Below are positions 1 through 64,000 of a stretch of DNA of 64,000 bases, piece by piece (position 1 is the stretch's first letter; the number at the start of each line of letters is the position of its first letter). The stretch lies in the IMG/VR virus record IMGVR_UViG_3300040770_000547, one strand, 5' to 3'. A program made the position numbers and the translations under genes. Source of the DNA: a virus. The notes beneath the pieces were generated by a model. That model worked only from the letters and a program-made list of their open reading frames with translations. It was not told where the DNA came from and did not search any database.

Positions 1-72
1 CAGCTTGGATCTGGCAGCCGGACTGTAAATCCGGTCTTGTTACGGGGAGAGGTTCGAGTCCTCGGGTTCTCA
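1..72 (+). tRNA. trnY: tRNA-Tyr(GTA), 5' end cut by window edge
   Basis: Anticodon arm CCGGA-CTGTAAA-TCCGG, long variable arm, T-loop GGTTCGAGTCC; no encoded CCA. Confidence 0.9.
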
Positions 73-80
73 CAATAAAA

Positions 81-168
81 GGAAGGTTAATCCAAGTTGG
101 TCTAAGGGATGCGGTCTTGAAAACCGTTAGTCGTAATTGGCGTGTGGGTTCGAGTCCTACACCTTCCG
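81..168 (+). tRNA. trnS: tRNA-Ser(TGA)
   Basis: GGAAGGT/ACCTTCC acceptor, loop CTTGAAA, long variable arm, GGTTCGAGTCC, G73. Confidence 0.93.
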
Positions 169-172
169 CAAC

Positions 173-261
173 AGAAGAATGTCCGAGAGGCTGAAAGAGC
201 TCGTCCGCTAAACGAGTGTGCATGGAATATGGCACCGTGGGTTCGAATCCCACTTCTTCTA
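173..261 (+). tRNA. trnS: tRNA-Ser(GCT), non-canonical C33
   Basis: AGAAGAA/TTCTTCT acceptor, CTCGT-CCGCTAA-ACGAG anticodon arm, long variable arm, GGTTCGAATCC. Confidence 0.88.
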
Positions 262-268
262 CAAATAT

Positions 269-341
269 TCTTGTGTAGCTCAGTGGTCAGAGCGTCCGAC
301 TGTTAATCGGAGGGCCGTAGGTTCAAATCCTACCTCAAGAG
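269..341 (+). tRNA. trnN: tRNA-Asn(GTT)
   Basis: Cloverleaf with TCCGA-CTGTTAA-TCGGA and GGTTCAAATCC. Confidence 0.93.
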
Positions 342-347
342 CAAAAT

Positions 348-421
348 ACGCTGGTGTCCGAGTGGTCCAAGGAAGATGTCTGCAAAACTGAAGAGCGTGA
401 GTTCGAATCTCACCCGGCGTT
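348..421 (+). tRNA. trnC: tRNA-Cys(GCA) with poorly paired anticodon stem (possible pseudo-tRNA)
   Basis: ACGCTGG/CCGGCGT acceptor, loop CTGCAAA, T-arm GTGAG-TTCGAAT-CTCAC, U73; only 2 of 5 anticodon-stem pairs form. Confidence 0.75.
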
Positions 422-499
422 CTAGAATCTACAGACTGTAGCGTGCTGTAGCTCTATCTTGTTGCCAATAAAATAAGACCTAATTTTAAAGTAAACATA

Positions 500-829
500 A
501 TGAATACAAGTACAAAACAAACTGAAAATTTAGCCAAATGTAGCGATAAGTCAAAACCATTGTTAGTGGCAGTTACTTGTCAATTAACTGAACGTGGTTT
601 TTCAACTAAAAACAGAGATAAAGTTAATGATGATAGGTTAGGTATAAAATTATCTTTTACAAATGAAGTTGGTAAATATGTTGAAATTTACGATGAAGAT
701 ACTTATTTGCATATTTTGCATTATGGATTTGATGGCAAATATTTACCTATTGGGTTTGATGTTTTATTTATAAAAGATATTAAAAAATATGGCGCGTTTT
801 TAGACGGTATTTTGGCTAATTGCCTGTAG
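500..829 (+). CDS. hypothetical protein inserted in tRNA cluster
   Basis: 109-aa ORF with A-rich leader; no catalytic motif recognised. Confidence 0.7.
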   Translation: MNTSTKQTENLAKCSDKSKPLLVAVTCQLTERGFSTKNRDKVNDDRLGIKLSFTNEVGKYVEIYDEDTYLHILHYGFDGKYLPIGFDVLFIKDIKKYGAFLDGILANCL

Positions 830-898
830 CACTTTGCTAAACGATATCAACTTAAGAGTGAGCCTTGTTATGATTGTCAAAAGTTGCTACAGTAAAAT

Positions 899-971
899 AG
901 TCGCCAGCATAATGGCATGCAGCAGGTCTCCAACACCTTGCATGGATGAGGTTCGATTCCTCAGGTGATTG
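899..971 (+). tRNA. trnW: tRNA-Trp(CCA)
   Basis: AGTCGCC/GGTGATT acceptor, loop CTCCAAC, T-arm TGAGG-TTCGATT-CCTCA. Confidence 0.85.
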
Positions 972-975
972 CTAA

Positions 976-1047
976 GGGAAAGTAGCTCAGGGGTAGAGCA
1001 CCAGATTGAAGATCTGGGTGTCGGTGGTTCGAGACCACCTTTTCCCA
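976..1047 (+). tRNA. trnF: tRNA-Phe(GAA)
   Basis: GGGAAAG/TTTTCCC acceptor, CCAGA-TTGAAGA-TCTGG, GGTTCGAGACC. Confidence 0.92.
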
Positions 1048-1119
1048 CTTATAAACCTACTGTTTATTTAATAAGCTAACACGTACTAAAAACTTGAGTT
1101 AAATTTTAATAGTATAAAT

Positions 1120-1149
1120 TTGGTTATTATATTAATTTTAGTATATTCG
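1120..1149 (+). promoter_or_regulatory. Bacteroidota-type housekeeping promoter (TTG-N19-TAnnTTcG)
   Basis: TTG at 1120, 19-nt spacer, TATATTCG at 1142; one mismatch from the TAnnTTTG -7 element. Confidence 0.6.
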
Positions 1150-1168
1150 TAGTCCCAAACCATTTGTT

Positions 1169-1255
1169 ATGTATATGCTATTTTTTACTGTTGGAGTAGT
1201 TATAGGTATTATTCTATATCGTTTCTTTTGCGACGATCCAAAAATTAGCAAATAA
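1169..1255 (+). CDS. small membrane peptide (28 aa)
   Basis: MYMLFFTVGVVIGIILYRFFCDDPKISK between a promoter and a terminator; below ORF-track cutoff. Confidence 0.5.
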   Translation: MYMLFFTVGVVIGIILYRFFCDDPKISK

Positions 1256-1282
1256 CCAGACAAAATCAAACCTACTAAAACC

Positions 1283-1310
1283 AAGCCCTGCCCCAAGCAA
1301 GGCTTTTTTT
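1283..1310 (+). terminator. intrinsic terminator
   Basis: AAGCCCTGC-CCCAA-GCAAGGCTT then T-run. Confidence 0.7.
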
Positions 1311-1379
1311 ATATGCCTCGGTTTCTGCTTTCTTTAAAACCTGATTTTTAGTATTATAATAAGTACTAGCACATTCGAT

Positions 1380-2333
1380 ATGATATACTATAGCAAACAA
1401 AAAGTACAGGCGGCACAACAGGGTGCTATATTACTAAACAACGATGCTCGATTGAGAAACGCTGTTCTAAGAAACGTAAGGACTATGGGCGGACCAATGA
1501 AAAAAACAACTCCGGTAACGCCTTTTTTAAAAGCCTCTATAGCCCCTTTAAAACAAAGTTTTCCTTCTAGAGTAAACGAGTCCACAAACGTTCCAAAAAT
1601 AAAGCCGCTCCTTACAACTCAAGAAGCAGCAAATAGCTTGACTGTTAAAGAAAAAGCCGGAGTAGCAAAAGCCTACTTAAACGAGTGGATGGCTTCACCC
1701 AGGTATATGGAAATGATCAAAACAAGCGCCCCTAAAAACTTCCAAAAAATAACGGAAAGAAGACAGGCTGATTTATACTCCGCGCAAGCAAGCTACATGC
1801 ATAGAGATAAAGGAAACACTGCTGCTGACTCCAGAAATTCGGACGGCAGTATTCGAGTATTCCGAAAAGGTGTAGGTACTAACGGTACTCTAGTGCATGA
1901 GATGTCGCACTCAAGCGACAGAACTGGCCGAAGTACAGGCGAAAGGCTGCCCATAACGGATGTAAAAAGAATAGCAATGTTCTCCAATAGCGCTTATAGT
2001 GCAGTTAATAAAATAGTTCCAAATGAAAGAGCTGAAAGAAGAAGATGGGTATCTTATGTCACAGACCCTACAGAAACAAGAGCGCGATTAAATGACGTCC
2101 GATTTCAGTCTAAAGAGCGCAGTATTTACGACCCCTTTAAGCAAAAAGTTACTCCTGAAATATATGACAATATGAAAAGCCAAAATTTTGAAGATGAACA
2201 ACACAGTGGCTTCGATGCTTTAAAACAGCTGAGAGGAATCTACTCAGACAAGGAAGTAATAAACTTATTGAACACCGTATCTGAAAATAAAAAGAAAGCC
2301 CTTCCAAACAACATTGAACCACGATACTCATGA
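1380..2333 (+). CDS. HExxH zincin-like metallopeptidase, probable virion/ejected protein
   Basis: TLVHEMSH plus downstream PTETRARL; paralog of next ORF. Confidence 0.65.
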   Translation: MIYYSKQKVQAAQQGAILLNNDARLRNAVLRNVRTMGGPMKKTTPVTPFLKASIAPLKQSFPSRVNESTNVPKIKPLLTTQEAANSLTVKEKAGVAKAYLNEWMASPRYMEMIKTSAPKNFQKITERRQADLYSAQASYMHRDKGNTAADSRNSDGSIRVFRKGVGTNGTLVHEMSHSSDRTGRSTGERLPITDVKRIAMFSNSAYSAVNKIVPNERAERRRWVSYVTDPTETRARLNDVRFQSKERSIYDPFKQKVTPEIYDNMKSQNFEDEQHSGFDALKQLRGIYSDKEVINLLNTVSENKKKALPNNIEPRYS

Positions 2334-3742
2334 TCTACTATAACAATAAAAGCGCCTCTGCCAAGTTACAGACCGGAGGTCAGACTCCCAAAGAATTCCA
2401 GACAGAATACATCCAGTCCTCTAAATACGCAGCGCGACTTAAGAGTAGCGGATATCAAGCCATACCTAAAGTAGTTGAAAAAAGACTTGGCCAAGTAGAA
2501 CAAACCGGGCTAAACAAATATAGAAAAACACTGGGTGAGGCCTTGATGTCTTTCCAAGTCCCTGCAGGCACCGGTAGTCATTTCGATAATTCAAGAGTCA
2601 ACATAGATTATAAAACTGATCTACATGATTTAAAAAAAGGATATCCAGGAATGACCATGCCTAGCCCAATAGAAGTAGAAGCACATGAGTTTTCTCATCC
2701 AAGTGTAGCCGATCTAAAAGGCTTATCACAAGATAATATCATGAACGATTACGACAACAGACAGCTTATTGGCAGAGGCCAGCGCCTTCCGTACGTAAAC
2801 GACCACGATAAAAGAGCCAGTGAAAACAAGGCGGACATCGACGCCTACAGGTACATGCTGAAACAGAAAGGGGTGTACGACGCCGGCAAGGAGACCTTCA
2901 CGAAAGAACATCTGAAAAACAATTCCAAGAATTTCAGTCGAGAACGCCTTCAAAGAAACTACTCTGATAAAAATCTGATCTGGCTTATGAACAACGTGGC
3001 TTCATCTCCGTCAGTGCCTTCGGCTTCGCCGCCTGTCGCGGGATCGAGTCCTCTTGTACCTTATAATAATTCGCAGCGCGTAATGAAAGCACAGGCCGGC
3101 ATGCAAATGGATTGGGATGCAGTTAGAAATGTTAACGACAACGGCCTTGTGCAAACTGCTAAGATATTTGACCCTACTGGAATATCTTCCTATCCCGATG
3201 TGTACTATGCCTATAAAGATATGGTTGCAGGAAAAGGGTCCGCTACAAATTTGGGACTTAATATATTAGGAGCTCTACCGGTAATAGGTAAAGCCAAGAC
3301 TATATTTAGAATGGCCAAACTAAACAGGGTTGGAAAACCTACTGTAGGCTTAATAAAAGCAATGGATGGAGTAGCGTCAATAACCTCAAGCATAAACAAA
3401 GTTACCGGGGCACCAGTAGCCTACGCAAGAACTCTTTCAGGATCGAGCAATAGGGTAGTTCGAGGTGCGTCCTACTTAGCAAAAGGAGCTGATAATATAA
3501 GTACAAACCTCGCTAAAAAATTAAGGCCTACTGGAGAAAAGTATTCTTATAAAGTAATTACCAACTCTGACTATAAAAACCTAGGAGTAGACGTGCTAGA
3601 TACAGGGAACTTTTTACATGACTTAAATGCTGCCGTATCTACAGCAGTGCCTACAAAGAAATCACTGATCGATAAAAATAAAAAAATTGTTTTTACAGAC
3701 TCGAATAATGCTGAGAAAGCATATACTAACATAAACCAATAA
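2330..3742 (+). CDS. HExxH zincin-like metallopeptidase fused to a DPTG...GALPVIGK (pre-toxin-TG-like) module
   Basis: EAHEFSH, ASENKAD; second domain after KAQAG motif; ATGA overlap with previous gene. Confidence 0.62.
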   Translation: MIYYNNKSASAKLQTGGQTPKEFQTEYIQSSKYAARLKSSGYQAIPKVVEKRLGQVEQTGLNKYRKTLGEALMSFQVPAGTGSHFDNSRVNIDYKTDLHDLKKGYPGMTMPSPIEVEAHEFSHPSVADLKGLSQDNIMNDYDNRQLIGRGQRLPYVNDHDKRASENKADIDAYRYMLKQKGVYDAGKETFTKEHLKNNSKNFSRERLQRNYSDKNLIWLMNNVASSPSVPSASPPVAGSSPLVPYNNSQRVMKAQAGMQMDWDAVRNVNDNGLVQTAKIFDPTGISSYPDVYYAYKDMVAGKGSATNLGLNILGALPVIGKAKTIFRMAKLNRVGKPTVGLIKAMDGVASITSSINKVTGAPVAYARTLSGSSNRVVRGASYLAKGADNISTNLAKKLRPTGEKYSYKVITNSDYKNLGVDVLDTGNFLHDLNAAVSTAVPTKKSLIDKNKKIVFTDSNNAEKAYTNINQ

Positions 3743-3744
3743 CA

Positions 3745-3993
3745 ATGAACAAATTTGAAGAGGCAATACAAATAGCCAAAGGAGTAACTAACTTTCTTAG
3801 AATGAAAGCAAATATAGCCAACAACGACATAGAAGAGCTGCATAAAAGAAGGTATGCAGTATGCAAGGTGTGCGAGTTTAGAAATCCAGATAATGATAAA
3901 TGCAATTCATGCGGATGTCCTTTGCAATTAAGAACGCGCGCTCCTGAAACTGCCTGCCCAAAAGAGTTTTGGAAAGCGGTTATTTCGGTATAA
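3745..3993 (+). CDS. small Cys-rich (Zn/Fe-binding) protein, DUF6171-like
   Basis: RYAVCKVCE...CNSCGC......CPKEFW pattern. Confidence 0.6.
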   Translation: MNKFEEAIQIAKGVTNFLRMKANIANNDIEELHKRRYAVCKVCEFRNPDNDKCNSCGCPLQLRTRAPETACPKEFWKAVISV

Positions 3994-3996
3994 AAG

Positions 3997-4039
3997 CTGC
4001 ACTTTTTGATACTCAAACCTGCACTTTTTGATACTCAAA
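3997..4039. repeat. tandem duplication, 2 x CTGCACTTTTTGATACTCAAA
   Basis: Exact 21-bp copies at 3997-4017 and 4019-4039. Confidence 0.95.
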
Positions 4040-4249
4040 TGTTCGTTAACCCCTGATACCAGTGGGCTGCCAAGCTCCTAACAATAACAGTAAGAAACCT
4101 CGTCTTCACGTGCGTCTTGTTACGGGGAGAACCCGGGTTTCTAATGACCTCCTCCCATTATTGTTTCACATAATTTCCCTCCTCCTAAAACAGAGGATTT
4201 TTTAAAGTATTATATAAATAATAAATATAAACAGCTAAATATTAGAACC

Positions 4250-5473
4250 ATGGCAGAATCATTTGAAGGCAAAAAAATAATTAGTAACCCACTGGCAAAT
4301 CTTCGCCCACAGAAAATGCAGTACGGTGCAAAGGTAGGTGGGTTCGGTAAAGTGAACAGACAGGAGGTCTTCACAACCACTGTAAAAGGCTCCGATGCTA
4401 AGGGCATGTATACGGACACGAATAAAAACCAGGCGAATGATTTCTACCCAGGATCTCCTGCAAAAACGCACACGGCCAATGCCTGGTTTAATGGTTTGAC
4501 AGCGCAACAAAAAGCTGCTCATAATACTATGATGCGTGCTAAAGATGCTGCAGCAAGAATCCCAAGTGCTACTGTACCTGGAATGACCAGCACTAATAGA
4601 GTGTATGATCCTGTTGCACCAGTGGCCCCTAAACCAGGTAGATTCTGGACAGCAGAAGGTACAGGCATGAAGTTCGGAGGACACACCAACAGAGGAACTA
4701 CTTCAGATCAAAACGTGATCAATAGCGGTATGGCTAAGAACAAAATAGATATCCAATATCCTCAGAGTAAAAACAATACCTACGAATCAAGAGCGTTCAC
4801 TGCTACGGAAAACGAGCTTTGGAAAAAAGGTAAACTAAACAACTCTGACAATCCAATCGGTAGAGATACAATTGGTAGAGCTATGCAGCAAAAGATAATG
4901 CTTGCTTCTATGAACTCTCCAGTAAAAAGAAGAGTTATCCAGACCTCATCAATAGCTACAAGAAAAGCAGGTGGAACAATGATGGCAAGTAAATCTTCTG
5001 GATGTGGTTGCGGTGATAGCAAAATGCAAGAAGGCGGACCTGTTACAAGTATGTCAATGCAAACAGCCAAAGGATCTATGATGGGCGCTACAACTGCTAT
5101 GATGAAACAAAGAAAAGACAAAGTAAAGGCCTCATCTGGTACTAAAACATTAGGTACAATATCTAACATGGGTATGAGTTCAACACCTAAGTATGGCATG
5201 GGAACTAAAAAAGTAATGCAAGATGGCGGCCCGGTAACCCCAAAGCCTAATGCTGTAAAGTACAAAGTGCCTTTAACTACTAAGAAAGCTTCCGGAAAGA
5301 CTAATTCATCTGAGCAAGAAGAGCCAGAGGGGAACCAGAAATCCTATAAGCCTGCAGCTGGAGCAAGAATGCCACAGCCTGGTAAACAAGTAGGACGCCG
5401 TCGTACTATGTACGCTGATGGTGGTAACATTCCACAGATTGACGAGGAGTCTCCCATTAGATATCGACGCTAA
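4250..5473 (+). CDS. low-complexity M/K/G-rich protein with repeated xxQxGG motifs, probable internal virion protein
   Basis: KMQYGA, KMQEGG, VMQDGG, MYADGG motifs; largely disordered composition. Confidence 0.7.
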   Translation: MAESFEGKKIISNPLANLRPQKMQYGAKVGGFGKVNRQEVFTTTVKGSDAKGMYTDTNKNQANDFYPGSPAKTHTANAWFNGLTAQQKAAHNTMMRAKDAAARIPSATVPGMTSTNRVYDPVAPVAPKPGRFWTAEGTGMKFGGHTNRGTTSDQNVINSGMAKNKIDIQYPQSKNNTYESRAFTATENELWKKGKLNNSDNPIGRDTIGRAMQQKIMLASMNSPVKRRVIQTSSIATRKAGGTMMASKSSGCGCGDSKMQEGGPVTSMSMQTAKGSMMGATTAMMKQRKDKVKASSGTKTLGTISNMGMSSTPKYGMGTKKVMQDGGPVTPKPNAVKYKVPLTTKKASGKTNSSEQEEPEGNQKSYKPAAGARMPQPGKQVGRRRTMYADGGNIPQIDEESPIRYRR

Positions 5474-6281
5474 AGTTTCGTTCTATAATCTATCGCCAGC
5501 ACCTACTGTAATAGCTCCTTCGCCTGCGGCCGTGGCTACAACAGCTACTCCAGCAGCCCCAGTAGATCCAACAACAAGCGCTTTATTTGGAGGAGCCAGC
5601 TCAGCGCTAGAACATCTGTACAATGCTACCGACGGGACTAATAATTTCGATAAAGTAGTCGACTTTCTTGGCACCATGGCAGAGGCAGAAAGTTTTAAGG
5701 GTAAGCAGACCTACAGTCTCACCTCATCCGCCTCAGGAATATTCCATTTCCTTACAGGCAACGGAGGCGGGCACAACAAAGCAGGCGTAAAAGAGGACCT
5801 AGGCCAGTATGATGCCAAAGGAGTTCTTAGAACATCCTCTTTTGAAACAGCAAAGAAAAGATTACGCGCCATGATGGGGAATCCTAAGTACTCTGATAGT
5901 ATAAAGAAACAGCCCGGCTTAGTGTACGAGCTTTCTACTGTACTTCAGGCACGCACACCGGACGATTTGTCCCCACAAAAGCAGGCTATCCTGGCATACG
6001 CCAACCTGAAGATGCAGTCCAACGATTTCTCTAGCTATCTGCAGGGAAAACAAGCTGCTTCAGACGTGTATGGCAAGGTTTGGGTAACCCGAGGTAGCAC
6101 ACATAGCGACGGAGAGATCAAAACCAACTGGCAAAACGCTATAAAGAGAAGTGTCAACCAGAAATCAAACCACGCCTTCTTCGGTTTAGCCCCTATATCC
6201 ACTATACCAGGTATACCCAACGTACTTCGTGACGGCGGAGCTTTCGATCTGAGAGTCCAACAGAAGAAGACTTTAATCTGA
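5418..6281 (+). CDS. lysozyme/lytic-transglycosylase-like domain protein; may be a +1 frameshifted continuation of 4250-5473
   Basis: MAEAES...SSASGIFHFL resembles SLT motifs I/II; poor own start context; ends with LRDGG. Confidence 0.55.
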   Translation: MVVTFHRLTRSLPLDIDAKVSFYNLSPAPTVIAPSPAAVATTATPAAPVDPTTSALFGGASSALEHLYNATDGTNNFDKVVDFLGTMAEAESFKGKQTYSLTSSASGIFHFLTGNGGGHNKAGVKEDLGQYDAKGVLRTSSFETAKKRLRAMMGNPKYSDSIKKQPGLVYELSTVLQARTPDDLSPQKQAILAYANLKMQSNDFSSYLQGKQAASDVYGKVWVTRGSTHSDGEIKTNWQNAIKRSVNQKSNHAFFGLAPISTIPGIPNVLRDGGAFDLRVQQKKTLI

Positions 6282-6311
6282 CAGCTTCCATTTCTGTAAT
6301 ATTTGTTTTTT

Positions 6312-6346
6312 AACCCTCCTTGTCTCTTACCTTGGAGGGTTTTTTA
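6312..6346 (+). terminator. intrinsic terminator
   Basis: AACCCTCC/GGAGGGTT stem then T-run. Confidence 0.8.
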
Positions 6347-6423
6347 TGTATCTTTACAAGTAAATAAAGAACGCCTACATGCTTTCTTGAAAAAACTATT
6401 TCTGTCATAGGTAATATTAGGGT

Positions 6424-6455
6424 AACCCTGGGTGTAAAAAGCTCAGGGTTTTTTT
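6424..6455 (+). terminator. intrinsic terminator
   Basis: AACCCTGGG/CTCAGGGTT stem then T-run. Confidence 0.75.
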
Positions 6456-6953
6456 GTGCCCTGCTTACAGCGAGCATACGCCAACCTAACTTGGGCAGGT
6501 CCCTTTAATCCTAACCATTCTTCAGCACAGCCCCATCTCCAGGACCCGCGTGCAAACCCGAGAACCCGTGCTTCACATAAAAAGGCCCCCGCCCTTTCCC
6601 GGAGGCTTCGCCAAATGCTGTGTAAAAAGGGGGTAGGGTCTTCCCCTGTAAAAAAATATTTAAAAAAATTTTTGGAATTTTAAGCGCGCAGTGATACACA
6701 TAGCTGAAAATCCCCCGCCGAAAACGTCAGGGAAATGGAATTTGTCGCCGAGCCTTGGGTAGGTCGATCGACTATTCCACAGCTATTCAAGCAGAGAGGG
6801 GTATAGGGGGATATCAAACCTTTGCTGAAATATTTTATTGCATTATATTACAGACAGGGAGGGAGTACCTACTATATGTGTATACTCCAATCACTATAGC
6901 CAGGCTTGATACCTAGTGCATACCAGGGCAGGGAGGGAGGGTGTATATAAAAT
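6456..6953. other. non-coding late/early junction, candidate genome terminus or packaging region
   Basis: GC-rich, C-run-rich then G-run-rich, central A/T tracts; separates late genes from the first early cassette. Confidence 0.4.
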
Positions 6954-6980
6954 AAAGGGCAGCTTCGCCTAGTCTTATTA
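6954..6980 (+). promoter_or_regulatory. early-cassette motif copy 1 (AAAGGGCAGCTTCG-N5-YCTTATYA)
   Basis: Exact core, ~54 nt before ATG 7021. Confidence 0.75.
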
Positions 6981-7020
6981 TTTCATTGTACTATAAACAT
7001 AAACCCTAAACACATACACG

Positions 7021-7206
7021 ATGACACACTTACCTATGATTACTAATGATGAAGCTGTAGAATTGCTAGACTACATAGCAATGAATGATCTAGAGAACGC
7101 ATATGATGCTGAAAGAGATGCTATCTCAGCAGACATGTACGACAACTGCGATCCTTCGGAATTTTTCGGATACTCCGAACTATACGAAGACGAGCTTCCT
7201 TACTAA
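7021..7206 (+). CDS. very acidic 61-aa protein, candidate DNA mimic
   Basis: 17 D/E, 1 R, 0 K; first gene of the early region. Confidence 0.7.
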   Translation: MTHLPMITNDEAVELLDYIAMNDLENAYDAERDAISADMYDNCDPSEFFGYSELYEDELPY

Positions 7207-7211
7207 CTAAT

Positions 7212-7227
7212 AGCCCTTCGGGGCTTT
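7212..7227 (+). terminator. UUCG hairpin ending cassette
   Basis: AGCCC-TTCG-GGGCT-TT. Confidence 0.7.
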
Positions 7228-7242
7228 AAGTTTAATCAATAA

Positions 7243-7269
7243 AAAGGGCAGCTTCGGTAAGTCTTATTA
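7243..7269 (+). promoter_or_regulatory. early-cassette motif copy 2
   Basis: AAAGGGCAGCTTCG-GTAAG-TCTTATTA. Confidence 0.75.
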
Positions 7270-7306
7270 TGTTTTTGTATTTCTCTAATGAGATACCCAA
7301 TTTAAA

Positions 7307-7687
7307 ATGAAGATTATTGAACTAAAAGGAGATATATATGATGTGTTATCTGATGGCGTTGCAGGTGAAAACTGCATAGTGTACCATAATGGTACAGCTA
7401 ATGTATTTAGCAACATGGAAAGAATATACCACTCTCCAAACTTTACAAATTCAGAAGTGTTAGGAGAAATCCGCACACAAGAAGTTGTATCTACAGAGAA
7501 TTTTGACTCTCGATATGGAGGACAAAACTCTTTAGTATCTTCGGATATGAAGAGGGTGCAGGACTTCTCAAGAACCAAGGTTTTCGATGATATCGTAGGC
7601 GATCTTAAAATAGATGCTCTATATATATTTGATAAAGCCTTATTAACAACACATCATTTTGTAGTGTTGAAAGATGATAAGCTATAA
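7307..7687 (+). CDS. hypothetical early protein
   Basis: ORF 51 nt downstream of motif copy 2. Confidence 0.8.
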   Translation: MKIIELKGDIYDVLSDGVAGENCIVYHNGTANVFSNMERIYHSPNFTNSEVLGEIRTQEVVSTENFDSRYGGQNSLVSSDMKRVQDFSRTKVFDDIVGDLKIDALYIFDKALLTTHHFVVLKDDKL

Positions 7688-7692
7688 TACCA

Positions 7693-7723
7693 AAGCCTCT
7701 GCATATTGTGGAGGCTTAATTTT
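7693..7723 (+). terminator. hairpin/terminator
   Basis: AAGCCTC/GAGGCTT stem. Confidence 0.55.
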
Positions 7724-7737
7724 AAAAACAAACTGAT

Positions 7738-8121
7738 ATGAAAACTACAATGCTATGGTGTTCCGCACACCAACCAACTCAAGAACAAATTAACGAGCTT
7801 GAGGAAAAAGGAAGATTAATTCTTCTAAAAGAGCACTCTCCAAAGATGATGGAGAGGATATCTAACTGTCCAAACAATAGACAGGAGATTAAAGAACTCA
7901 TCTCTGATTTCAGAGATGTATTAGAAAGCTTCGATGCTTGTACTATTGTACAATTGGGAGGAAGCCCATTGTTCTTATTCATGGCAGGATCATTCATCCA
8001 AGGGGCGATGAATAAAGGGAATATACTATTCTCTCATAGCGAGAGAGTGAGCATAGACACGCCTCAGCCTGATGGTTCTGTGGTTAAGACGAGTGTATTC
8101 AAACACTTGGGCTTTATATAA
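7738..8121 (+). CDS. hypothetical early protein (SAHQPTQEQ motif family)
   Basis: N-terminal WCSAHQPTQEQ, C-terminal DGSVVKTSVFKH. Confidence 0.8.
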   Translation: MKTTMLWCSAHQPTQEQINELEEKGRLILLKEHSPKMMERISNCPNNRQEIKELISDFRDVLESFDACTIVQLGGSPLFLFMAGSFIQGAMNKGNILFSHSERVSIDTPQPDGSVVKTSVFKHLGFI

Positions 8122-8124
8122 TCA

Positions 8125-8140
8125 TATCCCTTCGGGGATA
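8125..8140 (+). terminator. UUCG hairpin ending cassette
   Basis: TATCCC-TTCG-GGGATA. Confidence 0.65.
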
Positions 8141-8151
8141 ATGGTTCTCAA

Positions 8152-8178
8152 AAAGGGCAGCTTCGTGTAGCCTTATTA
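8152..8178 (+). promoter_or_regulatory. early-cassette motif copy 3
   Basis: AAAGGGCAGCTTCG-TGTAG-CCTTATTA. Confidence 0.75.
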
Positions 8179-8215
8179 TTAATTTGTATCTGTCTAATCA
8201 GATACCAACATAATT

Positions 8216-8377
8216 ATGATTATCAAGATATTTCTTAGTATTATTGTAATGTTATTCATTGCAATATCTTACGAACTTCACCAAATAGGTGATGTCAATC
8301 TGTACGCGTGGTACGGATTCGGAGGACTGATGGTTGTTTTAAGAACTATCAGAGCTGTTCAATTATCTAAACTTTAA
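8216..8377 (+). CDS. small membrane protein (53 aa)
   Basis: MIIKIFLSIIVMLFIAISY...; ATG 51 nt after motif copy 3; below track cutoff. Confidence 0.7.
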   Translation: MIIKIFLSIIVMLFIAISYELHQIGDVNLYAWYGFGGLMVVLRTIRAVQLSKL

Positions 8378-8381
8378 ATAG

Positions 8382-8564
8382 ATGAGAGCATTGAACATTA
8401 TCAGAGGAATTTCGAAGGCTTTGATGTTTGTAGTTTTGTACTTTATCTTGTACAATTACACTCAAGGTCTTCAAACCATGGCTATTGGATTCTGCCTAGC
8501 CATGGTATTACTAATCAGCATCGTGCTGGTTATCAATTATTATGAAATAAATAAAGAGTTATGA
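8382..8564 (+). CDS. small 2-TM membrane protein
   Basis: Two hydrophobic stretches. Confidence 0.75.
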   Translation: MRALNIIRGISKALMFVVLYFILYNYTQGLQTMAIGFCLAMVLLISIVLVINYYEINKEL

Positions 8565-8863
8565 AAAATGTATTGAGATTTATCGGCGTGATAGCTATAA
8601 TAGTATCACTAAGTAATGTCATCGTATTGGCATTAAAAGGGTATAATGAAAACATTGTACTCATTGGAGCATCTGTATTTATCACAGTAGTGGGATTTGT
8701 ACTCCTTATTGCTGCTGATAATATGCAGATTAGGTTAACAGATAAGCAAATAGCAGATGCTATTACTAGCTTAGAGAGGCAAAGTCTTAGAGATAAGATG
8801 GCTCATTGGGGAGATGAACTCAATGAAGAAGAGATTGAGCGTCTATCTAGAGGAAGGTATTAA
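8561..8863 (+). CDS. 2-TM membrane protein
   Basis: Two hydrophobic helices then a charged tail. Confidence 0.78.
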   Translation: MKNVLRFIGVIAIIVSLSNVIVLALKGYNENIVLIGASVFITVVGFVLLIAADNMQIRLTDKQIADAITSLERQSLRDKMAHWGDELNEEEIERLSRGRY

Positions 8864-8867
8864 TCAA

Positions 8868-8892
8868 ATGGTCGGGGATATTCCTCGGCCAT
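8868..8892 (+). terminator. hairpin
   Basis: ATGGTCGGGGA-TAT-TCCTCGGCCAT. Confidence 0.55.
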
Positions 8893-8922
8893 TATTTATT
8901 TAACAAATTAAATCAAGAAGTT

Positions 8923-9309
8923 ATGTGGAGAACAGAATCAAAATTGGCATTAGTTGCAATAGCACTAATTGTCTTAGGAGGCATATATGGTATGTCAAAC
9001 AAGAGTAACAATAGAAAGGCAGATGCCATCGCTGTACTCATGGAGAATGGAGAAGTTGATAGTTACAATAATGTATTGTTCTATACTGCCAATGATGAGC
9101 AGATGGATCAAAGAACATTGAGTGCATTGTCCTATCTATCAAGAGGATATGATATGGTTCAGGTATACAATAAGATGTCTGACTACAATGACAAAGAGTT
9201 ATGGTCTGCTAATAAGCCAAGTTGGGATACAGTATACCAAACACCTAAGGAGAAGTATATCAGTATGCTTATAACAGAGAATGCGGCTGGAGGTATCAAG
9301 GAAGATTAG
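8923..9309 (+). CDS. membrane-anchored hypothetical protein
   Basis: N-terminal hydrophobic anchor. Confidence 0.78.
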   Translation: MWRTESKLALVAIALIVLGGIYGMSNKSNNRKADAIAVLMENGEVDSYNNVLFYTANDEQMDQRTLSALSYLSRGYDMVQVYNKMSDYNDKELWSANKPSWDTVYQTPKEKYISMLITENAAGGIKED

Positions 9310-9310
9310 A

Positions 9311-9346
9311 AAAAGATGGTTGGGCTTCGGCTCAATCACCTCTTTT
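9311..9346 (+). terminator. UUCG hairpin ending cassette
   Basis: AAAAGATGGTTGGGC-TTCG-GCTCAATCACCTCTTTT. Confidence 0.7.
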
Positions 9347-9347
9347 A

Positions 9348-9374
9348 AAAGGGCAGCTTCGTGTAGGCTTATCA
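9348..9374 (+). promoter_or_regulatory. early-cassette motif copy 4
   Basis: AAAGGGCAGCTTCG-TGTAGG-CTTATCA. Confidence 0.75.
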
Positions 9375-9408
9375 TGTGTTCATGCAACTGTGCATTAAAC
9401 TTATAATT

Positions 9409-9687
9409 ATGGAAGAGTCTACAAAGAAAATTTTCAAACCAAAGTTCGAATTGGTTCAAGAATGTAATGGCCTTGTTTCAATACATTTGGGTAAGCACGC
9501 TGCTGCGGCTATACTTCAAGGGACAGAAATCACTGGAACCACCCAGGAAGATCATCAAATGTTGGTGGTGTGTCGTACAATTCTTAGAGACATTGCCCTT
9601 AACGCATTGGGAGTTAGGCCTGAAGAATTGTGCCAGGACAAAGCAAGGAATCTTTTATATAATCTATCAGATAGCCTACGTGGTTAA
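9409..9687 (+). CDS. hypothetical early protein (start moved from 9376 to MEESTKK)
   Basis: A-rich leader; spacing from the motif matches other cassettes. Confidence 0.75.
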   Translation: MEESTKKIFKPKFELVQECNGLVSIHLGKHAAAAILQGTEITGTTQEDHQMLVVCRTILRDIALNALGVRPEELCQDKARNLLYNLSDSLRG

Positions 9688-9694
9688 TATTCAA

Positions 9695-9712
9695 ACCTCT
9701 CTTCGGAGAGGT
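9695..9712 (+). terminator. UUCG hairpin ending cassette
   Basis: ACCTCTC-TTCG-GAGAGGT. Confidence 0.7.
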
Positions 9713-9729
9713 ATGTTTATCTCAAGGAA

Positions 9730-9756
9730 AAAGGGCAGCGTCGTTCTGTCTTATCA
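9730..9756 (+). promoter_or_regulatory. early-cassette motif copy 5 (one substitution)
   Basis: AAAGGGCAGCGTCG-TTCTG-TCTTATCA. Confidence 0.72.
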
Positions 9757-9797
9757 ATTCCTCGTACTATATCTAAGTAGTACGCAAAACATATAAC

Positions 9798-10181
9798 ATG
9801 GAAAATACTATTGACTTAAGAAAGACAGGCGCTGAGAACATTATTGGTAAATTCAGTAAAAAACATTCTTCTCAACATATTATACCTGTACGTGAGAACG
9901 GTTCGTTCATCGTGGGAGCAAATATCTACATGACTGCTCGTCAAGCTGAAACTATTCTCATGCTATCTGATTTCTTGGAAAAACGCCCAAGTGGTGATTC
10001 TAAGCATTGTGAGGATAGAGAATCAGAGGCTAATGTCATGCGTGAAAACACTGTGTTCGAACTTGCAATGCTTGTTCGTACTATGGCTAAAGGCGTTGCA
10101 GGTGTACCTTCTATGATTTCCATTAAGGACATGTCTATTGGCTACGGCCATGTATGTGATGAGCATAATGGCAGATACTAA
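9798..10181 (+). CDS. hypothetical early protein
   Basis: ORF 55 nt after motif copy 5. Confidence 0.8.
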   Translation: MENTIDLRKTGAENIIGKFSKKHSSQHIIPVRENGSFIVGANIYMTARQAETILMLSDFLEKRPSGDSKHCEDRESEANVMRENTVFELAMLVRTMAKGVAGVPSMISIKDMSIGYGHVCDEHNGRY

Positions 10182-10213
10182 AGTATCAAAAGCCTCTCTT
10201 GATTGAGGGGCTA

Positions 10214-10448
10214 TACTATATCAGCGTAGAGAATATTTGATATAGTAGCAACAATGCAGGGGGTAAATGCACACGAGTATATCAGAACAGCGATATACTT
10301 GGGCGTGATTGCTGTGGTGCTTAGGCATCGGCGCTGGGTGAAGCCTGCACGTGAGAATTTAGTTTATTGTATAGCCCGAGGTAGAAATACCTGTGACAGC
10401 ATTGACTACAATAAGTGGATTCTCCAAACAACTACGATAAGGTTGTTT
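10214..10448 (+). ncRNA. candidate structured non-coding RNA in the early region
   Basis: Five to six hand-verified stems of 5-10 bp, including a GAAA tetraloop hairpin. Confidence 0.45.
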
Positions 10449-10453
10449 AATAA

Positions 10454-10480
10454 AAAGGGCAGCTTCGTTCGGTCTTATCA
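10454..10480 (+). promoter_or_regulatory. early-cassette motif copy 6
   Basis: AAAGGGCAGCTTCG-TTCGG-TCTTATCA. Confidence 0.75.
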
Positions 10481-10523
10481 ATTCTTCATGAGCACACAAA
10501 TTATAACTATCAGCGAAGATGTT

Positions 10524-11033
10524 ATGAATACTGTAATCAAACCTATTTCCCTTTTCTTGAACGATATCGAGAAGAATACTATCTTCACTCATAACCCTGC
10601 TAATGCTAAAGGCGTTAGTAATTATGACATCGTTGATAAAAAGCTACCTGTCTTCTTCTACACATCATCGAAAGGTGGTACGTATAAGTTTACTGCGTAT
10701 GACTTGCGTAACTTTTCTCATAAAGGAGTACCGTTCAAGGACTCTTTTCAAGTAGAGAACGGCAAAGTTATACATGTAGCTGAAACGTTCACTATTACAA
10801 AGAAGAGCACGGCTCTACTTGTGGACGACGAGAAAGTCTATCCACCGTTCTGTTATAAGAACTATGCGGAGTATGCTGTCATGAAAGCCGAACAGCCACT
10901 AGGAACGTACCCTACTGCTGAAATGCTGACTTTCTTAAAGGAGAAAGGTGTAAAGGAAGCAGACGTTGATAAGTACTATCGTACTATCGACACTGACAAA
11001 CCTTTATTCTTCTATAAGGCTAACGGCAAATAG
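10524..11033 (+). CDS. hypothetical early protein with YPPxCY motif (start 10488 or 10524, not 10254)
   Basis: VYPPFCYKNY; paralog of 11400-12005. Confidence 0.75.
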   Translation: MNTVIKPISLFLNDIEKNTIFTHNPANAKGVSNYDIVDKKLPVFFYTSSKGGTYKFTAYDLRNFSHKGVPFKDSFQVENGKVIHVAETFTITKKSTALLVDDEKVYPPFCYKNYAEYAVMKAEQPLGTYPTAEMLTFLKEKGVKEADVDKYYRTIDTDKPLFFYKANGK

Positions 11034-11127
11034 AAACGGGTTTGATTACGCATACGCATATCGCATACAAATAACATCTTCGCGGATGTAGACCTCGAAT
11101 AATAGTAAGGGTCTATATTATTGAACT

Positions 11128-11159
11128 AAGCACTCTCTTAATTGGGAGTGCTTTTTTTT
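11128..11159 (+). terminator. intrinsic terminator
   Basis: AAGCACTCTC/GGGAGTGCTT then T-run. Confidence 0.8.
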
Positions 11160-11251
11160 ACGTCTATGTATTGCAATAACTAACCGACTGTACTCTGCAA
11201 TAGCTGACCTGACCGCAATGGCTACGGACAATATTGAGACTCTACTACCCC

Positions 11252-11292
11252 AAGGGCAGCTTCGTCCTGACAAAAGAAAAAGGGCAGCTTCG
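11252..11292 (+). promoter_or_regulatory. early-cassette motif copies 7 and 8 (tandem)
   Basis: AAGGGCAGCTTCG at 11252 and AAAGGGCAGCTTCG at 11279. Confidence 0.72.
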
Positions 11293-11399
11293 TCTTGTCC
11301 AAATATTTCTTTGTCGCTCCCGCGTGTGGGATTGATACAACGGCTTCCCTGAGGATGTTTGTTGTCACTTATAACACGAAATATAAAACCTATATTACA

Positions 11400-12005
11400 A
11401 TGTCAAAATCAAGCACGATTAGTTTAGATGTATTAAATGCATTAAGCCCACAAAAAGGAATGTTGAACGCTTCAGTTAAGGAGCTAGAGAACCAAGTATT
11501 CACTTTTCATTCTATAGTTGCACCTGCTGAGAAAACTGCGGATCTTACTGCTGTCAGCGATGACAACTCGTATGTGAAAGCTCGTTATATCAATTCAAAA
11601 ACAAAGAAGAGTTTCTTGATCCCAATCAGAGGATTATTGAATCTTGGAATTGTTCAGATGGGTACAACTAAAGTGAAAGCATTAGACCCTAAAGCAGAAG
11701 TTGCAAAAGTGAATGATTATTTACTTGAGAAATCAACTGATGGTAAAGGAGTGAGTCTTCCAATGTCTTTCTATGTAGTTTCTGTCAAAGATAGAATCCA
11801 AGAAAGCACTGGGAACATTATGTACCCTCCGTACTGCTACCAAGCGTTCTCTGATGAGATTGAGACGCTTAGAGCGACAGATCCTAAAGCGGATTTGGGT
11901 CCTATCTACCAAAATTATGACTTTATGCAGTCATTATATGCTGGAGAAAGATCTGCTCGCTACGCCACTGCGGAAGCAACTAAAGACATAGTTATCTCAG
12001 TTTAA
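11400..12005 (+). CDS. hypothetical early protein with YPPxCY motif (start moved from 11295)
   Basis: MSKSSTIS start after an A-rich leader; IMYPPYCYQAF. Confidence 0.78.
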   Translation: MSKSSTISLDVLNALSPQKGMLNASVKELENQVFTFHSIVAPAEKTADLTAVSDDNSYVKARYINSKTKKSFLIPIRGLLNLGIVQMGTTKVKALDPKAEVAKVNDYLLEKSTDGKGVSLPMSFYVVSVKDRIQESTGNIMYPPYCYQAFSDEIETLRATDPKADLGPIYQNYDFMQSLYAGERSARYATAEATKDIVISV

Positions 12006-12035
12006 TCCCCAAAGGATTTAATAATGATACTATTT

Positions 12036-12079
12036 ACTCTCATACCAGACCATGTGTCCGGTGTGGGAGTTCTTTTTTT
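12036..12079 (+). terminator. intrinsic terminator closing the early cassette array
   Basis: ACTCTCATACC/GGTGTGGGAGT then T-run. Confidence 0.8.
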
Positions 12080-12222
12080 GTCCTTTTTCAACAATACACC
12101 ACTAAAAAGCACCTGACATTGCACCATTCATCCATAGGTTTATATAACATTACCGTCTTTTTCAACAACAAACTACCCATTTCCTCTTAACAAACTGGAT
12201 TTATACTCGATATCGAGTGTAT

Positions 12223-12471
12223 TTATCTCCCGATTTGTAATAAATAACAGGAAATAAGTGTATTTTTGGTTCGTTGATAACAGGCAAAAGCGATGAGTAC
12301 AAAAAATTGAATAATAACGTTAAGTATAAAAAGGAGATCCTCGATTACTGAAGAAAGTAAGTAAGTCGAATGGGTTAACCCGAGTAAGAACACAACGATA
12401 AAAATATAGTTAATCAGTCCACAGCCTTCCAGGAACAAACACACTTGTTTTTCCATAATTATAAGAGTCAT
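12223..12471 (-). CDS. possible small membrane protein on the minus strand
   Basis: Hydrophobic 82-aa ORF with no competing + ORF; 14-bp palindrome ACTCGATATCGAGT (12205-12218) just past its stop. Confidence 0.3.
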   Translation of the reverse strand: MTLIIMEKQVCLFLEGCGLINYIFIVVFLLGLTHSTYLLSSVIEDLLFILNVIIQFFVLIAFACYQRTKNTLISCYLLQIGR

Positions 12472-12478
12472 TAATCAC

Positions 12479-12893
12479 GTCAGACAAGACCGCGAAGCTT
12501 GTTTGACTGGGTTAGTTACTAAAGTACCAATCCCTGGTCGGCGAAGGGAACTGAGGTTAGAAAAAACTGCGAAGCAGCAGGCTGAATGCAATGTGATGAA
12601 GTACAGTAATCATGTTAGTAAGTCTCTCCCGAGTAGATTGAGTATAACGATTTACAATATTAGCCCCGGATATAGGTTGATTACCTTACCCTGTATCAGA
12701 TAGACACGTTTCATCGTCGGGCAATAACAAAAAGTCCAGAGTGCACATAGGTATATGAAAATTAAGAACCTACCTGCATTAGATTTATTAGAGAATCGTC
12801 TGGCAACAATAAGTCCTGAGTGGATTGCATGATACGTCATACAACCTCGAGCTCTTCATAAGTGGAGAGCTTTACAGGCTTATAGAAAAGTCC
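12479..12893 (+). ncRNA. candidate ~415-nt structured ncRNA (unknown class)
   Basis: 10-bp hairpin at the 5' end, several further stems, no convincing ORF. Confidence 0.55.
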
Positions 12894-13012
12894 GGAATTA
12901 ATCTTGACGCTGATAGTATGTGCACATATAATTTCAGTTGAGGTACGAGAGATAATCATAAATTAAGTTGTACAGCTTGATTCAATGAAAGGGTTCGATT
13001 CCCGAATTTCCG
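12894..13012 (+). ncRNA. tRNA-like element with non-canonical interior
   Basis: GGAATT/AATTTCC ends, GGGTTCGATTCCC T-loop, followed by GCA; no anticodon arm. Confidence 0.45.
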
Positions 13013-13076
13013 CATAATATGGAGAACTTCAGAAGAGCTATCCAAGTTTAATAAACCATTTAATAACCAAACCATT

Positions 13077-13202
13077 ATGAAAAAGATTTTGTTTTTATTC
13101 GTATTGGCTTTCAGTCTGTTTTCCTTTATGGGAGCTAGAGACTATGTGAAGCCTGTTTCAAGTCATGAAGCTGTATTTGTAGGAAGTACTAACTTTCCCT
13201 AA
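13077..13202 (+). CDS. small secreted peptide (41 aa)
   Basis: MKKILFLFVLAFSLFSF signal-peptide-like start; A-rich leader. Confidence 0.55.
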   Translation: MKKILFLFVLAFSLFSFMGARDYVKPVSSHEAVFVGSTNFP

Positions 13203-13386
13203 AGATCTACAACGGTACAATCAAAAAAGCCGAAGTTCCATAAGGAAAGACAAAAGAATTAGAATACTGCAGGCCTCCTTTATAGTTTGGAACGAGCCTG
13301 AAGTTAGAATTAACATTGTGTATAATATCGTTGCAAGCACAGACTTAAAATCTGGATACTGACAACTATACTATATATAAAATCTA

Positions 13387-13433
13387 AAAATACCCTTGAG
13401 AGGCGAGTGCCGTTTAGGACTCAAGGGTATTTT
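13387..13433. terminator. 14-bp perfect hairpin
   Basis: AAAATACCCTTGAG/CTCAAGGGTATTTT. Confidence 0.65.
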
Positions 13434-13501
13434 ATTAACATGGGGAGGCAACTAAGCTTTCTAATATTACGAAGCCGTGTAATAATATGCATTATAAAAG
13501 C

Positions 13502-13584
13502 GGGTAAGTACTCTAGAAAAGGCGTTATTGTTTGTCGCGGTATACAGTCGGCATACAAGATGGGTTCGATTCCCTACCTATCCA
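13502..13584 (+). pseudogene. degenerate tRNA-like element (possible TGT/Thr remnant)
   Basis: GGGTAAG/CCTATCC-A-CA ends, GGGTTCGATTCCC; arms weak. Confidence 0.35.
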
Positions 13585-13589
13585 CAAGA

Positions 13590-13830
13590 TTGTTCATTGA
13601 CGTATTATGAGTTTTTGCAAGACGGGAGTTCGACTCTCCCCAACTCCACAAATCGAAGACCGTGTATGTTGTCGATGGTGTAGCTAGCCGATATACAAAT
13701 AGCCGAACTTATGGGGTTGCCTGGTTTTGATTGCAATACACAAGTTTTACTGAGAATAGTCCCAACTATAACTCCAAAAGTTATACAACTTTTTAGTGCA
13801 GCTGATTTAGAATTAGCAGCCTAAACGAAA
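13590..13830 (+). ncRNA. ssrA: circularly permuted (two-piece) tmRNA
   Basis: 3' end GACGGGAGTTCGACTCTCCCCAACTCCA (13621-13648) precedes 5' end GGGGTTGCCTGGTTTTGA (13713); G3:U70 pair; tag frame ending ...ADLELAA-TAA (13824). Confidence 0.88.
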
Positions 13831-13833
13831 CTT

Positions 13834-13860
13834 GGGGGAGCGTCAATCCCCCTTTCTTTT
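13834..13860 (+). terminator. terminator after tmRNA
   Basis: GGGGGA/TCCCCC stem then T-rich tail. Confidence 0.7.
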
Positions 13861-13879
13861 TACTCTAAACCCCAAACAC

Positions 13880-14221
13880 ATGAAAAACGAAACACTACCT
13901 AATCCAAAGATTACGAGAACTCGTAATTCTGTGAATGTAAATTGGTTATCTGTATATAATGGTAACTCTGATAACGTTATTCAAATTACATCAAAATCCG
14001 AGTTCTTTAATACTCCTCTTGTTTATAAAGTAACAGAGGATTTAATTATACTTAGAAAAGTCACTATACGAGATAACAAAAGAATAGTAGTACCTAAAAA
14101 AGGCCGCGATTCTGAGTTTTATCGCATGAGCATCATAACTAAATTTGAAATCGAAAACAACAGATACGATTTTGAATTTGATGAAGATGATGAGGATGTA
14201 GTATCTGCTTATTATAAGTAG
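13880..14221 (+). CDS. hypothetical protein (start MKNETL)
   Basis: A-rich leader before ATG 13880. Confidence 0.75.
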   Translation: MKNETLPNPKITRTRNSVNVNWLSVYNGNSDNVIQITSKSEFFNTPLVYKVTEDLIILRKVTIRDNKRIVVPKKGRDSEFYRMSIITKFEIENNRYDFEFDEDDEDVVSAYYK

Positions 14222-14249
14222 CATATTTGTAAATTAATTGAGATCTTTG

Positions 14250-15190
14250 AATTGAAATAACGGCTTGGCGAGCGAAACGTGGGCCGTGGTTCAAAGAATA
14301 TACAACACTAGTCCTGGAATTCCTGGCAAGCCTATGAAGATAGGAACTTGGTAGAGGATAGAGGCACGTAATCCTTCATATTGCATCGGTACAAATAAAC
14401 AAAACCGAGCCGCACAACACCGTGATTCTTTTAGATAACGGAATATGATTGACTACAACCGGAGCAGCACGGATTCAAACTAACTGTACTGTGTCGAACA
14501 GGATGAAATCGATTGATGCTAGCCGTAAGGCAACTAACATCTTGTTGCATTTAAAAAGGGACAAGAAATGATAGGGATTCTGCAGGATCCAGCTATTGAA
14601 TAAGGGTAAGAATAATATCCCCTTAGAACCTCGCTGACACCAGCCAAGTCAGGAGAACAAATCGGGTGGCATCCCTCTAAGCATAAGGAGAACAACAATG
14701 CGCATTAGCATAAGGTGTACAACAATGCAAGTACTGTCGGCCAGCCATGTCAGCTTGGACCCAAAAGTTGGAGTTGATAACTTTGCCGGCAAGTACTTTA
14801 ACCATGCTGAAAAGCAATTGCAAGGAGACTATTAGGTACGTCTTCCCAGAGTAACGTGTGCCAACACCCTGGGTATCTTAGGTCAAGGATGCAATACTTT
14901 TCATAAAGTCTATAATCTGCGATAACAGAATGAATACATCAACCGCGCAACAAGGCGAGTTTAGTTTTTTAGTATGTGAGCGGTAGACACAACTACACAC
15001 AACAAACAAAGATTGCTACTTAAGCTAGTTTATGAACAGCGACTCTGACTCGGGCATCTAATGTACCGGCTAACCTTACAGAGAAAAAGGTGTAATCCCT
15101 TGCCAGTATGATTTTTAGGCAAATGCAAACTTCGTCAATGTTCCTTAGCGTTCGGGTATTAAGTATAAGATAGCATAAGCCTAAAAGTTG
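14250..15190 (+). ncRNA. candidate ~950-nt large structured ncRNA
   Basis: No ORF of 60 aa or more in any frame, elevated GC, many stems with GUAA/GAAA tetraloops and a 13-bp long-range helix. Confidence 0.7.
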
Positions 15191-15192
15191 TT

Positions 15193-15271
15193 GGGGCATT
15201 AGGGCATCAAGGGATTGATGTGATGAGCTGTAACGGAACTCAGCAGGCAGGTTCGATTCCTGTTAGCCTCA
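15193..15271 (+). ncRNA. tRNA-like element lacking a normal anticodon arm
   Basis: GGGGC/GCCTC-A ends, GCAGG-TTCGATT-CCTGT T-arm, two internal hairpins. Confidence 0.5.
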
Positions 15272-15287
15272 CTATTTTAACAACATC

Positions 15288-15585
15288 CAACGCTCAAAGG
15301 AATTAAGAGGGCAGGCGTTATAGTGACCCGCCGAGAATGAATGGTCACTGAATTTCTAAGTAGTAATGGTCATCTTAAGATACCTGAGTAGAGTGAGTAG
15401 TAAGAGTGGTGCCTATATGGTATTTCTGAAATGAACGTAGTAGCTCAAAAAGGCAGATGGACTCAATAGAGAAGATTATTATTGAATTTGCGTGTTCGTT
15501 CAGTCCAGTTTGCATAGCAGGATCGCGCACGTTAAAAACTAAGGTAGGAGCAGTCATCAAGTATGGTGATTGTCTCCCCTTTTTT
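15288..15585 (+). ncRNA. candidate ~300-nt structured RNA ending in a terminator-like hairpin
   Basis: AGTGACC/GGTCACT, GGACT/AGTCC and GGAGCAGTCATCA/TGGTGATTGTCTCC stems. Confidence 0.4.
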
Positions 15586-15612
15586 GTATACTAAGAACTA
15601 ACAACAACTAAC

Positions 15613-16107
15613 ATGGAAGAGTATGTAGATTACCTGAAAGGGAAAATTCAAGAATGCGAGCTGGAAGATATGCACGTATCTGTGTCTGTTTACAAAGAAG
15701 TACTAAATACTTATTTAAGTTTCCTTGATGCCGCCAAGCTGAAAGCATCGTTACATAATAAAGTAGGCATAGTTACAGCAGGCTCAAGACAATTTGGTAA
15801 AGCTGCCAGATTTGCAGAGCTCTATGGTATGATGAAACCTGCAGTTCACATCATGGTGGGCAGCAAAGAGATGCATGACAATATGGAAAAAGCACTTATT
15901 GATGCTGTAGAGCATGTAAAGAATGCACCTATTCAAGGAAGATTTACAGACGCTTTTGAAAAAGAACGCGGTATGAGCATAAACGAGTCCATGGCAAAAG
16001 ACAACAGTATAATGATTACTGCTCTTCCAAAGATGACAAAGCCTCTACTCCCGTTGGATAAATATGGCCAACCGCTTGAATTACCTAAATCCAAATACCA
16101 CAAATAA
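15613..16107 (+). CDS. hypothetical protein
   Basis: Co-oriented ORF, A-rich leader. Confidence 0.78.
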   Translation: MEEYVDYLKGKIQECELEDMHVSVSVYKEVLNTYLSFLDAAKLKASLHNKVGIVTAGSRQFGKAARFAELYGMMKPAVHIMVGSKEMHDNMEKALIDAVEHVKNAPIQGRFTDAFEKERGMSINESMAKDNSIMITALPKMTKPLLPLDKYGQPLELPKSKYHK

Positions 16108-16109
16108 TC

Positions 16110-16328
16110 ATGAACAGCAAATTTATAGGTTACGTAGCAGGGTTGTTGGTAATAGACAGGCAAATGAAAAAATGCTTGGCTGTTGTAAGAACAGCTGGCC
16201 ACCAGAAAAGAACATCAAGCAAGTCTAAGCTGAAGCAGAGTAAGCCGGCGACTAATGCAAATTACAAGAGCACTAAACCGATGAAATCTAAGTCGACCTC
16301 GCAATTTCGAAACAAGTCAAATATCTAA
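16110..16328 (+). CDS. basic hypothetical protein
   Basis: Abuts previous gene; K/S-rich. Confidence 0.65.
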   Translation: MNSKFIGYVAGLLVIDRQMKKCLAVVRTAGHQKRTSSKSKLKQSKPATNANYKSTKPMKSKSTSQFRNKSNI

Positions 16329-16348
16329 CAACAACTAAACTAAGAAAA

Positions 16349-16633
16349 ATGGTAAAGAAAAACACCTCAATTGAATTGGCCGTAGCGCTAATGTTAAAAG
16401 GCATGGCTTATATGTTGTGCATATTAGTTTGTGCAATGTTCCTTCCTTTTATTGTCAGCCTTATCGGAGTGACATTTGTAAAAGAGCTCACATTGGATGA
16501 AGCAGTAAGCTCTCCATTGTTTATCGTTTTCACAGTAATTGGCGGATTTATATCCTTTTTTGTGTTAATGTCAGCTCTTGAAGAACAAACAAAACAAGAG
16601 CGCGCTCAAAGAATCAGTAATTCTATTAAATAG
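16349..16633 (+). CDS. membrane protein
   Basis: Two long hydrophobic segments. Confidence 0.75.
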   Translation: MVKKNTSIELAVALMLKGMAYMLCILVCAMFLPFIVSLIGVTFVKELTLDEAVSSPLFIVFTVIGGFISFFVLMSALEEQTKQERAQRISNSIK

Positions 16634-16699
16634 CATGTAGGAAATTTGTACTAATTTATTATATTCGTAAGTTGCGGTACTAATCGACAAGCAATAACC

Positions 16700-17116
16700 A
16701 TGAAAGAAATAAATAAAGACATTGTAAAAGAAACATCAAATAGGCTGTTGGGATTATGTGAAAACAATCCGGCAGCCTATAAATGTATGATAGAGCTGCT
16801 GTCTTCTAATAGACGTATCGATCCCAGTAACGGTTTTGGACCGTTAGGGGCTGTAGTAACATTACACTCCTCAGGCATAAAAGGCAACAAAATAAATCTG
16901 TTGTTCAACTCAATATGTCAAGGCAACATTGCCAGACTAATAGCCATTTTAAGAGCTGTACAGTTGGGGTTGATCTGTAAAACAGAGGTTCACCAAGCAA
17001 TGTCTATATGTGAAAACTCCAAGGAAGAAGCTCTTGACGTAAGAAACATTTATCATAAAGTCAAAAAATACTTGGCACTCAACTTTGACATAAAGAACGA
17101 GGCCAGGTTCACCTAA
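16700..17116 (+). CDS. hypothetical protein, paralog of 17128-17553
   Basis: Shared IDP...GP...L.S.GI.G and LRA.QLG motifs. Confidence 0.8.
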   Translation: MKEINKDIVKETSNRLLGLCENNPAAYKCMIELLSSNRRIDPSNGFGPLGAVVTLHSSGIKGNKINLLFNSICQGNIARLIAILRAVQLGLICKTEVHQAMSICENSKEEALDVRNIYHKVKKYLALNFDIKNEARFT

Positions 17117-17127
17117 AAACCAAACAA

Positions 17128-17553
17128 ATGGCACACATAGAAAGAATAAACTGGACAGACAGCGTGCCCGATGCGGTAGCTAAAATAGCGGAAGGGAACA
17201 TCGGGGCGGCAGTATGCATTATGGACCTGATGAAACACTCAGAAGAAATAGACCCTTTGAGTTACCTAAAAGTAATAGGACCCGTTATGCTGTTAGACAG
17301 CCTTGGGATATATGGACCAAACGTATGGGTAATATTCAAAGACGTCTGCGAACAGAACCATGCAAGAATGCTCGCAGTGCTGCGTGCCACACAGTTGGGC
17401 ATGCTTTCAAGCGAAGCATTGTTGGAGGTTTCAAACAGGCAGTACAGAAATGAAGGAAAAGTAAAAACAATAGACGTTGCCGAATTATATTTCAAGGTGA
17501 AAGACTTTCTTGAAGACTTCGACCCCAACAACAGGGCCGATTTACATAGATAG
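17128..17553 (+). CDS. hypothetical protein, paralog of 16700-17116
   Basis: EGNIGA...IDP...GP...LDSLGIYG...LRATQLG. Confidence 0.82.
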   Translation: MAHIERINWTDSVPDAVAKIAEGNIGAAVCIMDLMKHSEEIDPLSYLKVIGPVMLLDSLGIYGPNVWVIFKDVCEQNHARMLAVLRATQLGMLSSEALLEVSNRQYRNEGKVKTIDVAELYFKVKDFLEDFDPNNRADLHR

Positions 17554-17591
17554 ACCACAGGGACCTGTAACAAAGCAACTTCCAAAATTAC

Positions 17592-17615
17592 AAGGGTCTT
17601 TAAAAGCCCTTTTTT
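17592..17615 (+). terminator. terminator
   Basis: AAGGGT/GCCCTT stem then T-run. Confidence 0.6.
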
Positions 17616-17635
17616 AATTTAACAACTAACCAACT

Positions 17636-18016
17636 ATGGAAGTAGCAATTAACCATGTGATAGCGATAGCTGAAAAAATCACGAGAATGGAGGTCCTTGG
17701 AGAAGATTCATTAGGCCTTGGAGTACATAAAAATAATTCTGTCCTGTTTGATAAGAAAAACAGAAGCCACTATTTTTATATCGAATACAACAAGAAATTC
17801 AAAACAGCTGTAGTAGCAATATTTATCAAAGAATCTTTAGTGCAGCAAATAGCCATCAAGGCTCATTTCTTAAGAATATCCGGATACGATATTGCAAGCA
17901 GGCTAGAGATCGTAGGCAAAGAAACTATTACTGACGAAGAAATCAGAACAAATTACATCACCCTTCCTCATTTCGTAACACTGAAGGATGAAATCATGAG
18001 AACGTTACAAAAATAA
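17636..18016 (+). CDS. hypothetical protein
   Basis: Co-oriented ORF. Confidence 0.75.
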   Translation: MEVAINHVIAIAEKITRMEVLGEDSLGLGVHKNNSVLFDKKNRSHYFYIEYNKKFKTAVVAIFIKESLVQQIAIKAHFLRISGYDIASRLEIVGKETITDEEIRTNYITLPHFVTLKDEIMRTLQK

Positions 18017-18045
18017 AAGACCAATAAACCCTAACAACAAAAATC

Positions 18046-18288
18046 ATGTTAAAAAACATCAAGAATTCCGGAGCAACTAAAGTATTGACAGTTGTAGTAT
18101 TATTATCATTAGGCAAAGAATCTACTCAAAGAGAGTACAAAATTGCTTTTGCTGAAAATGCAATAGTTGACGAACATGCAGAAGCTGTTAAAGTAGCAAC
18201 GGCTGCTAAGAAAAAGTATACTAGTATTATACGTCTTGGAGGTAACACGTCAGTGTTCACCAGCGTATTGGCAACAACAGAAGTATAA
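18046..18288 (+). CDS. hypothetical protein
   Basis: Co-oriented ORF followed by hairpin 18296-18329. Confidence 0.75.
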   Translation: MLKNIKNSGATKVLTVVVLLSLGKESTQREYKIAFAENAIVDEHAEAVKVATAAKKKYTSIIRLGGNTSVFTSVLATTEV

Positions 18289-18462
18289 TAAAACAAAAAT
18301 CCCCTAAGCAAAGAGCGAAGGGGGTTTTATATAAATCAAGCAGTGAGCCAACGTTAAAGTAAAAGACCAATAATGCTTTAACAACAGTAATGATAAATAA
18401 ACAGAGTAAATAAACAACATTTATTTTAATTACACAAGCGGATCAGCTTAAATCTTACTCCC

Positions 18463-18936
18463 ATGGCTCATATTAATACAGAAAACAAAGTAGATGCCCT
18501 TATTTTATCTAGAAGAGCTAGCCAAAACCAAAATTCACAAAACACTGCAACCTTAAAGGAAGCCTTACATGAATTCATAGGTACAGCTTACATAGTCCAA
18601 AAAGATTGGGGATACGGAGAAATACCGATGTACAAAGAAATGCATAAGATTACAGATATTACAGTAAAAAATGGAGTAGTCTATTTTTTATCAGAGGTAA
18701 TGCTCATAGAAAATGATATCAAGACAGGGCACATCAGTGTGAGTAGAAGCTCCCAGGAAGTGTTACCAGTCGTGTATGAAAAAAGCACAGAGCTCTCAGG
18801 TATATTTTACGAGGAAATAGTTATGTACTATAATAAATCCTTAAGTAAAATGTTCAAAGACTTGAATGACATGATTACAGATCAGCTTGTCATAGGAAGA
18901 CAGAAAAAAGCCATCAAAAACGGAACAGTAAAATAA
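18463..18936 (+). CDS. hypothetical protein
   Basis: Co-oriented ORF. Confidence 0.75.
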   Translation: MAHINTENKVDALILSRRASQNQNSQNTATLKEALHEFIGTAYIVQKDWGYGEIPMYKEMHKITDITVKNGVVYFLSEVMLIENDIKTGHISVSRSSQEVLPVVYEKSTELSGIFYEEIVMYYNKSLSKMFKDLNDMITDQLVIGRQKKAIKNGTVK

Positions 18937-18961
18937 GTCGAAAGACTCTAAAACATACAAC

Positions 18962-19150
18962 ATGCAAGATACTTTAATAGTTATTTTGTCTTTTTTGTTC
19001 TACCCAATTTTCATAGGAGGTATGTTATTTTTATTAAGTTTTCTCATTTCTAAGAATACAAAATCAAGCTTAGAAGAAGGATTTAGATTAACACAAATAA
19101 TGTGGGTAGTGCTAGCAGTAGCAGTACTAATATTTCTATTCAGCTCATGA
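18962..19150 (+). CDS. small 2-TM membrane protein
   Basis: Two hydrophobic segments. Confidence 0.72.
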   Translation: MQDTLIVILSFLFYPIFIGGMLFLLSFLISKNTKSSLEEGFRLTQIMWVVLAVAVLIFLFSS

Positions 19151-19317
19151 TAAAATACGAGTACAAAAAAGAGACGTTAATAGAAAGCACGATAGAAAAT
19201 CGATTAAACGATTTAGGAGGAAAAGGTTGGGAGCTAGTATTGCTTATGCCAATACCACTTAGAGCCAGCCTTGACGCTTTATTTACAGGATATTTTAAAA
19301 GGATCAAAGATTCTTAA
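19147..19317 (+). CDS. DUF4177-like small protein
   Basis: YEYK...LNDLGGKGWELV...YFKR pattern; ATGA overlap with previous gene. Confidence 0.7.
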   Translation: MIKYEYKKETLIESTIENRLNDLGGKGWELVLLMPIPLRASLDALFTGYFKRIKDS

Positions 19318-19363
19318 ACCAAACACAGTTGGGATAGCAATATCCCGTTGTCGTTGTTAGTTC

Positions 19364-19396
19364 AAAAGGGCGGCTAGTTACCGCCCTTTTATTTTT
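19364..19396 (+). terminator. terminator (possibly bidirectional)
   Basis: AAAAGGGCGG/CCGCCCTTTT. Confidence 0.8.
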
Positions 19397-19417
19397 AACC
19401 TATAAACCATAGAAAAA

Positions 19418-19687
19418 ATGGATGCAATTGAATTCAATAAAACTCTTTCTGAAGCTCATTCGATAAGCTCAAAGCTGGAGCACCAGAAAAAAATGCTTAC
19501 TGAATGCCGAAATATGGGCTTCGAAAAGCATACTACTGTTAAATTACTTCACTGTAGTTTGAACTCTATAAATGAAGACGAGTATACAATACTCCAAAGA
19601 AGTTTCGAAAACGTGTTGGCCTTAAGAGTTGACGTGCTGAGAAAACAGCTTAGTAAATTCACAATCAGTAAAGACACAGATGAGTAA
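19418..19687 (+). CDS. hypothetical protein
   Basis: Co-oriented, tightly packed. Confidence 0.75.
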   Translation: MDAIEFNKTLSEAHSISSKLEHQKKMLTECRNMGFEKHTTVKLLHCSLNSINEDEYTILQRSFENVLALRVDVLRKQLSKFTISKDTDE

Positions 19688-19985
19688 TTACAGTCTAATA
19701 GAGCTGCAGTTTTCTGATATAGAGATGATCGATTTCCTTTCAAACCACGGTGTAGTGGTACGAAAAGAAGAACGTCGTTTTGCAGACGAGCACAGCATTC
19801 AAAGACAACATAGAAAGTCAGGTACTAAGATGCCAGAACCAGAATACTTCGAAAAAGAAGTGTTTGTTTTGTATGTCAACAACATAGAGATTCTTTGCGA
19901 TGACGAAGAGTTCGTTTATGATAAAGAGCGTTTACTGCCCATCTTATTTACCAGGCAGTTGAAAAAACAGTTATTAACCCTATAA
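19680..19985 (+). CDS. hypothetical protein
   Basis: Overlaps previous stop. Confidence 0.75.
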   Translation: MSNYSLIELQFSDIEMIDFLSNHGVVVRKEERRFADEHSIQRQHRKSGTKMPEPEYFEKEVFVLYVNNIEILCDDEEFVYDKERLLPILFTRQLKKQLLTL

Positions 19986-19995
19986 TTTTCAGCAA

Positions 19996-20325
19996 ATGAA
20001 ATACAAAGGCATCGTAGGGGCATGGAAGAAGACAGAGGTAAATACGCCTGCTGTTAAGTTACTATCCATAGTCACTGATACAAAAGAAAACACAGAAGTG
20101 ATTGGTCTCATGTTTTTACCCAAGCATGAAATCACCGATAAAGAAAGAGCTACGGCTCAAATGATTGCAGCATCTCATCAAATGTACTCAGCCCTTAAAG
20201 CGCTTGTAGATTTGAAAGAATGGAAAAATGTGCATGGAAAAGACAGCACATACACTCTTAATAGAGACATTGTATGGGCAAAGGCAGAATATGCGCTCGA
20301 GCTGGCTTTAAATTTCAAAAAGTAA
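19996..20325 (+). CDS. hypothetical protein
   Basis: AQMIAASHQMYSALK motif common in phage small proteins. Confidence 0.78.
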   Translation: MKYKGIVGAWKKTEVNTPAVKLLSIVTDTKENTEVIGLMFLPKHEITDKERATAQMIAASHQMYSALKALVDLKEWKNVHGKDSTYTLNRDIVWAKAEYALELALNFKK

Positions 20326-20525
20326 TGGTAGTCGAAGGATTTGCGCTATATTTTTTAATAGGCATGCAATTTATGATCATAGCTACTATGAGCGCTAAAG
20401 GGTACGGTATCTTTCTAGGTATGGTAGCAGCATTGATATCTTGGTTTACTTCTCCATTATTAGTATTATTATTATGTTTATTCCTTGTTCCAGCCCGTAA
20501 AGGGAGTTTCTGGGACGCTGATTAA
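20325..20525 (+). CDS. small membrane protein (start MVVEGF)
   Basis: TAATG overlap; hydrophobic. Confidence 0.65.
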   Translation: MVVEGFALYFLIGMQFMIIATMSAKGYGIFLGMVAALISWFTSPLLVLLLCLFLVPARKGSFWDAD

Positions 20526-20611
20526 GTAAGGACGTCGGTGTGTTAAGGGGTTTTCATACCGATATCCTTTCACAGCAACAAAAGTATTAACAACAACTAA
20601 CAACAACTACC

Positions 20612-21292
20612 ATGGAAAATTCAAAAAAAGACGAGTTTACTCCAATATTATCTGATATCATAAGAATGATGGTAATGACAAGACTAGGGCTTGCAAAAGA
20701 AGAAAATAGACCGATACTTGCAATGAATATATTAACAAAAAATAAAGGCATATCAACAGAAGATCGCTTGTCTTTGTTAATAGCAATGCCTGTAATACTT
20801 GACAAAATAAACAGGACTCTTAGTGATGAATCTATCCAAGATTTAAAAGACGCTATAGAAGAGAGTGGAGAGAGCGCTAAAGACTTCATAAATGAAATGA
20901 TGGTAGAGGAAATAGACGGCAAAGAATTTGTTGAAGCAGCCTTAGCACATAAGAACAGAATCGAAAAATTAGAGGATTTAAGAGGTCGTCTTGTAGATCA
21001 AGCAAAAAAACAAGTAGGAGACCAAGTGACTATATGCCACAAGTTACTTACTAATATGCTTGTTACTTCTGATGGAGTTCAAATGCCTAGTAAAAGCCGT
21101 GACATAGCAGCTGTACCCGAATTAATGGGGCTCAAAGCAACCGTAGTTTCTATAAACAACACAACCCATTCTTACCTATGTGGCGGATGTGCTAATAATC
21201 ACCTGGCAGATGTTAGAATAGCTTTTGAAGACTTTAACATGGAGTTTTATATCGATAATGATTTCATAATAGCTGTAGAAAATGAAGATTAG
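20612..21292 (+). CDS. hypothetical protein
   Basis: 226 aa, A-rich leader. Confidence 0.8.
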   Translation: MENSKKDEFTPILSDIIRMMVMTRLGLAKEENRPILAMNILTKNKGISTEDRLSLLIAMPVILDKINRTLSDESIQDLKDAIEESGESAKDFINEMMVEEIDGKEFVEAALAHKNRIEKLEDLRGRLVDQAKKQVGDQVTICHKLLTNMLVTSDGVQMPSKSRDIAAVPELMGLKATVVSINNTTHSYLCGGCANNHLADVRIAFEDFNMEFYIDNDFIIAVENED

Positions 21293-21677
21293 TAAAATAA
21301 AACCTCGAGAACCTAGCCTCAAATTTTTTCTGGAAGAAGATGGGAAAATAGAAATAGTTCCTCAAGATATTAATGGTATACATAGACTAGCTCAATTTTT
21401 GCTAAACAGATTTGTAAAAAAGCGTTCTTTTGAATCCACTCCTAAAGGAAAATTTGAATTCATCAATGAAATTCTTCAAGACGATCTCAATAAAAATATG
21501 GACATAGAAGACTCAATACCGGCGCTCGCCAGTGCAATTATCAGTGTCTATGATATACGTAAAAATATTGTCAACAACGAGCTCAAAGGAAGAGACCTGA
21601 AACACGTAGAATATGGTATAATGAAGGAGCTAGAAAACGTTTGGAATATGTACAGCAAAAAGATTGTTTCAGCTTAA
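21282..21677 (+). CDS. hypothetical protein
   Basis: Overlaps previous stop. Confidence 0.78.
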   Translation: MKISKIKPREPSLKFFLEEDGKIEIVPQDINGIHRLAQFLLNRFVKKRSFESTPKGKFEFINEILQDDLNKNMDIEDSIPALASAIISVYDIRKNIVNNELKGRDLKHVEYGIMKELENVWNMYSKKIVSA

Positions 21678-21692
21678 TAATCGAACTCAAAA

Positions 21693-21725
21693 GCGGTATA
21701 AGCAAATAAAAACCCATATATTTGC
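21693..21725 (+). promoter_or_regulatory. promoter candidate with TATATTTG -7 box
   Basis: GCGGTATAAG-N8-AACCCA-TATATTTGC; similar to 45087-45117. Confidence 0.5.
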
Positions 21726-21800
21726 AAAAACATATAGAAGGGTATACTTACAAGATACTTTTCTAACTCAAGCTTAACCATTAATCTAAATAAATAAATC

Positions 21801-22688
21801 ATGCAATTAAACCAAGAAGTTATCGTAGTTTTTATCATAGCAGTATCGCTAGCAATGGCCGGAATATTTATTTTGTCTATGTATTTTCAAGCATTCATGA
21901 AAAACAAAAACAGTAAAGAATTTAAAATAAAAGTTGTTTTAAATCCTAAACCGCTTGTAGTAGAAAATGGTATACAAAGACCACCGATTGTAGCAATAAC
22001 GCCAAGCGGTGAGCCCATGGATCCATTTACTGAGCAAGCACAGTCAGACAACTACAACAATTCTCCTGCAATAGATATGACCAGAGGAGGTGTATTTGAA
22101 AATGGACAAGAAGGAATCATAGCTATAGATATTCAAGATGGATACGACAAGTTTAACGATAACGTAAAAAATACTTTCGACAGCTCTCAAGACCTAAACA
22201 TTACTATAAACGAAGATGTCTTTACTTCTAATAATGAAAGTCAAGCGCAAGCTGAGGGTAATGGACTGTTTGAAAAAGATTTTGTAGCTCAACCAGACCT
22301 TACAGAAATAGGCAAAAACTGGGAACAGTTTGATGTTATAGATCGTCTAGGTGCTTTCGAGATGTATTCTCCAACAGCTGACATATTCAAATGGAGGCTT
22401 GATGAAAAAAGCGGTTTAATACTTAAAAGCAATGCTAATTACCTTTCAGAACTGACATGTAGAAACGGCATATTATCTGCTTTGAGTAGACTAAGCAATA
22501 AAAAGTCTAAAAACGATCCTTTAGTTATATCCTTCACACAAGATTTCGGGTACAGAATGCTGCTCAAAGCAGTAAATGGAAAACACCTGGCTTATGGAGA
22601 ATACTTTGACAACGAGGAATCAGTGAAAGAAGCAATAGTTAAAGCTGTAATCATATTAAAAGACAACCAGTTGTTACTGAAAAAATAA
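21801..22688 (+). CDS. membrane-anchored protein with C-terminal tandem DUF1508 (YegP-like) domains
   Basis: N-terminal TM; FKWRLDEKSGLILKSNANY...CRNGI and LLKAVNGKHLAYGEYF...AI. Confidence 0.65.
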   Translation: MQLNQEVIVVFIIAVSLAMAGIFILSMYFQAFMKNKNSKEFKIKVVLNPKPLVVENGIQRPPIVAITPSGEPMDPFTEQAQSDNYNNSPAIDMTRGGVFENGQEGIIAIDIQDGYDKFNDNVKNTFDSSQDLNITINEDVFTSNNESQAQAEGNGLFEKDFVAQPDLTEIGKNWEQFDVIDRLGAFEMYSPTADIFKWRLDEKSGLILKSNANYLSELTCRNGILSALSRLSNKKSKNDPLVISFTQDFGYRMLLKAVNGKHLAYGEYFDNEESVKEAIVKAVIILKDNQLLLKK

Positions 22689-22691
22689 ACT

Positions 22692-22719
22692 AAAGCAGCT
22701 TTAATCAGGCTGCTTTCTT
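22692..22719 (+). terminator. terminator
   Basis: AAAGCAGC/GCTGCTTT. Confidence 0.7.
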
Positions 22720-22743
22720 ATTAACTAACTTTTCCACACCTAC

Positions 22744-22977
22744 ATGGAACCATTCAAACCACGAACTAAGATACTTCTAATAGTTGGAGCATCTAAGATC
22801 ACATTCTCTGGAAACAAAAGAGATGCTCAAATAGCCACACTAGCCAATGGCGCAGAGGTGAGAGCAAATAAGCTATCAACAGCATTCCGATTCAAAGCCG
22901 AAGGATACAGACCTATCGAAATAAGTTTCGACGATATCAGAGCACAAAACTTCAAATTAACACTTCAATCTAAGTAA
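22744..22977 (+). CDS. hypothetical protein
   Basis: Co-oriented, tightly packed. Confidence 0.72.
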   Translation: MEPFKPRTKILLIVGASKITFSGNKRDAQIATLANGAEVRANKLSTAFRFKAEGYRPIEISFDDIRAQNFKLTLQSK

Positions 22978-22978
22978 T

Positions 22979-23185
22979 ATGAGCCATATGATAGAAGGAA
23001 TACAAGTCACAGAAGATCACATAGGGGATCCGGTAACTTACATACCAAACCATGCAAAAGGTGACGTTAATCATTCAGACGTAGAACATGGAACGATATC
23101 ATCGTTCAATGAAAGCTGCCTGTTTGTGAGATACAGATCAGCATGCGGGGAGAGCACTCCGACGAACCTATTAGTATGGGGATAA
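22979..23185 (+). CDS. hypothetical protein
   Basis: Abuts previous gene. Confidence 0.75.
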   Translation: MSHMIEGIQVTEDHIGDPVTYIPNHAKGDVNHSDVEHGTISSFNESCLFVRYRSACGESTPTNLLVWG

Positions 23186-23219
23186 TACCAGCTCAAAAAT
23201 AAAATACAACCTACATCAA

Positions 23220-23492
23220 ATGAACAAAGAAATTATACATCAAGCGGCACAAGCTCACGCAGAAAAATCTTTTATACAACCATTGAACGCTCAAGGAGAA
23301 GTAATGTCTATACCTACTGGGCATACTGTTCCGTACGGCTACAGAAAGCATTGCAAATTGGCTGAAAAACATTTTAAAGCCGGAGTACTTTGGTATCAAG
23401 AACAACAGCTTAAACCAGCTGCAAAGCCTTTGATTAAAAAAGAATCTAAGACGTGGTTCAGTGTAAACTGCTGGCCTCTAAAAAGAAAATAA
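23220..23492 (+). CDS. hypothetical protein
   Basis: FKAGVLW motif typical of flavobacterial phage ORFs. Confidence 0.75.
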   Translation: MNKEIIHQAAQAHAEKSFIQPLNAQGEVMSIPTGHTVPYGYRKHCKLAEKHFKAGVLWYQEQQLKPAAKPLIKKESKTWFSVNCWPLKRK

Positions 23493-23495
23493 TTT

Positions 23496-23792
23496 ATGAA
23501 ATTATACGAAACAGAAAGTCTATCAGAAAAACAAAGAGACAAATTAACCAGCTATTTTAAACTCGCAAAAAAATTAAAAGAATTTCAAAATGGTTGCACT
23601 CCTCTTGTTATGATAGCCCTATTCGGAGAAAAAGAAGGAGACAGATTATGGGTATCTTTTGCAGGCAAATGTGATAGAAACGCTGATATGTGGCTTACTT
23701 ACTTGTGCTCAGAACAAAAAGATATATTCTGGGTACAAATAGTGAAATACGAAAATCTTTGCAAAGGGATAAAAGAATATGGAGAAATATAA
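23496..23792 (+). CDS. hypothetical protein
   Basis: Tightly packed. Confidence 0.75.
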   Translation: MKLYETESLSEKQRDKLTSYFKLAKKLKEFQNGCTPLVMIALFGEKEGDRLWVSFAGKCDRNADMWLTYLCSEQKDIFWVQIVKYENLCKGIKEYGEI

Positions 23793-23804
23793 ACAGACAA
23801 CACT

Positions 23805-23993
23805 ATGTATAATATATCAGCAAGAAGAGCAACTGAGTCAGATTATGGCTTAATCACAAAAGACAACAAACCTTTAGAGTTTGAAACAGAGCAAGGAGCT
23901 AGAAAATGGGCATCGGCTAACATAGAAGCTAAGAAAAGTATGATTGTAAGCTGGTCTATAATAAGAGCAGAAGTAACTAACGCTGACAAGTAA
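23805..23993 (+). CDS. hypothetical protein
   Basis: Tightly packed. Confidence 0.7.
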   Translation: MYNISARRATESDYGLITKDNKPLEFETEQGARKWASANIEAKKSMIVSWSIIRAEVTNADK

Positions 23994-23997
23994 AGTT

Positions 23998-24492
23998 ATG
24001 GAGTACTGTGGGACAATAAGAATATCAAACCCTAAAACGCTGCAAAGCTGGATAGATAGGGGCTGGTATCAAAAAAGTCTATCTGAAGGCTACATATTTA
24101 ACGTAGGTTGCGGAAGATTCAAAACAGAGAAGTGTACCTGCTCAGCTTGTAGAACTAGAAAAAGACCGGAGCTATCTAAAATAGTAAATAAATTTAATAA
24201 TTTAAATATCAATAATATGGAAAATGGATTGAATTTCGGAAAAGCCATTGAGGCTGCTAAGGCAGGCAAAAGAGTGGCAAGAGCAGGATGGAACGGAGCA
24301 GGAATGTTCGCATACATAGTTCCTGCATCACAATATCCTGCTATTACAGGCGTTGCAAAAGAATATTGGGGAGAAGGAAACTTTGTACCTTATCGCGCAT
24401 ATTGGGCTCTTAAAACTGCTCAAGAAGACGTAGCAACCTGGGCTCCTTCTGGAAGCGATTCTCTCGCTGAAGACTGGTCAATACTAGACTAA
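23998..24492 (+). CDS. DUF2829/Tad2-like protein (domain 24217-24492) with in-frame Cys-containing N-terminal extension
   Basis: LNFGKAIEAAKAGKRVARAGWNG and WAPSGSDSLAEDW motifs. Confidence 0.78.
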   Translation: MEYCGTIRISNPKTLQSWIDRGWYQKSLSEGYIFNVGCGRFKTEKCTCSACRTRKRPELSKIVNKFNNLNINNMENGLNFGKAIEAAKAGKRVARAGWNGAGMFAYIVPASQYPAITGVAKEYWGEGNFVPYRAYWALKTAQEDVATWAPSGSDSLAEDWSILD

Positions 24493-24908
24493 TGAGCAGA
24501 AGAGGAGAACCAGTGAAACATACCTGTCCGGACATTGACAGGTTGATCAAAACAGTGACAGAGATAGTCGCTGGTATGAATTTCTGTAAAGAAGAAGATA
24601 CCATGGAAGACACGCTATCTTTAATGTCCGACTGGAAAGCAGAATTAGAAAGCTTAGGCATAGGTAAATGGTCTGAACTTGAAACATTAAGAAACTCAAA
24701 TCACTCTTTAAGAGAGTGGGGAGTTGAGATGTATGAAGATGCAGAAAATATGGAAAAAGAACGGGATGATTTCGAAAACAAATTAGCTGATCTATCAAAC
24801 GAAAAAGAACTTTTAGTAGAACAAATTGCTAGTAAAGAATTTGAAATTGAAAACCTACAAGAAACTATAGTTGATTTAAACGATAAATTAGTGAATAATG
24901 GATTCTAA
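24492..24908 (+). CDS. coiled-coil hypothetical protein
   Basis: HTCPDID...LRNSNHSLREWG; TAATG overlap. Confidence 0.8.
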   Translation: MSRRGEPVKHTCPDIDRLIKTVTEIVAGMNFCKEEDTMEDTLSLMSDWKAELESLGIGKWSELETLRNSNHSLREWGVEMYEDAENMEKERDDFENKLADLSNEKELLVEQIASKEFEIENLQETIVDLNDKLVNNGF

Positions 24909-25245
24909 AACATCAGCTACTGATAGCAGCAAAAAGTTCTGGAATACGCTTTCCGATAAAAAGCCGCACTCTTATAAAACCGGTCACTGGGACGGTATGA
25001 TGTCAGATGAGATCCTCTTCCAAGACGCTGACGGTAATAATTTCATTGGCACATGTTATCAAGGATTTATGGACGGCAGTGAATTCTGTTGCTTCTATGA
25101 TAGAAGTGACTACGATGTTTGCTCCGTAGTAGTTTGGGCAGAGATACCGGACGTAATAGAAAACAAGAAGGTTTACTCACAGGTAACAACAGACAAAGAG
25201 CATAAAAAATTGATGAAAGTATTATACCCAAAAAACAACAAATAA
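24898..25245 (+). CDS. hypothetical protein (DUF551-like C-terminal WAEIP)
   Basis: Overlap packing. Confidence 0.75.
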   Translation: MDSKTSATDSSKKFWNTLSDKKPHSYKTGHWDGMMSDEILFQDADGNNFIGTCYQGFMDGSEFCCFYDRSDYDVCSVVVWAEIPDVIENKKVYSQVTTDKEHKKLMKVLYPKNNK

Positions 25246-25255
25246 AACTAACAAC

Positions 25256-25633
25256 GTGAAAAAACTATTATTGCTACTGCTTGCACTAACTATGCTAAGC
25301 TCTTGCGGATCATCGAGATACGCCAAACTTAAGGAAGAGAACGAGAGACTCTCTGATGCCCAAGGTATGAGTGATTCAGATAAAGGATATACTACTTATT
25401 CTGCTACTTATAAATCTGACGGAAATCTAGTTAGAAACATAGGCGGCAGCATCATAGCCAAAGCAGTAAACAGACAATCAAAAGGCTGTTTCTTTTACAT
25501 ACATCTAGATAACAATAAAGAAGTACGTTGGGGAACAAGCAGAAAAAAGTATGATGCCAAAGATATAGGCGACCGAGTCTTCTTTGATTATATAGGTAAA
25601 TACAGGTTCAAAACAAATATTCTAAACCGGTAA
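25256..25633 (+). CDS. lipoprotein
   Basis: MKK-hydrophobic-LSSC lipobox. Confidence 0.78.
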   Translation: MKKLLLLLLALTMLSSCGSSRYAKLKEENERLSDAQGMSDSDKGYTTYSATYKSDGNLVRNIGGSIIAKAVNRQSKGCFFYIHLDNNKEVRWGTSRKKYDAKDIGDRVFFDYIGKYRFKTNILNR

Positions 25634-25893
25634 TGGAAAATATCATAAACAAATTAGGCCATTCTAGGTTGCTAGAATATTTCTTGATTATGTGGATAGT
25701 TACGTTAGTAGCTATTAAATTAATCGATCGATCCATGTACTACATTTTAGTACTAACTGAAAAACAAAAAAAGAACTGGAAAAAATACAGTGGTTTTGCT
25801 TATGGCTTTACCATAATATTAAAATTTGGAGTAATAATGCTCTTCTTGATAGTATTTTATATAATGTTCAAAAAAGACTTAGTTGATTTATAA
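25633..25893 (+). CDS. 2-TM membrane protein
   Basis: Two hydrophobic segments. Confidence 0.72.
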   Translation: MENIINKLGHSRLLEYFLIMWIVTLVAIKLIDRSMYYILVLTEKQKKNWKKYSGFAYGFTIILKFGVIMLFLIVFYIMFKKDLVDL

Positions 25894-25911
25894 CTACAAA
25901 CAAAAAAAGAT

Positions 25912-26169
25912 ATGCCAATAGTAAAACAACCATCTAAATTAATAACTGCTTCAGGTCACAAAAAGTTTTCTAAACAAGAAACTGCAGTTTTCAAATTATT
26001 ATTAGAAGAAAATAAAGCTTCAGAAATAGCTAAAATAATGAGGCTTGATGAAAAAACCATCGGTACCTACAAGCTACGGCTGCTTCAAAAAACAGGGGCT
26101 AAAACTATTATAGGGCTGTATTTATTCAATGAAAAATACAAACTTGTCTCTTTAAAACAACCTGCATAA
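25912..26169 (+). CDS. LuxR/GerE-type helix-turn-helix protein
   Basis: FSKQETAVFKLL...SEIAKIMRLDEKTIGTYKLRLLQKTG. Confidence 0.82.
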   Translation: MPIVKQPSKLITASGHKKFSKQETAVFKLLLEENKASEIAKIMRLDEKTIGTYKLRLLQKTGAKTIIGLYLFNEKYKLVSLKQPA

Positions 26170-26171
26170 CC

Positions 26172-26636
26172 ATGTCAGGCCATTTATCAACAGAAGAGAA
26201 AGCTTTATTTAAAGCCGAAATAGATGCAATAAGAAGAAAGGATTATGCTTTTTTCATAGAGTTTTTAGAGGCAAACAAAATAAAGTTCAAAAGAACAGGG
26301 GGAACCATTGTGCTAGACGGTATGGTGGTATACGAAGATCTTCAAGTTTCTTTCGGCAGTCCCAAGACGTATCAATACAATCTTGAGACACTAAAAAGAA
26401 AAGTAAGCTCAAATACAGTATTAAGTATAAAAGCTAAGTTTATAGGTGCAAACAGCCTAGGTTACATAACAGGTTTGAATTACATCTTAAATGTACTTCC
26501 ATCTAGTGGTATAACTATATGCAGAAAAGATGGATCAGGTAAATGCGTTTACCAATCCCTAACAGCTTTTCTTGTAAACTGGGATAGCATAGAAAAAATA
26601 ACAAGCGGGAAACCACAAGATCAAGCTAGCCTATAA
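26172..26636 (+). CDS. hypothetical protein
   Basis: Tightly packed. Confidence 0.75.
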   Translation: MSGHLSTEEKALFKAEIDAIRRKDYAFFIEFLEANKIKFKRTGGTIVLDGMVVYEDLQVSFGSPKTYQYNLETLKRKVSSNTVLSIKAKFIGANSLGYITGLNYILNVLPSSGITICRKDGSGKCVYQSLTAFLVNWDSIEKITSGKPQDQASL

Positions 26637-26702
26637 ACGGGGATGCGTGGGAGGATGATAAATAAACACTGTCTGATAAGGGTTCGAATCCCTTTTTCCC
26701 GT
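26637..26702 (+). ncRNA. minimal tRNA-like element (acceptor stem plus T-arm only)
   Basis: ACGGGGA/TTCCCGT, AAGGG-TTCGAAT-CCCTT. Confidence 0.5.
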
Positions 26703-26721
26703 TATTTTAACAACTAAATAT

Positions 26722-26955
26722 ATGGCACAAGAAAAGAACGTTGCCTGCATTTGTCCTAGTATTATGATCTACAACGAGTGGGTCAGAGAAAACGCAGTAA
26801 AAGGAGAGCAATATATCTGGGTCTATAATGAAGACAAAATCAGAGGACTACGCTTCCATAGACTAGTTAAGTTATTTAAATATTGGACAATAAAAGATAT
26901 AGATAGAATATTGAGGTTTATTATAATAGACCCTCAAGATGTCGAGATTCAATAG
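26722..26955 (+). CDS. hypothetical protein
   Basis: Co-oriented ORF. Confidence 0.7.
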   Translation: MAQEKNVACICPSIMIYNEWVRENAVKGEQYIWVYNEDKIRGLRFHRLVKLFKYWTIKDIDRILRFIIIDPQDVEIQ

Positions 26956-26983
26956 TAATCTCATATAATTTAATAAGAACAAT

Positions 26984-27331
26984 ATGAAAGCGTATCAAAT
27001 AAACATCGCCCCTAGAACTGGAGTCGGTATGGGATTTGTGACTGTTGGAGAAAACGAGAACCACGCTCTTGCAGAGTTTTCAAAGTCCCTTAGGGATTCC
27101 ATCAAGATAATCAACGCCAAAATAGCGTGCGGACCTGAATGTAATATATCAATACACGAAAGCCAAAAAGAGCGCAATGTAGAGATCCTTAGAACACTTA
27201 GAAAACCAGGTAGGCTTGCTTTCCAAAAAAACGACTTCTATAGGCCAAACTCTTGGCCTAAGGTTACAGTAACAGAGATTACCCGTACAATCACAACATC
27301 GTACGTGAAAGAAGTTTGGCTCGGAAACTAG
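26984..27331 (+). CDS. hypothetical protein
   Basis: Co-oriented ORF. Confidence 0.75.
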   Translation: MKAYQINIAPRTGVGMGFVTVGENENHALAEFSKSLRDSIKIINAKIACGPECNISIHESQKERNVEILRTLRKPGRLAFQKNDFYRPNSWPKVTVTEITRTITTSYVKEVWLGN

Positions 27332-27467
27332 TATCTACAAGTAGGAGGGAACAAACCTACAAACCAGAACTAGTAACCTATGAGCCAAGTGCAGGTGTCG
27401 CGGTGGATTATGTCTGATAGACTAGATCGCGACCGGCCTGCTAGTATTCAACTAACAACTAGCAACA

Positions 27468-27659
27468 ATGAAAACAAAGCTAATCGACTTCATCCCTTTT
27501 TACGGAATACGTACGTATGGTGGAAGGCTTATAAAAGCACAAAGATCCATAACGATAAAGGAGCAACAGATAGACCAAGCTCTTATGATTTACCATGTGG
27601 TAGTTAGTATAGTACTAATAGAAATTGTCATAGAAATGGTAAAACAACTAACAACTTAA
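27468..27659 (+). CDS. small membrane protein
   Basis: FIPFYGI motif plus C-terminal hydrophobic helix. Confidence 0.68.
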   Translation: MKTKLIDFIPFYGIRTYGGRLIKAQRSITIKEQQIDQALMIYHVVVSIVLIEIVIEMVKQLTT

Positions 27660-27663
27660 CATT

Positions 27664-29340
27664 ATGAAATCACTACATTTTTGGACAGATGGTGAGTCTA
27701 TGACTCGTCTGTTACTCGATTTTTACCAATCAGGTGAGTTCCATAAAGTGGAGCAAATCTTAATTGATGCAGGGCTAAATGAAAATCAAATACGCATGTC
27801 TTTTGAATTAAAGCTGCAACTTACAGGAACTACAAAAAACGGTGCTTTTATGGAATGTAATTTCTTAGAAAAAAGTCCGGAAGAATTTGTAGAATTATTT
27901 TATTCCGGATTGCTTTCCGCAATAGGCTGCCAAGCAGACTATGACGACACTTTCGAAGCAATAGTGATGAAAGAGCACGACAAAGACAAAAATATCCTCA
28001 CAATACTCAAATATTTTTCTATAGATTGGATCAAGAAAACATGCTGGAAAGAAATTGTAAACCTGGCTGGGTATGAAGTGACTACCCTTATAGAAGCGGT
28101 AGAGGCAAGCGACAATTCCATATCAGGCATGCTTCTAGCAACAGGAGAATTTGTACAGTGCGGTTATCAAAGTCATATGGCATTATTTCCATTGCTTAAA
28201 ACTGCAAGAGTAGCTTCAGGTGAAAACTCTTTAAGCTCCGATGCTTTATCTGTATCTTCTAACTTACTTACTGGCTCTATGGCGTATTGCCTCCAGTCAC
28301 AAAGTTTTTCAGAAGAGAAATACTTGCTGACCAACAGTCAAGTAGCAGAACTCTGGAAAATCAGAGAGCACAAATTTAAACACTATTCCAATACTAACAG
28401 AAATGAGAGCGTTACTGCTCAACTCCTCGGTTATTTTAGTTATAAAAAAGGTTTGGGTGGAAAATTTGGTGGCCTTGAGTTTCTAGCAAATTTTTATCCT
28501 GAAGTAGCATTAGCCAATTACGCAAGAACTCCAAATAAAGACTGGAAAGCTATGTTAGTCAGAACTTCGCCTAAAGAATCCATGCCCGGACTTCTCAACA
28601 GTATAAAAGCAGAAACAGAAGAAGAAACATATTCTGCAGTTTCCAAGATAATTTCAGACTTCAAAGTACACATGAACGTTATACGTAACAACGAAATTTA
28701 TTGGTTTTTCCAAGAATTTATAGAAGGGCAAAATGGAGTAGTCAATTGTCTTGAAAGACCTAAATGGGAGCAACCTAGAAACCTTTCTGCAGAATATACA
28801 GCCACACTCAAGTATGACATACAGATAGCCTGCTCTACAGTGCAAGGAAATATTGTTATAGGGCATACTACCAATTATGAAGTAGGACCTGAAAATGCAC
28901 AGTATTTAAGAAGACTTTCAAGAAAACTGGCAGCAGACCTAAACAGCGACATTCAGCTTGAATTTGTTATAGATAAAAAAGGTACAGTAAAAATAGTACA
29001 GTTACGCGTGCTAAAAAACAAAGCTGTAAGCAACTTTCAAATTAAAAAAGAAATTTTAGAAGATGCTTTAGTAATAGGCACAACATTCTGCAGTCCTACG
29101 TACGGCGCCAACATACAACTAGAGCTAGACGACATTCTTATAGTGGAGCAAGATTGTTCTTCTGAAATGCTGATAAGTAAAAAAGCTTTGATTGTAGAAA
29201 ACCACACTAACTTTTCGCATATTCTTGCCCTGTCCAAAGCTTTAAACATTCCTTCAATTTACGGGACAGGCAAAATTATTCTAGGAGGAAAAACCTCTTT
29301 TAGATTTAACACAGAGTACGAAACAGGATACATAAAATAA
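27664..29340 (+). CDS. PPDK/PEP-synthase-like dikinase: ATP-grasp plus phosphohistidine swivel domain, no PEP/pyruvate barrel
   Basis: LGGKFGGL, LVRTS..SMPG, QEFIEG.NGV, IQLEFV...VQLR, NFSHILALSKALNIPSIYG. Confidence 0.72.
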   Translation: MKSLHFWTDGESMTRLLLDFYQSGEFHKVEQILIDAGLNENQIRMSFELKLQLTGTTKNGAFMECNFLEKSPEEFVELFYSGLLSAIGCQADYDDTFEAIVMKEHDKDKNILTILKYFSIDWIKKTCWKEIVNLAGYEVTTLIEAVEASDNSISGMLLATGEFVQCGYQSHMALFPLLKTARVASGENSLSSDALSVSSNLLTGSMAYCLQSQSFSEEKYLLTNSQVAELWKIREHKFKHYSNTNRNESVTAQLLGYFSYKKGLGGKFGGLEFLANFYPEVALANYARTPNKDWKAMLVRTSPKESMPGLLNSIKAETEEETYSAVSKIISDFKVHMNVIRNNEIYWFFQEFIEGQNGVVNCLERPKWEQPRNLSAEYTATLKYDIQIACSTVQGNIVIGHTTNYEVGPENAQYLRRLSRKLAADLNSDIQLEFVIDKKGTVKIVQLRVLKNKAVSNFQIKKEILEDALVIGTTFCSPTYGANIQLELDDILIVEQDCSSEMLISKKALIVENHTNFSHILALSKALNIPSIYGTGKIILGGKTSFRFNTEYETGYIK

Positions 29341-29347
29341 AATAATT

Positions 29348-29575
29348 ATGGAAGTAAAGCTAATTAAAGTAGAAGGCTGTGTAGTCGGCTGGTCTATGGA
29401 AGGAGAAAACCTTGAAGAAATGAAAAAACTAGGGGCTATCAGAGACATCCAATTCTTTGGTTTTGAAGATACAGAAATAGTGTACGCAGGTAGAAAAGGC
29501 GGTGACTATGTAACAGATCCTGGAGTGTTGTCTTGGAAACAAAAAAAGCACGACACTAGCTCCCCAAAAAAATAA
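29348..29575 (+). CDS. hypothetical protein
   Basis: Tightly packed. Confidence 0.72.
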   Translation: MEVKLIKVEGCVVGWSMEGENLEEMKKLGAIRDIQFFGFEDTEIVYAGRKGGDYVTDPGVLSWKQKKHDTSSPKK

Positions 29576-29868
29576 TGAAAAAGCTAGAAGCTACAATAAC
29601 AGTAGATAACTTAGTGTCGACCATGAAAAACATCAATGCCATCAGAGAAGATCCTAAGAGAACGAATGAAATATTTCGTGCTGCAGGATTTTTAGAGGGT
29701 ATATTGTATACTACAGGGAGGCTAGTACCAGGCAAACAACTTGTCTTTAAAAATATCACTTATGTGGAGATTGGATGGATAGGCCAGAAAAGAATAAAGA
29801 CCAGAGAACAAACCTACATGGAGCTGATGGTAGAAATGATGGAAGAATTCATCAAAGAACTCACTTAA
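29575..29868 (+). CDS. hypothetical protein
   Basis: TAATG overlap. Confidence 0.75.
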   Translation: MKKLEATITVDNLVSTMKNINAIREDPKRTNEIFRAAGFLEGILYTTGRLVPGKQLVFKNITYVEIGWIGQKRIKTREQTYMELMVEMMEEFIKELT

Positions 29869-29879
29869 TAAATTGACTT

Positions 29880-30098
29880 ATGGAAAAAGAAGTAAATGTT
29901 AGAACATACACATACGCTCAACTAGACTGTAAATATGATGCACTATGTTTAAAAGATAAAAATACAGTGCTTAGAGGAGCTTTAGAATACATGCAGCAGT
30001 ACAACGGTAGGACTATAAAAACATGCATTTTCATGGCTATGGGCTATGAGGATTGCGTAGGGGAAGGAGAATACATAAAAGTAATAGACCATGGGTAA
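29880..30098 (+). CDS. hypothetical protein
   Basis: Tightly packed. Confidence 0.72.
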   Translation: MEKEVNVRTYTYAQLDCKYDALCLKDKNTVLRGALEYMQQYNGRTIKTCIFMAMGYEDCVGEGEYIKVIDHG

Positions 30099-30852
30099 CA
30101 TACAAGAACTGGAAAAACAGCTGGCTGAGGCAAAAGCTGAAGAAAAGAGAAAAGAGCTTCAAACCTTGACAGAAAACCTCATCTCTAAATACCAAGGGAA
30201 AGCTTACGGGAGTCACAGTTTCGAAAGAAAAAACAGATCAGCGTACGCTTCAGCTGTGTTTTATGAAAAGTTCTGGGTTACAGGCAATACGATAACAGTA
30301 TTGAAATGGAACATATCCTTTTGCAGAGCAGGAAGAAATTACAAATTCTCAAGTGATAAGCTGTCTTTTGACAGAAACAAAACTGAGGTATCCTCACAGG
30401 AGAACGGCTATAGTTTTGAGCACAATTTAATAAGTTCAGGCGCCTATGGTAGGGACAAAGAAATGTCCGTAAACAAATTCATGCAACTTTGGGAGTACGG
30501 ATATTTTGTGGTACAAGAACTAGACAACGTATACACAAAAACTGTGGGACAGCCGTGGGACTTGACTAGAATGGGCACAGCAACCGATGAACTAAAGTTA
30601 GATATAGCTATAAAAGCCACTGGTATTGATGTTATAGATATAACAAAAGACTACAAGGTATTCAACGTACTCAAGTATTGTCAGTTACCGTTCTTTCAAG
30701 AACAGAAGTATCTGCCTAGAATATTCGCAGTAAAAATACTCGAATATCAGATATCCAAAATGAAGGAGGATATGGCACATCCATTCTCTACACGCACAGA
30801 ACACACACGTGGAGAAATTAAAATTCTAGAAGATTTTATAAAAACAATTTAA
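30091..30852 (+). CDS. hypothetical protein
   Basis: 253 aa, overlap packing. Confidence 0.8.
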   Translation: MGNIQELEKQLAEAKAEEKRKELQTLTENLISKYQGKAYGSHSFERKNRSAYASAVFYEKFWVTGNTITVLKWNISFCRAGRNYKFSSDKLSFDRNKTEVSSQENGYSFEHNLISSGAYGRDKEMSVNKFMQLWEYGYFVVQELDNVYTKTVGQPWDLTRMGTATDELKLDIAIKATGIDVIDITKDYKVFNVLKYCQLPFFQEQKYLPRIFAVKILEYQISKMKEDMAHPFSTRTEHTRGEIKILEDFIKTI

Positions 30853-30862
30853 CTCTTACATC

Positions 30863-31768
30863 ATGCAAGTAAAAACGATAAAGAAAATAATCAGTAAAAA
30901 AATGATCGACTGGTTAGAAACTATTCCCAACGAAAAGTTGAGATCTGACGTCAAGAAAAATATCCTCGTATCAGGAGGTTGTATCACATCATTGTTTCAA
31001 GGATTACCAGTTAACGACTACGACGTATACATTCAGGACATGGATGTTCTGATCAGACTGGCTCAGCATTATTACCCAGGAACAACTACCACAGGTGTTG
31101 ATAAAGTGCTTGACGGAAGAAAACGTGAGGACTATCTTAACAATATACAGAGCTCTTTTGAAATTGACGATAACGAATCTGAAGAAGCAGTTCGCTACAA
31201 AACACTTAAACTAGATCAAGTCAAATTGAACATAAGTTCGATAGGAATGAAAAAAGAGCTGATTGAAGGTAAAAAATACCAGGTTGCTTTCTTTTCCCAA
31301 AATGCTATCTCCCTTACAGAAGATTTGCAGATTGTATTAAGATTCAGTGGTAACGTTACTCAAATTCACAAAACTTTCGATTTCGTGCATGCCACTAACT
31401 ATTTCACCTTTGAGGAAGGATTAGTTACAAACGTAGCAGCACTAGAAAGCATATTGACAAAGTCTTTGAGATACCAGGGATCCTTATATCCTCTTACCTC
31501 TGTAATACGTATGAAGAAATTCATACAACGTGGTTGGACCGTAAACGCGGGAGAAATCCTTAAGATGTTGTTCCAAGTGTCTGAGTTAGACCTAAAAAAC
31601 ATAGAGGTGCTAGAAGAGCAGCTTATAGGAGTTGACGTAGCTTATTTTTCGCTACTGATAACAGTGCTAAGAGATACTGAAGGAAAGCTTACCGCTCATC
31701 ATTTATCTGAATTGATAGACAAGGTATTCAATGAATACGAAGAGCCGGTTGACGAAGAAGTTAAATAA
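30863..31768 (+). CDS. nucleotidyltransferase (pol-beta superfamily, CCA-adding/poly(A)-polymerase-like head)
   Basis: VSGGCITS...VNDYDVY and FDFVHA motifs. Confidence 0.72.
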   Translation: MQVKTIKKIISKKMIDWLETIPNEKLRSDVKKNILVSGGCITSLFQGLPVNDYDVYIQDMDVLIRLAQHYYPGTTTTGVDKVLDGRKREDYLNNIQSSFEIDDNESEEAVRYKTLKLDQVKLNISSIGMKKELIEGKKYQVAFFSQNAISLTEDLQIVLRFSGNVTQIHKTFDFVHATNYFTFEEGLVTNVAALESILTKSLRYQGSLYPLTSVIRMKKFIQRGWTVNAGEILKMLFQVSELDLKNIEVLEEQLIGVDVAYFSLLITVLRDTEGKLTAHHLSELIDKVFNEYEEPVDEEVK

Positions 31769-31783
31769 TTAAAGCATAAAAAA

Positions 31784-32548
31784 ATGAATTATTACTTAGA
31801 CACGGAATTCATAGAAGGACAACAATCTTTACGCCTTTTCGGAATACCTACAAAATCCCTTCCCACCATAGATCTGATATCGATAGGAATAGTGTCCCAA
31901 GATGGCAGAGAATATTACGCAGTTTCCAAAGACTTTAATCTTAAAGAAGCGTGGAATAGAAATCAAAAAAGAGATCACGGAACTGCGTATAACTCGTATG
32001 GCGAAAAGCTTCAGGTAAAAGAATTCTGGATACGGGAAAACGTGCTCAAACCGATATGGAGAGAGTTTGTTGCAAAAGAAACTTTAGATATTGTAAATAC
32101 CGTGCTGAGCAATGGAGCCGCAGTGGCTGATGTCAACATGGATTTTAACAGAAAAACTTTCGAAAAATTACTGCTCAAGCACGGAAAATCCAATCAGGAA
32201 ATAGCAAAAGAAATAAATGACTTTTGTTCTGGTCCTAATGTACAGTTCTACTCTTACTTTGGAAGCTATGATTGGGTGGCTTTCTGTTGGTTATTTGGAA
32301 AGATGATCAATTTACCAAAACACTTGCCAAGATATTGCAGAGACTTAAAACAGATTCTTGACGATAAAGCCGAAGCACTGGCAATGAGAATAGCTTACGA
32401 AAGTGGAAATCACACGGTATGGACCAATGAAAGATGCTTAGCAGACTTAAAAAGTCATAGAGATTACCCCAAAAAAACAAATGATCATATTGCTATAAGC
32501 GATGCAAAATGGAATAAAGAACTACATAAATTCCTTGAGACTAACTAA
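31784..32548 (+). CDS. DEDDh 3'-5' exoribonuclease (Rv2179c-like)
   Basis: YLDTEF, LISIGIV, YDW, H.A..DAKW. Confidence 0.85.
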   Translation: MNYYLDTEFIEGQQSLRLFGIPTKSLPTIDLISIGIVSQDGREYYAVSKDFNLKEAWNRNQKRDHGTAYNSYGEKLQVKEFWIRENVLKPIWREFVAKETLDIVNTVLSNGAAVADVNMDFNRKTFEKLLLKHGKSNQEIAKEINDFCSGPNVQFYSYFGSYDWVAFCWLFGKMINLPKHLPRYCRDLKQILDDKAEALAMRIAYESGNHTVWTNERCLADLKSHRDYPKKTNDHIAISDAKWNKELHKFLETN

Positions 32549-32632
32549 TTAATCAAGTGAGGTTTTCACAGGCAAAAAGCGACAAACTGTAAAGCACGCT
32601 TTTACTCACTTTTTAATTTAAATATTATTTAT

Positions 32633-32854
32633 ATGTCAAAAGCACTAAAAAGAGAAAACACCTCTATTTTTGGACACACACATGTGTTCACAGGGTATCA
32701 GGGATCTGTACCCTATCTAAAGCCTAAGAAAGGCGCTGTAGATAATACAGGTAGACATCATGTAGGTCTATACGGAACTTGTGATGTATGCGACAAAGAA
32801 TTTTTATTAGCACATGTTCACATAGATGATTTGACTGGTAAATTGTTTAACTAA
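32633..32854 (+). CDS. small Zn-binding hypothetical protein
   Basis: GRHH...CDVC...H. Confidence 0.75.
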   Translation: MSKALKRENTSIFGHTHVFTGYQGSVPYLKPKKGAVDNTGRHHVGLYGTCDVCDKEFLLAHVHIDDLTGKLFN

Positions 32855-32869
32855 ATAAAACCAAATACT

Positions 32870-33109
32870 ATGGCAGATAAAAAGAATACATGCTACAATT
32901 GCATACACTCCGGTGATAATGACAATATGAACTCTGCTCACATCCACTGCAAATTGTTTTGGAGAGCTGGACATAGTTCGCGTAGCGAGCAACCAAAAGG
33001 AAATGAAAACGCAATCAAAAACGGGTGGTATGACTTTCCGTATAACTTCGACCCAGTATGGATGGAAGAAGATTGCAAGTATCACACAATTAAACCCTCT
33101 AAAATTTAA
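32870..33109 (+). CDS. small Cys-rich hypothetical protein
   Basis: CYNC...C...GWYDFPYNFDPVW...C. Confidence 0.78.
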   Translation: MADKKNTCYNCIHSGDNDNMNSAHIHCKLFWRAGHSSRSEQPKGNENAIKNGWYDFPYNFDPVWMEEDCKYHTIKPSKI

Positions 33110-33112
33110 AAC

Positions 33113-33589
33113 ATGGAAATTACAAGAAAAGACCCTTTCACGGGTGACATCAATACGCATAATTTGAACATCACAGGAGAAGAAATGACCCTCTGGGAAA
33201 AAGGAAATACCTATATTCAAGATGCTTTTCCTAATCTTACTGGAGACGAAAGAGAGTTTGTTAAAACAGGAATCAATATAGGAACGTTTGATGCTTTGTT
33301 TGAAGATGAAGACGAGGATGAAGATGAGGATGAAGATCTTTCTGACGACGAGTACCTTAGAATAAAATCTGGAGTAGGTAGGGATATGTACGATGAAGAT
33401 GATGATGAAAATGATGATGAAGATGATGAAGACGATTGTCATGAGTTTGACGATATGATGAGGTTGGCTAAAAATACTGGCTGCAGAGTTATGTTGTGCA
33501 TGATGGCCATGGGAGAAAATGATCACGATTACGATATAGCGCTAGATTGGTTGATTGATAACGGGCATTATACACCTGAAAACAGCTAA
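33113..33589 (+). CDS. protein with conserved IQDAFPNL..EREF..TG domain and poly-acidic tail
   Basis: Two long D/E runs. Confidence 0.8.
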   Translation: MEITRKDPFTGDINTHNLNITGEEMTLWEKGNTYIQDAFPNLTGDEREFVKTGINIGTFDALFEDEDEDEDEDEDLSDDEYLRIKSGVGRDMYDEDDDENDDEDDEDDCHEFDDMMRLAKNTGCRVMLCMMAMGENDHDYDIALDWLIDNGHYTPENS

Positions 33590-33593
33590 GTAA

Positions 33594-33779
33594 ATGATTA
33601 AGAAGCCGCCCCCTCCTTTTACCGGAAAAGAAAAGCCTAAGGATGATAAACCAAATTTACCTATAGATTTTGGAGTTAATTACGCTATTGTAATTGCAGT
33701 TATACTTGCTTTTGTATCCATGTTTAAGCCTGAAATATCAGCTTTAAAAGAGCGTATTAAAATAAACTTTAAAAAATAA
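33594..33779 (+). CDS. small membrane protein
   Basis: KPPPP start, one TM. Confidence 0.68.
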   Translation: MIKKPPPPFTGKEKPKDDKPNLPIDFGVNYAIVIAVILAFVSMFKPEISALKERIKINFKK

Positions 33780-33783
33780 GAAC

Positions 33784-34179
33784 ATGACTAAGCAAGATCC
33801 CGCATCAACTTATACAACTGCAAAGTTCATGAGTGAGTTATCTGGTATACCAATGAACTACGAGGAGAAGTATCCTACGCTAAATTCGATGTGCTATTCT
33901 ACCAAACACAAACCACCAAAAAGAAAAGTAATTTTCCCAGCGGCTTATATAAAAGTGGTGACAGAATCAGGCGATATAGTAGAATACTATTCAGAGAACA
34001 GCCGCTTCGACCAGAAAGGAATTGTGGCTAAAGAGTTCATAGTAACCAGACAAAGAGCGCTAGTTGATTTCAATGTTGAATTTGCTGTAGTTGGTAAATA
34101 TAAAGACTGCGAAGGAGGGGGCTGGTACTCTATGGTACCGCTTTACAAAATTAAAGATCACGATTTTTATTTCATTTAA
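33784..34179 (+). CDS. hypothetical protein
   Basis: Tightly packed. Confidence 0.75.
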   Translation: MTKQDPASTYTTAKFMSELSGIPMNYEEKYPTLNSMCYSTKHKPPKRKVIFPAAYIKVVTESGDIVEYYSENSRFDQKGIVAKEFIVTRQRALVDFNVEFAVVGKYKDCEGGGWYSMVPLYKIKDHDFYFI

Positions 34180-34190
34180 AATATAAAACA

Positions 34191-34679
34191 ATGGATAACA
34201 CAATTAAAAAAGGGCACACACCTAAGAAAAAAGCAGAGATTTGGTCAGATGAAGAAAAACAAAAGCTATGGTATCTTTATTTAGATAACTCTGATCTTTC
34301 TTGCTTAGATCTAGCCGAGAAAGTTAAAGGGTCTTTTCATAACAGAACTGAGAACGCAATAACAGCAATGATATACAATCTTAAGCAAGCAAGCGAGCCC
34401 TCGCTCATAAAAGCAAACAATTTATCAGAAAGTGACGTTAAGAAAATAGTACTTGAGTGGTATACTAATGGCATGTTTGCTGACATACTTCAGGACGAAT
34501 ACGGAAGAGATCTAGAAGAGATATTACAAGAAGAACCAAAAACAGCTGAAGAACTATTAAAAACAGCTATGGATATTATCACTGATTTAGAAAAGTTTGC
34601 AAACAAAAAAATTAAAAATGAGATAAAAAGACTTTTTGTAGACGCAGATATTTGGATCTTTAAAGAAGGAGATATATAA
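34191..34679 (+). CDS. Myb-like/HTH domain protein
   Basis: WSDEEKQKL...LAE.....RTENAI. Confidence 0.65.
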   Translation: MDNTIKKGHTPKKKAEIWSDEEKQKLWYLYLDNSDLSCLDLAEKVKGSFHNRTENAITAMIYNLKQASEPSLIKANNLSESDVKKIVLEWYTNGMFADILQDEYGRDLEEILQEEPKTAEELLKTAMDIITDLEKFANKKIKNEIKRLFVDADIWIFKEGDI

Positions 34680-34843
34680 TGGGAGGATTTGCAAAAGATA
34701 TGATACAAGGAAGAACATGCTCGCATTGCGGGATTATGTTTGAAAAAGAGCACGGTCATCCAGTGCTATGTAACGCCTGCTATTTTGAAGCGGACGATGA
34801 AGACAAGAAAATCTACGTGAAAGCCACGGAGAAAGAACTATAA
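34679..34843 (+). CDS. small Zn-finger protein (54 aa)
   Basis: CSHC...HGHPVLCNAC; TAATG overlap; below track cutoff. Confidence 0.7.
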   Translation: MGGFAKDMIQGRTCSHCGIMFEKEHGHPVLCNACYFEADDEDKKIYVKATEKEL

Positions 34844-34853
34844 AACAAGTACC

Positions 34854-35228
34854 ATGACAATAAACCTGATCACTAAAAAAGAATGTAAATTTCTTTTGGA
34901 TTCTTATAAAAAACACCCTGCATTAACGCTGCAAAATCAAGGCTACGAAAAAATAAACAGGGATAAACTAAGTGATTTAGATAAAGCTAAGATAAAAGAA
35001 ATCGAAGCTTTATTAGGTAAATCTATCGTCGGATTCAGTAGCTTTCAAAACTTTAAACTGAGCACAAAAAATAAAGTAGGCCTAAGGTTTCAATATAATT
35101 ACGATGCTGATTATGAAGGCGGTGGAAACAAAATATACTTTATAGGTGTAGGCTACATATTAGTAAATGAGCTCTTAGTAGGGTTCAAACCTGCTCCAAA
35201 ACAAAAATTAAAAGAACCCACTAAATAA
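34854..35228 (+). CDS. hypothetical protein
   Basis: Tightly packed. Confidence 0.78.
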   Translation: MTINLITKKECKFLLDSYKKHPALTLQNQGYEKINRDKLSDLDKAKIKEIEALLGKSIVGFSSFQNFKLSTKNKVGLRFQYNYDADYEGGGNKIYFIGVGYILVNELLVGFKPAPKQKLKEPTK

Positions 35229-35235
35229 GGAATCA

Positions 35236-35451
35236 ATGGATCAAAAAGAAGATTTAATCAGCCAACACGACACTCTAAAAAAAGCGTACGACGAAGCTAT
35301 AGCTCAAAACAAGCTTATATTCGAGGTAAAAGGGGAAACCTATTTGGTGGCATATGCTAAGTACAGACTGGAATATTACCAGACATTGATTAACCCAAAG
35401 ACTAAGGAAGTTAAGGACATTGACATGGATTTCAAAAAAGAATCAGAGTAA
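35236..35451 (+). CDS. hypothetical protein
   Basis: Tightly packed. Confidence 0.72.
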   Translation: MDQKEDLISQHDTLKKAYDEAIAQNKLIFEVKGETYLVAYAKYRLEYYQTLINPKTKEVKDIDMDFKKESE

Positions 35452-35494
35452 TGATAACACTTTCAGCAGGCTACGAACCAATAAAATAACACTT

Positions 35495-35809
35495 ATGAAT
35501 AAAAGCAGCTGTTCCAACATGAGGATGATAGACAGAGAAAAGACTTGCTGTAGAAAAGTGAACCAAAGTGAAGGCAGATACGTTTATAACGTAAAAGTGT
35601 GCGGCAAAGCAGCTCCCTATACAAATAACGGTACTCACTTTTATTGTAGGCAACATTCCAAGATAGGCAGATTTGTCATCAGAAACGGAAATGTCGGTGA
35701 AATACTGGCACGCTTCAACACAGAAGAGCAGGTAAGAGCTGCTTTTCCTGATTACCCAGGCATGCGAATGCAAAAGATTACCCCTTCACACAGAAAAGAT
35801 ATTCACTAA
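35495..35809 (+). CDS. Cys-containing hypothetical protein (start moved from 35420)
   Basis: CC...CGK...YCRQH. Confidence 0.68.
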   Translation: MNKSSCSNMRMIDREKTCCRKVNQSEGRYVYNVKVCGKAAPYTNNGTHFYCRQHSKIGRFVIRNGNVGEILARFNTEEQVRAAFPDYPGMRMQKITPSHRKDIH

Positions 35810-35821
35810 AAACTAGTAAAC

Positions 35822-36562
35822 ATGAAAAACATACACGTGTTACAGACTGCCCAACCGAGCAGGCTGTTTTATTTCAATAATGAATTGAGGCTGGAACACA
35901 ACACTGTTGAAAGAAAGACAAACCAGAACATCTACATCACTTCTGATGAAAAAATTAAAAAAGGAGATTGTTTCATAGAAAACGGAAAGTATATTTTCAA
36001 CGGAAGTTCCTCACCAGTATCAGATACTTTTATACCAAGAAGGAATCAAAAAATCATCCTAACAACAGACCAAAACTTAATCAAAGAGAGAGTGCAAGCC
36101 ATTAATGATGAGTTTCTGGAGTGGTTCGTAAAGAATCCAAGTTGTGAGGAGGTGGAGGTACTTCATCAAGATGTTTATTCTATGGGTAAATGGGATAGAA
36201 GAAGTAACATAATCATTCCAAAAGAAACGCCTAAACAAAACCTAGAAAAGGATATGTTTGAATTAGAACAGGAACTTGACATACCATCCCATTTAAGATT
36301 TCACAATTCTAAGCAAGAAACGCTTGAGGAAGCCGCACAATCCCACTTGTCAAAAGTAGCTGACGGTAAAAGAACAACCGGATATGCTGATGAAGACTTC
36401 ATTGCGGGAGCTATATGGCAACAGCAAAGAAGCTACACAGAAGAAGAAATGAAGCTGTTTGCAAGAAGCTACTTCAGAGAAATTAAATTAGACACAACTA
36501 ACACATTGTGGAGCGACCTTGCTGACAGGTGTTTTGAGGAATTTAAAAAAAAAGTAAATTGA
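35822..36562 (+). CDS. mosaic flavobacterial-phage hypothetical protein
   Basis: MKNIHVL..QPSRL, EFLEWFVKNPSCE and QETLEEAA motifs. Confidence 0.82.
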   Translation: MKNIHVLQTAQPSRLFYFNNELRLEHNTVERKTNQNIYITSDEKIKKGDCFIENGKYIFNGSSSPVSDTFIPRRNQKIILTTDQNLIKERVQAINDEFLEWFVKNPSCEEVEVLHQDVYSMGKWDRRSNIIIPKETPKQNLEKDMFELEQELDIPSHLRFHNSKQETLEEAAQSHLSKVADGKRTTGYADEDFIAGAIWQQQRSYTEEEMKLFARSYFREIKLDTTNTLWSDLADRCFEEFKKKVN

Positions 36563-36852
36563 AAACAACCATACACTACCTTGTAGTCGGGGATCTGTTG
36601 GGAAATAATGCCAATTCGTATCATCCGACATATTTTACTACTATTGAAGAAGCTTTTGCTTGCTGGGAAAAAGAGTATAAGTACAGAGATAAAAAAGATG
36701 GGTACGATGCTAAGTGGCATAAAGTTCCATTTAGAGTGCAACAAGTGATCACCAATAACCTTTGGGATATAAATGGTGAGACATTAGTAACAGTAGTTAA
36801 GAAAGATAAATTCTCCTTAATCAGTTGGTTTGAACAATTCAAAAAAAAATAA
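36559..36852 (+). CDS. hypothetical protein
   Basis: TTG start overlapping previous stop. Confidence 0.68.
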   Translation: MKTTIHYLVVGDLLGNNANSYHPTYFTTIEEAFACWEKEYKYRDKKDGYDAKWHKVPFRVQQVITNNLWDINGETLVTVVKKDKFSLISWFEQFKKK

Positions 36853-36854
36853 AT

Positions 36855-37268
36855 ATGGAAGCAGATAAATTAGGAGGCTATACTGTAAAGGAATGGCGTC
36901 AGATGATAGAAGACAAGGTGGTGGCCGATATATCAGACGAAGTTCTTGAGTTCGTCAAGCCAAATATATTCGAAAGAAAAAATGCTCAAAACAAAGAGGC
37001 CCGTAAAGAATCGGTTACTGAGGAACTATACTACGTAAGAAACGAAGGCTTTCTGGGCAACGCTTTATTGTGGTGGACAAAAGGCTGTAACGGCTATACC
37101 TGCGATATAAATGATGCCCACAAGTTTACGAGAGAACAAGCAGAAAAAACTTGTAAAAGACCTCAAGATTCAGCTTACCTTTGTACGTACATAGACGGAC
37201 TAGAGAAAGCCAAAAAAGTGATAATAGATTCTCAATACGTAGATAAGTCAGAAAGATTATGGAACTAA
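36855..37268 (+). CDS. hypothetical protein
   Basis: GNALLWW..GYTCDI..AH.FT motif. Confidence 0.78.
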   Translation: MEADKLGGYTVKEWRQMIEDKVVADISDEVLEFVKPNIFERKNAQNKEARKESVTEELYYVRNEGFLGNALLWWTKGCNGYTCDINDAHKFTREQAEKTCKRPQDSAYLCTYIDGLEKAKKVIIDSQYVDKSERLWN

Positions 37269-37714
37269 AGTCAATGATCGACTTTGTTTTCTATATAGGA
37301 AACTTAGACATAGCTCGTAAATCATCTCATAAAGAAATGGTTACCCTTATTTTTAATTATGCTCTGCTGCTTAAAGACAAACTATCCCTATGGATGTTTG
37401 TTCCCTGTGATAAAGACGGTAAAATAATGGAAGAACCGCAATCTATAAAAAACACATTTATTCAAAAAAGCGATAATGGAGACTTCTTTAACCAAAAAAG
37501 GTTTCTAGAATATATTGTAAATTATGACCAAGCAAAAAGTAAATGCCTGTTTAAAGATTTCGATTTATGGAGAAGTGGTAACGGCTTTCTAGTAAGAAAT
37601 GCATTTATAAAAATACACGACGTAGAATTTGAAAATGTAACTATAGAATATCTATCTGTTCAAGGAGGTATCTATAGTACTACTCCAGCTTTTATGAACA
37701 AAGTTGGCTTATAG
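37259..37714 (+). CDS. hypothetical protein
   Basis: LWMFVPCDKDG motif typical of flavobacterial phages. Confidence 0.8.
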   Translation: MELKSMIDFVFYIGNLDIARKSSHKEMVTLIFNYALLLKDKLSLWMFVPCDKDGKIMEEPQSIKNTFIQKSDNGDFFNQKRFLEYIVNYDQAKSKCLFKDFDLWRSGNGFLVRNAFIKIHDVEFENVTIEYLSVQGGIYSTTPAFMNKVGL

Positions 37715-37779
37715 AAGCTATAAACAAATTCATTATGGAAAAATTACAAGGTTATTTAACTGAAGTTCTTAATAAACTA

Positions 37780-38185
37780 AAATAAAGTATCCCTGTTAAC
37801 AAAAAGATAAGGCTAAACATTAATCCTTTGGAAGTGCCCATGCAAAATACTTATCGTTCGAACGAAGAAGATACAAGCACCATAATTAAGATATCGGGCG
37901 AAATCCCGGACGTGTAGCTTTCCTTGAGAAAGAAAGTAGAACAGAAGTAAAAGGTGTGCCAAGATAATTGAGCTGCACGCACTACGCGAATGAGCAGCTA
38001 TCCGTAAGGACGCTGAACTAGTAATAGTTTTCTCAGCAAGAATTAAGAAACTACGGGGAATCACTTGTGATGGCCGTGAGTGTAAAATACGTGACCCTAC
38101 TCTTACGGCATTAAAGTAGATGTAAATCGAAAAAGTACTGGTTGGTACGTGAGTAAGAAAGAGGGTGCTAAACAATCTAAAACTA
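37780..38185 (+). ncRNA. candidate ~400-nt structured ncRNA
   Basis: No + strand ORF; GAAA and GUAA tetraloop hairpins, 6-9-bp stems. Confidence 0.48.
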
Positions 38186-38192
38186 AGCAACA

Positions 38193-38471
38193 ATGAAAAA
38201 AATATTATTATTAACAGTCTGTATTCAATTACTAGCATCTTGCGGTTATGCATGTATAGACACCAGTAAACTCGTGGTGATTACCTCAATAGAATCTGCA
38301 GGGGCTAATAAGTGCGACTATTATGGCTACGGTAATTCCGGTATGACTTATAATATTTGGACTAGCGAATTGTTCAAAATGAGAGACATATGTGGTAAAT
38401 TCCAAATAGGCGATACTATTACATTTACAAAAGTAAAAGCATACAAAAACACTTCTGTGAATACCAATTAG
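38193..38471 (+). CDS. lipoprotein
   Basis: MKK-hydrophobic-LASC lipobox. Confidence 0.75.
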   Translation: MKKILLLTVCIQLLASCGYACIDTSKLVVITSIESAGANKCDYYGYGNSGMTYNIWTSELFKMRDICGKFQIGDTITFTKVKAYKNTSVNTN

Positions 38472-38474
38472 AGG

Positions 38475-38692
38475 TGGTAAATATCCGCTAGTACAAACAA
38501 ATTCACATAAGTAACCGGTTAAACTGAGGCCCCTTGAGGGATAGTGTAAGACTGTAGACAAGCCTCTGTGAAAGCAAGCTTCTTTAGTTATCGGATTAAA
38601 CTTTTGATACGGGTCATGCGCAGCCCCGATACAAGACTGGAAGAAACCAGAGCTATTAAAAATTTATTTGATAAGTTCCCTCACATGAGGGC
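38475..38692 (+). ncRNA. candidate structured RNA
   Basis: GAGGC/GCCTC multibranch, CTGG/CCAG and CCCTCA/TGAGGG stems. Confidence 0.35.
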
Positions 38693-38695
38693 TTT

Positions 38696-38878
38696 GGGGA
38701 GGTGATGTAACTGGCAGGCATGCCTGCGGTAATGCAGCAGGTGGTAAGGGCAATAATGAAAGTCATCAGGAATCAGGCCTGATTTTTAAGGTGATGGACA
38801 AGAATGACCCAAAAGTGAAAGCGGCAATTGTACATTACCCGTGAAAGCTCCGTGCAGGTTCGAGTCCTGCTCACCCCA
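38696..38878 (+). ncRNA. expanded tRNA-like RNA (183 nt) with 112-nt variable-region insert
   Basis: Acceptor, D-arm ATGT/GCAT, CCTGC/GCAGG stem with 9-nt loop, T-arm GCAGG-TTCGAGT-CCTGC, ends ACA. Confidence 0.72.
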
Positions 38879-38934
38879 CAAACCACACATTGAAAAACAA
38901 ACACAGTTATGATACATTAAACAGCAAGAGAAGT

Positions 38935-39137
38935 AGGGGCACTGAAAATTTTGTGATATAGGCATCATAATGCACTATCAAGATAACCGGAAGCATAGAT
39001 GAGGAAGGTTAAGTGCCAGGTTTGTTGAGTAAGATAAGCTCTTGTTACGTTGCCTCCGAGTAGGACAGTACGTACTTGAAGGACTAAGTGAACCTTGTAG
39101 AGTAATATCCCTATCTTGAAGGATGGGTGGTTTATAA
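38935..39137 (+). ncRNA. candidate structured RNA
   Basis: GGCACT/AGTGCC closing helix and further hairpins; no ORF on +. Confidence 0.3.
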
Positions 39138-39338
39138 GGCCGGATGGCGTAGAGGCATACGCTAAGGTTATAGGCCTAGAATGGATTATCAAAAAGCCTA
39201 TCTGTAAGACAAGTCAGGTAAATAAGCGGCAAGATAGGATAGTCCAGCAAGTTCTGTGAAAATAATAACTATTATCCCTGTAAAGGTGCTGACTAACACA
39301 GAATATAATTCATGCAGGTTCGAATCCTGCTCCGGCCA
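39138..39338 (+). ncRNA. expanded tRNA-like RNA (201 nt)
   Basis: Perfect GGCCGGA/TCCGGCC acceptor, D-arm GCGT/ACGC, T-arm GCAGG-TTCGAAT-CCTGC, ~150-nt interior, ends ACA. Confidence 0.72.
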
Positions 39339-39370
39339 CAAACAGTATTTTAATTAAACAACTAACAACC

Positions 39371-40264
39371 ATGCTTGAGATAAAAAATCAAAAGACCAAA
39401 ACCACGGCATGTAGAGAAAACGGCAGAAGCGCAGACTTTACAAGCGGTAATTTCATCTTAGGCTGCTCCCACAAAAAAGGAGATACTTATGATAATCCCT
39501 GCTCTTATTGCTATGTAGCAAGATTCGGCAGACAAAAATTGTACGTCAATACTAACACAGATGAGTTGTTGGCAGAGTGCGACAAAGCCATACAAGACCT
39601 GCCTTTCCCTAGAGTACCTAACCAAGTAGATGAGAAATACTACTACGTTGACATCTCTTGTGATACAGATATTAATCTGCATTGGAACGACTATGATTGG
39701 ATTTATGTGTTTGATTATTTCAAGAAGCATCCCAAGCTAGCAGCTACTTTTGCTACAAAATGGGTGAATACAAAACTGCTGGACTATGTTCCTGAAAACA
39801 AAATCAGAGTAAGAATGAGCTTGATGCCTGAGAAAATGAGAGCTATACTTGAAAACGGTACCAGTCCTATAATAAAAAGAGTTCAGTTCCTGGAGAAGCT
39901 TTTCCAAGCAGGATACTCTACGCACATCAATTTCAGTCCAATTATTTACCACGACAAAAAACTGAGCGGGTACAAAGAACTCTTCAACATCATTAACAAC
40001 GAAGTATCAGAGGAGTTTAAAAAACAAGCCGGTCTCGAATGTATTTTCCTTACTCACAATGCTAATCTTCACAAAATAAATTTGGAAAAAGGCCTTTTAA
40101 AGCAAGAAGAAATACTTTGGACACTAGAGAACCAAGAACAGAAAATCAGTCAGTATGGAGGCTCAAACCTGCGGTACAATCAACGTGTAAAGCCAGCTTT
40201 AATTAGAGCTTTTACAAAGTCGGTAAACCAAGACCTCAACATACCTATTAGGTATATATTTTAA
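39371..40264 (+). CDS. spore-photoproduct-lyase-like radical SAM protein
   Basis: GC-x11-CSYCY, DISCDTD, FATK, RVRMSL, GYSTHINFSPI motifs. Confidence 0.78.
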   Translation: MLEIKNQKTKTTACRENGRSADFTSGNFILGCSHKKGDTYDNPCSYCYVARFGRQKLYVNTNTDELLAECDKAIQDLPFPRVPNQVDEKYYYVDISCDTDINLHWNDYDWIYVFDYFKKHPKLAATFATKWVNTKLLDYVPENKIRVRMSLMPEKMRAILENGTSPIIKRVQFLEKLFQAGYSTHINFSPIIYHDKKLSGYKELFNIINNEVSEEFKKQAGLECIFLTHNANLHKINLEKGLLKQEEILWTLENQEQKISQYGGSNLRYNQRVKPALIRAFTKSVNQDLNIPIRYIF

Positions 40265-40267
40265 AGA

Positions 40268-40380
40268 AGATCCAAGCAGCAAGGATGTGCAAATAAAACT
40301 GCAGATATGGCCCCTCTACATGTGGGCTCGTATAAAAGGACGCAGGCTTTTTGGCTAGCAGGAATAGACTGCTTTTTTTA
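40268..40380 (+). ncRNA. structured element ending in a T-run
   Basis: AAGCAG/CTGCTT closing pair, internal TGCA/TGCA and GCCC/GGGC hairpins. Confidence 0.3.
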
Positions 40381-40471
40381 GTTTAAATAAATATTCAATT
40401 CAAAGTAAAGCTATATGGCTTGTAAGGTCATTTCAATAAGAAAATGTAATATCTTTGAAAAGAATTGTTAA

Positions 40472-40588
40472 AAATAAATACACGTGTTGCAAAAGTCGAA
40501 TGCAAGCGGCAAACTTAGAAGGAGTAATTACCCTCGACAGCAGCAGGTGCCTTGTGGATCCCTGGACAAGCGCAACACGTTTATTTTA
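40472..40588 (+). ncRNA. multibranch structured element
   Basis: ACGTGTTGC/GCAACACGT perfect closing helix plus AAAATAAA/TTTATTTT. Confidence 0.4.
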
Positions 40589-40632
40589 TAAATTACCCTG
40601 AATTTATTTACTAACCTATACATCTAACCAAA

Positions 40633-40941
40633 ATGAAAAAATTATGCGCGTCTTTTGCTGTACTTATCCTAGTTAGCTCTTTAACTTATTCTGTAGTTTA
40701 CCTATTAAGCCAGAATCCAAATGCTTTAGAGTGGGAAGCAAATATCCAAAACATATCGATTGCTATTGTTGTCAACATTACCCTTTTTGTATCCTTATGG
40801 ATGTTTGAACAAAAATGGTTTGCAATCACTGAAAGAATTAAAGCAAAGCCAATAAAAAAAGATTTTAATGTTTTTATTGACAAGATTCGAGGAGAAGAAT
40901 ACATGAACGGTAATATAATAAAAACGCAGCTACAAAATTAA
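40633..40941 (+). CDS. 2-TM membrane protein
   Basis: Two hydrophobic segments. Confidence 0.75.
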   Translation: MKKLCASFAVLILVSSLTYSVVYLLSQNPNALEWEANIQNISIAIVVNITLFVSLWMFEQKWFAITERIKAKPIKKDFNVFIDKIRGEEYMNGNIIKTQLQN

Positions 40942-40943
40942 CA

Positions 40944-41144
40944 ATGGAAAAAAGCTATAATTTCAAAATGCAAATGGGGTGGTGTTCAGTTCTTAGCTGG
41001 GCAGCTACTCTATCTCTAGCTTTTAAAGCCCCAGAGAAAATAGATGATTGGATGGTAATTCCATTCGGGGCAATAGTATTTACGATTATCCACTTCAAGA
41101 TGAGTATGCTTATCTCAGAATACAAAGATAAATCAAAAAACTAG
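40944..41144 (+). CDS. small 2-TM membrane protein
   Basis: Two hydrophobic segments. Confidence 0.72.
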   Translation: MEKSYNFKMQMGWCSVLSWAATLSLAFKAPEKIDDWMVIPFGAIVFTIIHFKMSMLISEYKDKSKN

Positions 41145-41300
41145 TCATGGTAGTTACAGGACCACGAACACTAGCAGATTACTTAGCCGTGCAGAAAACG
41201 ATAACAGGTATTCTAGACAGTCGTTACTGCACTTGCCAGATGAAAAAAGACTTGAACGTAAAGCTCAACAGAGTTAAAGAAAAAATAAAAAACCTCGGCA

Positions 41301-41723
41301 ATGGAGATATATAAAAAAGTGGAATATATCCACAAAGATAAAGCGCAAAAAATATATAAGGATATAGCAGAAAAGCAGTTTATTATGGCTTTTTTCAAGG
41401 AAATGCCCTTAGATAAATTAAAAAAGCTGATAAGCTTCAAAGAAACAGATCCAGACAAAGAAGAAGAGTGGAAAAACAAAGATCAGGTAGAGATGCTGTG
41501 CCATCTCAGAGACACAAACAGTCTGCTGCTCTCCTGTCATTTAGAAATAGGCCCTAAGCCTGTTGATGACACCTTCACTCTAAATTTCGCAGAGTGGTTG
41601 CGAAAAGAGTCTTACGATGTTGGAGACAAGTGGTATTACCAGCAAGACAATGAATTATACACCTCGGCTGGAATGCTTTCCATTTACAGGGCAGTATTAT
41701 CTGTTGATAAAAACAAAAATTAG
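41301..41723 (+). CDS. hypothetical protein
   Basis: FAEWL...ELY motif. Confidence 0.78.
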   Translation: MEIYKKVEYIHKDKAQKIYKDIAEKQFIMAFFKEMPLDKLKKLISFKETDPDKEEEWKNKDQVEMLCHLRDTNSLLLSCHLEIGPKPVDDTFTLNFAEWLRKESYDVGDKWYYQQDNELYTSAGMLSIYRAVLSVDKNKN

Positions 41724-41871
41724 CCATGGATCTTAATAGATTCTCTGTAAATTTTATTTGTATGTTTACACAAATAATGTGGTTTTACGTAATGGGGCTT
41801 ACTACTCCGTTTCAAATAAGAAGCTATGTGACTACCTGTGGAGCAAGAATTGAACTAATGCGTTAATAAAT

Positions 41872-42195
41872 ATGAGAACAGAAAAACACACACAGAAAGT
41901 AATTTTGTTGGTAATTTGGGGATTACTAACAGCCGTATTACTTGCATTAAGCTGGTTTCACTTTGCCTGGCAATACCTGGGCATAACAACCGGTATCCCA
42001 AAAAACATAACTAACAATTTTAGCTCAAGTTGGGAAGCTTATAGTTATTTTTTCTCCAGAGACTACGGTACAGGAGGATTAATTTATATCACGCTATTTG
42101 GTTACTATTGGTGGCTTACTAGTAAAGCTTTCTTGTACATACTGAAAAAGCAAAAAAGAGACAGTAAAAAAAGTAAATATTATGGACACAATTAG
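41872..42195 (+). CDS. 2-TM membrane protein
   Basis: Two hydrophobic segments. Confidence 0.75.
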   Translation: MRTEKHTQKVILLVIWGLLTAVLLALSWFHFAWQYLGITTGIPKNITNNFSSSWEAYSYFFSRDYGTGGLIYITLFGYYWWLTSKAFLYILKKQKRDSKKSKYYGHN

Positions 42196-42397
42196 AATAA
42201 AATGTAACGTAGCAAAAATTACTAGTTACGGAAACGGTGGAGGTACAAAAGTAACGTTAATGCCTGTTACAGGTAATAGCGAAGAAAACAAACAGTTTTG
42301 GAACAATGTACCTACTGGAAAGATAGTTCTGCACGTAGATGCTGAACCGTGTGGTTTTGAAAAAGGAGAGTACTATGTAGACTTTACTAAGCTATAA
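42182..42397 (+). CDS. conserved small phage protein (SEENKQFW..PTG...YYVDFT family)
   Basis: Recognisable motif, function unknown. Confidence 0.8.
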   Translation: MDTIRIKCNVAKITSYGNGGGTKVTLMPVTGNSEENKQFWNNVPTGKIVLHVDAEPCGFEKGEYYVDFTKL

Positions 42398-42678
42398 TGT
42401 ACACTCCTTTAATTATTGAGAAGAAAGACATACTGGCCCCAGGTACCGTTATATTAAGCGGTAATTTCAAATTGGTCAAGAAAATAGAAGATTTAAACGA
42501 GTTTTGGGCAGTGTTAAAAACACAAAAATCGTTTTATGCAAGGCATAGAATGTACCCCACCTCCTTCTTTTTTTCTTGGACATTAAGAACAATAGACGCC
42601 TGGATAAAGGCCGGTTACTTCTGGACTGTTGCACCTTGCGGGAAACCAAAGCGCGCGAATTTCCAGTTAAATAAATAG
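42397..42678 (+). CDS. hypothetical protein
   Basis: TAATG overlap. Confidence 0.75.
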   Translation: MYTPLIIEKKDILAPGTVILSGNFKLVKKIEDLNEFWAVLKTQKSFYARHRMYPTSFFFSWTLRTIDAWIKAGYFWTVAPCGKPKRANFQLNK

Positions 42679-42685
42679 CCCTTAA

Positions 42686-42880
42686 CTTACCGAGATGATA
42701 AAAAAAACTAAATTAACGAAGTTTTATGTATTCTGTGGAACTTGGTAAGTAAAGTAAGCTTGCTGCTGTTTTCGGTTGAAGCCTGAGAATCAGCGAGGAC
42801 GATGGACAGGCAACCGTCAAAACTCGGAGTCCTCATTACGGTAGCGAAACGGCTCTGGGCACGAAATCCAGGGCCGTTTT
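42686..42880 (+). ncRNA. candidate structured RNA (four hairpins)
   Basis: 10-, 7-, 6+5- and 12-bp stems in series. Confidence 0.45.
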
Positions 42881-43064
42881 ATATTTAATACAATTGTAAA
42901 ATAATTCAGGTCATGATGCAAAACATGTACATTGCTTATATGAGAGGTTTTGAAAACAAACCTAAGCCTAAATATATCAAAGGAAGCCTTGTCGAAAAAG
43001 AGTACGATAAAGGCAAAAAAGACAGAGTAAATAAATTACCTAACAGGTATTTAAAGTCTTAAAT

Positions 43065-43204
43065 GGAGGCATAGCTGTTAAGATTGCATTCTAACACAGT
43101 AAGTGGGTCGCCGATGAGCTGATATTACTGCACAACATGCGCGCTAAAGATGTAAGTGATCAGTTATGTACGCGGCAAGGGAGGTTCGATTCCTCCTGTC
43201 TCTA
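43065..43204 (+). ncRNA. expanded tRNA-like RNA (140 nt)
   Basis: GGAGGCA/TGTCTCT acceptor, GGAGG-TTCGATT-CCTCC T-arm, ends ACA; no canonical anticodon arm. Confidence 0.55.
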
Positions 43205-43225
43205 CAAACAATTAAATAAGAAACA

Positions 43226-44134
43226 ATGAGAGAAAATGAAAAAGAAAAGCAAGGTCATGCTCTTAAATTATCAGAGCTTGTAGTAGGTGAATGGTATGGT
43301 TGTAGCAGTTGGGAATCAAACATAAAAGCAAAATACAGTATTCATTCATTGTTTGATGCAGATAAATTCGACTATACGGAGAGAACAAATAAAGACGGCA
43401 GTATTAATACTAGACCTGATTGGTTAAGAATATACAGTTATTCAAGGTTTTCTAAAACAACCATCGAAACCGGGCCTGCAGATTCAACAGAAACTCCTTG
43501 GTATGTGTACGTTCCGAACAAAAGTAGTGAATATCCGCAACTTGAATTTTGGAGAAGAGGAACTGGATTAGATAAACGAGGAAGTTGGTCTATAGGTCAG
43601 TATATAAAACACGATAGAACTGTACATAAATTTAGACCGGATAACTGTATTGCAAGATCCTACGAATCTTTTTTAGAAGACGTCTATTTACCTTATTTAA
43701 AAAGGTTTATTAGAAGTGATGCACAGACTTACTGCTACCCTTTTCAGTTAAAAGAAGGAGATAAGTTTAAATTGACCTCTTCTATATCTGCAAAAGTTGA
43801 AGAGTTAAGGAGAATAGTGAGTATTACTCATATCGGCCTAATTTATTACACTACAGACTCTTTACTCGCTAAATCCATGAATAACTTAGTTAGTTTAAAG
43901 TTATGTAATAATACATCACTTAGCGAAAAAGCCATAGATTTTCTAAAAAATACTCCAATTGAAAACTACCATGTTTTTAACCCGTATTCACCTGGAGAGT
44001 GTTTTGGACCTGGTATAATACCAATGATTACAACACCTGCAGAACCAAAAGAAATAATATACCCTAAAATGCCGAACAAAGGGCTAAGAAAAATGCAGGC
44101 AAAACCACTTTTAAACATAACAAAAACAATTTAA
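43226..44134 (+). CDS. mosaic hypothetical protein
   Basis: 302-aa ORF, no catalytic motif recognised. Confidence 0.78.
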   Translation: MRENEKEKQGHALKLSELVVGEWYGCSSWESNIKAKYSIHSLFDADKFDYTERTNKDGSINTRPDWLRIYSYSRFSKTTIETGPADSTETPWYVYVPNKSSEYPQLEFWRRGTGLDKRGSWSIGQYIKHDRTVHKFRPDNCIARSYESFLEDVYLPYLKRFIRSDAQTYCYPFQLKEGDKFKLTSSISAKVEELRRIVSITHIGLIYYTTDSLLAKSMNNLVSLKLCNNTSLSEKAIDFLKNTPIENYHVFNPYSPGECFGPGIIPMITTPAEPKEIIYPKMPNKGLRKMQAKPLLNITKTI

Positions 44135-44144
44135 AACAAAAATC

Positions 44145-44489
44145 ATGAGCACAATTTCAAATTTCGTAAACACAGTTATTGCAATCATCAAAGGAGATGA
44201 TGCTGAAGTTATCGGTTTAAAAATACAAAAAAGAGCTGTTGCGGTACTTACTGCTCAAATTGCTGTAAAAGTATGCAGAACTCTTTCTTTAGAAGGAATA
44301 GAAGATCTTGCTGAAGATAACCTAAACAAAGCCAGGGTGAATAATGGTACTCTAATTGTCAACGACGATCAGTATATACAAAAATTACTTGACGCTAAAT
44401 TCAAGTTCGATCAAGCGGCTTCTGATCTTTCAGACCACAAACAAGATATCGAGTTCTTGAAAAAAGAGCTTGAAAACGCTAAGAAATAA
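44145..44489 (+). CDS. coiled-coil hypothetical protein
   Basis: Helical heptads. Confidence 0.8.
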   Translation: MSTISNFVNTVIAIIKGDDAEVIGLKIQKRAVAVLTAQIAVKVCRTLSLEGIEDLAEDNLNKARVNNGTLIVNDDQYIQKLLDAKFKFDQAASDLSDHKQDIEFLKKELENAKK

Positions 44490-44797
44490 TGTCCAAAATA
44501 AAAGTTGAAAAAGTAATATACCGCCATGGAAAAGGCCACGCTTTAAAATGGCGGGATATAAAACACCTTGAACTAAAGGATGACGATGTAATACATGCAG
44601 CTTGGGTTGATGATGATAATTTTGATTATCAAGGATATTGGCTAGGCAACATAACTAGGATGGTTGAAGAGTCAGATGAACAGTACGAGAAAAGAATACA
44701 AAGGGCAAAGATTTCTGTAGCTGAGTTAAAGAAACGCAGGTATGAAAATTACCTTAAACTTAAAAAAGAATTTGAAAATGACAAAAAAAAGGTCTAA
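44489..44797 (+). CDS. hypothetical protein
   Basis: TAATG overlap. Confidence 0.78.
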   Translation: MSKIKVEKVIYRHGKGHALKWRDIKHLELKDDDVIHAAWVDDDNFDYQGYWLGNITRMVEESDEQYEKRIQRAKISVAELKKRRYENYLKLKKEFENDKKKV

Positions 44798-45059
44798 ATC
44801 AGATCCCCCGAAAGAAAAAGCAGATGAGAGCAACATTCTTAGTTACACTGTTTCAGGTACATTATATGGAACAGTTTCATCAATTCCTGCAATGCAAGCA
44901 ATTGAAGTATGGAGTCCTACAGTCCAAATAAGACAGTTACTACGAGAAGAGAAAATAAACTCTCAAGACGCTAAAATGACTTTATTTCTACAGCAAGGTT
45001 GGATAAATCTTCAAGGGAATATAAAATGGGTAGACGTTCCGATAGTCTTTAACCCATAA
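44778..45059 (+). CDS. hypothetical protein (start moved from 44742)
   Basis: LQQGW...WVDVP motif. Confidence 0.68.
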   Translation: MTKKRSKSDPPKEKADESNILSYTVSGTLYGTVSSIPAMQAIEVWSPTVQIRQLLREEKINSQDAKMTLFLQQGWINLQGNIKWVDVPIVFNP

Positions 45060-45086
45060 TTAAATCATTGAAATATTACATTTAAA

Positions 45087-45117
45087 CGCGTATAAGTTAA
45101 TTTTAACCTATATTTGC
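45087..45117 (+). promoter_or_regulatory. promoter candidate with TATATTTG -7 box
   Basis: GCGTATAAG-N8-AACC-TATATTTGC upstream of the Acb2-like/thyA genes. Confidence 0.55.
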
Positions 45118-45160
45118 GTATGTAGAAAACCTACAGAAATATAACTCAAACATTTAGATA

Positions 45161-45412
45161 ATGGAAAGTACAAACAAAAACCCATCCTTAGGAGAAACAA
45201 GAGTAAGAGTCGATTTTAATGTTGCAAACAGTTCTGATGTAACTAAAGTTAAAATTGAATCTGCAAAAAGCATAGACTTCATGCAATCTTTAAGAGTAAA
45301 TAAAGATGGAGTATCAGCAAGCTCTGAAAAGCAACGTCTAATATCAATGGCTCAAACAGCTTATGAGGAAGCAGGAATGTGGGCTGTTAAAGCAATAACT
45401 GAAGGTATATAG
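45161..45412 (+). CDS. Acb2/Tad1-family-like signal-sponge protein
   Basis: SLGETRVR..FN and RLISMAQTAYEEAGMWAVKAI helix-hairpin motif. Confidence 0.68.
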   Translation: MESTNKNPSLGETRVRVDFNVANSSDVTKVKIESAKSIDFMQSLRVNKDGVSASSEKQRLISMAQTAYEEAGMWAVKAITEGI

Positions 45413-45414
45413 TT

Positions 45415-46587
45415 ATGGCGCACACAGACAAAACATATAAAACCCTCTGTACCAAAATAAACACAGAGGGCAGGTTATATGAAGACAAGAGCAGAAATGT
45501 ATCTCGTATTCAAATTACGAGTCACACACTGAGACACAACTTCAGCAATGGTTTTCCGGCTTTATCAGCAAAACAACTCCCTTACAAGTTTGTAAAGGGA
45601 GAACTGATATGGTTCCTTAGAGGAGACACACATATCAAGTACTTGTTAGATAACGGAATTCCTATATGGAACAAAGATGCCTACAACCTTTATGTCAAAG
45701 TAACTTCAGCAAATCTTGACTCTGATGCAAATCATATGTACAGAAAAAACTTAGATGGAAGCTTCAGTATGTTCAGCATGGAAGAATTCATTCATATAGT
45801 AATGCTGCACCCAATTGAAGTTTTGCATGAAGCATTCTCTTACGAAAGGTATACCATGGGAGATGTAGGTAGAAACTACTCTGCGCAATGGAGAAGCTAT
45901 AAAGGAGAAGCTATTGCCTATAACTCTGATAATAACAGTTTCATTTATGAAAGACATGATCAAATTAAAGAACTGATTGCAGACATGCGCGAAAACATCA
46001 TGAGTACCAGATTAAAAGTTGCCTCATGGAATCCAAGCGAAATAAACAAAACAGCGCTTCCTCCATGTCACGACAATTTCCAAGTCATAGGAGTTCCTTT
46101 GTTCGATAATGAAATGATCGCTCTAGCCGGAAAGAACGGAGCAAATATTTCAAAGCAAATGAAACGCGAAGAGTTAATAAAAATGGGTATTCCAGAGTAC
46201 GGATTTGAAGTGCATTGGGGACAAAGAAGCACAGATACGTTTCTTGGTTTCCCATTCAACATAGCTTCTTACGCTACACTAGCTAAGATACTTGAAGAAA
46301 TTACTTTGTTTGTAGCCTTAGGAGTCGAAGGTAATCTAAAATGCGTTCATTTCTATGACAACCAATTTGAAGCAGTAGAGACCCTATTAAAAAGAGATAC
46401 TGATGTGCACGAAGACTGCACACTGGAGGTTTCTCAAGAATTCAAAGACCTGTGTCAATTGTTTAGAGAAAATCAAATCACCCTAGACGTATTATTTAAT
46501 CTAATGAGTATCGATATGTTTAAGCTTAGCGGATACACTTCCGATAAAGCTATAAGTGTAGAAATGCTTGCACCAATAAAAATATAA
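45415..46587 (+). CDS. thyA: thymidylate synthase
   Basis: ELIWFLRG, LPPCH, QRSTDTFLGFPFNIASY, HFYDN. Confidence 0.95.
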   Translation: MAHTDKTYKTLCTKINTEGRLYEDKSRNVSRIQITSHTLRHNFSNGFPALSAKQLPYKFVKGELIWFLRGDTHIKYLLDNGIPIWNKDAYNLYVKVTSANLDSDANHMYRKNLDGSFSMFSMEEFIHIVMLHPIEVLHEAFSYERYTMGDVGRNYSAQWRSYKGEAIAYNSDNNSFIYERHDQIKELIADMRENIMSTRLKVASWNPSEINKTALPPCHDNFQVIGVPLFDNEMIALAGKNGANISKQMKREELIKMGIPEYGFEVHWGQRSTDTFLGFPFNIASYATLAKILEEITLFVALGVEGNLKCVHFYDNQFEAVETLLKRDTDVHEDCTLEVSQEFKDLCQLFRENQITLDVLFNLMSIDMFKLSGYTSDKAISVEMLAPIKI

Positions 46588-46589
46588 AA

Positions 46590-46862
46590 ATGCCAAGTCC
46601 TAAAAGACAAGCTGTTATCTGTCATAAGATAGCAGCTTTAAGCTATTTATTAGCCGAAGCTCTAGATGAGCTAAATCCAGAAGTTGCAGACTCTAATCCA
46701 TTCAAAAAGCAATGTGATGCCATGGCTGATAAGTGCAATGAAATTGTCAGTGATGTCTTTGGAGTACAAGAAATAGCCTCCTCTACATATCTTCAAAACA
46801 TGAGTACTCAAGTGGATACTGCGATAAGAAGAAATTATGTTAGAATTCCAGGCAGTGAGTAA
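46590..46862 (+). CDS. hypothetical protein
   Basis: Tightly packed. Confidence 0.78.
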   Translation: MPSPKRQAVICHKIAALSYLLAEALDELNPEVADSNPFKKQCDAMADKCNEIVSDVFGVQEIASSTYLQNMSTQVDTAIRRNYVRIPGSE

Positions 46863-46882
46863 TAACCCTTAAAAAAAGACCG

Positions 46883-47542
46883 ATGAATAAACAATCGTAT
46901 AAAAAAGCAGCTTTAGAGCACGGAGACTTTCAAAGCCCTGTACAAGCAATTCAACACCACGTAGAATTGGCTATGGCACATGCATTTCTATTTATGGACG
47001 GAACCGAGCCGGACAGAATAATGCATATTTTAAATATGGCCTTAGTTGAAATACTATCTCCAAAAGCTTTGGTGCCTGAAGTTATTGCAGTACCAGAAAA
47101 GCCTCTTGTTATTGATTTATTTTCAAATGTACCAGAGCCTTCTTCAATACCTGAAGAAAATGTAATAGCTGAAGAGCATATCTCAACTGTAAAAACTGTC
47201 ATAGTAGGAGATACAGAAAAAATAGTGTTCCCAGACCGTGCAGTAGCTCTAGCTACATTAATTCAAGACTCCATGTTGTCCAGCAGAGCAAAAATAATTT
47301 TCTCAAGGACTTCTTTATTAACCCTAGGAGATGTTATGAAGTATAATAACAACGAAATAAGCGTATTTGCTGGCATTGGGTTCAATACTTTAGCTGAAAT
47401 AATAGGTCGATTAAAGACTTACTATGGCCTTCACTTAACTATTTTTGAAAAAGGGCCTACATTACAAGAACAAAAAAATGCCAAGAAAGCAGCAAATCAA
47501 AAAAAGCCGTCTTCTGATGATTTTGGTAGAATAAGCGTTTAG
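46883..47542 (+). CDS. protein with RNA-polymerase alpha C-terminal-domain-like module
   Basis: LSSRAK.I...S.LTLGDV....EI..F.GIG..TLAEI...L...GL resembles alphaCTD. Confidence 0.62.
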   Translation: MNKQSYKKAALEHGDFQSPVQAIQHHVELAMAHAFLFMDGTEPDRIMHILNMALVEILSPKALVPEVIAVPEKPLVIDLFSNVPEPSSIPEENVIAEEHISTVKTVIVGDTEKIVFPDRAVALATLIQDSMLSSRAKIIFSRTSLLTLGDVMKYNNNEISVFAGIGFNTLAEIIGRLKTYYGLHLTIFEKGPTLQEQKNAKKAANQKKPSSDDFGRISV

Positions 47543-47566
47543 TCTAATCCCCAAATAAATCTAAAA

Positions 47567-47827
47567 ATGTATACCTGCGACAAATGTAAAGGGACTTCTA
47601 CAGACTCAAAGTTCTGTGAAAACCCTGCCTGCCCGTTAATGCCCTGCTGCATGCAAGTTGAAGAAATGTGTGCCTGTGATATTGAGAGCTCTTTTTACTC
47701 TCCACTGGATTCCAAAATACTCAATAAAATATTCGAAGTGTCTTTAATAAACGATACTATGAAGTTCTTTTTTGAAGATCAGGAAATAACTGTCTTACAC
47801 TGCTATGCTTCCCTAAGTCAAAACTAA
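47567..47827 (+). CDS. Cys-rich hypothetical protein
   Basis: CDKC...C...C...PCC...C.C. Confidence 0.7.
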   Translation: MYTCDKCKGTSTDSKFCENPACPLMPCCMQVEEMCACDIESSFYSPLDSKILNKIFEVSLINDTMKFFFEDQEITVLHCYASLSQN

Positions 47828-47836
47828 ATTAAACAT

Positions 47837-47870
47837 AAGCCTTTGCTGCTAACGTATCAAGGGCTTTTCT
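47837..47870 (+). terminator. terminator
   Basis: AAGCCTTTG/CAAGGGCTT then T-run. Confidence 0.65.
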
Positions 47871-47889
47871 ATCTAAAAACTAAGCAGAA

Positions 47890-48360
47890 ATGATAAAACA
47901 TAATATAGAAGAAGAGGCAAAGCTTATGGCTTTACCTGAAGGAACCTCGGTTACAGTAGAAGGAATTACAGGCAAACTTACTATTAAACCTTATCCTGCC
48001 GGCTATGAAAATACTATAAAAGTAGTTCTTGAGTACATGGGAGAAATGGATGAAGATCTCTTTGATGATTTTGATGAAGCAGTTGGAAATACATTTGATG
48101 AACTCATTGAATTTTACAGAAAGCACGGTGGAGGATTTGTTGAAGATAAAAAGTCTGTTGCATTCAGAAAGCCTACGTTAATAGAGATTTACGAATTTAA
48201 CGCTTTTTACGAATCTTATGAGTTTGGTATTGAATACGAACAAGAAGAAGACTTTAATGTCAATCCAAGAGACATAAGTAAAGGCCTTATTAAAAAAGGA
48301 CAGTCTGTAGTATGCTACGAGTACCCTGCATCAGCTTATCAAATAAACGTAAAAAAATAA
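47890..48360 (+). CDS. acidic hypothetical protein
   Basis: Co-oriented ORF. Confidence 0.78.
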   Translation: MIKHNIEEEAKLMALPEGTSVTVEGITGKLTIKPYPAGYENTIKVVLEYMGEMDEDLFDDFDEAVGNTFDELIEFYRKHGGGFVEDKKSVAFRKPTLIEIYEFNAFYESYEFGIEYEQEEDFNVNPRDISKGLIKKGQSVVCYEYPASAYQINVKK

Positions 48361-48365
48361 CTGTC

Positions 48366-48617
48366 ATGATACTAAAAAAAGGAAAATTCACTGTTGACAG
48401 ACAAAAGCTCGTAATTTATTCAACAGATGTAATTACAACTTTAATTGCCTGTAATGCAATAAAAGACATAGTCTTAGGAGGAGAATTCATAATTACCGCT
48501 GAAGATATTTTAGAAAAAAGAAAGCACATTCCCGCATCTCTTTTAAACGAAGAGTTGCCTGAAGGCTATACCAGCGCGCATCACTCTATTATTAACATAG
48601 TTTATAAACCAAACTAA
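48366..48617 (+). CDS. hypothetical protein (start moved from 48312)
   Basis: MILKKGK start after previous stop. Confidence 0.7.
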   Translation: MILKKGKFTVDRQKLVIYSTDVITTLIACNAIKDIVLGGEFIITAEDILEKRKHIPASLLNEELPEGYTSAHHSIINIVYKPN

Positions 48618-48618
48618 C

Positions 48619-49716
48619 ATGAAATTTTCACCTCAACTATTACCAAATAACCCTGCAGGAATAACACCTGATTGGGAAGCATTATTAACTCCAATTTCTG
48701 ACTACATGGCCTCTGATAAGGCTGATGGAGGTCGTGTAGAATGCGGAGAAGACGGATCAGCATTAGGAAGAAGCTTAAAACCTATTCCAAGTGAGCATAT
48801 TAAAGCAATGACAAAAGACCTTTCGCTGTTATTACAACACGAAGGATACGTTGAAGCTGAATTGTACAGCCCCAACATGAACTTTGCTGAGATCATGCAT
48901 TTCTTTCGATCGGAAGACGTTACTTCATTAAAATCTCGTAAAAAACATGAGGCAGAATGGAAAAAAACAGTCGGTGGAACTATCTCCTACACTAAAAAAG
49001 TAGGTAATGTAAATGTAGATCAGCACTGGGAATATCCGGGAAGAGATGTCGACTGGTTATGTACTTGGCAACCTTGCCTAAAGCTGTACGTTTTTGACCA
49101 TATTAAAGGAATTGATGACAGCCGCACCAAAGAACAGCGCTATGAATCCCTTCAAGCTATATGGGACAACAGCAGAATAATCGATGATTTAAATGACATA
49201 GCAGTCTTAGTTAAGCAAACTCAATATACAAGTATTGACGAAGTTTTCCAAGCTTATGATCAAGCTATCATCAGTGGATACGAAGGCCTTGTAATGATGC
49301 ATAAAAACTCTTCTTATAAAATGGGAAGACATAGCCTAAATTCAGGTATGGCATACAAAATCAAAGAAGACAACCTTCAATTTGATGGTGTGATTCTGTC
49401 GCTAGAAGAGGGTACAGAAGTCATAGAAGGAGTAGATAAGAAAATCAACGAGTTAGGCAGAAGTGTAACTTCAAAATTAAAAGAACACCGTACTCCAAGT
49501 GGATTATGCAAAGGCTTCAAAGTTCTTATGGACGATGGTAACGAACTTACCGTTTCTTTAAAGGATTACCCTCACCCAGAGCGTAGGGCTATGCTTTTAG
49601 ACCCTTCTCCTTATATTGGACAGACAATACGTTTCACCGGAATGGGTGCCGTAAAAGAAGGCGGATGTCCTCGTCATGCCCATTACACAAAAGGGAATAT
49701 CAGGGATGAAAAGTAG
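48619..49716 (+). CDS. ATP-dependent DNA ligase
   Basis: SDKADGGR (KxDG), EAELY, LYVFD, YEGLVM, YKIK, C-terminal OB fold. Confidence 0.9.
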   Translation: MKFSPQLLPNNPAGITPDWEALLTPISDYMASDKADGGRVECGEDGSALGRSLKPIPSEHIKAMTKDLSLLLQHEGYVEAELYSPNMNFAEIMHFFRSEDVTSLKSRKKHEAEWKKTVGGTISYTKKVGNVNVDQHWEYPGRDVDWLCTWQPCLKLYVFDHIKGIDDSRTKEQRYESLQAIWDNSRIIDDLNDIAVLVKQTQYTSIDEVFQAYDQAIISGYEGLVMMHKNSSYKMGRHSLNSGMAYKIKEDNLQFDGVILSLEEGTEVIEGVDKKINELGRSVTSKLKEHRTPSGLCKGFKVLMDDGNELTVSLKDYPHPERRAMLLDPSPYIGQTIRFTGMGAVKEGGCPRHAHYTKGNIRDEK

Positions 49717-49954
49717 CACTTTACAATTACTTGAAAAACTAAAATACGACGTGCTTGACATTCATTATATCTACAGCTTTTTTTCAATAAAAATGATCAT
49801 AGGAGGAGTAGAAACAACATCAATGAACTCTCCTAACGGATATTGCAAACTAACTAAACTAGCTGTAGGTGGAGACAAATTCTATATAAACCAAGCTATA
49901 GAGTTTGGAAGAGCAGGACTAGAATTCACTGATGTGCAATTCAGATCAAAATAA
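49706..49954 (+). CDS. hypothetical protein
   Basis: Overlap packing. Confidence 0.65.
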   Translation: MKSSTLQLLEKLKYDVLDIHYIYSFFSIKMIIGGVETTSMNSPNGYCKLTKLAVGGDKFYINQAIEFGRAGLEFTDVQFRSK

Positions 49955-49975
49955 TTAAACTTTAATAACAATTAA

Positions 49976-50650
49976 ATGAAAAATACATTACAAACCGTAC
50001 TAACTATATCAAACACAGACATAGTGACAATGCTTGTAGTAAAGCAAAAAGAAGAGTTAATCTTAAAAGTTCCAATTCTAAGACAACAAAAAATAGATTT
50101 ATTATCAAAATACGTAGCTATTTTAGAAGCAAATTTGCAAAAAAGATGGGATGAAAATAATTCAAAAGATGCAATACTAAGCGCTGCAAAAACAGTTGTT
50201 TCTCTTTATAACCCAGGTATAGAGTTTACTATACTTGCAGATAACACTATGCTTGAAGCTGCAACAAGAAGAGTACATAACACTTTCGGTAATAGATTAA
50301 ATTATTCTGGTAATAACCTGCCTTCATATAAAAACTCGTTTTCGGTAGGACCTCTTCCAATGTTATCAACAGAGTGGGTACACGAAAAAGACGAAAGATC
50401 GTTTAATGCGTTTATGTTTGCAAGTTTTTCACTTGTAGAAAAAAATAAAGAGTCTGAAAAGCTTATTTCTCTAGAAAAAGAAGATAACATTAAACTTGTA
50501 GAAATTGACGTAGAAATAACTAAAATCGATAGCTTTCTAAAAGACGATAAGAAATTACACGACCATATCGTTGCCCAAATGACTGAAAGAGCTATTGAAA
50601 ACAATCAAGAAATGAAAGTACTGCTTTCTGGAATCAAACTACTTTCTTAA
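49976..50650 (+). CDS. hypothetical protein
   Basis: 224 aa, coiled-coil ends. Confidence 0.8.
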   Translation: MKNTLQTVLTISNTDIVTMLVVKQKEELILKVPILRQQKIDLLSKYVAILEANLQKRWDENNSKDAILSAAKTVVSLYNPGIEFTILADNTMLEAATRRVHNTFGNRLNYSGNNLPSYKNSFSVGPLPMLSTEWVHEKDERSFNAFMFASFSLVEKNKESEKLISLEKEDNIKLVEIDVEITKIDSFLKDDKKLHDHIVAQMTERAIENNQEMKVLLSGIKLLS

Positions 50651-50830
50651 ATGAGCTTCGACGAGATAGAAACAATAGTTATATTAGTACAACTTAAAAA
50701 TGGTTCTGCCCATCAAGTACTTACATCTAAAGAAAACAAAGAAGTAGCTTTAAGAATGATAGCTATTCAAGATGAGTCGTTGAAACTGGACAAAGAAATA
50801 ATGCCAGTAGTATTCACCATTAAAAAGTAA
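50651..50830 (+). CDS. hypothetical protein (59 aa)
   Basis: Abuts previous stop; VQLKNGSAHQV; below track cutoff. Confidence 0.65.
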   Translation: MSFDEIETIVILVQLKNGSAHQVLTSKENKEVALRMIAIQDESLKLDKEIMPVVFTIKK

Positions 50831-50847
50831 CCAATAAATACGTTAAT

Positions 50848-51189
50848 ATGGATAAAATTGAACAGATTGCAAGAATGTGCCATCAAACCAACAAAGCTTG
50901 GTGCGAGCTAAATGGAGATAATTCTCAAAAAGACTGGGACGAAGCACAACAATGGCAAAGAGACAGCGCTATCAAAGGCGTAGAATTTAAACTTGACAAC
51001 CCTGATGCAGGGCACGACGCGCAACACAATGCTTGGATGGCTGATAAAATAGCTGACGGCTGGGTGTATGGCGAAGAAAAAGATGAGATGCTTAAGACAC
51101 ATCACTGTATAGTAGCGTTTGAAAAACTGCCGGAATTCCAACAGAAAAAAGATGCATTATTTGTTAACATTGTAAATACCTTAAAATAA
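50848..51189 (+). CDS. RyR-domain protein
   Basis: QHNAWMADKIADGWVYGEEKD..KTHHCIVAFEKLPEFQQKKD. Confidence 0.88.
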   Translation: MDKIEQIARMCHQTNKAWCELNGDNSQKDWDEAQQWQRDSAIKGVEFKLDNPDAGHDAQHNAWMADKIADGWVYGEEKDEMLKTHHCIVAFEKLPEFQQKKDALFVNIVNTLK

Positions 51190-51190
51190 G

Positions 51191-51655
51191 ATGGATTTAA
51201 GAGAAGAAATTAAAGCGTCGATCGAAAAAAACTTACCTAAACAAGTAGGGGATACTTTAAGAAAACGTCTAGAGCAAGCAGATAGTTTTGAAAAAGAGAA
51301 TGAAGCCTTAAAAGCAGGTCTTGAGCAATCAAAAACCCTTGCAGAAGTATTAAGAGGCCAAATATCTCAATTAGAAAAGCTAAAAATGGTTGTGGCAGAG
51401 TTAAACGCAAGAGAAAAGGCCCTTGAACAAAGAGAAATTGGCTTAGAAGTAACACTGCTTAAAGCAGAACTTGAGTCAGAAAAATCAAAATCTGAGTTTG
51501 GTTTCAATGTAGCACTCGGTCTTGTAAGAAACTCAGTATTTAGAAAAAGCCTTATTGATAGCAAAACATTGCCTCCAATACCGGGGCAAAACGGAAACTA
51601 TAATACACCTCAAAATACGTTTCAAAATTCTAATGAAACTACTACTGAAGAATAA
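51191..51655 (+). CDS. coiled-coil hypothetical protein
   Basis: LPKQVGD.LRKRL motif, heptads. Confidence 0.8.
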   Translation: MDLREEIKASIEKNLPKQVGDTLRKRLEQADSFEKENEALKAGLEQSKTLAEVLRGQISQLEKLKMVVAELNAREKALEQREIGLEVTLLKAELESEKSKSEFGFNVALGLVRNSVFRKSLIDSKTLPPIPGQNGNYNTPQNTFQNSNETTTEE

Positions 51656-52413
51656 TGTTAGTAGGTATAAGTGGAGACATTAATTCCGGTAAAGATGTAG
51701 TAGGTAGGATGTTTCAATATTTGACATCAGAGTATCAAAACAAATATTCTTTCGAAAATTGGTTAGATAGAGTCGACAAGTATAAATCAGATCCTTACAG
51801 CCCTATTGAAATCAAGAAGTTTGCTGATAAACTCAAAGACATGGTATGTGTATTACTCAGTTGTACAAGAGAAAAGTTGGAAGACAGGGAATTCAAGAAC
51901 ACTCCATTAGGAGAACATTGGAGAAAATGGTATTACACAGCTGAAAGTGAAGTTTTTGTAAATAATCCTACAGGAAGAAACAAGTTAGTATTTAGCTCAG
52001 AAGAAGCCTGTTTACTACATATCAGAACTAATAAATACTGGTTGTTACATTCAAAATCTGCTTACACTATACAATCTGAAATTCTTACCCCTAGGCTTCT
52101 TATGCAATTAATAGGAACCGACTGTGGAAGAGATATCATACACCCTAACATCTGGCTTAATGCTACTATGGAAAAGTATGTACCTGGCAAATCTAACTGG
52201 GTATTGACTGATACTCGATTTCCTAACGAAGGAAGTGGAATATATCAAAGAAAAGGTATTGTCCTTAGGATACAAAGACCTGAAACAGATATCAAAGACA
52301 GAACTAATCTGCATGAGTCTGAGACGGCTTTGGATCTATTCCAGTTTACGGGTATTATTAACAATACAAAAGATCTGCCTTATTTGCTAGATCAAGTAAA
52401 AGAATACCTTTAA
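51655..52413 (+). CDS. deoxynucleoside monophosphate kinase
   Basis: GISGDINSGKD, FADKLK, RLLMQLIGT, TDTRFPNE, HESE. Confidence 0.88.
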   Translation: MLVGISGDINSGKDVVGRMFQYLTSEYQNKYSFENWLDRVDKYKSDPYSPIEIKKFADKLKDMVCVLLSCTREKLEDREFKNTPLGEHWRKWYYTAESEVFVNNPTGRNKLVFSSEEACLLHIRTNKYWLLHSKSAYTIQSEILTPRLLMQLIGTDCGRDIIHPNIWLNATMEKYVPGKSNWVLTDTRFPNEGSGIYQRKGIVLRIQRPETDIKDRTNLHESETALDLFQFTGIINNTKDLPYLLDQVKEYL

Positions 52414-52421
52414 TAATAAGT

Positions 52422-52450
52422 AAAGCCGGCGGTAAACACTGCCGGTTTTC
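52422..52450 (+). terminator. terminator
   Basis: AAAGCCGGCGGT/ACTGCCGGTTTT. Confidence 0.75.
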
Positions 52451-52466
52451 ACATAAAAACTACACC

Positions 52467-52964
52467 ATGAAATATAAATTAAACATAGACACTCTGGTAA
52501 TTGACGGCTATACAGGCACTGGAGATATTCAGCTTACAGAAGGAGATGACAATACTCCAATAGCAATGTTTGATGATTTGCATACTACTAAAAACATTAG
52601 GCTTCTTGGAAATTACTTAGCAAGACCAATAAGAGACCCAAAAGGACTTAATGGTGAGATGAAACGTATAATAATGCTGATGCACCTCTCTAGAGATACT
52701 GACTGTAACGTTGATATGATATACAGCAAGGATTTCAAAAAGAATTCGTACACAAACATATACGAAAGAAATATCACCTTTAAGATACTCCTAGGTACAA
52801 AAAACAATCAAATGAAGCTCAAAAAAGTAATTGTAAGCAACAATACTTTAGACGGTTTTGAAATCTCGGGTTACTTAAAAAGCCAGTTAGAGTCCGTTGA
52901 CTCTATAAATAGTCAAATAAAGTCGCTAAACGCGTCAATAGAAAACACCTTTAATAAATACTAA
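52467..52964 (+). CDS. hypothetical protein
   Basis: Co-oriented ORF. Confidence 0.78.
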   Translation: MKYKLNIDTLVIDGYTGTGDIQLTEGDDNTPIAMFDDLHTTKNIRLLGNYLARPIRDPKGLNGEMKRIIMLMHLSRDTDCNVDMIYSKDFKKNSYTNIYERNITFKILLGTKNNQMKLKKVIVSNNTLDGFEISGYLKSQLESVDSINSQIKSLNASIENTFNKY

Positions 52965-52965
52965 A

Positions 52966-53343
52966 ATGAAAGAAAAAATAAAGCTTTGGTTAGTTACTAT
53001 GCTGCTCTCAAAAATGGATCCTATTACAGTTGAAGACATCTACAAAAAAAGAATTAAAATAGCGCTTTTCGAATTGTACAGAAATAATTTAAGTCCTCAA
53101 ACAACAGACAGAGAAGTAGCAGCAATGATTTTTGACGCCAAGTATACTGAAGTTCTTATAGATTTAGGCTTCAGAACTCTTAGTGGAGAAGATCCAAAAC
53201 CAAGCGAGCTTTTGTCAGGCTATTATCAAAAAGCCAACAAAGGAGATATTTCTTTTATGAAAGGAGACTTTTATAGACACCTTGTGCAAGTAGGAGACAA
53301 TGAAGTAAGAAAGCTGCGTTACAGAATAAAAAGAAACCAATAA
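52966..53343 (+). CDS. hypothetical protein
   Basis: Tightly packed. Confidence 0.78.
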   Translation: MKEKIKLWLVTMLLSKMDPITVEDIYKKRIKIALFELYRNNLSPQTTDREVAAMIFDAKYTEVLIDLGFRTLSGEDPKPSELLSGYYQKANKGDISFMKGDFYRHLVQVGDNEVRKLRYRIKRNQ

Positions 53344-53353
53344 ATTTAAAGCT

Positions 53354-53908
53354 ATGATTAACATTAAAGAAAATGCGGTCATATGCTTAGGCTACCCTGA
53401 TTACGCTTCCTTTAAGAATTCTACAGGCCTAAAAATGGAGTTTAGTACTTATAATAATCACCTAAGCATCTCAAACAGTGAAGACGGTTTTTATGGTAGC
53501 TACTCTAGAGGAACGTCTATGTATGTAGGTAGGCAAGCACCTGATTTCAACCCGTTTAAAAACAATAAAGAAAACGAAAAAGCCCTTAAAGGAAAAGTAA
53601 GTTCTTTATTGAGACAACAAAGATCTCTAGAAGAAATCAAACAAAGGGGAATACCAAAGATAAAAGCGTTTATATCAACTTCTTTCAATGTCCCTGAAGA
53701 ATGTATAGAAACATCTGACATTGTATTTAATAAATGCTGGTCATTCACAGTAGCAAGCGTTACCTTCAACTATGAAGGAGAAATAAAAAACAAAAGCTTC
53801 AACATCCGTGAAACTTTGTACACAAGCTATAAAAATGCTTATGCAATGACCCAAGAAATAAAAAATTATTTTAACCTTAAAGAGAAAGAATATGATTCCA
53901 AATATTAA
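53354..53908 (+). CDS. hypothetical protein
   Basis: Tightly packed. Confidence 0.78.
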   Translation: MINIKENAVICLGYPDYASFKNSTGLKMEFSTYNNHLSISNSEDGFYGSYSRGTSMYVGRQAPDFNPFKNNKENEKALKGKVSSLLRQQRSLEEIKQRGIPKIKAFISTSFNVPEECIETSDIVFNKCWSFTVASVTFNYEGEIKNKSFNIRETLYTSYKNAYAMTQEIKNYFNLKEKEYDSKY

Positions 53909-56222
53909 ATCATCGGAAGGTATTGGAGACGGTGTCCTGAAAAAAGTTATACATGCGGGCTCAGAGTCTATCATGTTCAGCGTGCTTCAGGAAACCCAGT
54001 ACGTATACCCGTTCAAATCATCAGTCAGAGAAATTGTATCCAACTGCCTAGATTCTGTCACTGAGAGAAACAACTCCAGAAAAATTATAAACGGAGAGCT
54101 GCTGGCCTCAGATCTGTACATTATAAAAGAAGGAACCGAGTTTTCTGGGTCCGGCTTTAACGCTGATTACTACGATCTAAATTGGCTTAGTAATAACGAT
54201 AATGTTCAGATAGTTTATGTAGATAACGATACACCTACAAGAGATAGAATCAAATTTATCGATCACGGTGTGGGGCTTGGTGGTGAAAGACTTATCAACT
54301 ACTTCTCCTTAGGATACTCTACCAAGAGGCTAAGTAAAAACCAGTTGGGATCTTTTGGATTAGGTGCCAAGTCGTTGCTTGCTACAGGAGTAGATTTCTA
54401 TACTGTAACCTCTAGGTATAATGGAAGAGAATATTCTTTTCATGTGTACAAAGACCACGTAGTATCTGCAATTGCTAAGTTCGAAGACGACATAGTAAAC
54501 GAAGTAGAAATTTTCTTTGAAGGCCTTGATAACGAGTATTCTGTGTACTATAGAAAAACAGAAAAACTTAACGGAGTTATTATAGAAACAGAGGTAAAAC
54601 GCCATAGAAGAATGGATTTTATCAGCAGTATAGAGAACCAACTAGGGTTTATACCAAATATCGAATTGCTTATAGCAGACGGTAACATGGAATATGTATC
54701 TCCAAACAAAAGAAATATTGCAGTAAATGTGCTGTTCTCAAACGACAAATTGTTAGTTGGAGAGTCAGACTATTACGCCGTACCTCAAATTCTATTGAAG
54801 CCAGGGGACGACTCAAATATCATGATCTCGTATGGAACCATTAATTTCGAAGAGCTAGAGATGAAAAAGTACACAGGAAATGTGTCTTTCATTCTTAACA
54901 TAAACGAAGTAGATGTAACTCCTTCCAGAGAAAATGTGATTTGGAATACCAAAACTAGAGAAGCTGTAAAAAGAATGTTTATCTCAGCTCAGAAAACGGT
55001 AACAGACCTAATAGAAGATAAGATTAAGAACGAGACAAATCTTCCTGATTATCTTGCCTTACTTGCAAACTTCAAGGACAAAAACACTATTTCAGGTATC
55101 AATGAGCTTTACAAGATAATTGACGTATCTCAGATAGAAAACACGTACAGAGATTTCAAAATAGGTGAGGCGGCTTTACAGATGTCAGAGCTAGATGTTA
55201 GAAAAGATTTCATATGTACTACCACAGAAAATACAAACCAGTACGGTAGTAGAAGAATTGCCGACACTAATTATTCTAGTAATCTTTCTAAGGAGTTTGT
55301 TTCAAAGCTGAGTGTAAAAAACACAGCCTCTAATCTAACAATATACATAGGAGAGCCTAAATTAAATGGTATAGCTAGGTACATTGCAGACAAGTTTAAC
55401 ATCAATGACAGGCATGTGGATATTATTTATATAAAAAAAGACTTGTATGAAAAGCATGCTGACCTAGTGCTAGAAAAAGGGTTGGAAGTATACCTAGACG
55501 AATTGTATGAAGCAAAAGCTTTCCGTTCTGTACTTATTGCAGAGATAGTGAGATTTGTAACAGCTCAAGAAACAGCGCACCGCGTGCTATATCATGAAGA
55601 TATAGATCTGACCAAAATGAACAATCTTGCCAAAGTAGAAGAAGAGCAGCATAAAAACAGATACTTATCTTATGCAGAGCAACAAAAAGCACAAGGAAAA
55701 GTGACGGGGAATTTTCATTATACACCCACGTCTACTACTAGAAACTACTATGATGAAGAAATCATTGACAGAGACGGTCCTTTTATCATTTACCAACTTG
55801 GAAACCCAGTATGCGAAAGTATTTTCAAAAACGCTGCTGACAGGTTTCCAACTGGTATCAATATTGTAGGCTTTTCACAAGAAAATTTCAAGCGCTTTTA
55901 TAAGCTACCTAAAGTACGACAATTAACAGATTGTTTGTACAATGTTGCGTTTGGAGATTTAAACTTTACCGACCTAGGTAAAACATGTTTACCTGAAAGT
56001 GTAAGGAAAGAAATTCAAAAGCTGTACACTAAAGAAAAGCATCATACAAGCCTTCTTGGTACATCTTTTCACTTTTTAAGTGATAAATTTAAGGATTTTA
56101 AAGTAGATAACACTATATTTGAAAAAGCTATTTTATCCAAAGAATACAGTATTAGAAATAAGCGAGATCGCTATTTAAAACCAGAAAAACAGTGCTCCTG
56201 CGAGGAGTGCAAAACGCTATAA
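53892..56222 (+). CDS. rIIA: RIIA-like protein (GHKL ATPase N-terminus)
   Basis: VREIVSNCLDS, FIDHGVGL, STK..., GSFGLGAKS, VTPSRE; directly upstream of rIIB-like gene. Confidence 0.82.
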   Translation: MIPNIKSSEGIGDGVLKKVIHAGSESIMFSVLQETQYVYPFKSSVREIVSNCLDSVTERNNSRKIINGELLASDLYIIKEGTEFSGSGFNADYYDLNWLSNNDNVQIVYVDNDTPTRDRIKFIDHGVGLGGERLINYFSLGYSTKRLSKNQLGSFGLGAKSLLATGVDFYTVTSRYNGREYSFHVYKDHVVSAIAKFEDDIVNEVEIFFEGLDNEYSVYYRKTEKLNGVIIETEVKRHRRMDFISSIENQLGFIPNIELLIADGNMEYVSPNKRNIAVNVLFSNDKLLVGESDYYAVPQILLKPGDDSNIMISYGTINFEELEMKKYTGNVSFILNINEVDVTPSRENVIWNTKTREAVKRMFISAQKTVTDLIEDKIKNETNLPDYLALLANFKDKNTISGINELYKIIDVSQIENTYRDFKIGEAALQMSELDVRKDFICTTTENTNQYGSRRIADTNYSSNLSKEFVSKLSVKNTASNLTIYIGEPKLNGIARYIADKFNINDRHVDIIYIKKDLYEKHADLVLEKGLEVYLDELYEAKAFRSVLIAEIVRFVTAQETAHRVLYHEDIDLTKMNNLAKVEEEQHKNRYLSYAEQQKAQGKVTGNFHYTPTSTTRNYYDEEIIDRDGPFIIYQLGNPVCESIFKNAADRFPTGINIVGFSQENFKRFYKLPKVRQLTDCLYNVAFGDLNFTDLGKTCLPESVRKEIQKLYTKEKHHTSLLGTSFHFLSDKFKDFKVDNTIFEKAILSKEYSIRNKRDRYLKPEKQCSCEECKTL

Positions 56223-56283
56223 TGGCAAACTAGAATATCAAATAACAAGTAAGTAATTAATTAATAAATAAACAATTAGTATT

Positions 56284-57498
56284 ATGATCACAATCAATGT
56301 AATTAAAGTAAACGAAGTAGAGTATTTAACTGGAAAAATTGGAAAAGAAGGTTACTCAGTAGAATTCTCAAAAGACCTAAGAGATGTTTTATTGGACGCT
56401 GCTAAAAAGTACAGCAATTCAACTACTGTCGTAGAAGCTAACGAGGTCCTTGCAGACGCTCTAATAGCTGTAGACACTGTCAAATCAGTGAGCAACAACG
56501 CTCTTACTGAGATCCTTAAAGATGACTTAAGCTACAATCCTAAAACACATTCTTACCACATTATTAGCGATGGTAAAACAAGTGTTGAGCCAGTTCACCA
56601 ATTCTTTTGTCAAAAAATGATTGAAGCTAGCGAAAAAGGGCTTTCTCCTAAACCATGGTTAGTTTTCTGGGTACGTTTGATGAGAAACAAGCTGTACATG
56701 AAAAACAGCACTAAAGTTGAAACTTTAGTTGAGTATTTAAAAGCACAGTACCTTGATGAGGCTGCTTCAGCTAAATTAGTAGAAGAAGGGTATTCTTCTA
56801 CAATGGCAAACCAATTGTCTACTTTTGATCAGATTAGCATCACAGAAGAGGGTATTCTTGCCGCATTCAAATATGTGAAATTAATTGACCAAAAATACAT
56901 CGTTGAAAAAGACGATAAAGGGGAGCAAGTAATCAAACGTGTGGCAATGTATGAAAGAAAATTAGAGGTTGATCCAATTACAGGAGAAGTAACTAAAGAT
57001 GAACTTGAATTACCTACACACGCAGAAGACTTCACATTTGAGCCACCTATGCAAAGACAAAACAACGACCCTTTCACTTGTCAAGATATCAATGATACGA
57101 CTACTGAGCCTGCAATGGCGCACGTTATTAAGATAGGTAAAATTCACGCATTAACTGCTGGATTTGGTCAAGTAAATACTAACGACAACCAGTCTTGTGT
57201 TAAAGGCTTACACCTTGGAGGACACTATTATGTGAAATCTTACAATGGAGTTTCTTCTTACCTTGTTGATTGTCTTGTAGCTCCTGAAGATATCGGAGCT
57301 GTTTGTGATGTTAGAAGAGAAGATGGTGCTATCAGATGTAGACGTTACATGGTAACTGGAGGTCACTTTGCTGTAAGTAAAGGTATGTACCACCCATCAT
57401 CTTACGCAAAAATGTTGGATGCAGAGTGGATTGAAGTAAAAGCAAAGGTAATTGCTGATTTAAATGCTGCAAAAGCTGAAATAGAAGCAAAACTCTAG
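56284..57498 (+). CDS. rIIB: RIIB-like protein
   Basis: VN.ND..SC..GLH.G...Y, CLVAPEDI..V, IRCRRY motifs. Confidence 0.8.
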   Translation: MITINVIKVNEVEYLTGKIGKEGYSVEFSKDLRDVLLDAAKKYSNSTTVVEANEVLADALIAVDTVKSVSNNALTEILKDDLSYNPKTHSYHIISDGKTSVEPVHQFFCQKMIEASEKGLSPKPWLVFWVRLMRNKLYMKNSTKVETLVEYLKAQYLDEAASAKLVEEGYSSTMANQLSTFDQISITEEGILAAFKYVKLIDQKYIVEKDDKGEQVIKRVAMYERKLEVDPITGEVTKDELELPTHAEDFTFEPPMQRQNNDPFTCQDINDTTTEPAMAHVIKIGKIHALTAGFGQVNTNDNQSCVKGLHLGGHYYVKSYNGVSSYLVDCLVAPEDIGAVCDVRREDGAIRCRRYMVTGGHFAVSKGMYHPSSYAKMLDAEWIEVKAKVIADLNAAKAEIEAKL

Positions 57499-57535
57499 TT
57501 ATATTTGTGTACCCAATACACAAAAAACTTAACCC

Positions 57536-58315
57536 ATGGCTCCTACTAAACCAAAAGACACTCCAGAAATACTGGAATTGATAAAAAGCGCCCAGGCTGG
57601 GAATTCCCGATCTGAAGACAAACTTATATTAATTTATGCATCTTACGTCAATTTTATGGTCAGACAATATTCCAAAAAAACAGAGATCAAAGAAGACGAC
57701 GATTTACGATCGTACGTCAACCAAGGTCTCTTAGATGGAATTAGAAAGTTCGACCCAAAACGTGGTTCTAAGTTTATCTACTTCGCCCACATATGGATGA
57801 AGAAAAATATATTTCTTGGAGAGGCGTCATACAGGTTTATTAGGATACCGGTTAATCAAAAAGTATTCTACGACTCGCATGTCAAAGAACGTGCAGCAGC
57901 AGAGCTCTTGAATTCAGAGCATAGCCACAGTCACGGTCAAAAATTCATGGCGTTAGAAAATACAAAGACAGATTTTTTCACAGATTTAGTAACATTCGAT
58001 GTAGAGTCTGGTTTGCAGGAGCTCCCAGAGCATCTACTACACCAGACAAACATCAAAACCTTCAACGAAGATGAAGAGACCCTTTCGCTAGATGTATTGA
58101 AATCCAATATTCAACAAGTGTTAGCCAACTTCAATCAGAAGGAAATTTATATTATAGAGCACCTTTTTGGGCTCAATGGGAGAGAGCTGTTATCTTCAGA
58201 AGAGATAGCAGCTAATCTTAAAGTTACCAAAGTAAACATAACATTCACAAAGACCAGAATTATCCGGATGTTAAGACACAGTTCACTTAGTAATAAAATA
58301 CTTAACGGAATATAA
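57536..58315 (+). CDS. phage RNA polymerase sigma-70-family factor
   Basis: Region 2 (NQGLLDGIRKFDPKRGSKFIYFAHIW) and region 4 HTH (EEIAANLKVT). Confidence 0.9.
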   Translation: MAPTKPKDTPEILELIKSAQAGNSRSEDKLILIYASYVNFMVRQYSKKTEIKEDDDLRSYVNQGLLDGIRKFDPKRGSKFIYFAHIWMKKNIFLGEASYRFIRIPVNQKVFYDSHVKERAAAELLNSEHSHSHGQKFMALENTKTDFFTDLVTFDVESGLQELPEHLLHQTNIKTFNEDEETLSLDVLKSNIQQVLANFNQKEIYIIEHLFGLNGRELLSSEEIAANLKVTKVNITFTKTRIIRMLRHSSLSNKILNGI

Positions 58316-58336
58316 ATAAACAAACCACTCAAAATT

Positions 58337-59014
58337 ATGGCTACTAAAAAAGTCACGACCGCCTCAGTAGAGGTATTTAAGGTCAAAGGAGAAACTATGA
58401 AAATAGCTTTCAATAACTTGAAACAAGAAAAAGGTTTTGACAATCATCACCTAGAAATCGAAGATGACGAGTTACTAAACCAAGGCAACATTTGTAACGG
58501 AGCTATCTACAAAAAATCTAAAGATTTATATCCTGAATACATTAACAACAAGCTCTCTGAATACACTATCAAAGGTGCTTTGTACAATCTAAAGCCTAAA
58601 CTTAAGGATGAAAGTAGATTGCTAATGCACAACATTGTAATCAAGGGAACCAAACAATGGGAAACCATAAACTCTTTCAGAACAGATAATGGAGAAACAG
58701 TTTTCGAAGATGCTAGTACTAAAGAAGATGCTATTGCAAAAGCTAGAGAACTTGCCTTAGAGAGAAATGCTACCATCAATGTTGTAGTATCAAAAAGATT
58801 AGTGGGAATAGACGGAGTTATAGCTATAGCAGAGTTTATACCATTAGAATGTGCTGATGATACAAACATTTATGTGTTCTGGGTATTTCAAACTAAAGTA
58901 GAAGAGCAGGATGAGGATGAGCTAGCAGACGCACATACTGAAACAGATTCATACGGCCAACTTTCAATCAAAGAAGATTTGTTCGGATTTGTCGGACGTT
59001 CTTTAATATCATAA
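58337..59014 (+). CDS. hypothetical protein
   Basis: 225 aa in the replication cluster. Confidence 0.82.
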   Translation: MATKKVTTASVEVFKVKGETMKIAFNNLKQEKGFDNHHLEIEDDELLNQGNICNGAIYKKSKDLYPEYINNKLSEYTIKGALYNLKPKLKDESRLLMHNIVIKGTKQWETINSFRTDNGETVFEDASTKEDAIAKARELALERNATINVVVSKRLVGIDGVIAIAEFIPLECADDTNIYVFWVFQTKVEEQDEDELADAHTETDSYGQLSIKEDLFGFVGRSLIS

Positions 59015-59016
59015 CT

Positions 59017-60021
59017 ATGGAAAAAGAAAATAACTTAGTCATAATTGACGCTGATTCAATGATATACATCATAGGATCTGAGCTTGAGCACCTGCAACTA
59101 GAGCCTCTTGGTATCATGAAATTAGACGAGTTTATTTCAGATATTCTTATCACTACCGGATCAAAAGATTACTTAGGATTCATAGGAGGTAAAGGAAGAA
59201 ATTTCAGAAAAGATATCGCTATTACTAAGCCCTACAAAGGGACCAGGCCAGAAAAACCAGAGTGGTTCGTATTTTGGCAGCCTATATTGGCCCAAAGAAT
59301 GATAGAACACTGGGGATTTCAACCCTGTGACAATATTGAAGCCGACGATGCCTGCGCAATTGCCAGGGTTAAGTACGGAGACATGTACAGTAAAATTACT
59401 ATAGCATCACCAGATAAGGATCTACTTCAGATTGCCGATACTTGGTTCTATGATTATAGTAAAAGAACTACTATATTTTGTAACGAGACTGTGTCGCTTC
59501 ATAAATTTTGTCATCAATTAATCACGGGAGATTCTACAGACAATATCCCAGGATGTTTCGGAGCAGGAGCTGCGGCAGCTACTCTTGAAGTAAATATTAT
59601 AGCCAAAGAAGGCTTAGACAAAGTCGCTGCAATCTTAAGAATAAAAGCATTCTACATAAGCTGGCATACTGTTGTCTATAAAAAGAAGCAAGCTGTAAAG
59701 CAAGAAAAAGAATTCTTAGAAAGCTATAAGAAAACAAATGCTATTGCCAGGTTAACTGCAGCTTTAAAAAGCACCGCTCTTAAAGATTTTGTTGTAGACA
59801 CATCTATGATAATGAGCGAAGTAGACGCTATAATTTTGTTCAAAGAGCAGTATACACTTGTCAAATTAATTGACAACGAAGAAGAAGCTGCTAAGTACAG
59901 TTTTATACTTCGAGAACCTGTAACTAATAATTCGGTCGACTGGGATAGCATAGATATCTTCCACAATGAAATGGAGATGGTGCCTGAAGAAGAACACTTC
60001 GATTTCGAAGACGACCTTTAA
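59017..60021 (+). CDS. 5'-3' exonuclease/flap endonuclease (T5/T7/PolI-N type)
   Basis: IIDADS, EADD, DKDLLQI, GDSTDNIPG. Confidence 0.92.
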   Translation: MEKENNLVIIDADSMIYIIGSELEHLQLEPLGIMKLDEFISDILITTGSKDYLGFIGGKGRNFRKDIAITKPYKGTRPEKPEWFVFWQPILAQRMIEHWGFQPCDNIEADDACAIARVKYGDMYSKITIASPDKDLLQIADTWFYDYSKRTTIFCNETVSLHKFCHQLITGDSTDNIPGCFGAGAAAATLEVNIIAKEGLDKVAAILRIKAFYISWHTVVYKKKQAVKQEKEFLESYKKTNAIARLTAALKSTALKDFVVDTSMIMSEVDAIILFKEQYTLVKLIDNEEEAAKYSFILREPVTNNSVDWDSIDIFHNEMEMVPEEEHFDFEDDL

Positions 60022-60039
60022 CCAATTAAATATGTAACA

Positions 60040-61140
60040 ATGGAGTTATTAAATCTAAGCAAATGCAAAACAAACGCGGATGTTTGTAAGCTAGTCTCAG
60101 AAAGAGTAAACTCTGTACCCTATACCGCGCTACTTTCGGAAGTAGAGAAAAGATTTATATACCAAGAACCGGCTACAAACGCTATTTACACCGGGCTTTC
60201 AGAAAACATGAACGTGTTTTTAAGCGGCCCTGGCGGTTACGGTAAAAGTAACTTGATAAAATTCGTCCTTGATTTCTATAAAATTCCTTACACAGTAGTT
60301 GTAGGGTATAAAGACATGCCTGTGGACGCCTTGTTAGGTATTCCAGATATGTCCAAATTACTTAATGAAAGCAAGTACGAAGTCAATTTCAAGGAGTCAC
60401 CTTTCTATAAACCAGGGATCCTTATAGGGGAAGAATTTACAGATATATTACCTTCTACCGCAGCAGCGCTAAAGGATATACTGACCGAGAAGGGCTTCCA
60501 TACAAAATCAGGAAAAGTTGAGTCATTGATCTCCTGTATGATAATTGCAGCAAATAAATCCTCCAAAGAGGTTATTGACGACGAGAGCAAGAGAGCGTTC
60601 TACGAAGAACGCTTTCCAATACAGTGCGAAGTTAACTGGGATACGCATACTGCACAGGATTACTTTAAACTTCTAAAGCTTTCTTTTGCTGATTCTGATA
60701 CGGCGTTGTTGTTTTTCATGTCCAAATTGTTCGAAGACAATCATGCTAACTTTAACAATACGCCCTCTCCGAGAATCGCCATAGATATTACCAAAGTGTA
60801 CATAAACAAGGGTATCGATTTTATAGGCAACTTTTCAATCAGCACGGCTAACATAGCCCAAATAAAAGCTGCAGCGGCTAGGGAGTATAACATCAAATCA
60901 GTATCCAAGTTGCTCAAAGAAGTTAGCTTTGTAATTTACTCAGTAAAGTCTGCTAAAGACCATAGACTAGTAGGTTTACATGCATTAAAACTACTTAACA
61001 GTATTAAGGTTACTGATGATACTATGAGTGTTGTAATGGAAGCCAAGAAGACAATAGAAGACCAACTATCGGCCAAACCTTTTTCTGATAATATGCTAAA
61101 CGACATCGATCAATTATTCAAACTAATCAACAATGATTAG
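60040..61140 (+). CDS. MoxR/RavA-like AAA+ ATPase
   Basis: GPGGYGKS Walker A, IGEEF Walker B, AAN, ERF. Confidence 0.8.
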   Translation: MELLNLSKCKTNADVCKLVSERVNSVPYTALLSEVEKRFIYQEPATNAIYTGLSENMNVFLSGPGGYGKSNLIKFVLDFYKIPYTVVVGYKDMPVDALLGIPDMSKLLNESKYEVNFKESPFYKPGILIGEEFTDILPSTAAALKDILTEKGFHTKSGKVESLISCMIIAANKSSKEVIDDESKRAFYEERFPIQCEVNWDTHTAQDYFKLLKLSFADSDTALLFFMSKLFEDNHANFNNTPSPRIAIDITKVYINKGIDFIGNFSISTANIAQIKAAAAREYNIKSVSKLLKEVSFVIYSVKSAKDHRLVGLHALKLLNSIKVTDDTMSVVMEAKKTIEDQLSAKPFSDNMLNDIDQLFKLINND

Positions 61141-62137
61141 GAAGCATCCAAATGTAAGTGATGCCAACTTTGATATACTGATCGATATCGCCATAAAAGA
61201 TGCAGAACTAACCGGGTATGTCTCAAAAGACACGCTCAAGCAATTCTACAATTTGTTTTCCTGGGTTTACATCCAGGGGAACACTTATGGAGCATTCAGC
61301 AAAAACACTAAACTTGAGAAGTTTCTTTCCCGGTTTGATTTGTTTCGATTCAAGGGAGAATCAATGTGCTATTCTGCGGTATTGTTTTACCAAAAGCTAA
61401 GCAAAGTGATAAACCTTAGAGATCTGGAAACAGACCTGATACAAGGTTTAGGAACAGGCGACAATAAATTGTTTGTAAGTAATGATTTTACATATAAACA
61501 GTTGTATGATTTGTACGCAGAGAATGGAGGAGATTTGAGCACTGACTTTCTGTTATTCAACGAGCTGTTTAAAACCAGCACAGAAAAAGAAGTCAAGAAG
61601 TTGAGCTCGTACAGTGAACTGACTAAGCTGACCAACATCACTAATTTAGTGAGACCTGACCTAGCATACAGTCTGGCCACCAACAAGCTTAACGTGAATT
61701 TTGAGAAAGAAAGCAGCAGCAAAGAAGATAAAAAAATATATGTTCTTCAAGACAGCACTTTCTCTATACAGAGATACGAAAGCCAATTAAAAATGGTGAA
61801 AGCTTTTATTTTAGATACCGCTTTCAAAAACGACTACCAAGTAGAGTGGCTGTTTGTATCAAATAGAATAAACCACAGGGTTTCATACAATAAAGCTAAC
61901 ATAGCCAACATTGATATGCAATTCCATTACAGCGGAACGTTTGTAGACACGTCTTCAATACTTATAGCTGATGAATTCATGGGGAAACAAGTCGTGATAA
62001 TCACTGACGGCACCGACATGTTTGACTTTCCGTTCAACACAAAAACTAAGAAGATTAGTGTAATAAGCTTTTTAGACAATATTAACATCAAAGATAAAAT
62101 TTCAAAATATGGAAGATTCTTTAAAATCACAACCTGA
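61133..62137 (+). CDS. VWA-domain protein (partner of AAA+ ATPase)
   Basis: VLQDSTFS (MIDAS-like), SGT, VIITDG. Confidence 0.72.
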   Translation: MIRKHPNVSDANFDILIDIAIKDAELTGYVSKDTLKQFYNLFSWVYIQGNTYGAFSKNTKLEKFLSRFDLFRFKGESMCYSAVLFYQKLSKVINLRDLETDLIQGLGTGDNKLFVSNDFTYKQLYDLYAENGGDLSTDFLLFNELFKTSTEKEVKKLSSYSELTKLTNITNLVRPDLAYSLATNKLNVNFEKESSSKEDKKIYVLQDSTFSIQRYESQLKMVKAFILDTAFKNDYQVEWLFVSNRINHRVSYNKANIANIDMQFHYSGTFVDTSSILIADEFMGKQVVIITDGTDMFDFPFNTKTKKISVISFLDNINIKDKISKYGRFFKITT

Positions 62138-63614
62138 TAAAGAAGGTAAAGTAAGCAAGCTCTCCTTATTTGATATTGGAGATGAGAGTACCGGACTAAG
62201 TATAGCGGCAGTACCTGTTCATGCAAGTCTAACTGAAGAGCACTTGGTAGGACTGAACAGTGATCAAGGAAGCATGGTTATGGGAATATCTGAGTATCTA
62301 AAAGGAAAGAGCGGTAAACCTTTCTTTCTAGTTCAAGGAGGCGCTGGAACCGGTAAGTCGTTTTCGATAAACAGAGCACTACTTGGAATAGATCCAAAAC
62401 ATGTTATAGCTGCTGCTCCAAGTCACTTTGCCAAAAATGTGCTCCAAGATTTCCTAGGACCTAGGTACAAAGTAACTACCATTGCAGGATTGCTTGGTAA
62501 AAAAGTTACTTACAATGATCAAGGTGACCAGATTCTGGTCAGAATAAACAAGTATGTTCCGCCGCCGATCAACTTCTACCAAATCATACTTATAGATGAG
62601 GGGTCCATGGTGAATGATGAGACTGCAAAAGAACTTATAGGATACGTTAAAGAGGGTAATAAAGCACTAATCGTTTTAGGTGATTACTGTCAATTGCCAC
62701 CTGTTAACCAGGAAACAGACTCCCTATTCTTTGAAAACATTTCTTCAGAGCTTACCATACCAATGCGATTTCAAGGTCCGCTGTACTATCTCGTAAACTT
62801 AATAAGAACAGAAATCATAAAAATGCGTTCTGGGCTAGTTCCTTCGTTAAATATCATTAACATGGAAACCAATAGAGTAAGTCAACTAGATGAAACAGGT
62901 AGTGGGTACATCTTTCTTAACAACATGCCTCTGCTACTAAAAGCCGCTATCCGCCGATTCAAAAAAGGAAAAGGGACTGGGTATGTCAGGCTTCTGGCTT
63001 ATAGAAACAAAACTATTGAAAAGCTAAACGTGCATATTAGAATAGGCTTGTATGGAGAAAAACCAAAGCAGTTCGAAATAGGTGAGTTGCTCATAAATAA
63101 CGGAGGATACTCTGTAGAAACTGTTACCGGCAAAGAGCAGCAGATTATCATGAACGGAGAATTGTTTAAAGTAAGATCAGCCACTCCAATTATAGGCCCT
63201 TACGAGATACCTTGTGTTTCTTTGACATTCGAAGACGAAGATTTCGACGTGTCTATTATAGTAGTGGCTACTGAAGGCGAGGATAGATACAGTAATACTC
63301 TAAAAAGACTTACCGGCCTTGCAAAAGAAAACACACAGTTGTGGAGAGACGTATTTGCATTCAAAGAGTCTTTTGCGTACTTCAATTATAGCTATGCTGC
63401 ATCAATACACAAAGCTCAAGGAAGTACTATAAACCATGTATTTATCATAGAAGACGACATCTTAGAAGTTAAATTAACTACTACTAAAGAAAAGCTTCAA
63501 TCTATAAATGTAGGTATATCAAGGGCTTCTTACAGAGCTTATATCTATAATAAGATATACAAGGTGGACAACTCAAACTTAGATAAAAAATTACTTCAAA
63601 TGGATGTACCATGA
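62109..63614 (+). CDS. Dda/RecD-like SF1B DNA helicase
   Basis: GGAGTGKS, APSHFA, IDEGSMV, GDYCQLPPV, YAASIHKAQGST. Confidence 0.92.
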   Translation: MEDSLKSQPDKEGKVSKLSLFDIGDESTGLSIAAVPVHASLTEEHLVGLNSDQGSMVMGISEYLKGKSGKPFFLVQGGAGTGKSFSINRALLGIDPKHVIAAAPSHFAKNVLQDFLGPRYKVTTIAGLLGKKVTYNDQGDQILVRINKYVPPPINFYQIILIDEGSMVNDETAKELIGYVKEGNKALIVLGDYCQLPPVNQETDSLFFENISSELTIPMRFQGPLYYLVNLIRTEIIKMRSGLVPSLNIINMETNRVSQLDETGSGYIFLNNMPLLLKAAIRRFKKGKGTGYVRLLAYRNKTIEKLNVHIRIGLYGEKPKQFEIGELLINNGGYSVETVTGKEQQIIMNGELFKVRSATPIIGPYEIPCVSLTFEDEDFDVSIIVVATEGEDRYSNTLKRLTGLAKENTQLWRDVFAFKESFAYFNYSYAASIHKAQGSTINHVFIIEDDILEVKLTTTKEKLQSINVGISRASYRAYIYNKIYKVDNSNLDKKLLQMDVP

Positions 63615-64000
63615 AAGAGGGTAGTTTAATATTCAAGCTAGAGCACCTAGATAGATATGCAATTGTAAAAGAACCTTGTACGTTGATTGTAAAAAACAAC
63701 TCCAAGCTTGCAATGGATGATCTTTACACAGAAGACAACAGTCCCCGGTGGATCCTAAATCTAAAGGTTATCTCTGAGTTTAATCTTATGCTACTAAAAG
63801 AACTTAGCAAAGAAGGAGAGCGCTTAACCTACAGTGATATGGGACATCTATTAATGACTGGAGCCCTATGGGAAGATCAGATTGCAACAGACGCAGATTT
63901 ACCGTCTAAAGGAGAAGAGATGATTGCTGTTTTTGGTTACGTGAGAGAAGTACTTATGTGTACTAACATCACACTTATACCCAGAAGACAGCCGGATATC
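63611..64000 (+). CDS. hypothetical protein, runs off window
   Basis: ATGA overlap with helicase stop; open to the edge (MKEGSLIFKLEHLDRYAIV...). Confidence 0.7.
   Translation, partial: MKEGSLIFKLEHLDRYAIVKEPCTLIVKNNSKLAMDDLYTEDNSPRWILNLKVISEFNLMLLKELSKEGERLTYSDMGHLLMTGALWEDQIATDADLPSKGEEMIAVFGYVREVLMCTNITLIPRRQPDI

Follow-up and report, generated by a model that had tools for sequence, protein, structure and literature searches.

What lies in the ~950 nt between positions 14250 and 15190 of this viral DNA, where neither strand carries an open reading frame (ORF) of 60 aa or more (the largest, both on the - strand, measure 59 aa, at 15020-15199, and 54 aa)? A first-pass annotation of the 64,000-nt stretch analyzed here (the window) had rightly remarked on the missing ORFs and proposed a densely base-paired, giant phage non-coding RNA on the scale of GOLLD and ROOL, possibly of a new class.

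The long ORFs of the window are all on the + strand and encode phage hallmark products (a tail protein, rIIA-like and rIIB-like proteins, DNA ligase, thymidylate synthase (ThyA) and an SF1 helicase); four tRNA genes lie near its start. Since the sequence occurs in ice-metagenome runs and blastn gave no nucleotide match between the window and GenBank phages, its source is a large, uncultured and very divergent phage. A Shine-Dalgarno core was found upstream of 1/65 gene starts in one count and 0/57 in another; the gene leaders are G-poor and A/C-rich, often with AACAACTAAC ahead of the ATG. Because these leaders match the initiation style described for Bacteroidia, which does without Shine-Dalgarno sequences (PMC7797042, PMC13000457), the host is likely to belong to the Bacteroidota and to initiate translation as Bacteroidia do.

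Homologues of the flanking proteins were found in metagenomes only, and a search of IMG/VR with the same proteins gave no relatives. A single diverged, syntenic homologue was recovered (L001; flanking proteins 63% and 82% identical). Copies that are 94-97% identical (L002-L007 and L045) differ by many small indels and add nothing to the comparison. In one of them (L004), a noisy assembly, there is an apparent deletion of 15103-15277.

The first-pass annotation had pictured the surroundings as gene-dense. In fact, the stretch belongs to an ORF-poor zone of ~3.6 kb (12005-15612), an RNA island that contains a permuted tmRNA (13589-13824; 50.8 bits by Rfam cmscan) and whose sole interruption is a small orphan ORF (13880-14221), which L001 lacks. 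The protein predicted from this ORF has near-identical relatives only, and Pfam and PHROG searches with it gave no match. The BLAST breakpoints of the insertion that carries it are at 13860/14226 in the window versus 5819/5817 in L001, where the tmRNA terminator directly abuts the RNA at position 14226; the absence of 13861-14225 from L001 sets the 5′ boundary of the RNA unit at ~14226-14237. At its other end, an intrinsic terminator closes the unit 22 nt upstream of the next gene (15613). The bounded unit measures ~1.35 kb in the window and ~1.85 kb in L001. A sigma-70 promoter scan scored lower than expected from shuffles, and AAGGGCAGCTTCG, a repeated promoter-like motif of this phage, does not occur in the island. 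The features of the unit are collected in the table.

Table. Predicted features of the RNA unit and its 5′ flank, in window coordinates; L001 and L037 are relatives described in the text.
Feature	Position	Strand	Evidence or remark
Insertion, 365 nt, with orphan ORF (ATG 13880 to 14221, 113 aa)	13861-14225	+	Missing from L001
5′ hairpin, invariant 10-bp stem 14244-14253/14288-14297	14237-14300	+	RNAalifold, L001 alignment
9-bp stem inside the 5′ hairpin	14260-14270/14278-14287	+	Four one-sided pair-preserving changes
Highly conserved core	14368-14460	+	41-nt and 26-nt blocks identical in L001
Core helix, 12-bp	14368-14382/14442-14456	+	
Core hairpin, 5-bp, A-rich 13-nt loop	14386-14390/14404-14408	+	
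Small hairpin, CCG/CGG	14459-14472	+	CCC/GGG in L001, one compensatory pair
Hairpin, UCUUGU/ACAAGA	14540-14566	+	CUUUGC/GCAAAG in L001; three compensatory double changes
Three consecutive hairpins	14567-14655	+	Pairwise RNAalifold helix table
First of the three, 11-bp stem	14570-14580/14585-14597	+	Invariant
Second of the three, 6-bp stem, 13-nt A-rich loop	14601-14606/14620-14625	+	Invariant stem
Third of the three, CUC-CUGAC/GUCAG-GAG	14630-14655	+	CUU-UCGAC/GUCGG-GAG in L001
Tandem hairpin module, two copies of A-GCAU-AAGG(A/U)G(A/U)ACAACA-AUGC	14680-14728	+	Identical in L001
Variable arm, 13-bp AAGTACT-GTCGGC stem and TGCT-GAAA-AGCA hairpin	14729-14816	+	
3′ conserved domain	14817-15062	+	Identical blocks of 38 nt (14932-14969) and 43 nt (15006-15048)
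Long hairpin, lower stem UUUUAGGC/GCCUAAAA	15108-15191	+	CACUAAAC/GUUUAGUG in L001
tRNA-like element without a normal anticodon arm	15192-15271	+	T arm GCAGGTTCGATTCCTG invariant in L001
Separate conserved 3′ RNA domain	15275-15546	+	Also in L037 (nhmmer E 4e-30)
Intrinsic terminator, hairpin then U-run	15547-15590	+	Stem letters differ but still fold in the window, L001 and L035

The manner in which the stretch has diverged from L001 speaks to its coding status. Reading TAG as Q, TGA as W or TAA as Q opened no convincing frame in 14250-15190. Substitutions were spread evenly over the three positions modulo 3 across 14222-15195 (81/79/73, p 0.8), compared to 37/36/86 and 31/17/90 per codon position in the two flanking genes, and no codon periodicity was seen in any 150-nt sub-window of this region. 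A protein-coding gene, in any code, was rejected on these two grounds, the lack of an open frame and of a third-position substitution bias. The window and L001 are 76% identical over 971 shared columns; 24% of sites in the stretch are substituted, about half the proportion at the third codon positions of the flanking genes (45-52%), and the two sequences have in common seven identical blocks, each 26-43 nt long. The 14250-15190 stretch is non-coding and under purifying selection.

The dense base-pairing seen by the first-pass annotation did not exceed chance on the single sequence. The minimum free energy (MFE) had a z-score of -1.5, with 7/132 dinucleotide shuffles folding as well (the - strand gave +0.3). 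Over the columns shared with L001, RNAalifold returned a consensus energy of -172.6 kcal/mol, compared to -128.4 ± 8.1 (z -5.5) for 100 column shuffles that preserved the pattern of conserved and variable columns. Compensatory pairs numbered 23, versus 13.2 ± 3.3 in the shuffled alignments (z 3.0), a value reached by 1/100 shuffles. The reverse complement scored only z -2.1 for energy and 0.9 for compensatory pairs, assigning the structural signal to the + strand, the strand of all the genes. In a test independent of RNAalifold, the structure was predicted from the window alone and the L001 substitutions were permuted among like bases. The outcome was less strong but agreed in direction: double compensatory changes were again in excess (14 vs. 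7.5 ± 2.5, p 0.016) and broken pairs in deficit (74/110 changed pairs vs. 84.8 ± 5.7 expected, p 0.035). The fraction of changed pairs that still paired was not above chance in this test (p 0.26), and paired and unpaired sites changed at an equal rate. Because most changed pairs are broken, the fraction kept is no higher than chance and paired sites change as fast as unpaired ones, a global fold proposed at this stage is for the most part unreliable, and much of the prediction must be wrong.

What is well supported is local: the hairpins at 14260-14287, 14459-14472, 14540-14566, 14630-14655 and 15108-15191, together with several invariant helices. The hairpins at 14540-14566, 14630-14655 and 15108-15191 each show from one to three or more double changes. 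At 14540-14566 the loop is conserved and the window and L001 versions fold alike; in the long hairpin at 15108-15191 the inner AUGC/GCAU pairs are retained in L001, and the MAFFT register gives three compensatory and two one-sided changes. Conserved structure with compensatory changes beyond chance, as expected of a structured non-coding RNA in general, was found, and we hold with moderate confidence that a conserved + strand secondary structure exists; the covariation comes from a pairwise comparison because only one truly diverged homologue was found. The BLAST and nhmmer search that the first-pass annotation had recommended was productive to the extent of this one homologue and its compensatory excess, within a pairwise alignment.

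The individual stems picked out in the first-pass annotation had mixed fortunes. The 13-bp stem at 14729-14798, GCC-GTAA-GGC, TGCT-GAAA-AGCA and CTGAC/GTCAG are all present in the sequence. CTGAC/GTCAG and GCC...GGC were supported by the comparison, whereas CCCAG/CTGGG, CCGTG/CACGG and TTGCC/GGCAA were not kept in L001; the 14729-14798 and TGCT-GAAA-AGCA hairpins exist in the window but lie in the arm that is replaced in L001. The near-duplication at 14680/14708 is exactly as it was described, and shuffled sequences gave 0 such matches. A tRNA-like element does follow directly, as stated, matching Rfam tRNA-Sec below threshold (21.4 bits, E 0.53; the gathering score is 47), in an alignment from which the anticodon arm is missing. 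ARAGORN did not call the 15192-15271 element, and a true tRNA at this position was rejected on the basis of the sub-threshold Rfam score and the silence of ARAGORN.

Does the stretch belong to a known RNA family? Rfam 15 was searched by cmscan with the window at gathering scores and with 13000-16000 at E up to 10. Within 14222-15190, no family matched at E up to 10, including OLE, introns, RNase P, 6S and riboswitches; the only matches around the stretch were the tmRNA upstream and the weak tRNA-Sec-like element downstream. GOLLD (RF02032, gathering score 150 bits) was rejected for want of a covariance-model match and ROOL for want of an Rfam model match at E up to 10. GOLLD was also sought in three IMG/VR phages that have modules in common with this region, and was not found. 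The novelty suspected by the first-pass annotation withstood this check, with no match to GOLLD, ROOL, OLE or group I/II introns, and the stretch lies outside these families as they are modelled.

The setting is nonetheless that of GOLLD, a phage location beside tRNA genes: hallmark genes, a tRNA-like element and a permuted tmRNA are all present. Like GOLLD, the region is large, phage-borne and non-coding, lies among tRNA or tRNA-like genes and has many hairpins and variable insertions. It differs from GOLLD in being visibly modular and in being longer if the whole unit is counted. With ROOL it shares the character of a large structured RNA often located in phages or prophages near tRNAs (PMC5737381), but no recognised motif. 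Assembly into RNA-only multimeric cages is a feature of GOLLD and ROOL (10.1101/2024.12.08.627333).

The relatives of the stretch point to a modular organization. L001 has insertions of at least 8 nt after 14479, 14735, 14889 (123 nt, within the 3′ conserved domain at 14817-15062), 15052 and 15063, and a different, longer segment takes the place of the 14729-14816 arm. The large indels between the window and L001 correspond to whole hairpins that are inserted or swapped, a pattern that looks like that of variable hairpins grafted onto a conserved RNA core. A more distant relative (L037; upstream protein 55% identical) has a 2.2-kb ORF-free island in which both 12003-12464 and the 3′ domain at 15275-15590 have a homologous counterpart (nhmmer E 4e-30 for the domain), the latter with compensatory changes, among them GGUGCC/GGUAUU to GCCGUC/GACGCC within 15275-15546; nothing in this island is homologous to 14250-15190. 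With a complete 175-kb IMG/VR phage (L048/G001), the similarity is confined to 15009-~15100 (97% identity over 35 nt; nhmmer E 2e-8; 15009-15043 plus ~60 nt). The shared piece opens that phage's own 730-nt ORF-free stretch, at a gene/intergenic boundary; this stretch folds no better than shuffles and contains no partner for the shared block. Two more distant islands (L038 and L039) are without similarity to the stretch. When conserved blocks served as queries against IMG/VR, those at ~14390, ~14575 and ~14940 gave no match, the one at ~15025 matched L048 only, and that of the 3′ domain gave two unrelated short matches. Relatives keep, lose, swap or expand modules, and the distribution of the stretch is in this sense modular.

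The main competing explanation is a single giant, ornate RNA on the GOLLD/ROOL scale, running from 14237 to ~15062 (or 15590), possibly multimeric and representing a new class. A helix at 14237-14243/15057-15062 with two compensatory pairs (AUUAGA/UCUAAU to AGCAGA/UCUGCU in L001) would close such a fold; the pairwise consensus also proposes an invariant helix at 14310-14316/15037-15044 and helices at 14360-14364/14674-14678 and 14515-14519/14669-14673. The many conserved A-rich loops and the phage setting beside tRNA-like elements, typical of GOLLD and ROOL (PMC5737381; 10.1101/2024.12.08.627333), are consistent with this idea. Long-range RNAalifold helices drawn from two sequences are weak, however, shuffled alignments also yielding ~13 compensatory pairs. 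Moreover, L048 has the 15009-15043 block but no partner for it, L037 keeps the neighbours yet lacks the stretch, and the single-sequence stability is ordinary. We consider a giant fold unlikely. Since L037 lacks the stretch, L048 shares only 15009-~15100 and the tandem hairpin travels alone, we prefer a modular RNA, probably made as a single primary transcript, to one ornate fold. The original proposal of a GOLLD/ROOL-scale phage RNA survives as a non-coding, selected and structured element in a phage; the single large RNA that it implied was not demonstrated.

The part that travels alone, the tandem hairpin GCAU-AAGGNGNACAACA-AUGC, is also present in ~25 Shine-Dalgarno-poor, phage-like contigs, in stretches free of ORFs. 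A scan with AGCATAAGGNGNACANCAATGC found 19 metagenome stretches, and a near-identical pattern found 8 IMG/VR stretches. Cellular genomes (596 Gb) gave 5 pattern matches vs. ~4 expected, about the chance level; four of the five were in ORFs or at GC-rich gene starts, and L041 is the credible intergenic one. Once a few GC-rich chance matches were set aside, the instances were in ORF-free spans of 335-1416 nt and pointed the same way as the genes beside them. Their contigs are low in GC, and a Shine-Dalgarno core is almost never present ahead of the genes on them. Apart from the module itself, no similarity to the window was detected in these regions. One group (L011, L014, L016, L022-L025, L029 and L030) has a conserved ~430-nt RNA with the same tandem arrangement, in which the second stem is GCUU/AAGC, or has AAGU as a G-U variant, and L001 has a third hairpin unit, with a GUAU/AUAC stem. 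The 4-bp stem covaries at two positions; this represents only 2-3 independent events, because copies retrieved with the pattern necessarily pair and those with GCUU/AAGC form one lineage. No Rfam family covers the module-bearing loci, and the module is uncatalogued.

The 13-nt loop of the module consists of a Shine-Dalgarno-like tract followed by AACAACA, and the 3′ stem arm contains an AUG. AACAACA is the CAA-type leader of the phage's real genes, and UAAGGAG and AGGUGA are each complementary to the 3′ tail of 16S rRNA. At 15082-15108 there is a third AAGGUGU block, which L001 and L048 have kept. In sequence, the module resembles an initiation site.

Taken together, we think that the locus is probably a modular non-coding RNA package, in which one precursor, perhaps cut at a tRNA-like element, would yield stable modules that bind host factors. 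The 14237-15190 stretch would form the principal part of a conserved, structured non-coding RNA region read from the + strand, within a unit that would begin just past the permuted tmRNA terminator and run to the intrinsic terminator at ~15590. This unit would be made as a single precursor, with transcription continuing through to the terminator at 15590, and the host's RNase P and/or RNase Z may process the precursor at the tRNA-like element. The modules would be, in order, the conserved hairpins, the tandem hairpin pair, the variable arm, the 3′ conserved domain, the long closing hairpin, the tRNA-like element and the further 3′ domain, each folding independently, and those released would persist as stable RNAs and bind factors of the host. 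The tandem hairpins display a purine tract of Shine-Dalgarno type along with a CAA-rich leader and an AUG, so that they would most likely be bound by the small ribosomal subunit or by a protein that recognises initiation regions.

Two known systems provide parallels for such a package. The stable RNAs C and D of phage T4 are non-tRNA species of ~120-140 nt encoded in the tRNA gene cluster and presumably released by tRNA-processing enzymes. Likewise, the present region is an RNA island beside tRNA-type structures in a phage with rII genes; the stretch is ~950 nt here. Shine-Dalgarno-like sequences are also known as mRNA stabilisers at the 5′ ends of Bacillus mRNAs, in the STAB-SD of cryIIIA and the polypurine stabiliser of phage SP82, and are thought to hold a 30S subunit. 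In these cases, as here, a purine tract complementary to the 3′ end of 16S rRNA is located where no protein is made. In contrast to the stabilisers, the tract here lies within the loop of a hairpin whose 4-bp stem is conserved, occurs in tandem deep within a non-coding RNA, and belongs to a phage whose genes use no Shine-Dalgarno sequence.

Bacteroidia ribosomes are reported to ignore Shine-Dalgarno sequences (PMC7797042), which weakens the simplest reading of the hairpin loops if the host is one of the Bacteroidia. In these bacteria, Shine-Dalgarno sequences are read only by ribosomes lacking bS21 (PMC9976891, PMC13000453), making a decoy for bS21-less ribosomes attractive under the same condition. 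The tandem hairpin could then be the signature of an uncatalogued class of long modular phage RNAs, serving as a decoy translation-initiation site in non-Shine-Dalgarno hosts. Its Shine-Dalgarno tract, CAA leader and AUG would capture 30S subunits with a free anti-Shine-Dalgarno tail, namely the minority ribosomes of Bacteroidia that lack bS21, and capture could stabilise the phage RNA, or disturb host bS21 autoregulation and the ribosome pool. We offer this idea as speculation, and would call it a long shot.

Three other explanations were considered. The stretch could be a DNA-level element, i.e., an origin, packaging or regulatory region whose repeats are protein-binding sites or single-stranded DNA hairpins. 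No RNA run is listed as containing the sequence, the conserved 21-nt unit GCAT-N13-ATGC has palindromic ends, and the 15009-15043 block has a promoter-like placement at the gene/intergenic boundary in L048. Such an element would not account for the strand asymmetry of the structural signal (z -5.5 on the + strand vs. -2.1 on the - strand), which is expected if G-U pairs matter, nor for stems that covary (GCAU/AUGC, GCUU/AAGC, GUAU/AUAC) and include a G-U variant (GCUU/AAGU) in place of fixed half-sites. RNA genes flank the region, a canonical terminator closes it, and the elements are always oriented with the flanking genes. A DNA-level role is highly unlikely in our view.

Even less probable is that the stretch serves as a long, structured 5′ UTR or contains several tiny translated ORFs, with the hairpin AUGs starting peptides that control the gene at 15613-16107. 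The hairpin units do have a purine tract, a CAA leader like that of real genes and an AUG, and the two AUGs of the window are in frame, with 45 aa from 14698. These peptides are not conserved, however: that of L001 has 24 aa and is unrelated after the second AUG, and those of other phages have 3-17 aa. The substitutions have no codon periodicity, the terminator separates the region from the next gene, and L036, a distant homologue of gene 15613-16107, has no such leader. Finally, decayed gene remnants or a neutral spacer folded by chance, already disfavoured, would fit a single-sequence MFE close to the shuffled expectation but are barely credible given the halved rate of change relative to third codon positions, the seven identical blocks of 26-43 nt, the excess of compensatory changes and the absence, in every reading frame, of similarity to proteins of neighbouring phage ORFs, the L048 locus and the ORF upstream of its shared block having found nothing in the island by tblastn or tblastx.

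To our knowledge, GOLLD, ROOL and other large structured phage RNAs are among the least understood RNAs in biology, and each new, independently evolving example helps to tell what is essential in them from what is decoration. The present locus adds a clear case of purifying selection and compensatory evolution across a kilobase of non-coding sequence in an uncultured cold-environment phage, and evidence that regions of this kind are put together from exchangeable modules and not passed on as a single block. It also adds a short, sharply conserved hairpin module common to many otherwise unrelated phage non-coding regions, which could serve as a 21-nt probe or bait toward the host or phage factor bound by these RNAs. 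If the hairpin does mimic an initiation site in hosts that ignore Shine-Dalgarno sequences, it would link these phage RNAs to specialised ribosome populations.

Within the RNA unit of the window (about 14237-15590), the tRNA-like element is followed by a separate conserved RNA domain, which shows compensatory changes and also occurs in the more distant relative L037. An additional segment of about 260 nt is shared by L037 and the diverged syntenic relative L001, and is absent from the window. In the near-identical contig L004 (2748-2812 vs. window 15103-15277), the tRNA-like element and the long hairpin before it are apparently missing; either a naturally occurring deletion or an error of assembly could explain this gap.

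Coordinates of the RNA features and of the inserted ORF
Feature	Location	Remarks
Permuted (two-piece) tmRNA	window 13589-13824 (to 13857)	50.8 bits vs. gathering score 47
Intrinsic terminator	window 13834-13852	3′ of the permuted tmRNA
Orphan ORF, 113 aa	within window 13861-14225	exactly between tmRNA terminator and RNA unit
Separate conserved 3′ RNA domain	window 15275-15546; L037 2801-3079; L001 7345-7600	3′ of tRNA-like element
Conserved RNA of ~430 nt, example copy	L024:10344-10754	- strand
ORF-free stretch, 730 nt	L048 4017-4765	175-kb IMG/VR phage with terminal repeats

Parts of the unit recur in other phages. An uncatalogued conserved RNA of about 430 nt, found in phage contigs from freshwater and sediment (L011, L014, L016, L022-L025, L029 and L030), bears the same tandem hairpin module as the window, and RNAalifold identified 7 covarying pairs in this RNA. 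The ORF-free stretch of L048 begins with a block common to window 15009-15100 and contains a GGCAGGCGG..CCCGCCGA hairpin resembling window 15300-15345; a gene and a tRNA come after it.

Upstream of the RNA unit, the region of L001 homologous to the window tmRNA scored below the gathering score. L001 also lacks the orphan ORF, whose product had no match in Pfam or PHROG and has only near-identical relatives; the insertion looks like a cassette gained recently within the RNA island. The gene 3′ of the island has its most distant homologue (49%) at locus L036 (79-1133), where another gene directly precedes that homologue; the RNA island is therefore not universal within this phage group.

Eight copies of AAGGGCAGCTTCG occur in window 6955-11292, vs. 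0.75 expected by chance. They form part of a conserved motif of about 35 nt, located upstream of small early-looking genes and repeated in L001 too, with no copy in the RNA island of the window; this motif is likely a phage-specific promoter or regulatory site. Shine-Dalgarno sequences are essentially absent from the genes of the whole window, of the phage contigs L016, L021, L024, L027, L031 and L033, of L038 (a more distant island without similarity) and of L048, and gene leaders in all of these are A/C-rich (AACAACTAAC..ATG). Together, these two properties of the gene starts suggest that the hosts of this whole phage set are Bacteroidota-type.

Follow-up and report, generated by a model that had tools for sequence, protein, structure and literature searches.

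A covarying RNA domain in the variable-arm position of a tRNA-shaped phage RNA

The window analysed here, a 64-kb stretch of DNA from a phage-like IMG/VR contig (PHROG-only proteins, a tRNA cluster and nucleotide-metabolism genes), contains a tRNA-shaped RNA gene of 201 nt at 39138-39338 on the plus strand. The question raised by this locus is what an RNA of such a shape is: an interrupted or decaying tRNA, a mimic of one, a processing signal, or a frame that holds something else. From 5' to 3', the gene comprises the first strand of a 7-bp acceptor stem, TG, a D arm, a core, a T arm, the second acceptor strand and a discriminator A. A first-pass annotation of the sequence had described perfect acceptor, D and T arms around a foreign core of ~150 nt; all three stems are where it placed them, all three covary among homologues (see below), and the arms enclose 151 nt. 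With element position 1 set at 39138, the parts of the tRNA-like shell and the insert are as follows.

39138-39144 (element 1-7), plus strand: acceptor 5' strand GGCCGGA, seven Watson-Crick pairs with 39331-39337
39147-39162, plus strand: D arm GCG(T)/(A)CGC with GG in the loop; stem at element 10-12/23-25, pair probability 1.0
39147-39150 and 39159-39162, plus strand: D-arm strands GCGT and ACGC around the loop AGAGGCAT
39164-39178, plus strand: anticodon-position hairpin AGG/CCT with loop TTATAGG; stem at element 28-30/38-40, pair probability 0.92-0.99
39179-39311, plus strand: inserted domain of ~130 nt in the variable-arm position, beginning directly after the anticodon-position hairpin
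39314-39330, plus strand: T arm GCAGG-TTCGAAT-CCTGC; stem GCAGG 39314-39318 / CCTGC 39326-39330 (element 177-181/189-193)
39331-39338, plus strand: acceptor 3' strand TCCGGCC (helix at element 194-200) and discriminator A

The outer features of a canonical tRNA are thus present: the acceptor stem has 7 bp, the T stem has 5 bp and a loop of the TTCGAAT type, and the D arm has its GG. A canonical anticodon arm with a 5-bp stem, a 7-nt loop and a conserved anticodon is absent: the stem at this position has 3 bp and the triplet varies. The predicted fold of the 201-nt RNA has an energy of -63.6 kcal/mol (z = -4.63; none of 200 shuffles was equally stable), and the shell helices have a pair probability of ~1 throughout the folding ensemble. 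No CCA is encoded at the 3' end, where the trailer reads CAAACA. ARAGORN in its default mode does not call the element, the Rfam tRNA family (RF00005) gives it a sub-threshold 15.5 bits against a cut-off of 29, and Rfam at E ≤ 10 returned no group I, tmRNA, Y RNA, GOLLD or ROOL match.

Homologues were found by a covariance model (R1, a single-sequence model of the core) and by exact words. A core 22-mer, in a scan of one genome per prokaryote species, matched a 19.6-kb contig in a Flavobacteriaceae MAG (L187), whose many small ORFs share one strand; L187 scored 136 bits with R1. Words common to the window copy and L187 retrieved L190-L193, L195-L197, L199 and L201 from IMG/VR, at 42-113 bits. 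The ten homologues lie on eight IMG/VR phage contigs that have a tRNA-like shell, one that does not, and the MAG contig. Most of the 11 sequences were found by exact words within conserved loops, which inflates the invariance of those loops and leaves the stem covariation unaffected; the E-values come from a short calibration and are rough.

A second model built on the 11 sequences (R2) found one copy in the 64-kb window and, over 150 sampled genomes of the same phylum, none besides the MAG of L187. R1 gave no credible match in 157 other Flavobacteriaceae genomes, and none at all in two related phage records or in 100 IMG/VR loci sharing the T arm. The region 37700-39400 had no blastn match among GenBank phages, and exact-word scans of IMG/VR with AAGATAGGATAGTCC, GGCCGGATGGCGTAGAGG and TGGCGTAGAGGCATACGC returned chance matches in coding DNA or none. 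One weak genomic match (L189) was rejected, being a terminator hairpin followed by the start of a lipoprotein ORF. No gene is common to the neighbourhoods of the homologous loci. In the window copy and in four homologues, Rfam matched nothing in the element beyond the sub-threshold tRNA, and we found no account of such an RNA in the full-text literature searched, the coverage of which was incomplete.

Aligning these sequences showed that the core itself is conserved and covarying. In a model-based alignment of nine cores, 93.2% of the cells pair compared to 72.8% in shuffles, and 24 of the 32 pairs change on both sides; none of 500 shuffles reached these values. An independent MAFFT alignment of eight full-length elements gave 94.2% paired cells versus 74.8% after shuffling, with 33 of 53 pairs changing on both sides (0/500 shuffles as good; slid controls at 31-42%). 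The covariation supports the acceptor, D and T stems together with five core helices, in a set of 11 sequences that is smaller than the number needed for formal significance of the R-scape type. Within the shell, the acceptor stem changes on both sides in 7/7 pairs across eight homologues and the T stem in 4/5 pairs, both with 100% of cells paired, and the D stem shows a single compensatory change (C-G to U-A, in L187). The domain is a conserved, covarying RNA structure absent from the Rfam catalogue.

The inserted domain is laid out as a 3-bp closing helix C that encloses two stem-loop domains:

39179-39181 (element 42-44), plus strand: helix C 5' strand GAA, closing the domain by pairing with 39309-39311
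39182-39189 (element 45-52), plus strand: helix H 5' strand TGGATTAT, partner 39239-39246 (element 102-109), pair probability ~1
39197-39202 (element 60-65), plus strand: helix P 5' strand CCTATC, partner GATAGG at 39233-39238 (element 96-101)
39203-39232, plus strand: conserved 30-nt apical loop of domain I, TGTAAGACAAGTCAGGTAAATA..., with element run 65-79 invariant in eight homologues
39212-39217 (element 75-80), plus strand: candidate pseudoknot 5' strand AGTCAG, complementary to CTGACT
39233-39246, plus strand: 3' strands of helices P and H, GATAGG and ATAGTCCA, covarying with 39197-39202 and 39182-39189
39251-39258 (element 114-121), plus strand: outer helix Hp2 of domain II, 5' strand GTTCTGTG, pairing with 39297-39304
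39277-39286, plus strand: inner hairpin of domain II, CCT-GTAA-AGG, with a GNRA-type tetraloop (element 140-142/147-149)
39289-39294 (element 152-157), plus strand: 3' strand CTGACT of the candidate pseudoknot, located in the conserved internal loop GTGCTGACTAACA
39297-39304 (element 160-167), plus strand: outer helix Hp2, 3' strand CACAGAAT
39309-39311 (element 172-174), plus strand: helix C 3' strand TTC, 2 nt ahead of the T stem

Each of these helices is found in several alternative versions among the homologues. Helix C occurs as GGG/CCC, GAG/CTC and GAC/GTC; helix P (100% of cells paired, double-sided change in 4/6 pairs) as CTTTGC/GCAAAG, TTCAAC/GTTGAG and CGCATC/GGTGCG; and in helix H both sides change in 5/8 pairs with 98.6% of cells paired. 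The stem TTCTGTG (39252-39258) / CACAGAA (39297-39303) that the first-pass annotation had picked out is indeed present and belongs to Hp2, in which 6/8 pairs are altered on both sides and 95.8% of cells pair (TTCTGTG/CACAGAA, GTTTATG/CATAAAC, ATCGATG/CATCGAT). The inner hairpin pairs in 100% of cells, with stems CCA/TGG, CTC/GAG and CTA/TAG and loops GTAA, TTCG and TGAG. A reading of CTGTAAA as a tRNA-Tyr-like anticodon loop was rejected, as these letters are part of the CCT-GTAA-AGG hairpin.

The weakest helix is the anticodon-position hairpin, paired in 47-75% of cells; its 3-bp stem is fully paired, by varied pair types, in 7/11 homologues. The loop follows the consensus UUAnnGG, and the middle triplet is AUA, AUC, AGC, AAC or ACA among the homologues, none of them a Leu anticodon (NAG or NAA). 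Since the triplet varies, it is not a conserved anticodon.

In the apical loop, where the search words selected part of the invariance, GTCAGGTAAA is also retained in L199 and L201, both of which were retrieved via a different motif, and in the internal loop of domain II, TGACTAACA is invariant, though it was partly selected by the search words. A 6-bp candidate pseudoknot, AGUCAG/CUGACU, probably joins the two conserved loops, apical in domain I and internal in domain II. Its support is thin: one pair changes in a compensatory way, from G-C to A-U in L187, and the other five are constant. Loops that vary so little suggest that the domain has a specific partner or is catalytic. In five Flavobacteriaceae genomes, a search with the reverse complement of the 21-nt invariant loop at up to 3 mismatches found no antisense target of at least 18/21 nt besides the element itself.

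Other structural details proposed on first reading did not survive the comparison. The words of the stem ATAGGC (39170-39175) / GCCTAT (39196-39201) are present, but its ensemble probability is ~0 and it is broken in homologues: GCCTAT (element 59-64) covaries with the downstream GATAGG and not with the upstream ATAGGC (33-38). In L187, the upstream word becomes ATCGGG with GCCTAT unchanged, and elsewhere the hairpin loop does not track helix P. The segment AAGATAGGATAGTCC (39231-39245), thought faintly similar to a group I S element, consists of the 3' strands of helices P and H. Its TAGTC part is replaced by TAATC, TGAGC, TTAAC and others among the homologues, with no change in the supposed P7 partner GACTA; as TAGTC covaries with element 45-52 and GACTA stays fixed, the group I resemblance is coincidental. 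Finally, the ~200 nt of hairpins suspected upstream are indistinguishable from background (38880-39137, z = -1.0, 35/200 shuffles as stable) and have no similarity to the flanks of L187. The further flanks are also near their shuffles (38472-38695, z = -0.3; 37780-38192, z = -0.2).

We then compared the shell and the domain across the homologues. The domain is 63-88% identical to that of the window copy and the acceptor stem 0-43%, and the ten shelled members carry ten different acceptor stems, each fully paired. In L193 (IMGVR_UViG_3300046719_000020, 6598-6748, minus strand), the domain and the small hairpin occur without a tRNA shell or T arm, the domain being closed by a plain 10-bp stem, AAAAAGATAT/ATATCTTTTT, followed by a T run; this shell-less case is one metagenomic contig. 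Different acceptor stems and the shell-less L193 together indicate that domain and shell are separate modules.

Our best reading is that a new structured RNA domain is displayed on a tRNA-Leu-like scaffold. More fully, we think it likely that the element is a non-decoding phage RNA of two modules, a tRNA-like shell and a conserved ~130-nt variable-arm domain, presumably excised by tRNA enzymes. The stacked acceptor and T arms are what RNase P recognises. In YrlA, a tRNA-like module whose acceptor stem has 7 bp is an RNase P substrate to which CCA is added (PMC4201824), and inserted RNAs are protected by tRNA scaffolds (PMC3753655); for these reasons the scaffold is probably cut out by tRNA-processing enzymes. 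The element would be transcribed on the plus strand together with its neighbours, and the shell would serve as an RNase P substrate with a 5' cut at G1 (39138). Trimming of the 3' end after A73 and CCA addition would follow, so that the domain would be excised and stabilised as in engineered tRNA scaffolds, and the product would accumulate as a stable ~204-nt RNA whose invariant loops might engage a partner through protein or RNA binding, or act in catalysis.

The shell has features of its own that bear on this reading. Its D arm is in most homologues of the tRNA-Leu type, TGGCGGAAT(T)GGTAGACGC, and such an arm is found in 9/10 shells with the 5' word TGGCG, TGGTG or TGACG. A class II tRNA-Leu loop of the GAAT(T)GGTAGA type (3-bp stem) occurs in seven homologues, and two more depart from it slightly, a hairpin being inserted in one of them; the window copy has the variant loop AGAGGCAT, and L196 a different D arm. 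The discriminator is A73 in 7/10 members, and G, U and C in one member each. In L187 and L190, the T loop has 8 nt (TATCAAAT and TATCGAAT), with an additional A behind the first T. Retention of the Leu-type D arm and of A73 would be unexpected for a mere carrier and leaves room for a role of the shell.

The shell could accordingly be the working part: a tRNA-Leu mimic charged or bound by host enzymes and acting as a decoy or sponge, with a tRNA-targeting defence nuclease, LeuRS, or modification or CCA enzymes as possible targets, and with the domain modulating or blocking ribosomal use. The Leu-type D arm and A73 fit such a mimic, as does an insertion at the variable arm, which class II tRNA enzymes tolerate, and a T arm common to ordinary phage tRNAs and ~20 other expanded tRNA-like RNAs. 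E. coli LeuRS, moreover, does not read the anticodon. Against it count the G, U or C discriminators of three members, the 8-nt T loop of two, the absence of the shell from L193, and a domain that is better conserved than the acceptor stem; in addition, no tRNA-targeting system or counter-defence context was found near any homologous locus. We regard this mimic as unlikely, although it is the alternative that fares best.

The surroundings of the element bear on another possible role. Neighbouring genes share the strand of the element, and a radical SAM gene similar to spore photoproduct lyase (SPL; 39371-40264) starts 32 nt downstream, with no terminator-like site in between. Eight IMG/VR and 18 metagenome loci with a relative of this gene (40-69% protein identity) have no tRNA-like element ahead of it, and their intergenic region aligns only to 37742-37789 and ~38192-38210; closer relatives (84-98% identity) are known as proteins. 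With the element region absent upstream of the SPL relatives, ~37.8-39.37 kb looks like an accessory insertion. This ~1.6-kb, otherwise non-coding stretch, which the SPL-gene relatives lack, holds an isolated ORF of 92 aa (38193-38471, plus strand) with a lipoprotein-signal-like N terminus ending in LLASC.

In such a setting, the element might mainly be processing punctuation, with RNase P and 3' cleavage at the shell freeing the SPL-like mRNA from the upstream RNA. The shared strand and the lack of a terminator-like site ahead of 39371 agree with this, as do a second tRNA-like element 260 nt upstream and several more between genes in the window. Such a function would, however, not call for a domain of 130 nt in which five helices covary and loops are invariant; the homologues lie in unrelated gene contexts, and the element is missing next to close relatives of the SPL gene. 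We consider punctuation improbable as its main role.

Other tRNA-like elements occur both in the window and elsewhere. The T-arm word occurs twice in the 64 kb compared to 0 expected, the other copy being in the second expanded element upstream (38696-38878, plus strand; 183 nt), which has the same T arm, another acceptor stem and an unrelated insert, and whose fold is no stabler than shuffles (z = -0.6). At 43065-43204, 26606-26702 and ~15190-15271 (plus strand), a T arm goes with a matching or near-matching acceptor in 97-140 nt that have no normal anticodon arm. A tRNA at 348-421 (plus strand) scores 44.6 bits in Rfam while ARAGORN is silent; a 73-nt cloverleaf-like element at 899-971 (plus strand) is called by neither. 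A permuted two-piece tmRNA, unusual in a phage, lies at 13589-13824 (plus strand; RF04321, 50.8 bits versus a cut-off of 47).

In IMG/VR, the same T arm is found in ordinary phage tRNAs (Tyr, Met, Phe) and in ~20 distinct expanded tRNA-like RNAs of 88-182 nt with unrelated inserts, many of which have a tRNA-Leu-type 5' half, TGGCGGAATTGGTAGACGC. The window element, a phage RNA that keeps the acceptor, D and T arms and whose long insert separates the latter two, fits this shape class, which is not a published family. Several of these RNAs (L066, L072, L085, L094, L098, L101, L145 and others; 117-174 nt) have a near-identical Leu-type 5' half and T arm, with mutually unrelated inserts. In L153, on the minus strand at a contig end, the last ~215 nt before the same T arm contain the group I R- and S-like words GGTGTAGAGACTAG and AAGACATAGTCC ahead of a tRNA 3' half; this is probably a real intron-containing phage tRNA severed by the contig end, and Rfam gave no score on the cut sequence. 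In the L187 contig, two consecutive non-coding units are each closely preceded by the word GTTCTTTAAAATATA (at 5405-5420 and 5597-5612), which may be a phage promoter or processing signal.

An intron-interrupted gene spliced into a working tRNA is a far less probable account of the window element. With introns allowed, ARAGORN does call a tRNA here, with an intron of 125 nt and an anticodon stem of poor quality, and a brute-force search of single deletions showed that excision of element 41-168 would yield a perfect stem TAAGG/CCTTA with the loop TTATAGG. A stem of this type was equalled by 79 of 1000 shuffles, however, and the spliced anticodon would be AUA, at a position where the triplet differs among homologues; to our knowledge, AUA is not in use as an anticodon by known tRNAs. 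In real tRNA introns, the exons are conserved and the introns are freer. Here, the "intron" is conserved at 63-88% and the acceptor "exon" at 0-43%, and L193 has the domain without exons. Group I models gave no match at gathering score, nor at E ≤ 10 on 38300-39700, and no RNA ligase or splicing endonuclease was found among the 28 ORFs scanned. The view that the insert is not a self-splicing intron, already taken in the first-pass annotation, is borne out by the lack of a group I match and by a domain more conserved than the acceptor stem. Least credible of all is a decaying tRNA pseudogene with a chance insertion, which would explain the missing canonical anticodon arm and the tRNA score of 15.5 versus 29 bits and is already contradicted by the covariation, with compensatory changes in 33/53 pairs of eight sequences and the domain kept at 11 loci on different contigs.

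Returning to the two-module RNA, its wider meaning may be sketched as follows. Few tRNA-like non-coding RNAs have been described (tmRNA, Y RNAs, viral 3' ends), and each of them informed the recognition of tRNA shape. The present domain is alignable, has a structure backed by covariation, and occurs in varied shells of uncultured phages, which makes it an object for work on processing, partners and 3D structure. It hints at a use of host tRNA maturation by phages as an expression system for other RNAs, through genes that standard tRNA and RNA-family finders overlook entirely. A bolder version, which we hold tentatively, is that these RNAs are the natural phage counterpart of the laboratory tRNA scaffold: portable domain cassettes in the variable-arm position of tRNA-Leu-like shells, to be excised and stabilised by host tRNA enzymes, among which the pseudoknotted domain would be a new functional class (a ribozyme or a high-affinity host-factor binder) that moves between shells and can stand alone.

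Several known systems share part of this architecture. Like group I introns in tRNA genes (RF00028), the element has a large insert in a tRNA-shaped gene and one 15-nt word similar to an S element; unlike them, it has no P3-P9 model match, its S-like word pairs elsewhere, its insert is too short and its "exons" are the less conserved part. In tmRNA, too, a tRNA-like acceptor/T-arm domain bears a large pseudoknotted insert that replaces the decoding parts, the pseudoknot being a candidate in the present case. tmRNA, however, has G3:U70 where the phage element has C3-G70, and the element has no tag reading frame and measures 201 nt versus ~350; neither the tmRNA mode of ARAGORN nor Rfam reported a tmRNA at 39138-39338.

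Phage T4 RNAC and RNAD are shorter than the 201-nt element, and we know of no conserved large domain in them. They resemble it by description, being small stable phage RNAs of a tRNA region, and the role of the T4 RNAs is unknown (PMC3014915). Class II tRNA-Leu (in RF00005) shares the Leu-type D arm and A73 with most homologues and has extra variable-arm material; the variable "arm" of the element, in contrast, measures ~130 nt and holds two domains, its anticodon-position stem has 3 bp, and its Rfam score is below the cut-off.

The YrlA group of bacterial and phage Y RNAs (PMC4201824), some of which are phage-encoded, likewise combines a tRNA mimic with a second functional module. In YrlA, the two ends of the RNA make the Ro-binding helix and the tRNA-like part lies inside, whereas in the phage element the two ends make the acceptor stem and it is the extra domain that lies inside; none of the eight neighbouring ORFs has a Ro60 (Rsr)-type domain, and Rfam gave no Y RNA match. 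In the engineered tRNA scaffold of Ponchon and Dardel (PMC3753655), as in the phage element, an acceptor/T/D frame of the kind that cellular tRNA factors recognise holds a foreign structured insert. The engineered insert replaces the anticodon stem-loop, whereas the phage element is natural, carries its insert in the variable-arm position beside a short hairpin, and is predicted to be processed in a comparable way.
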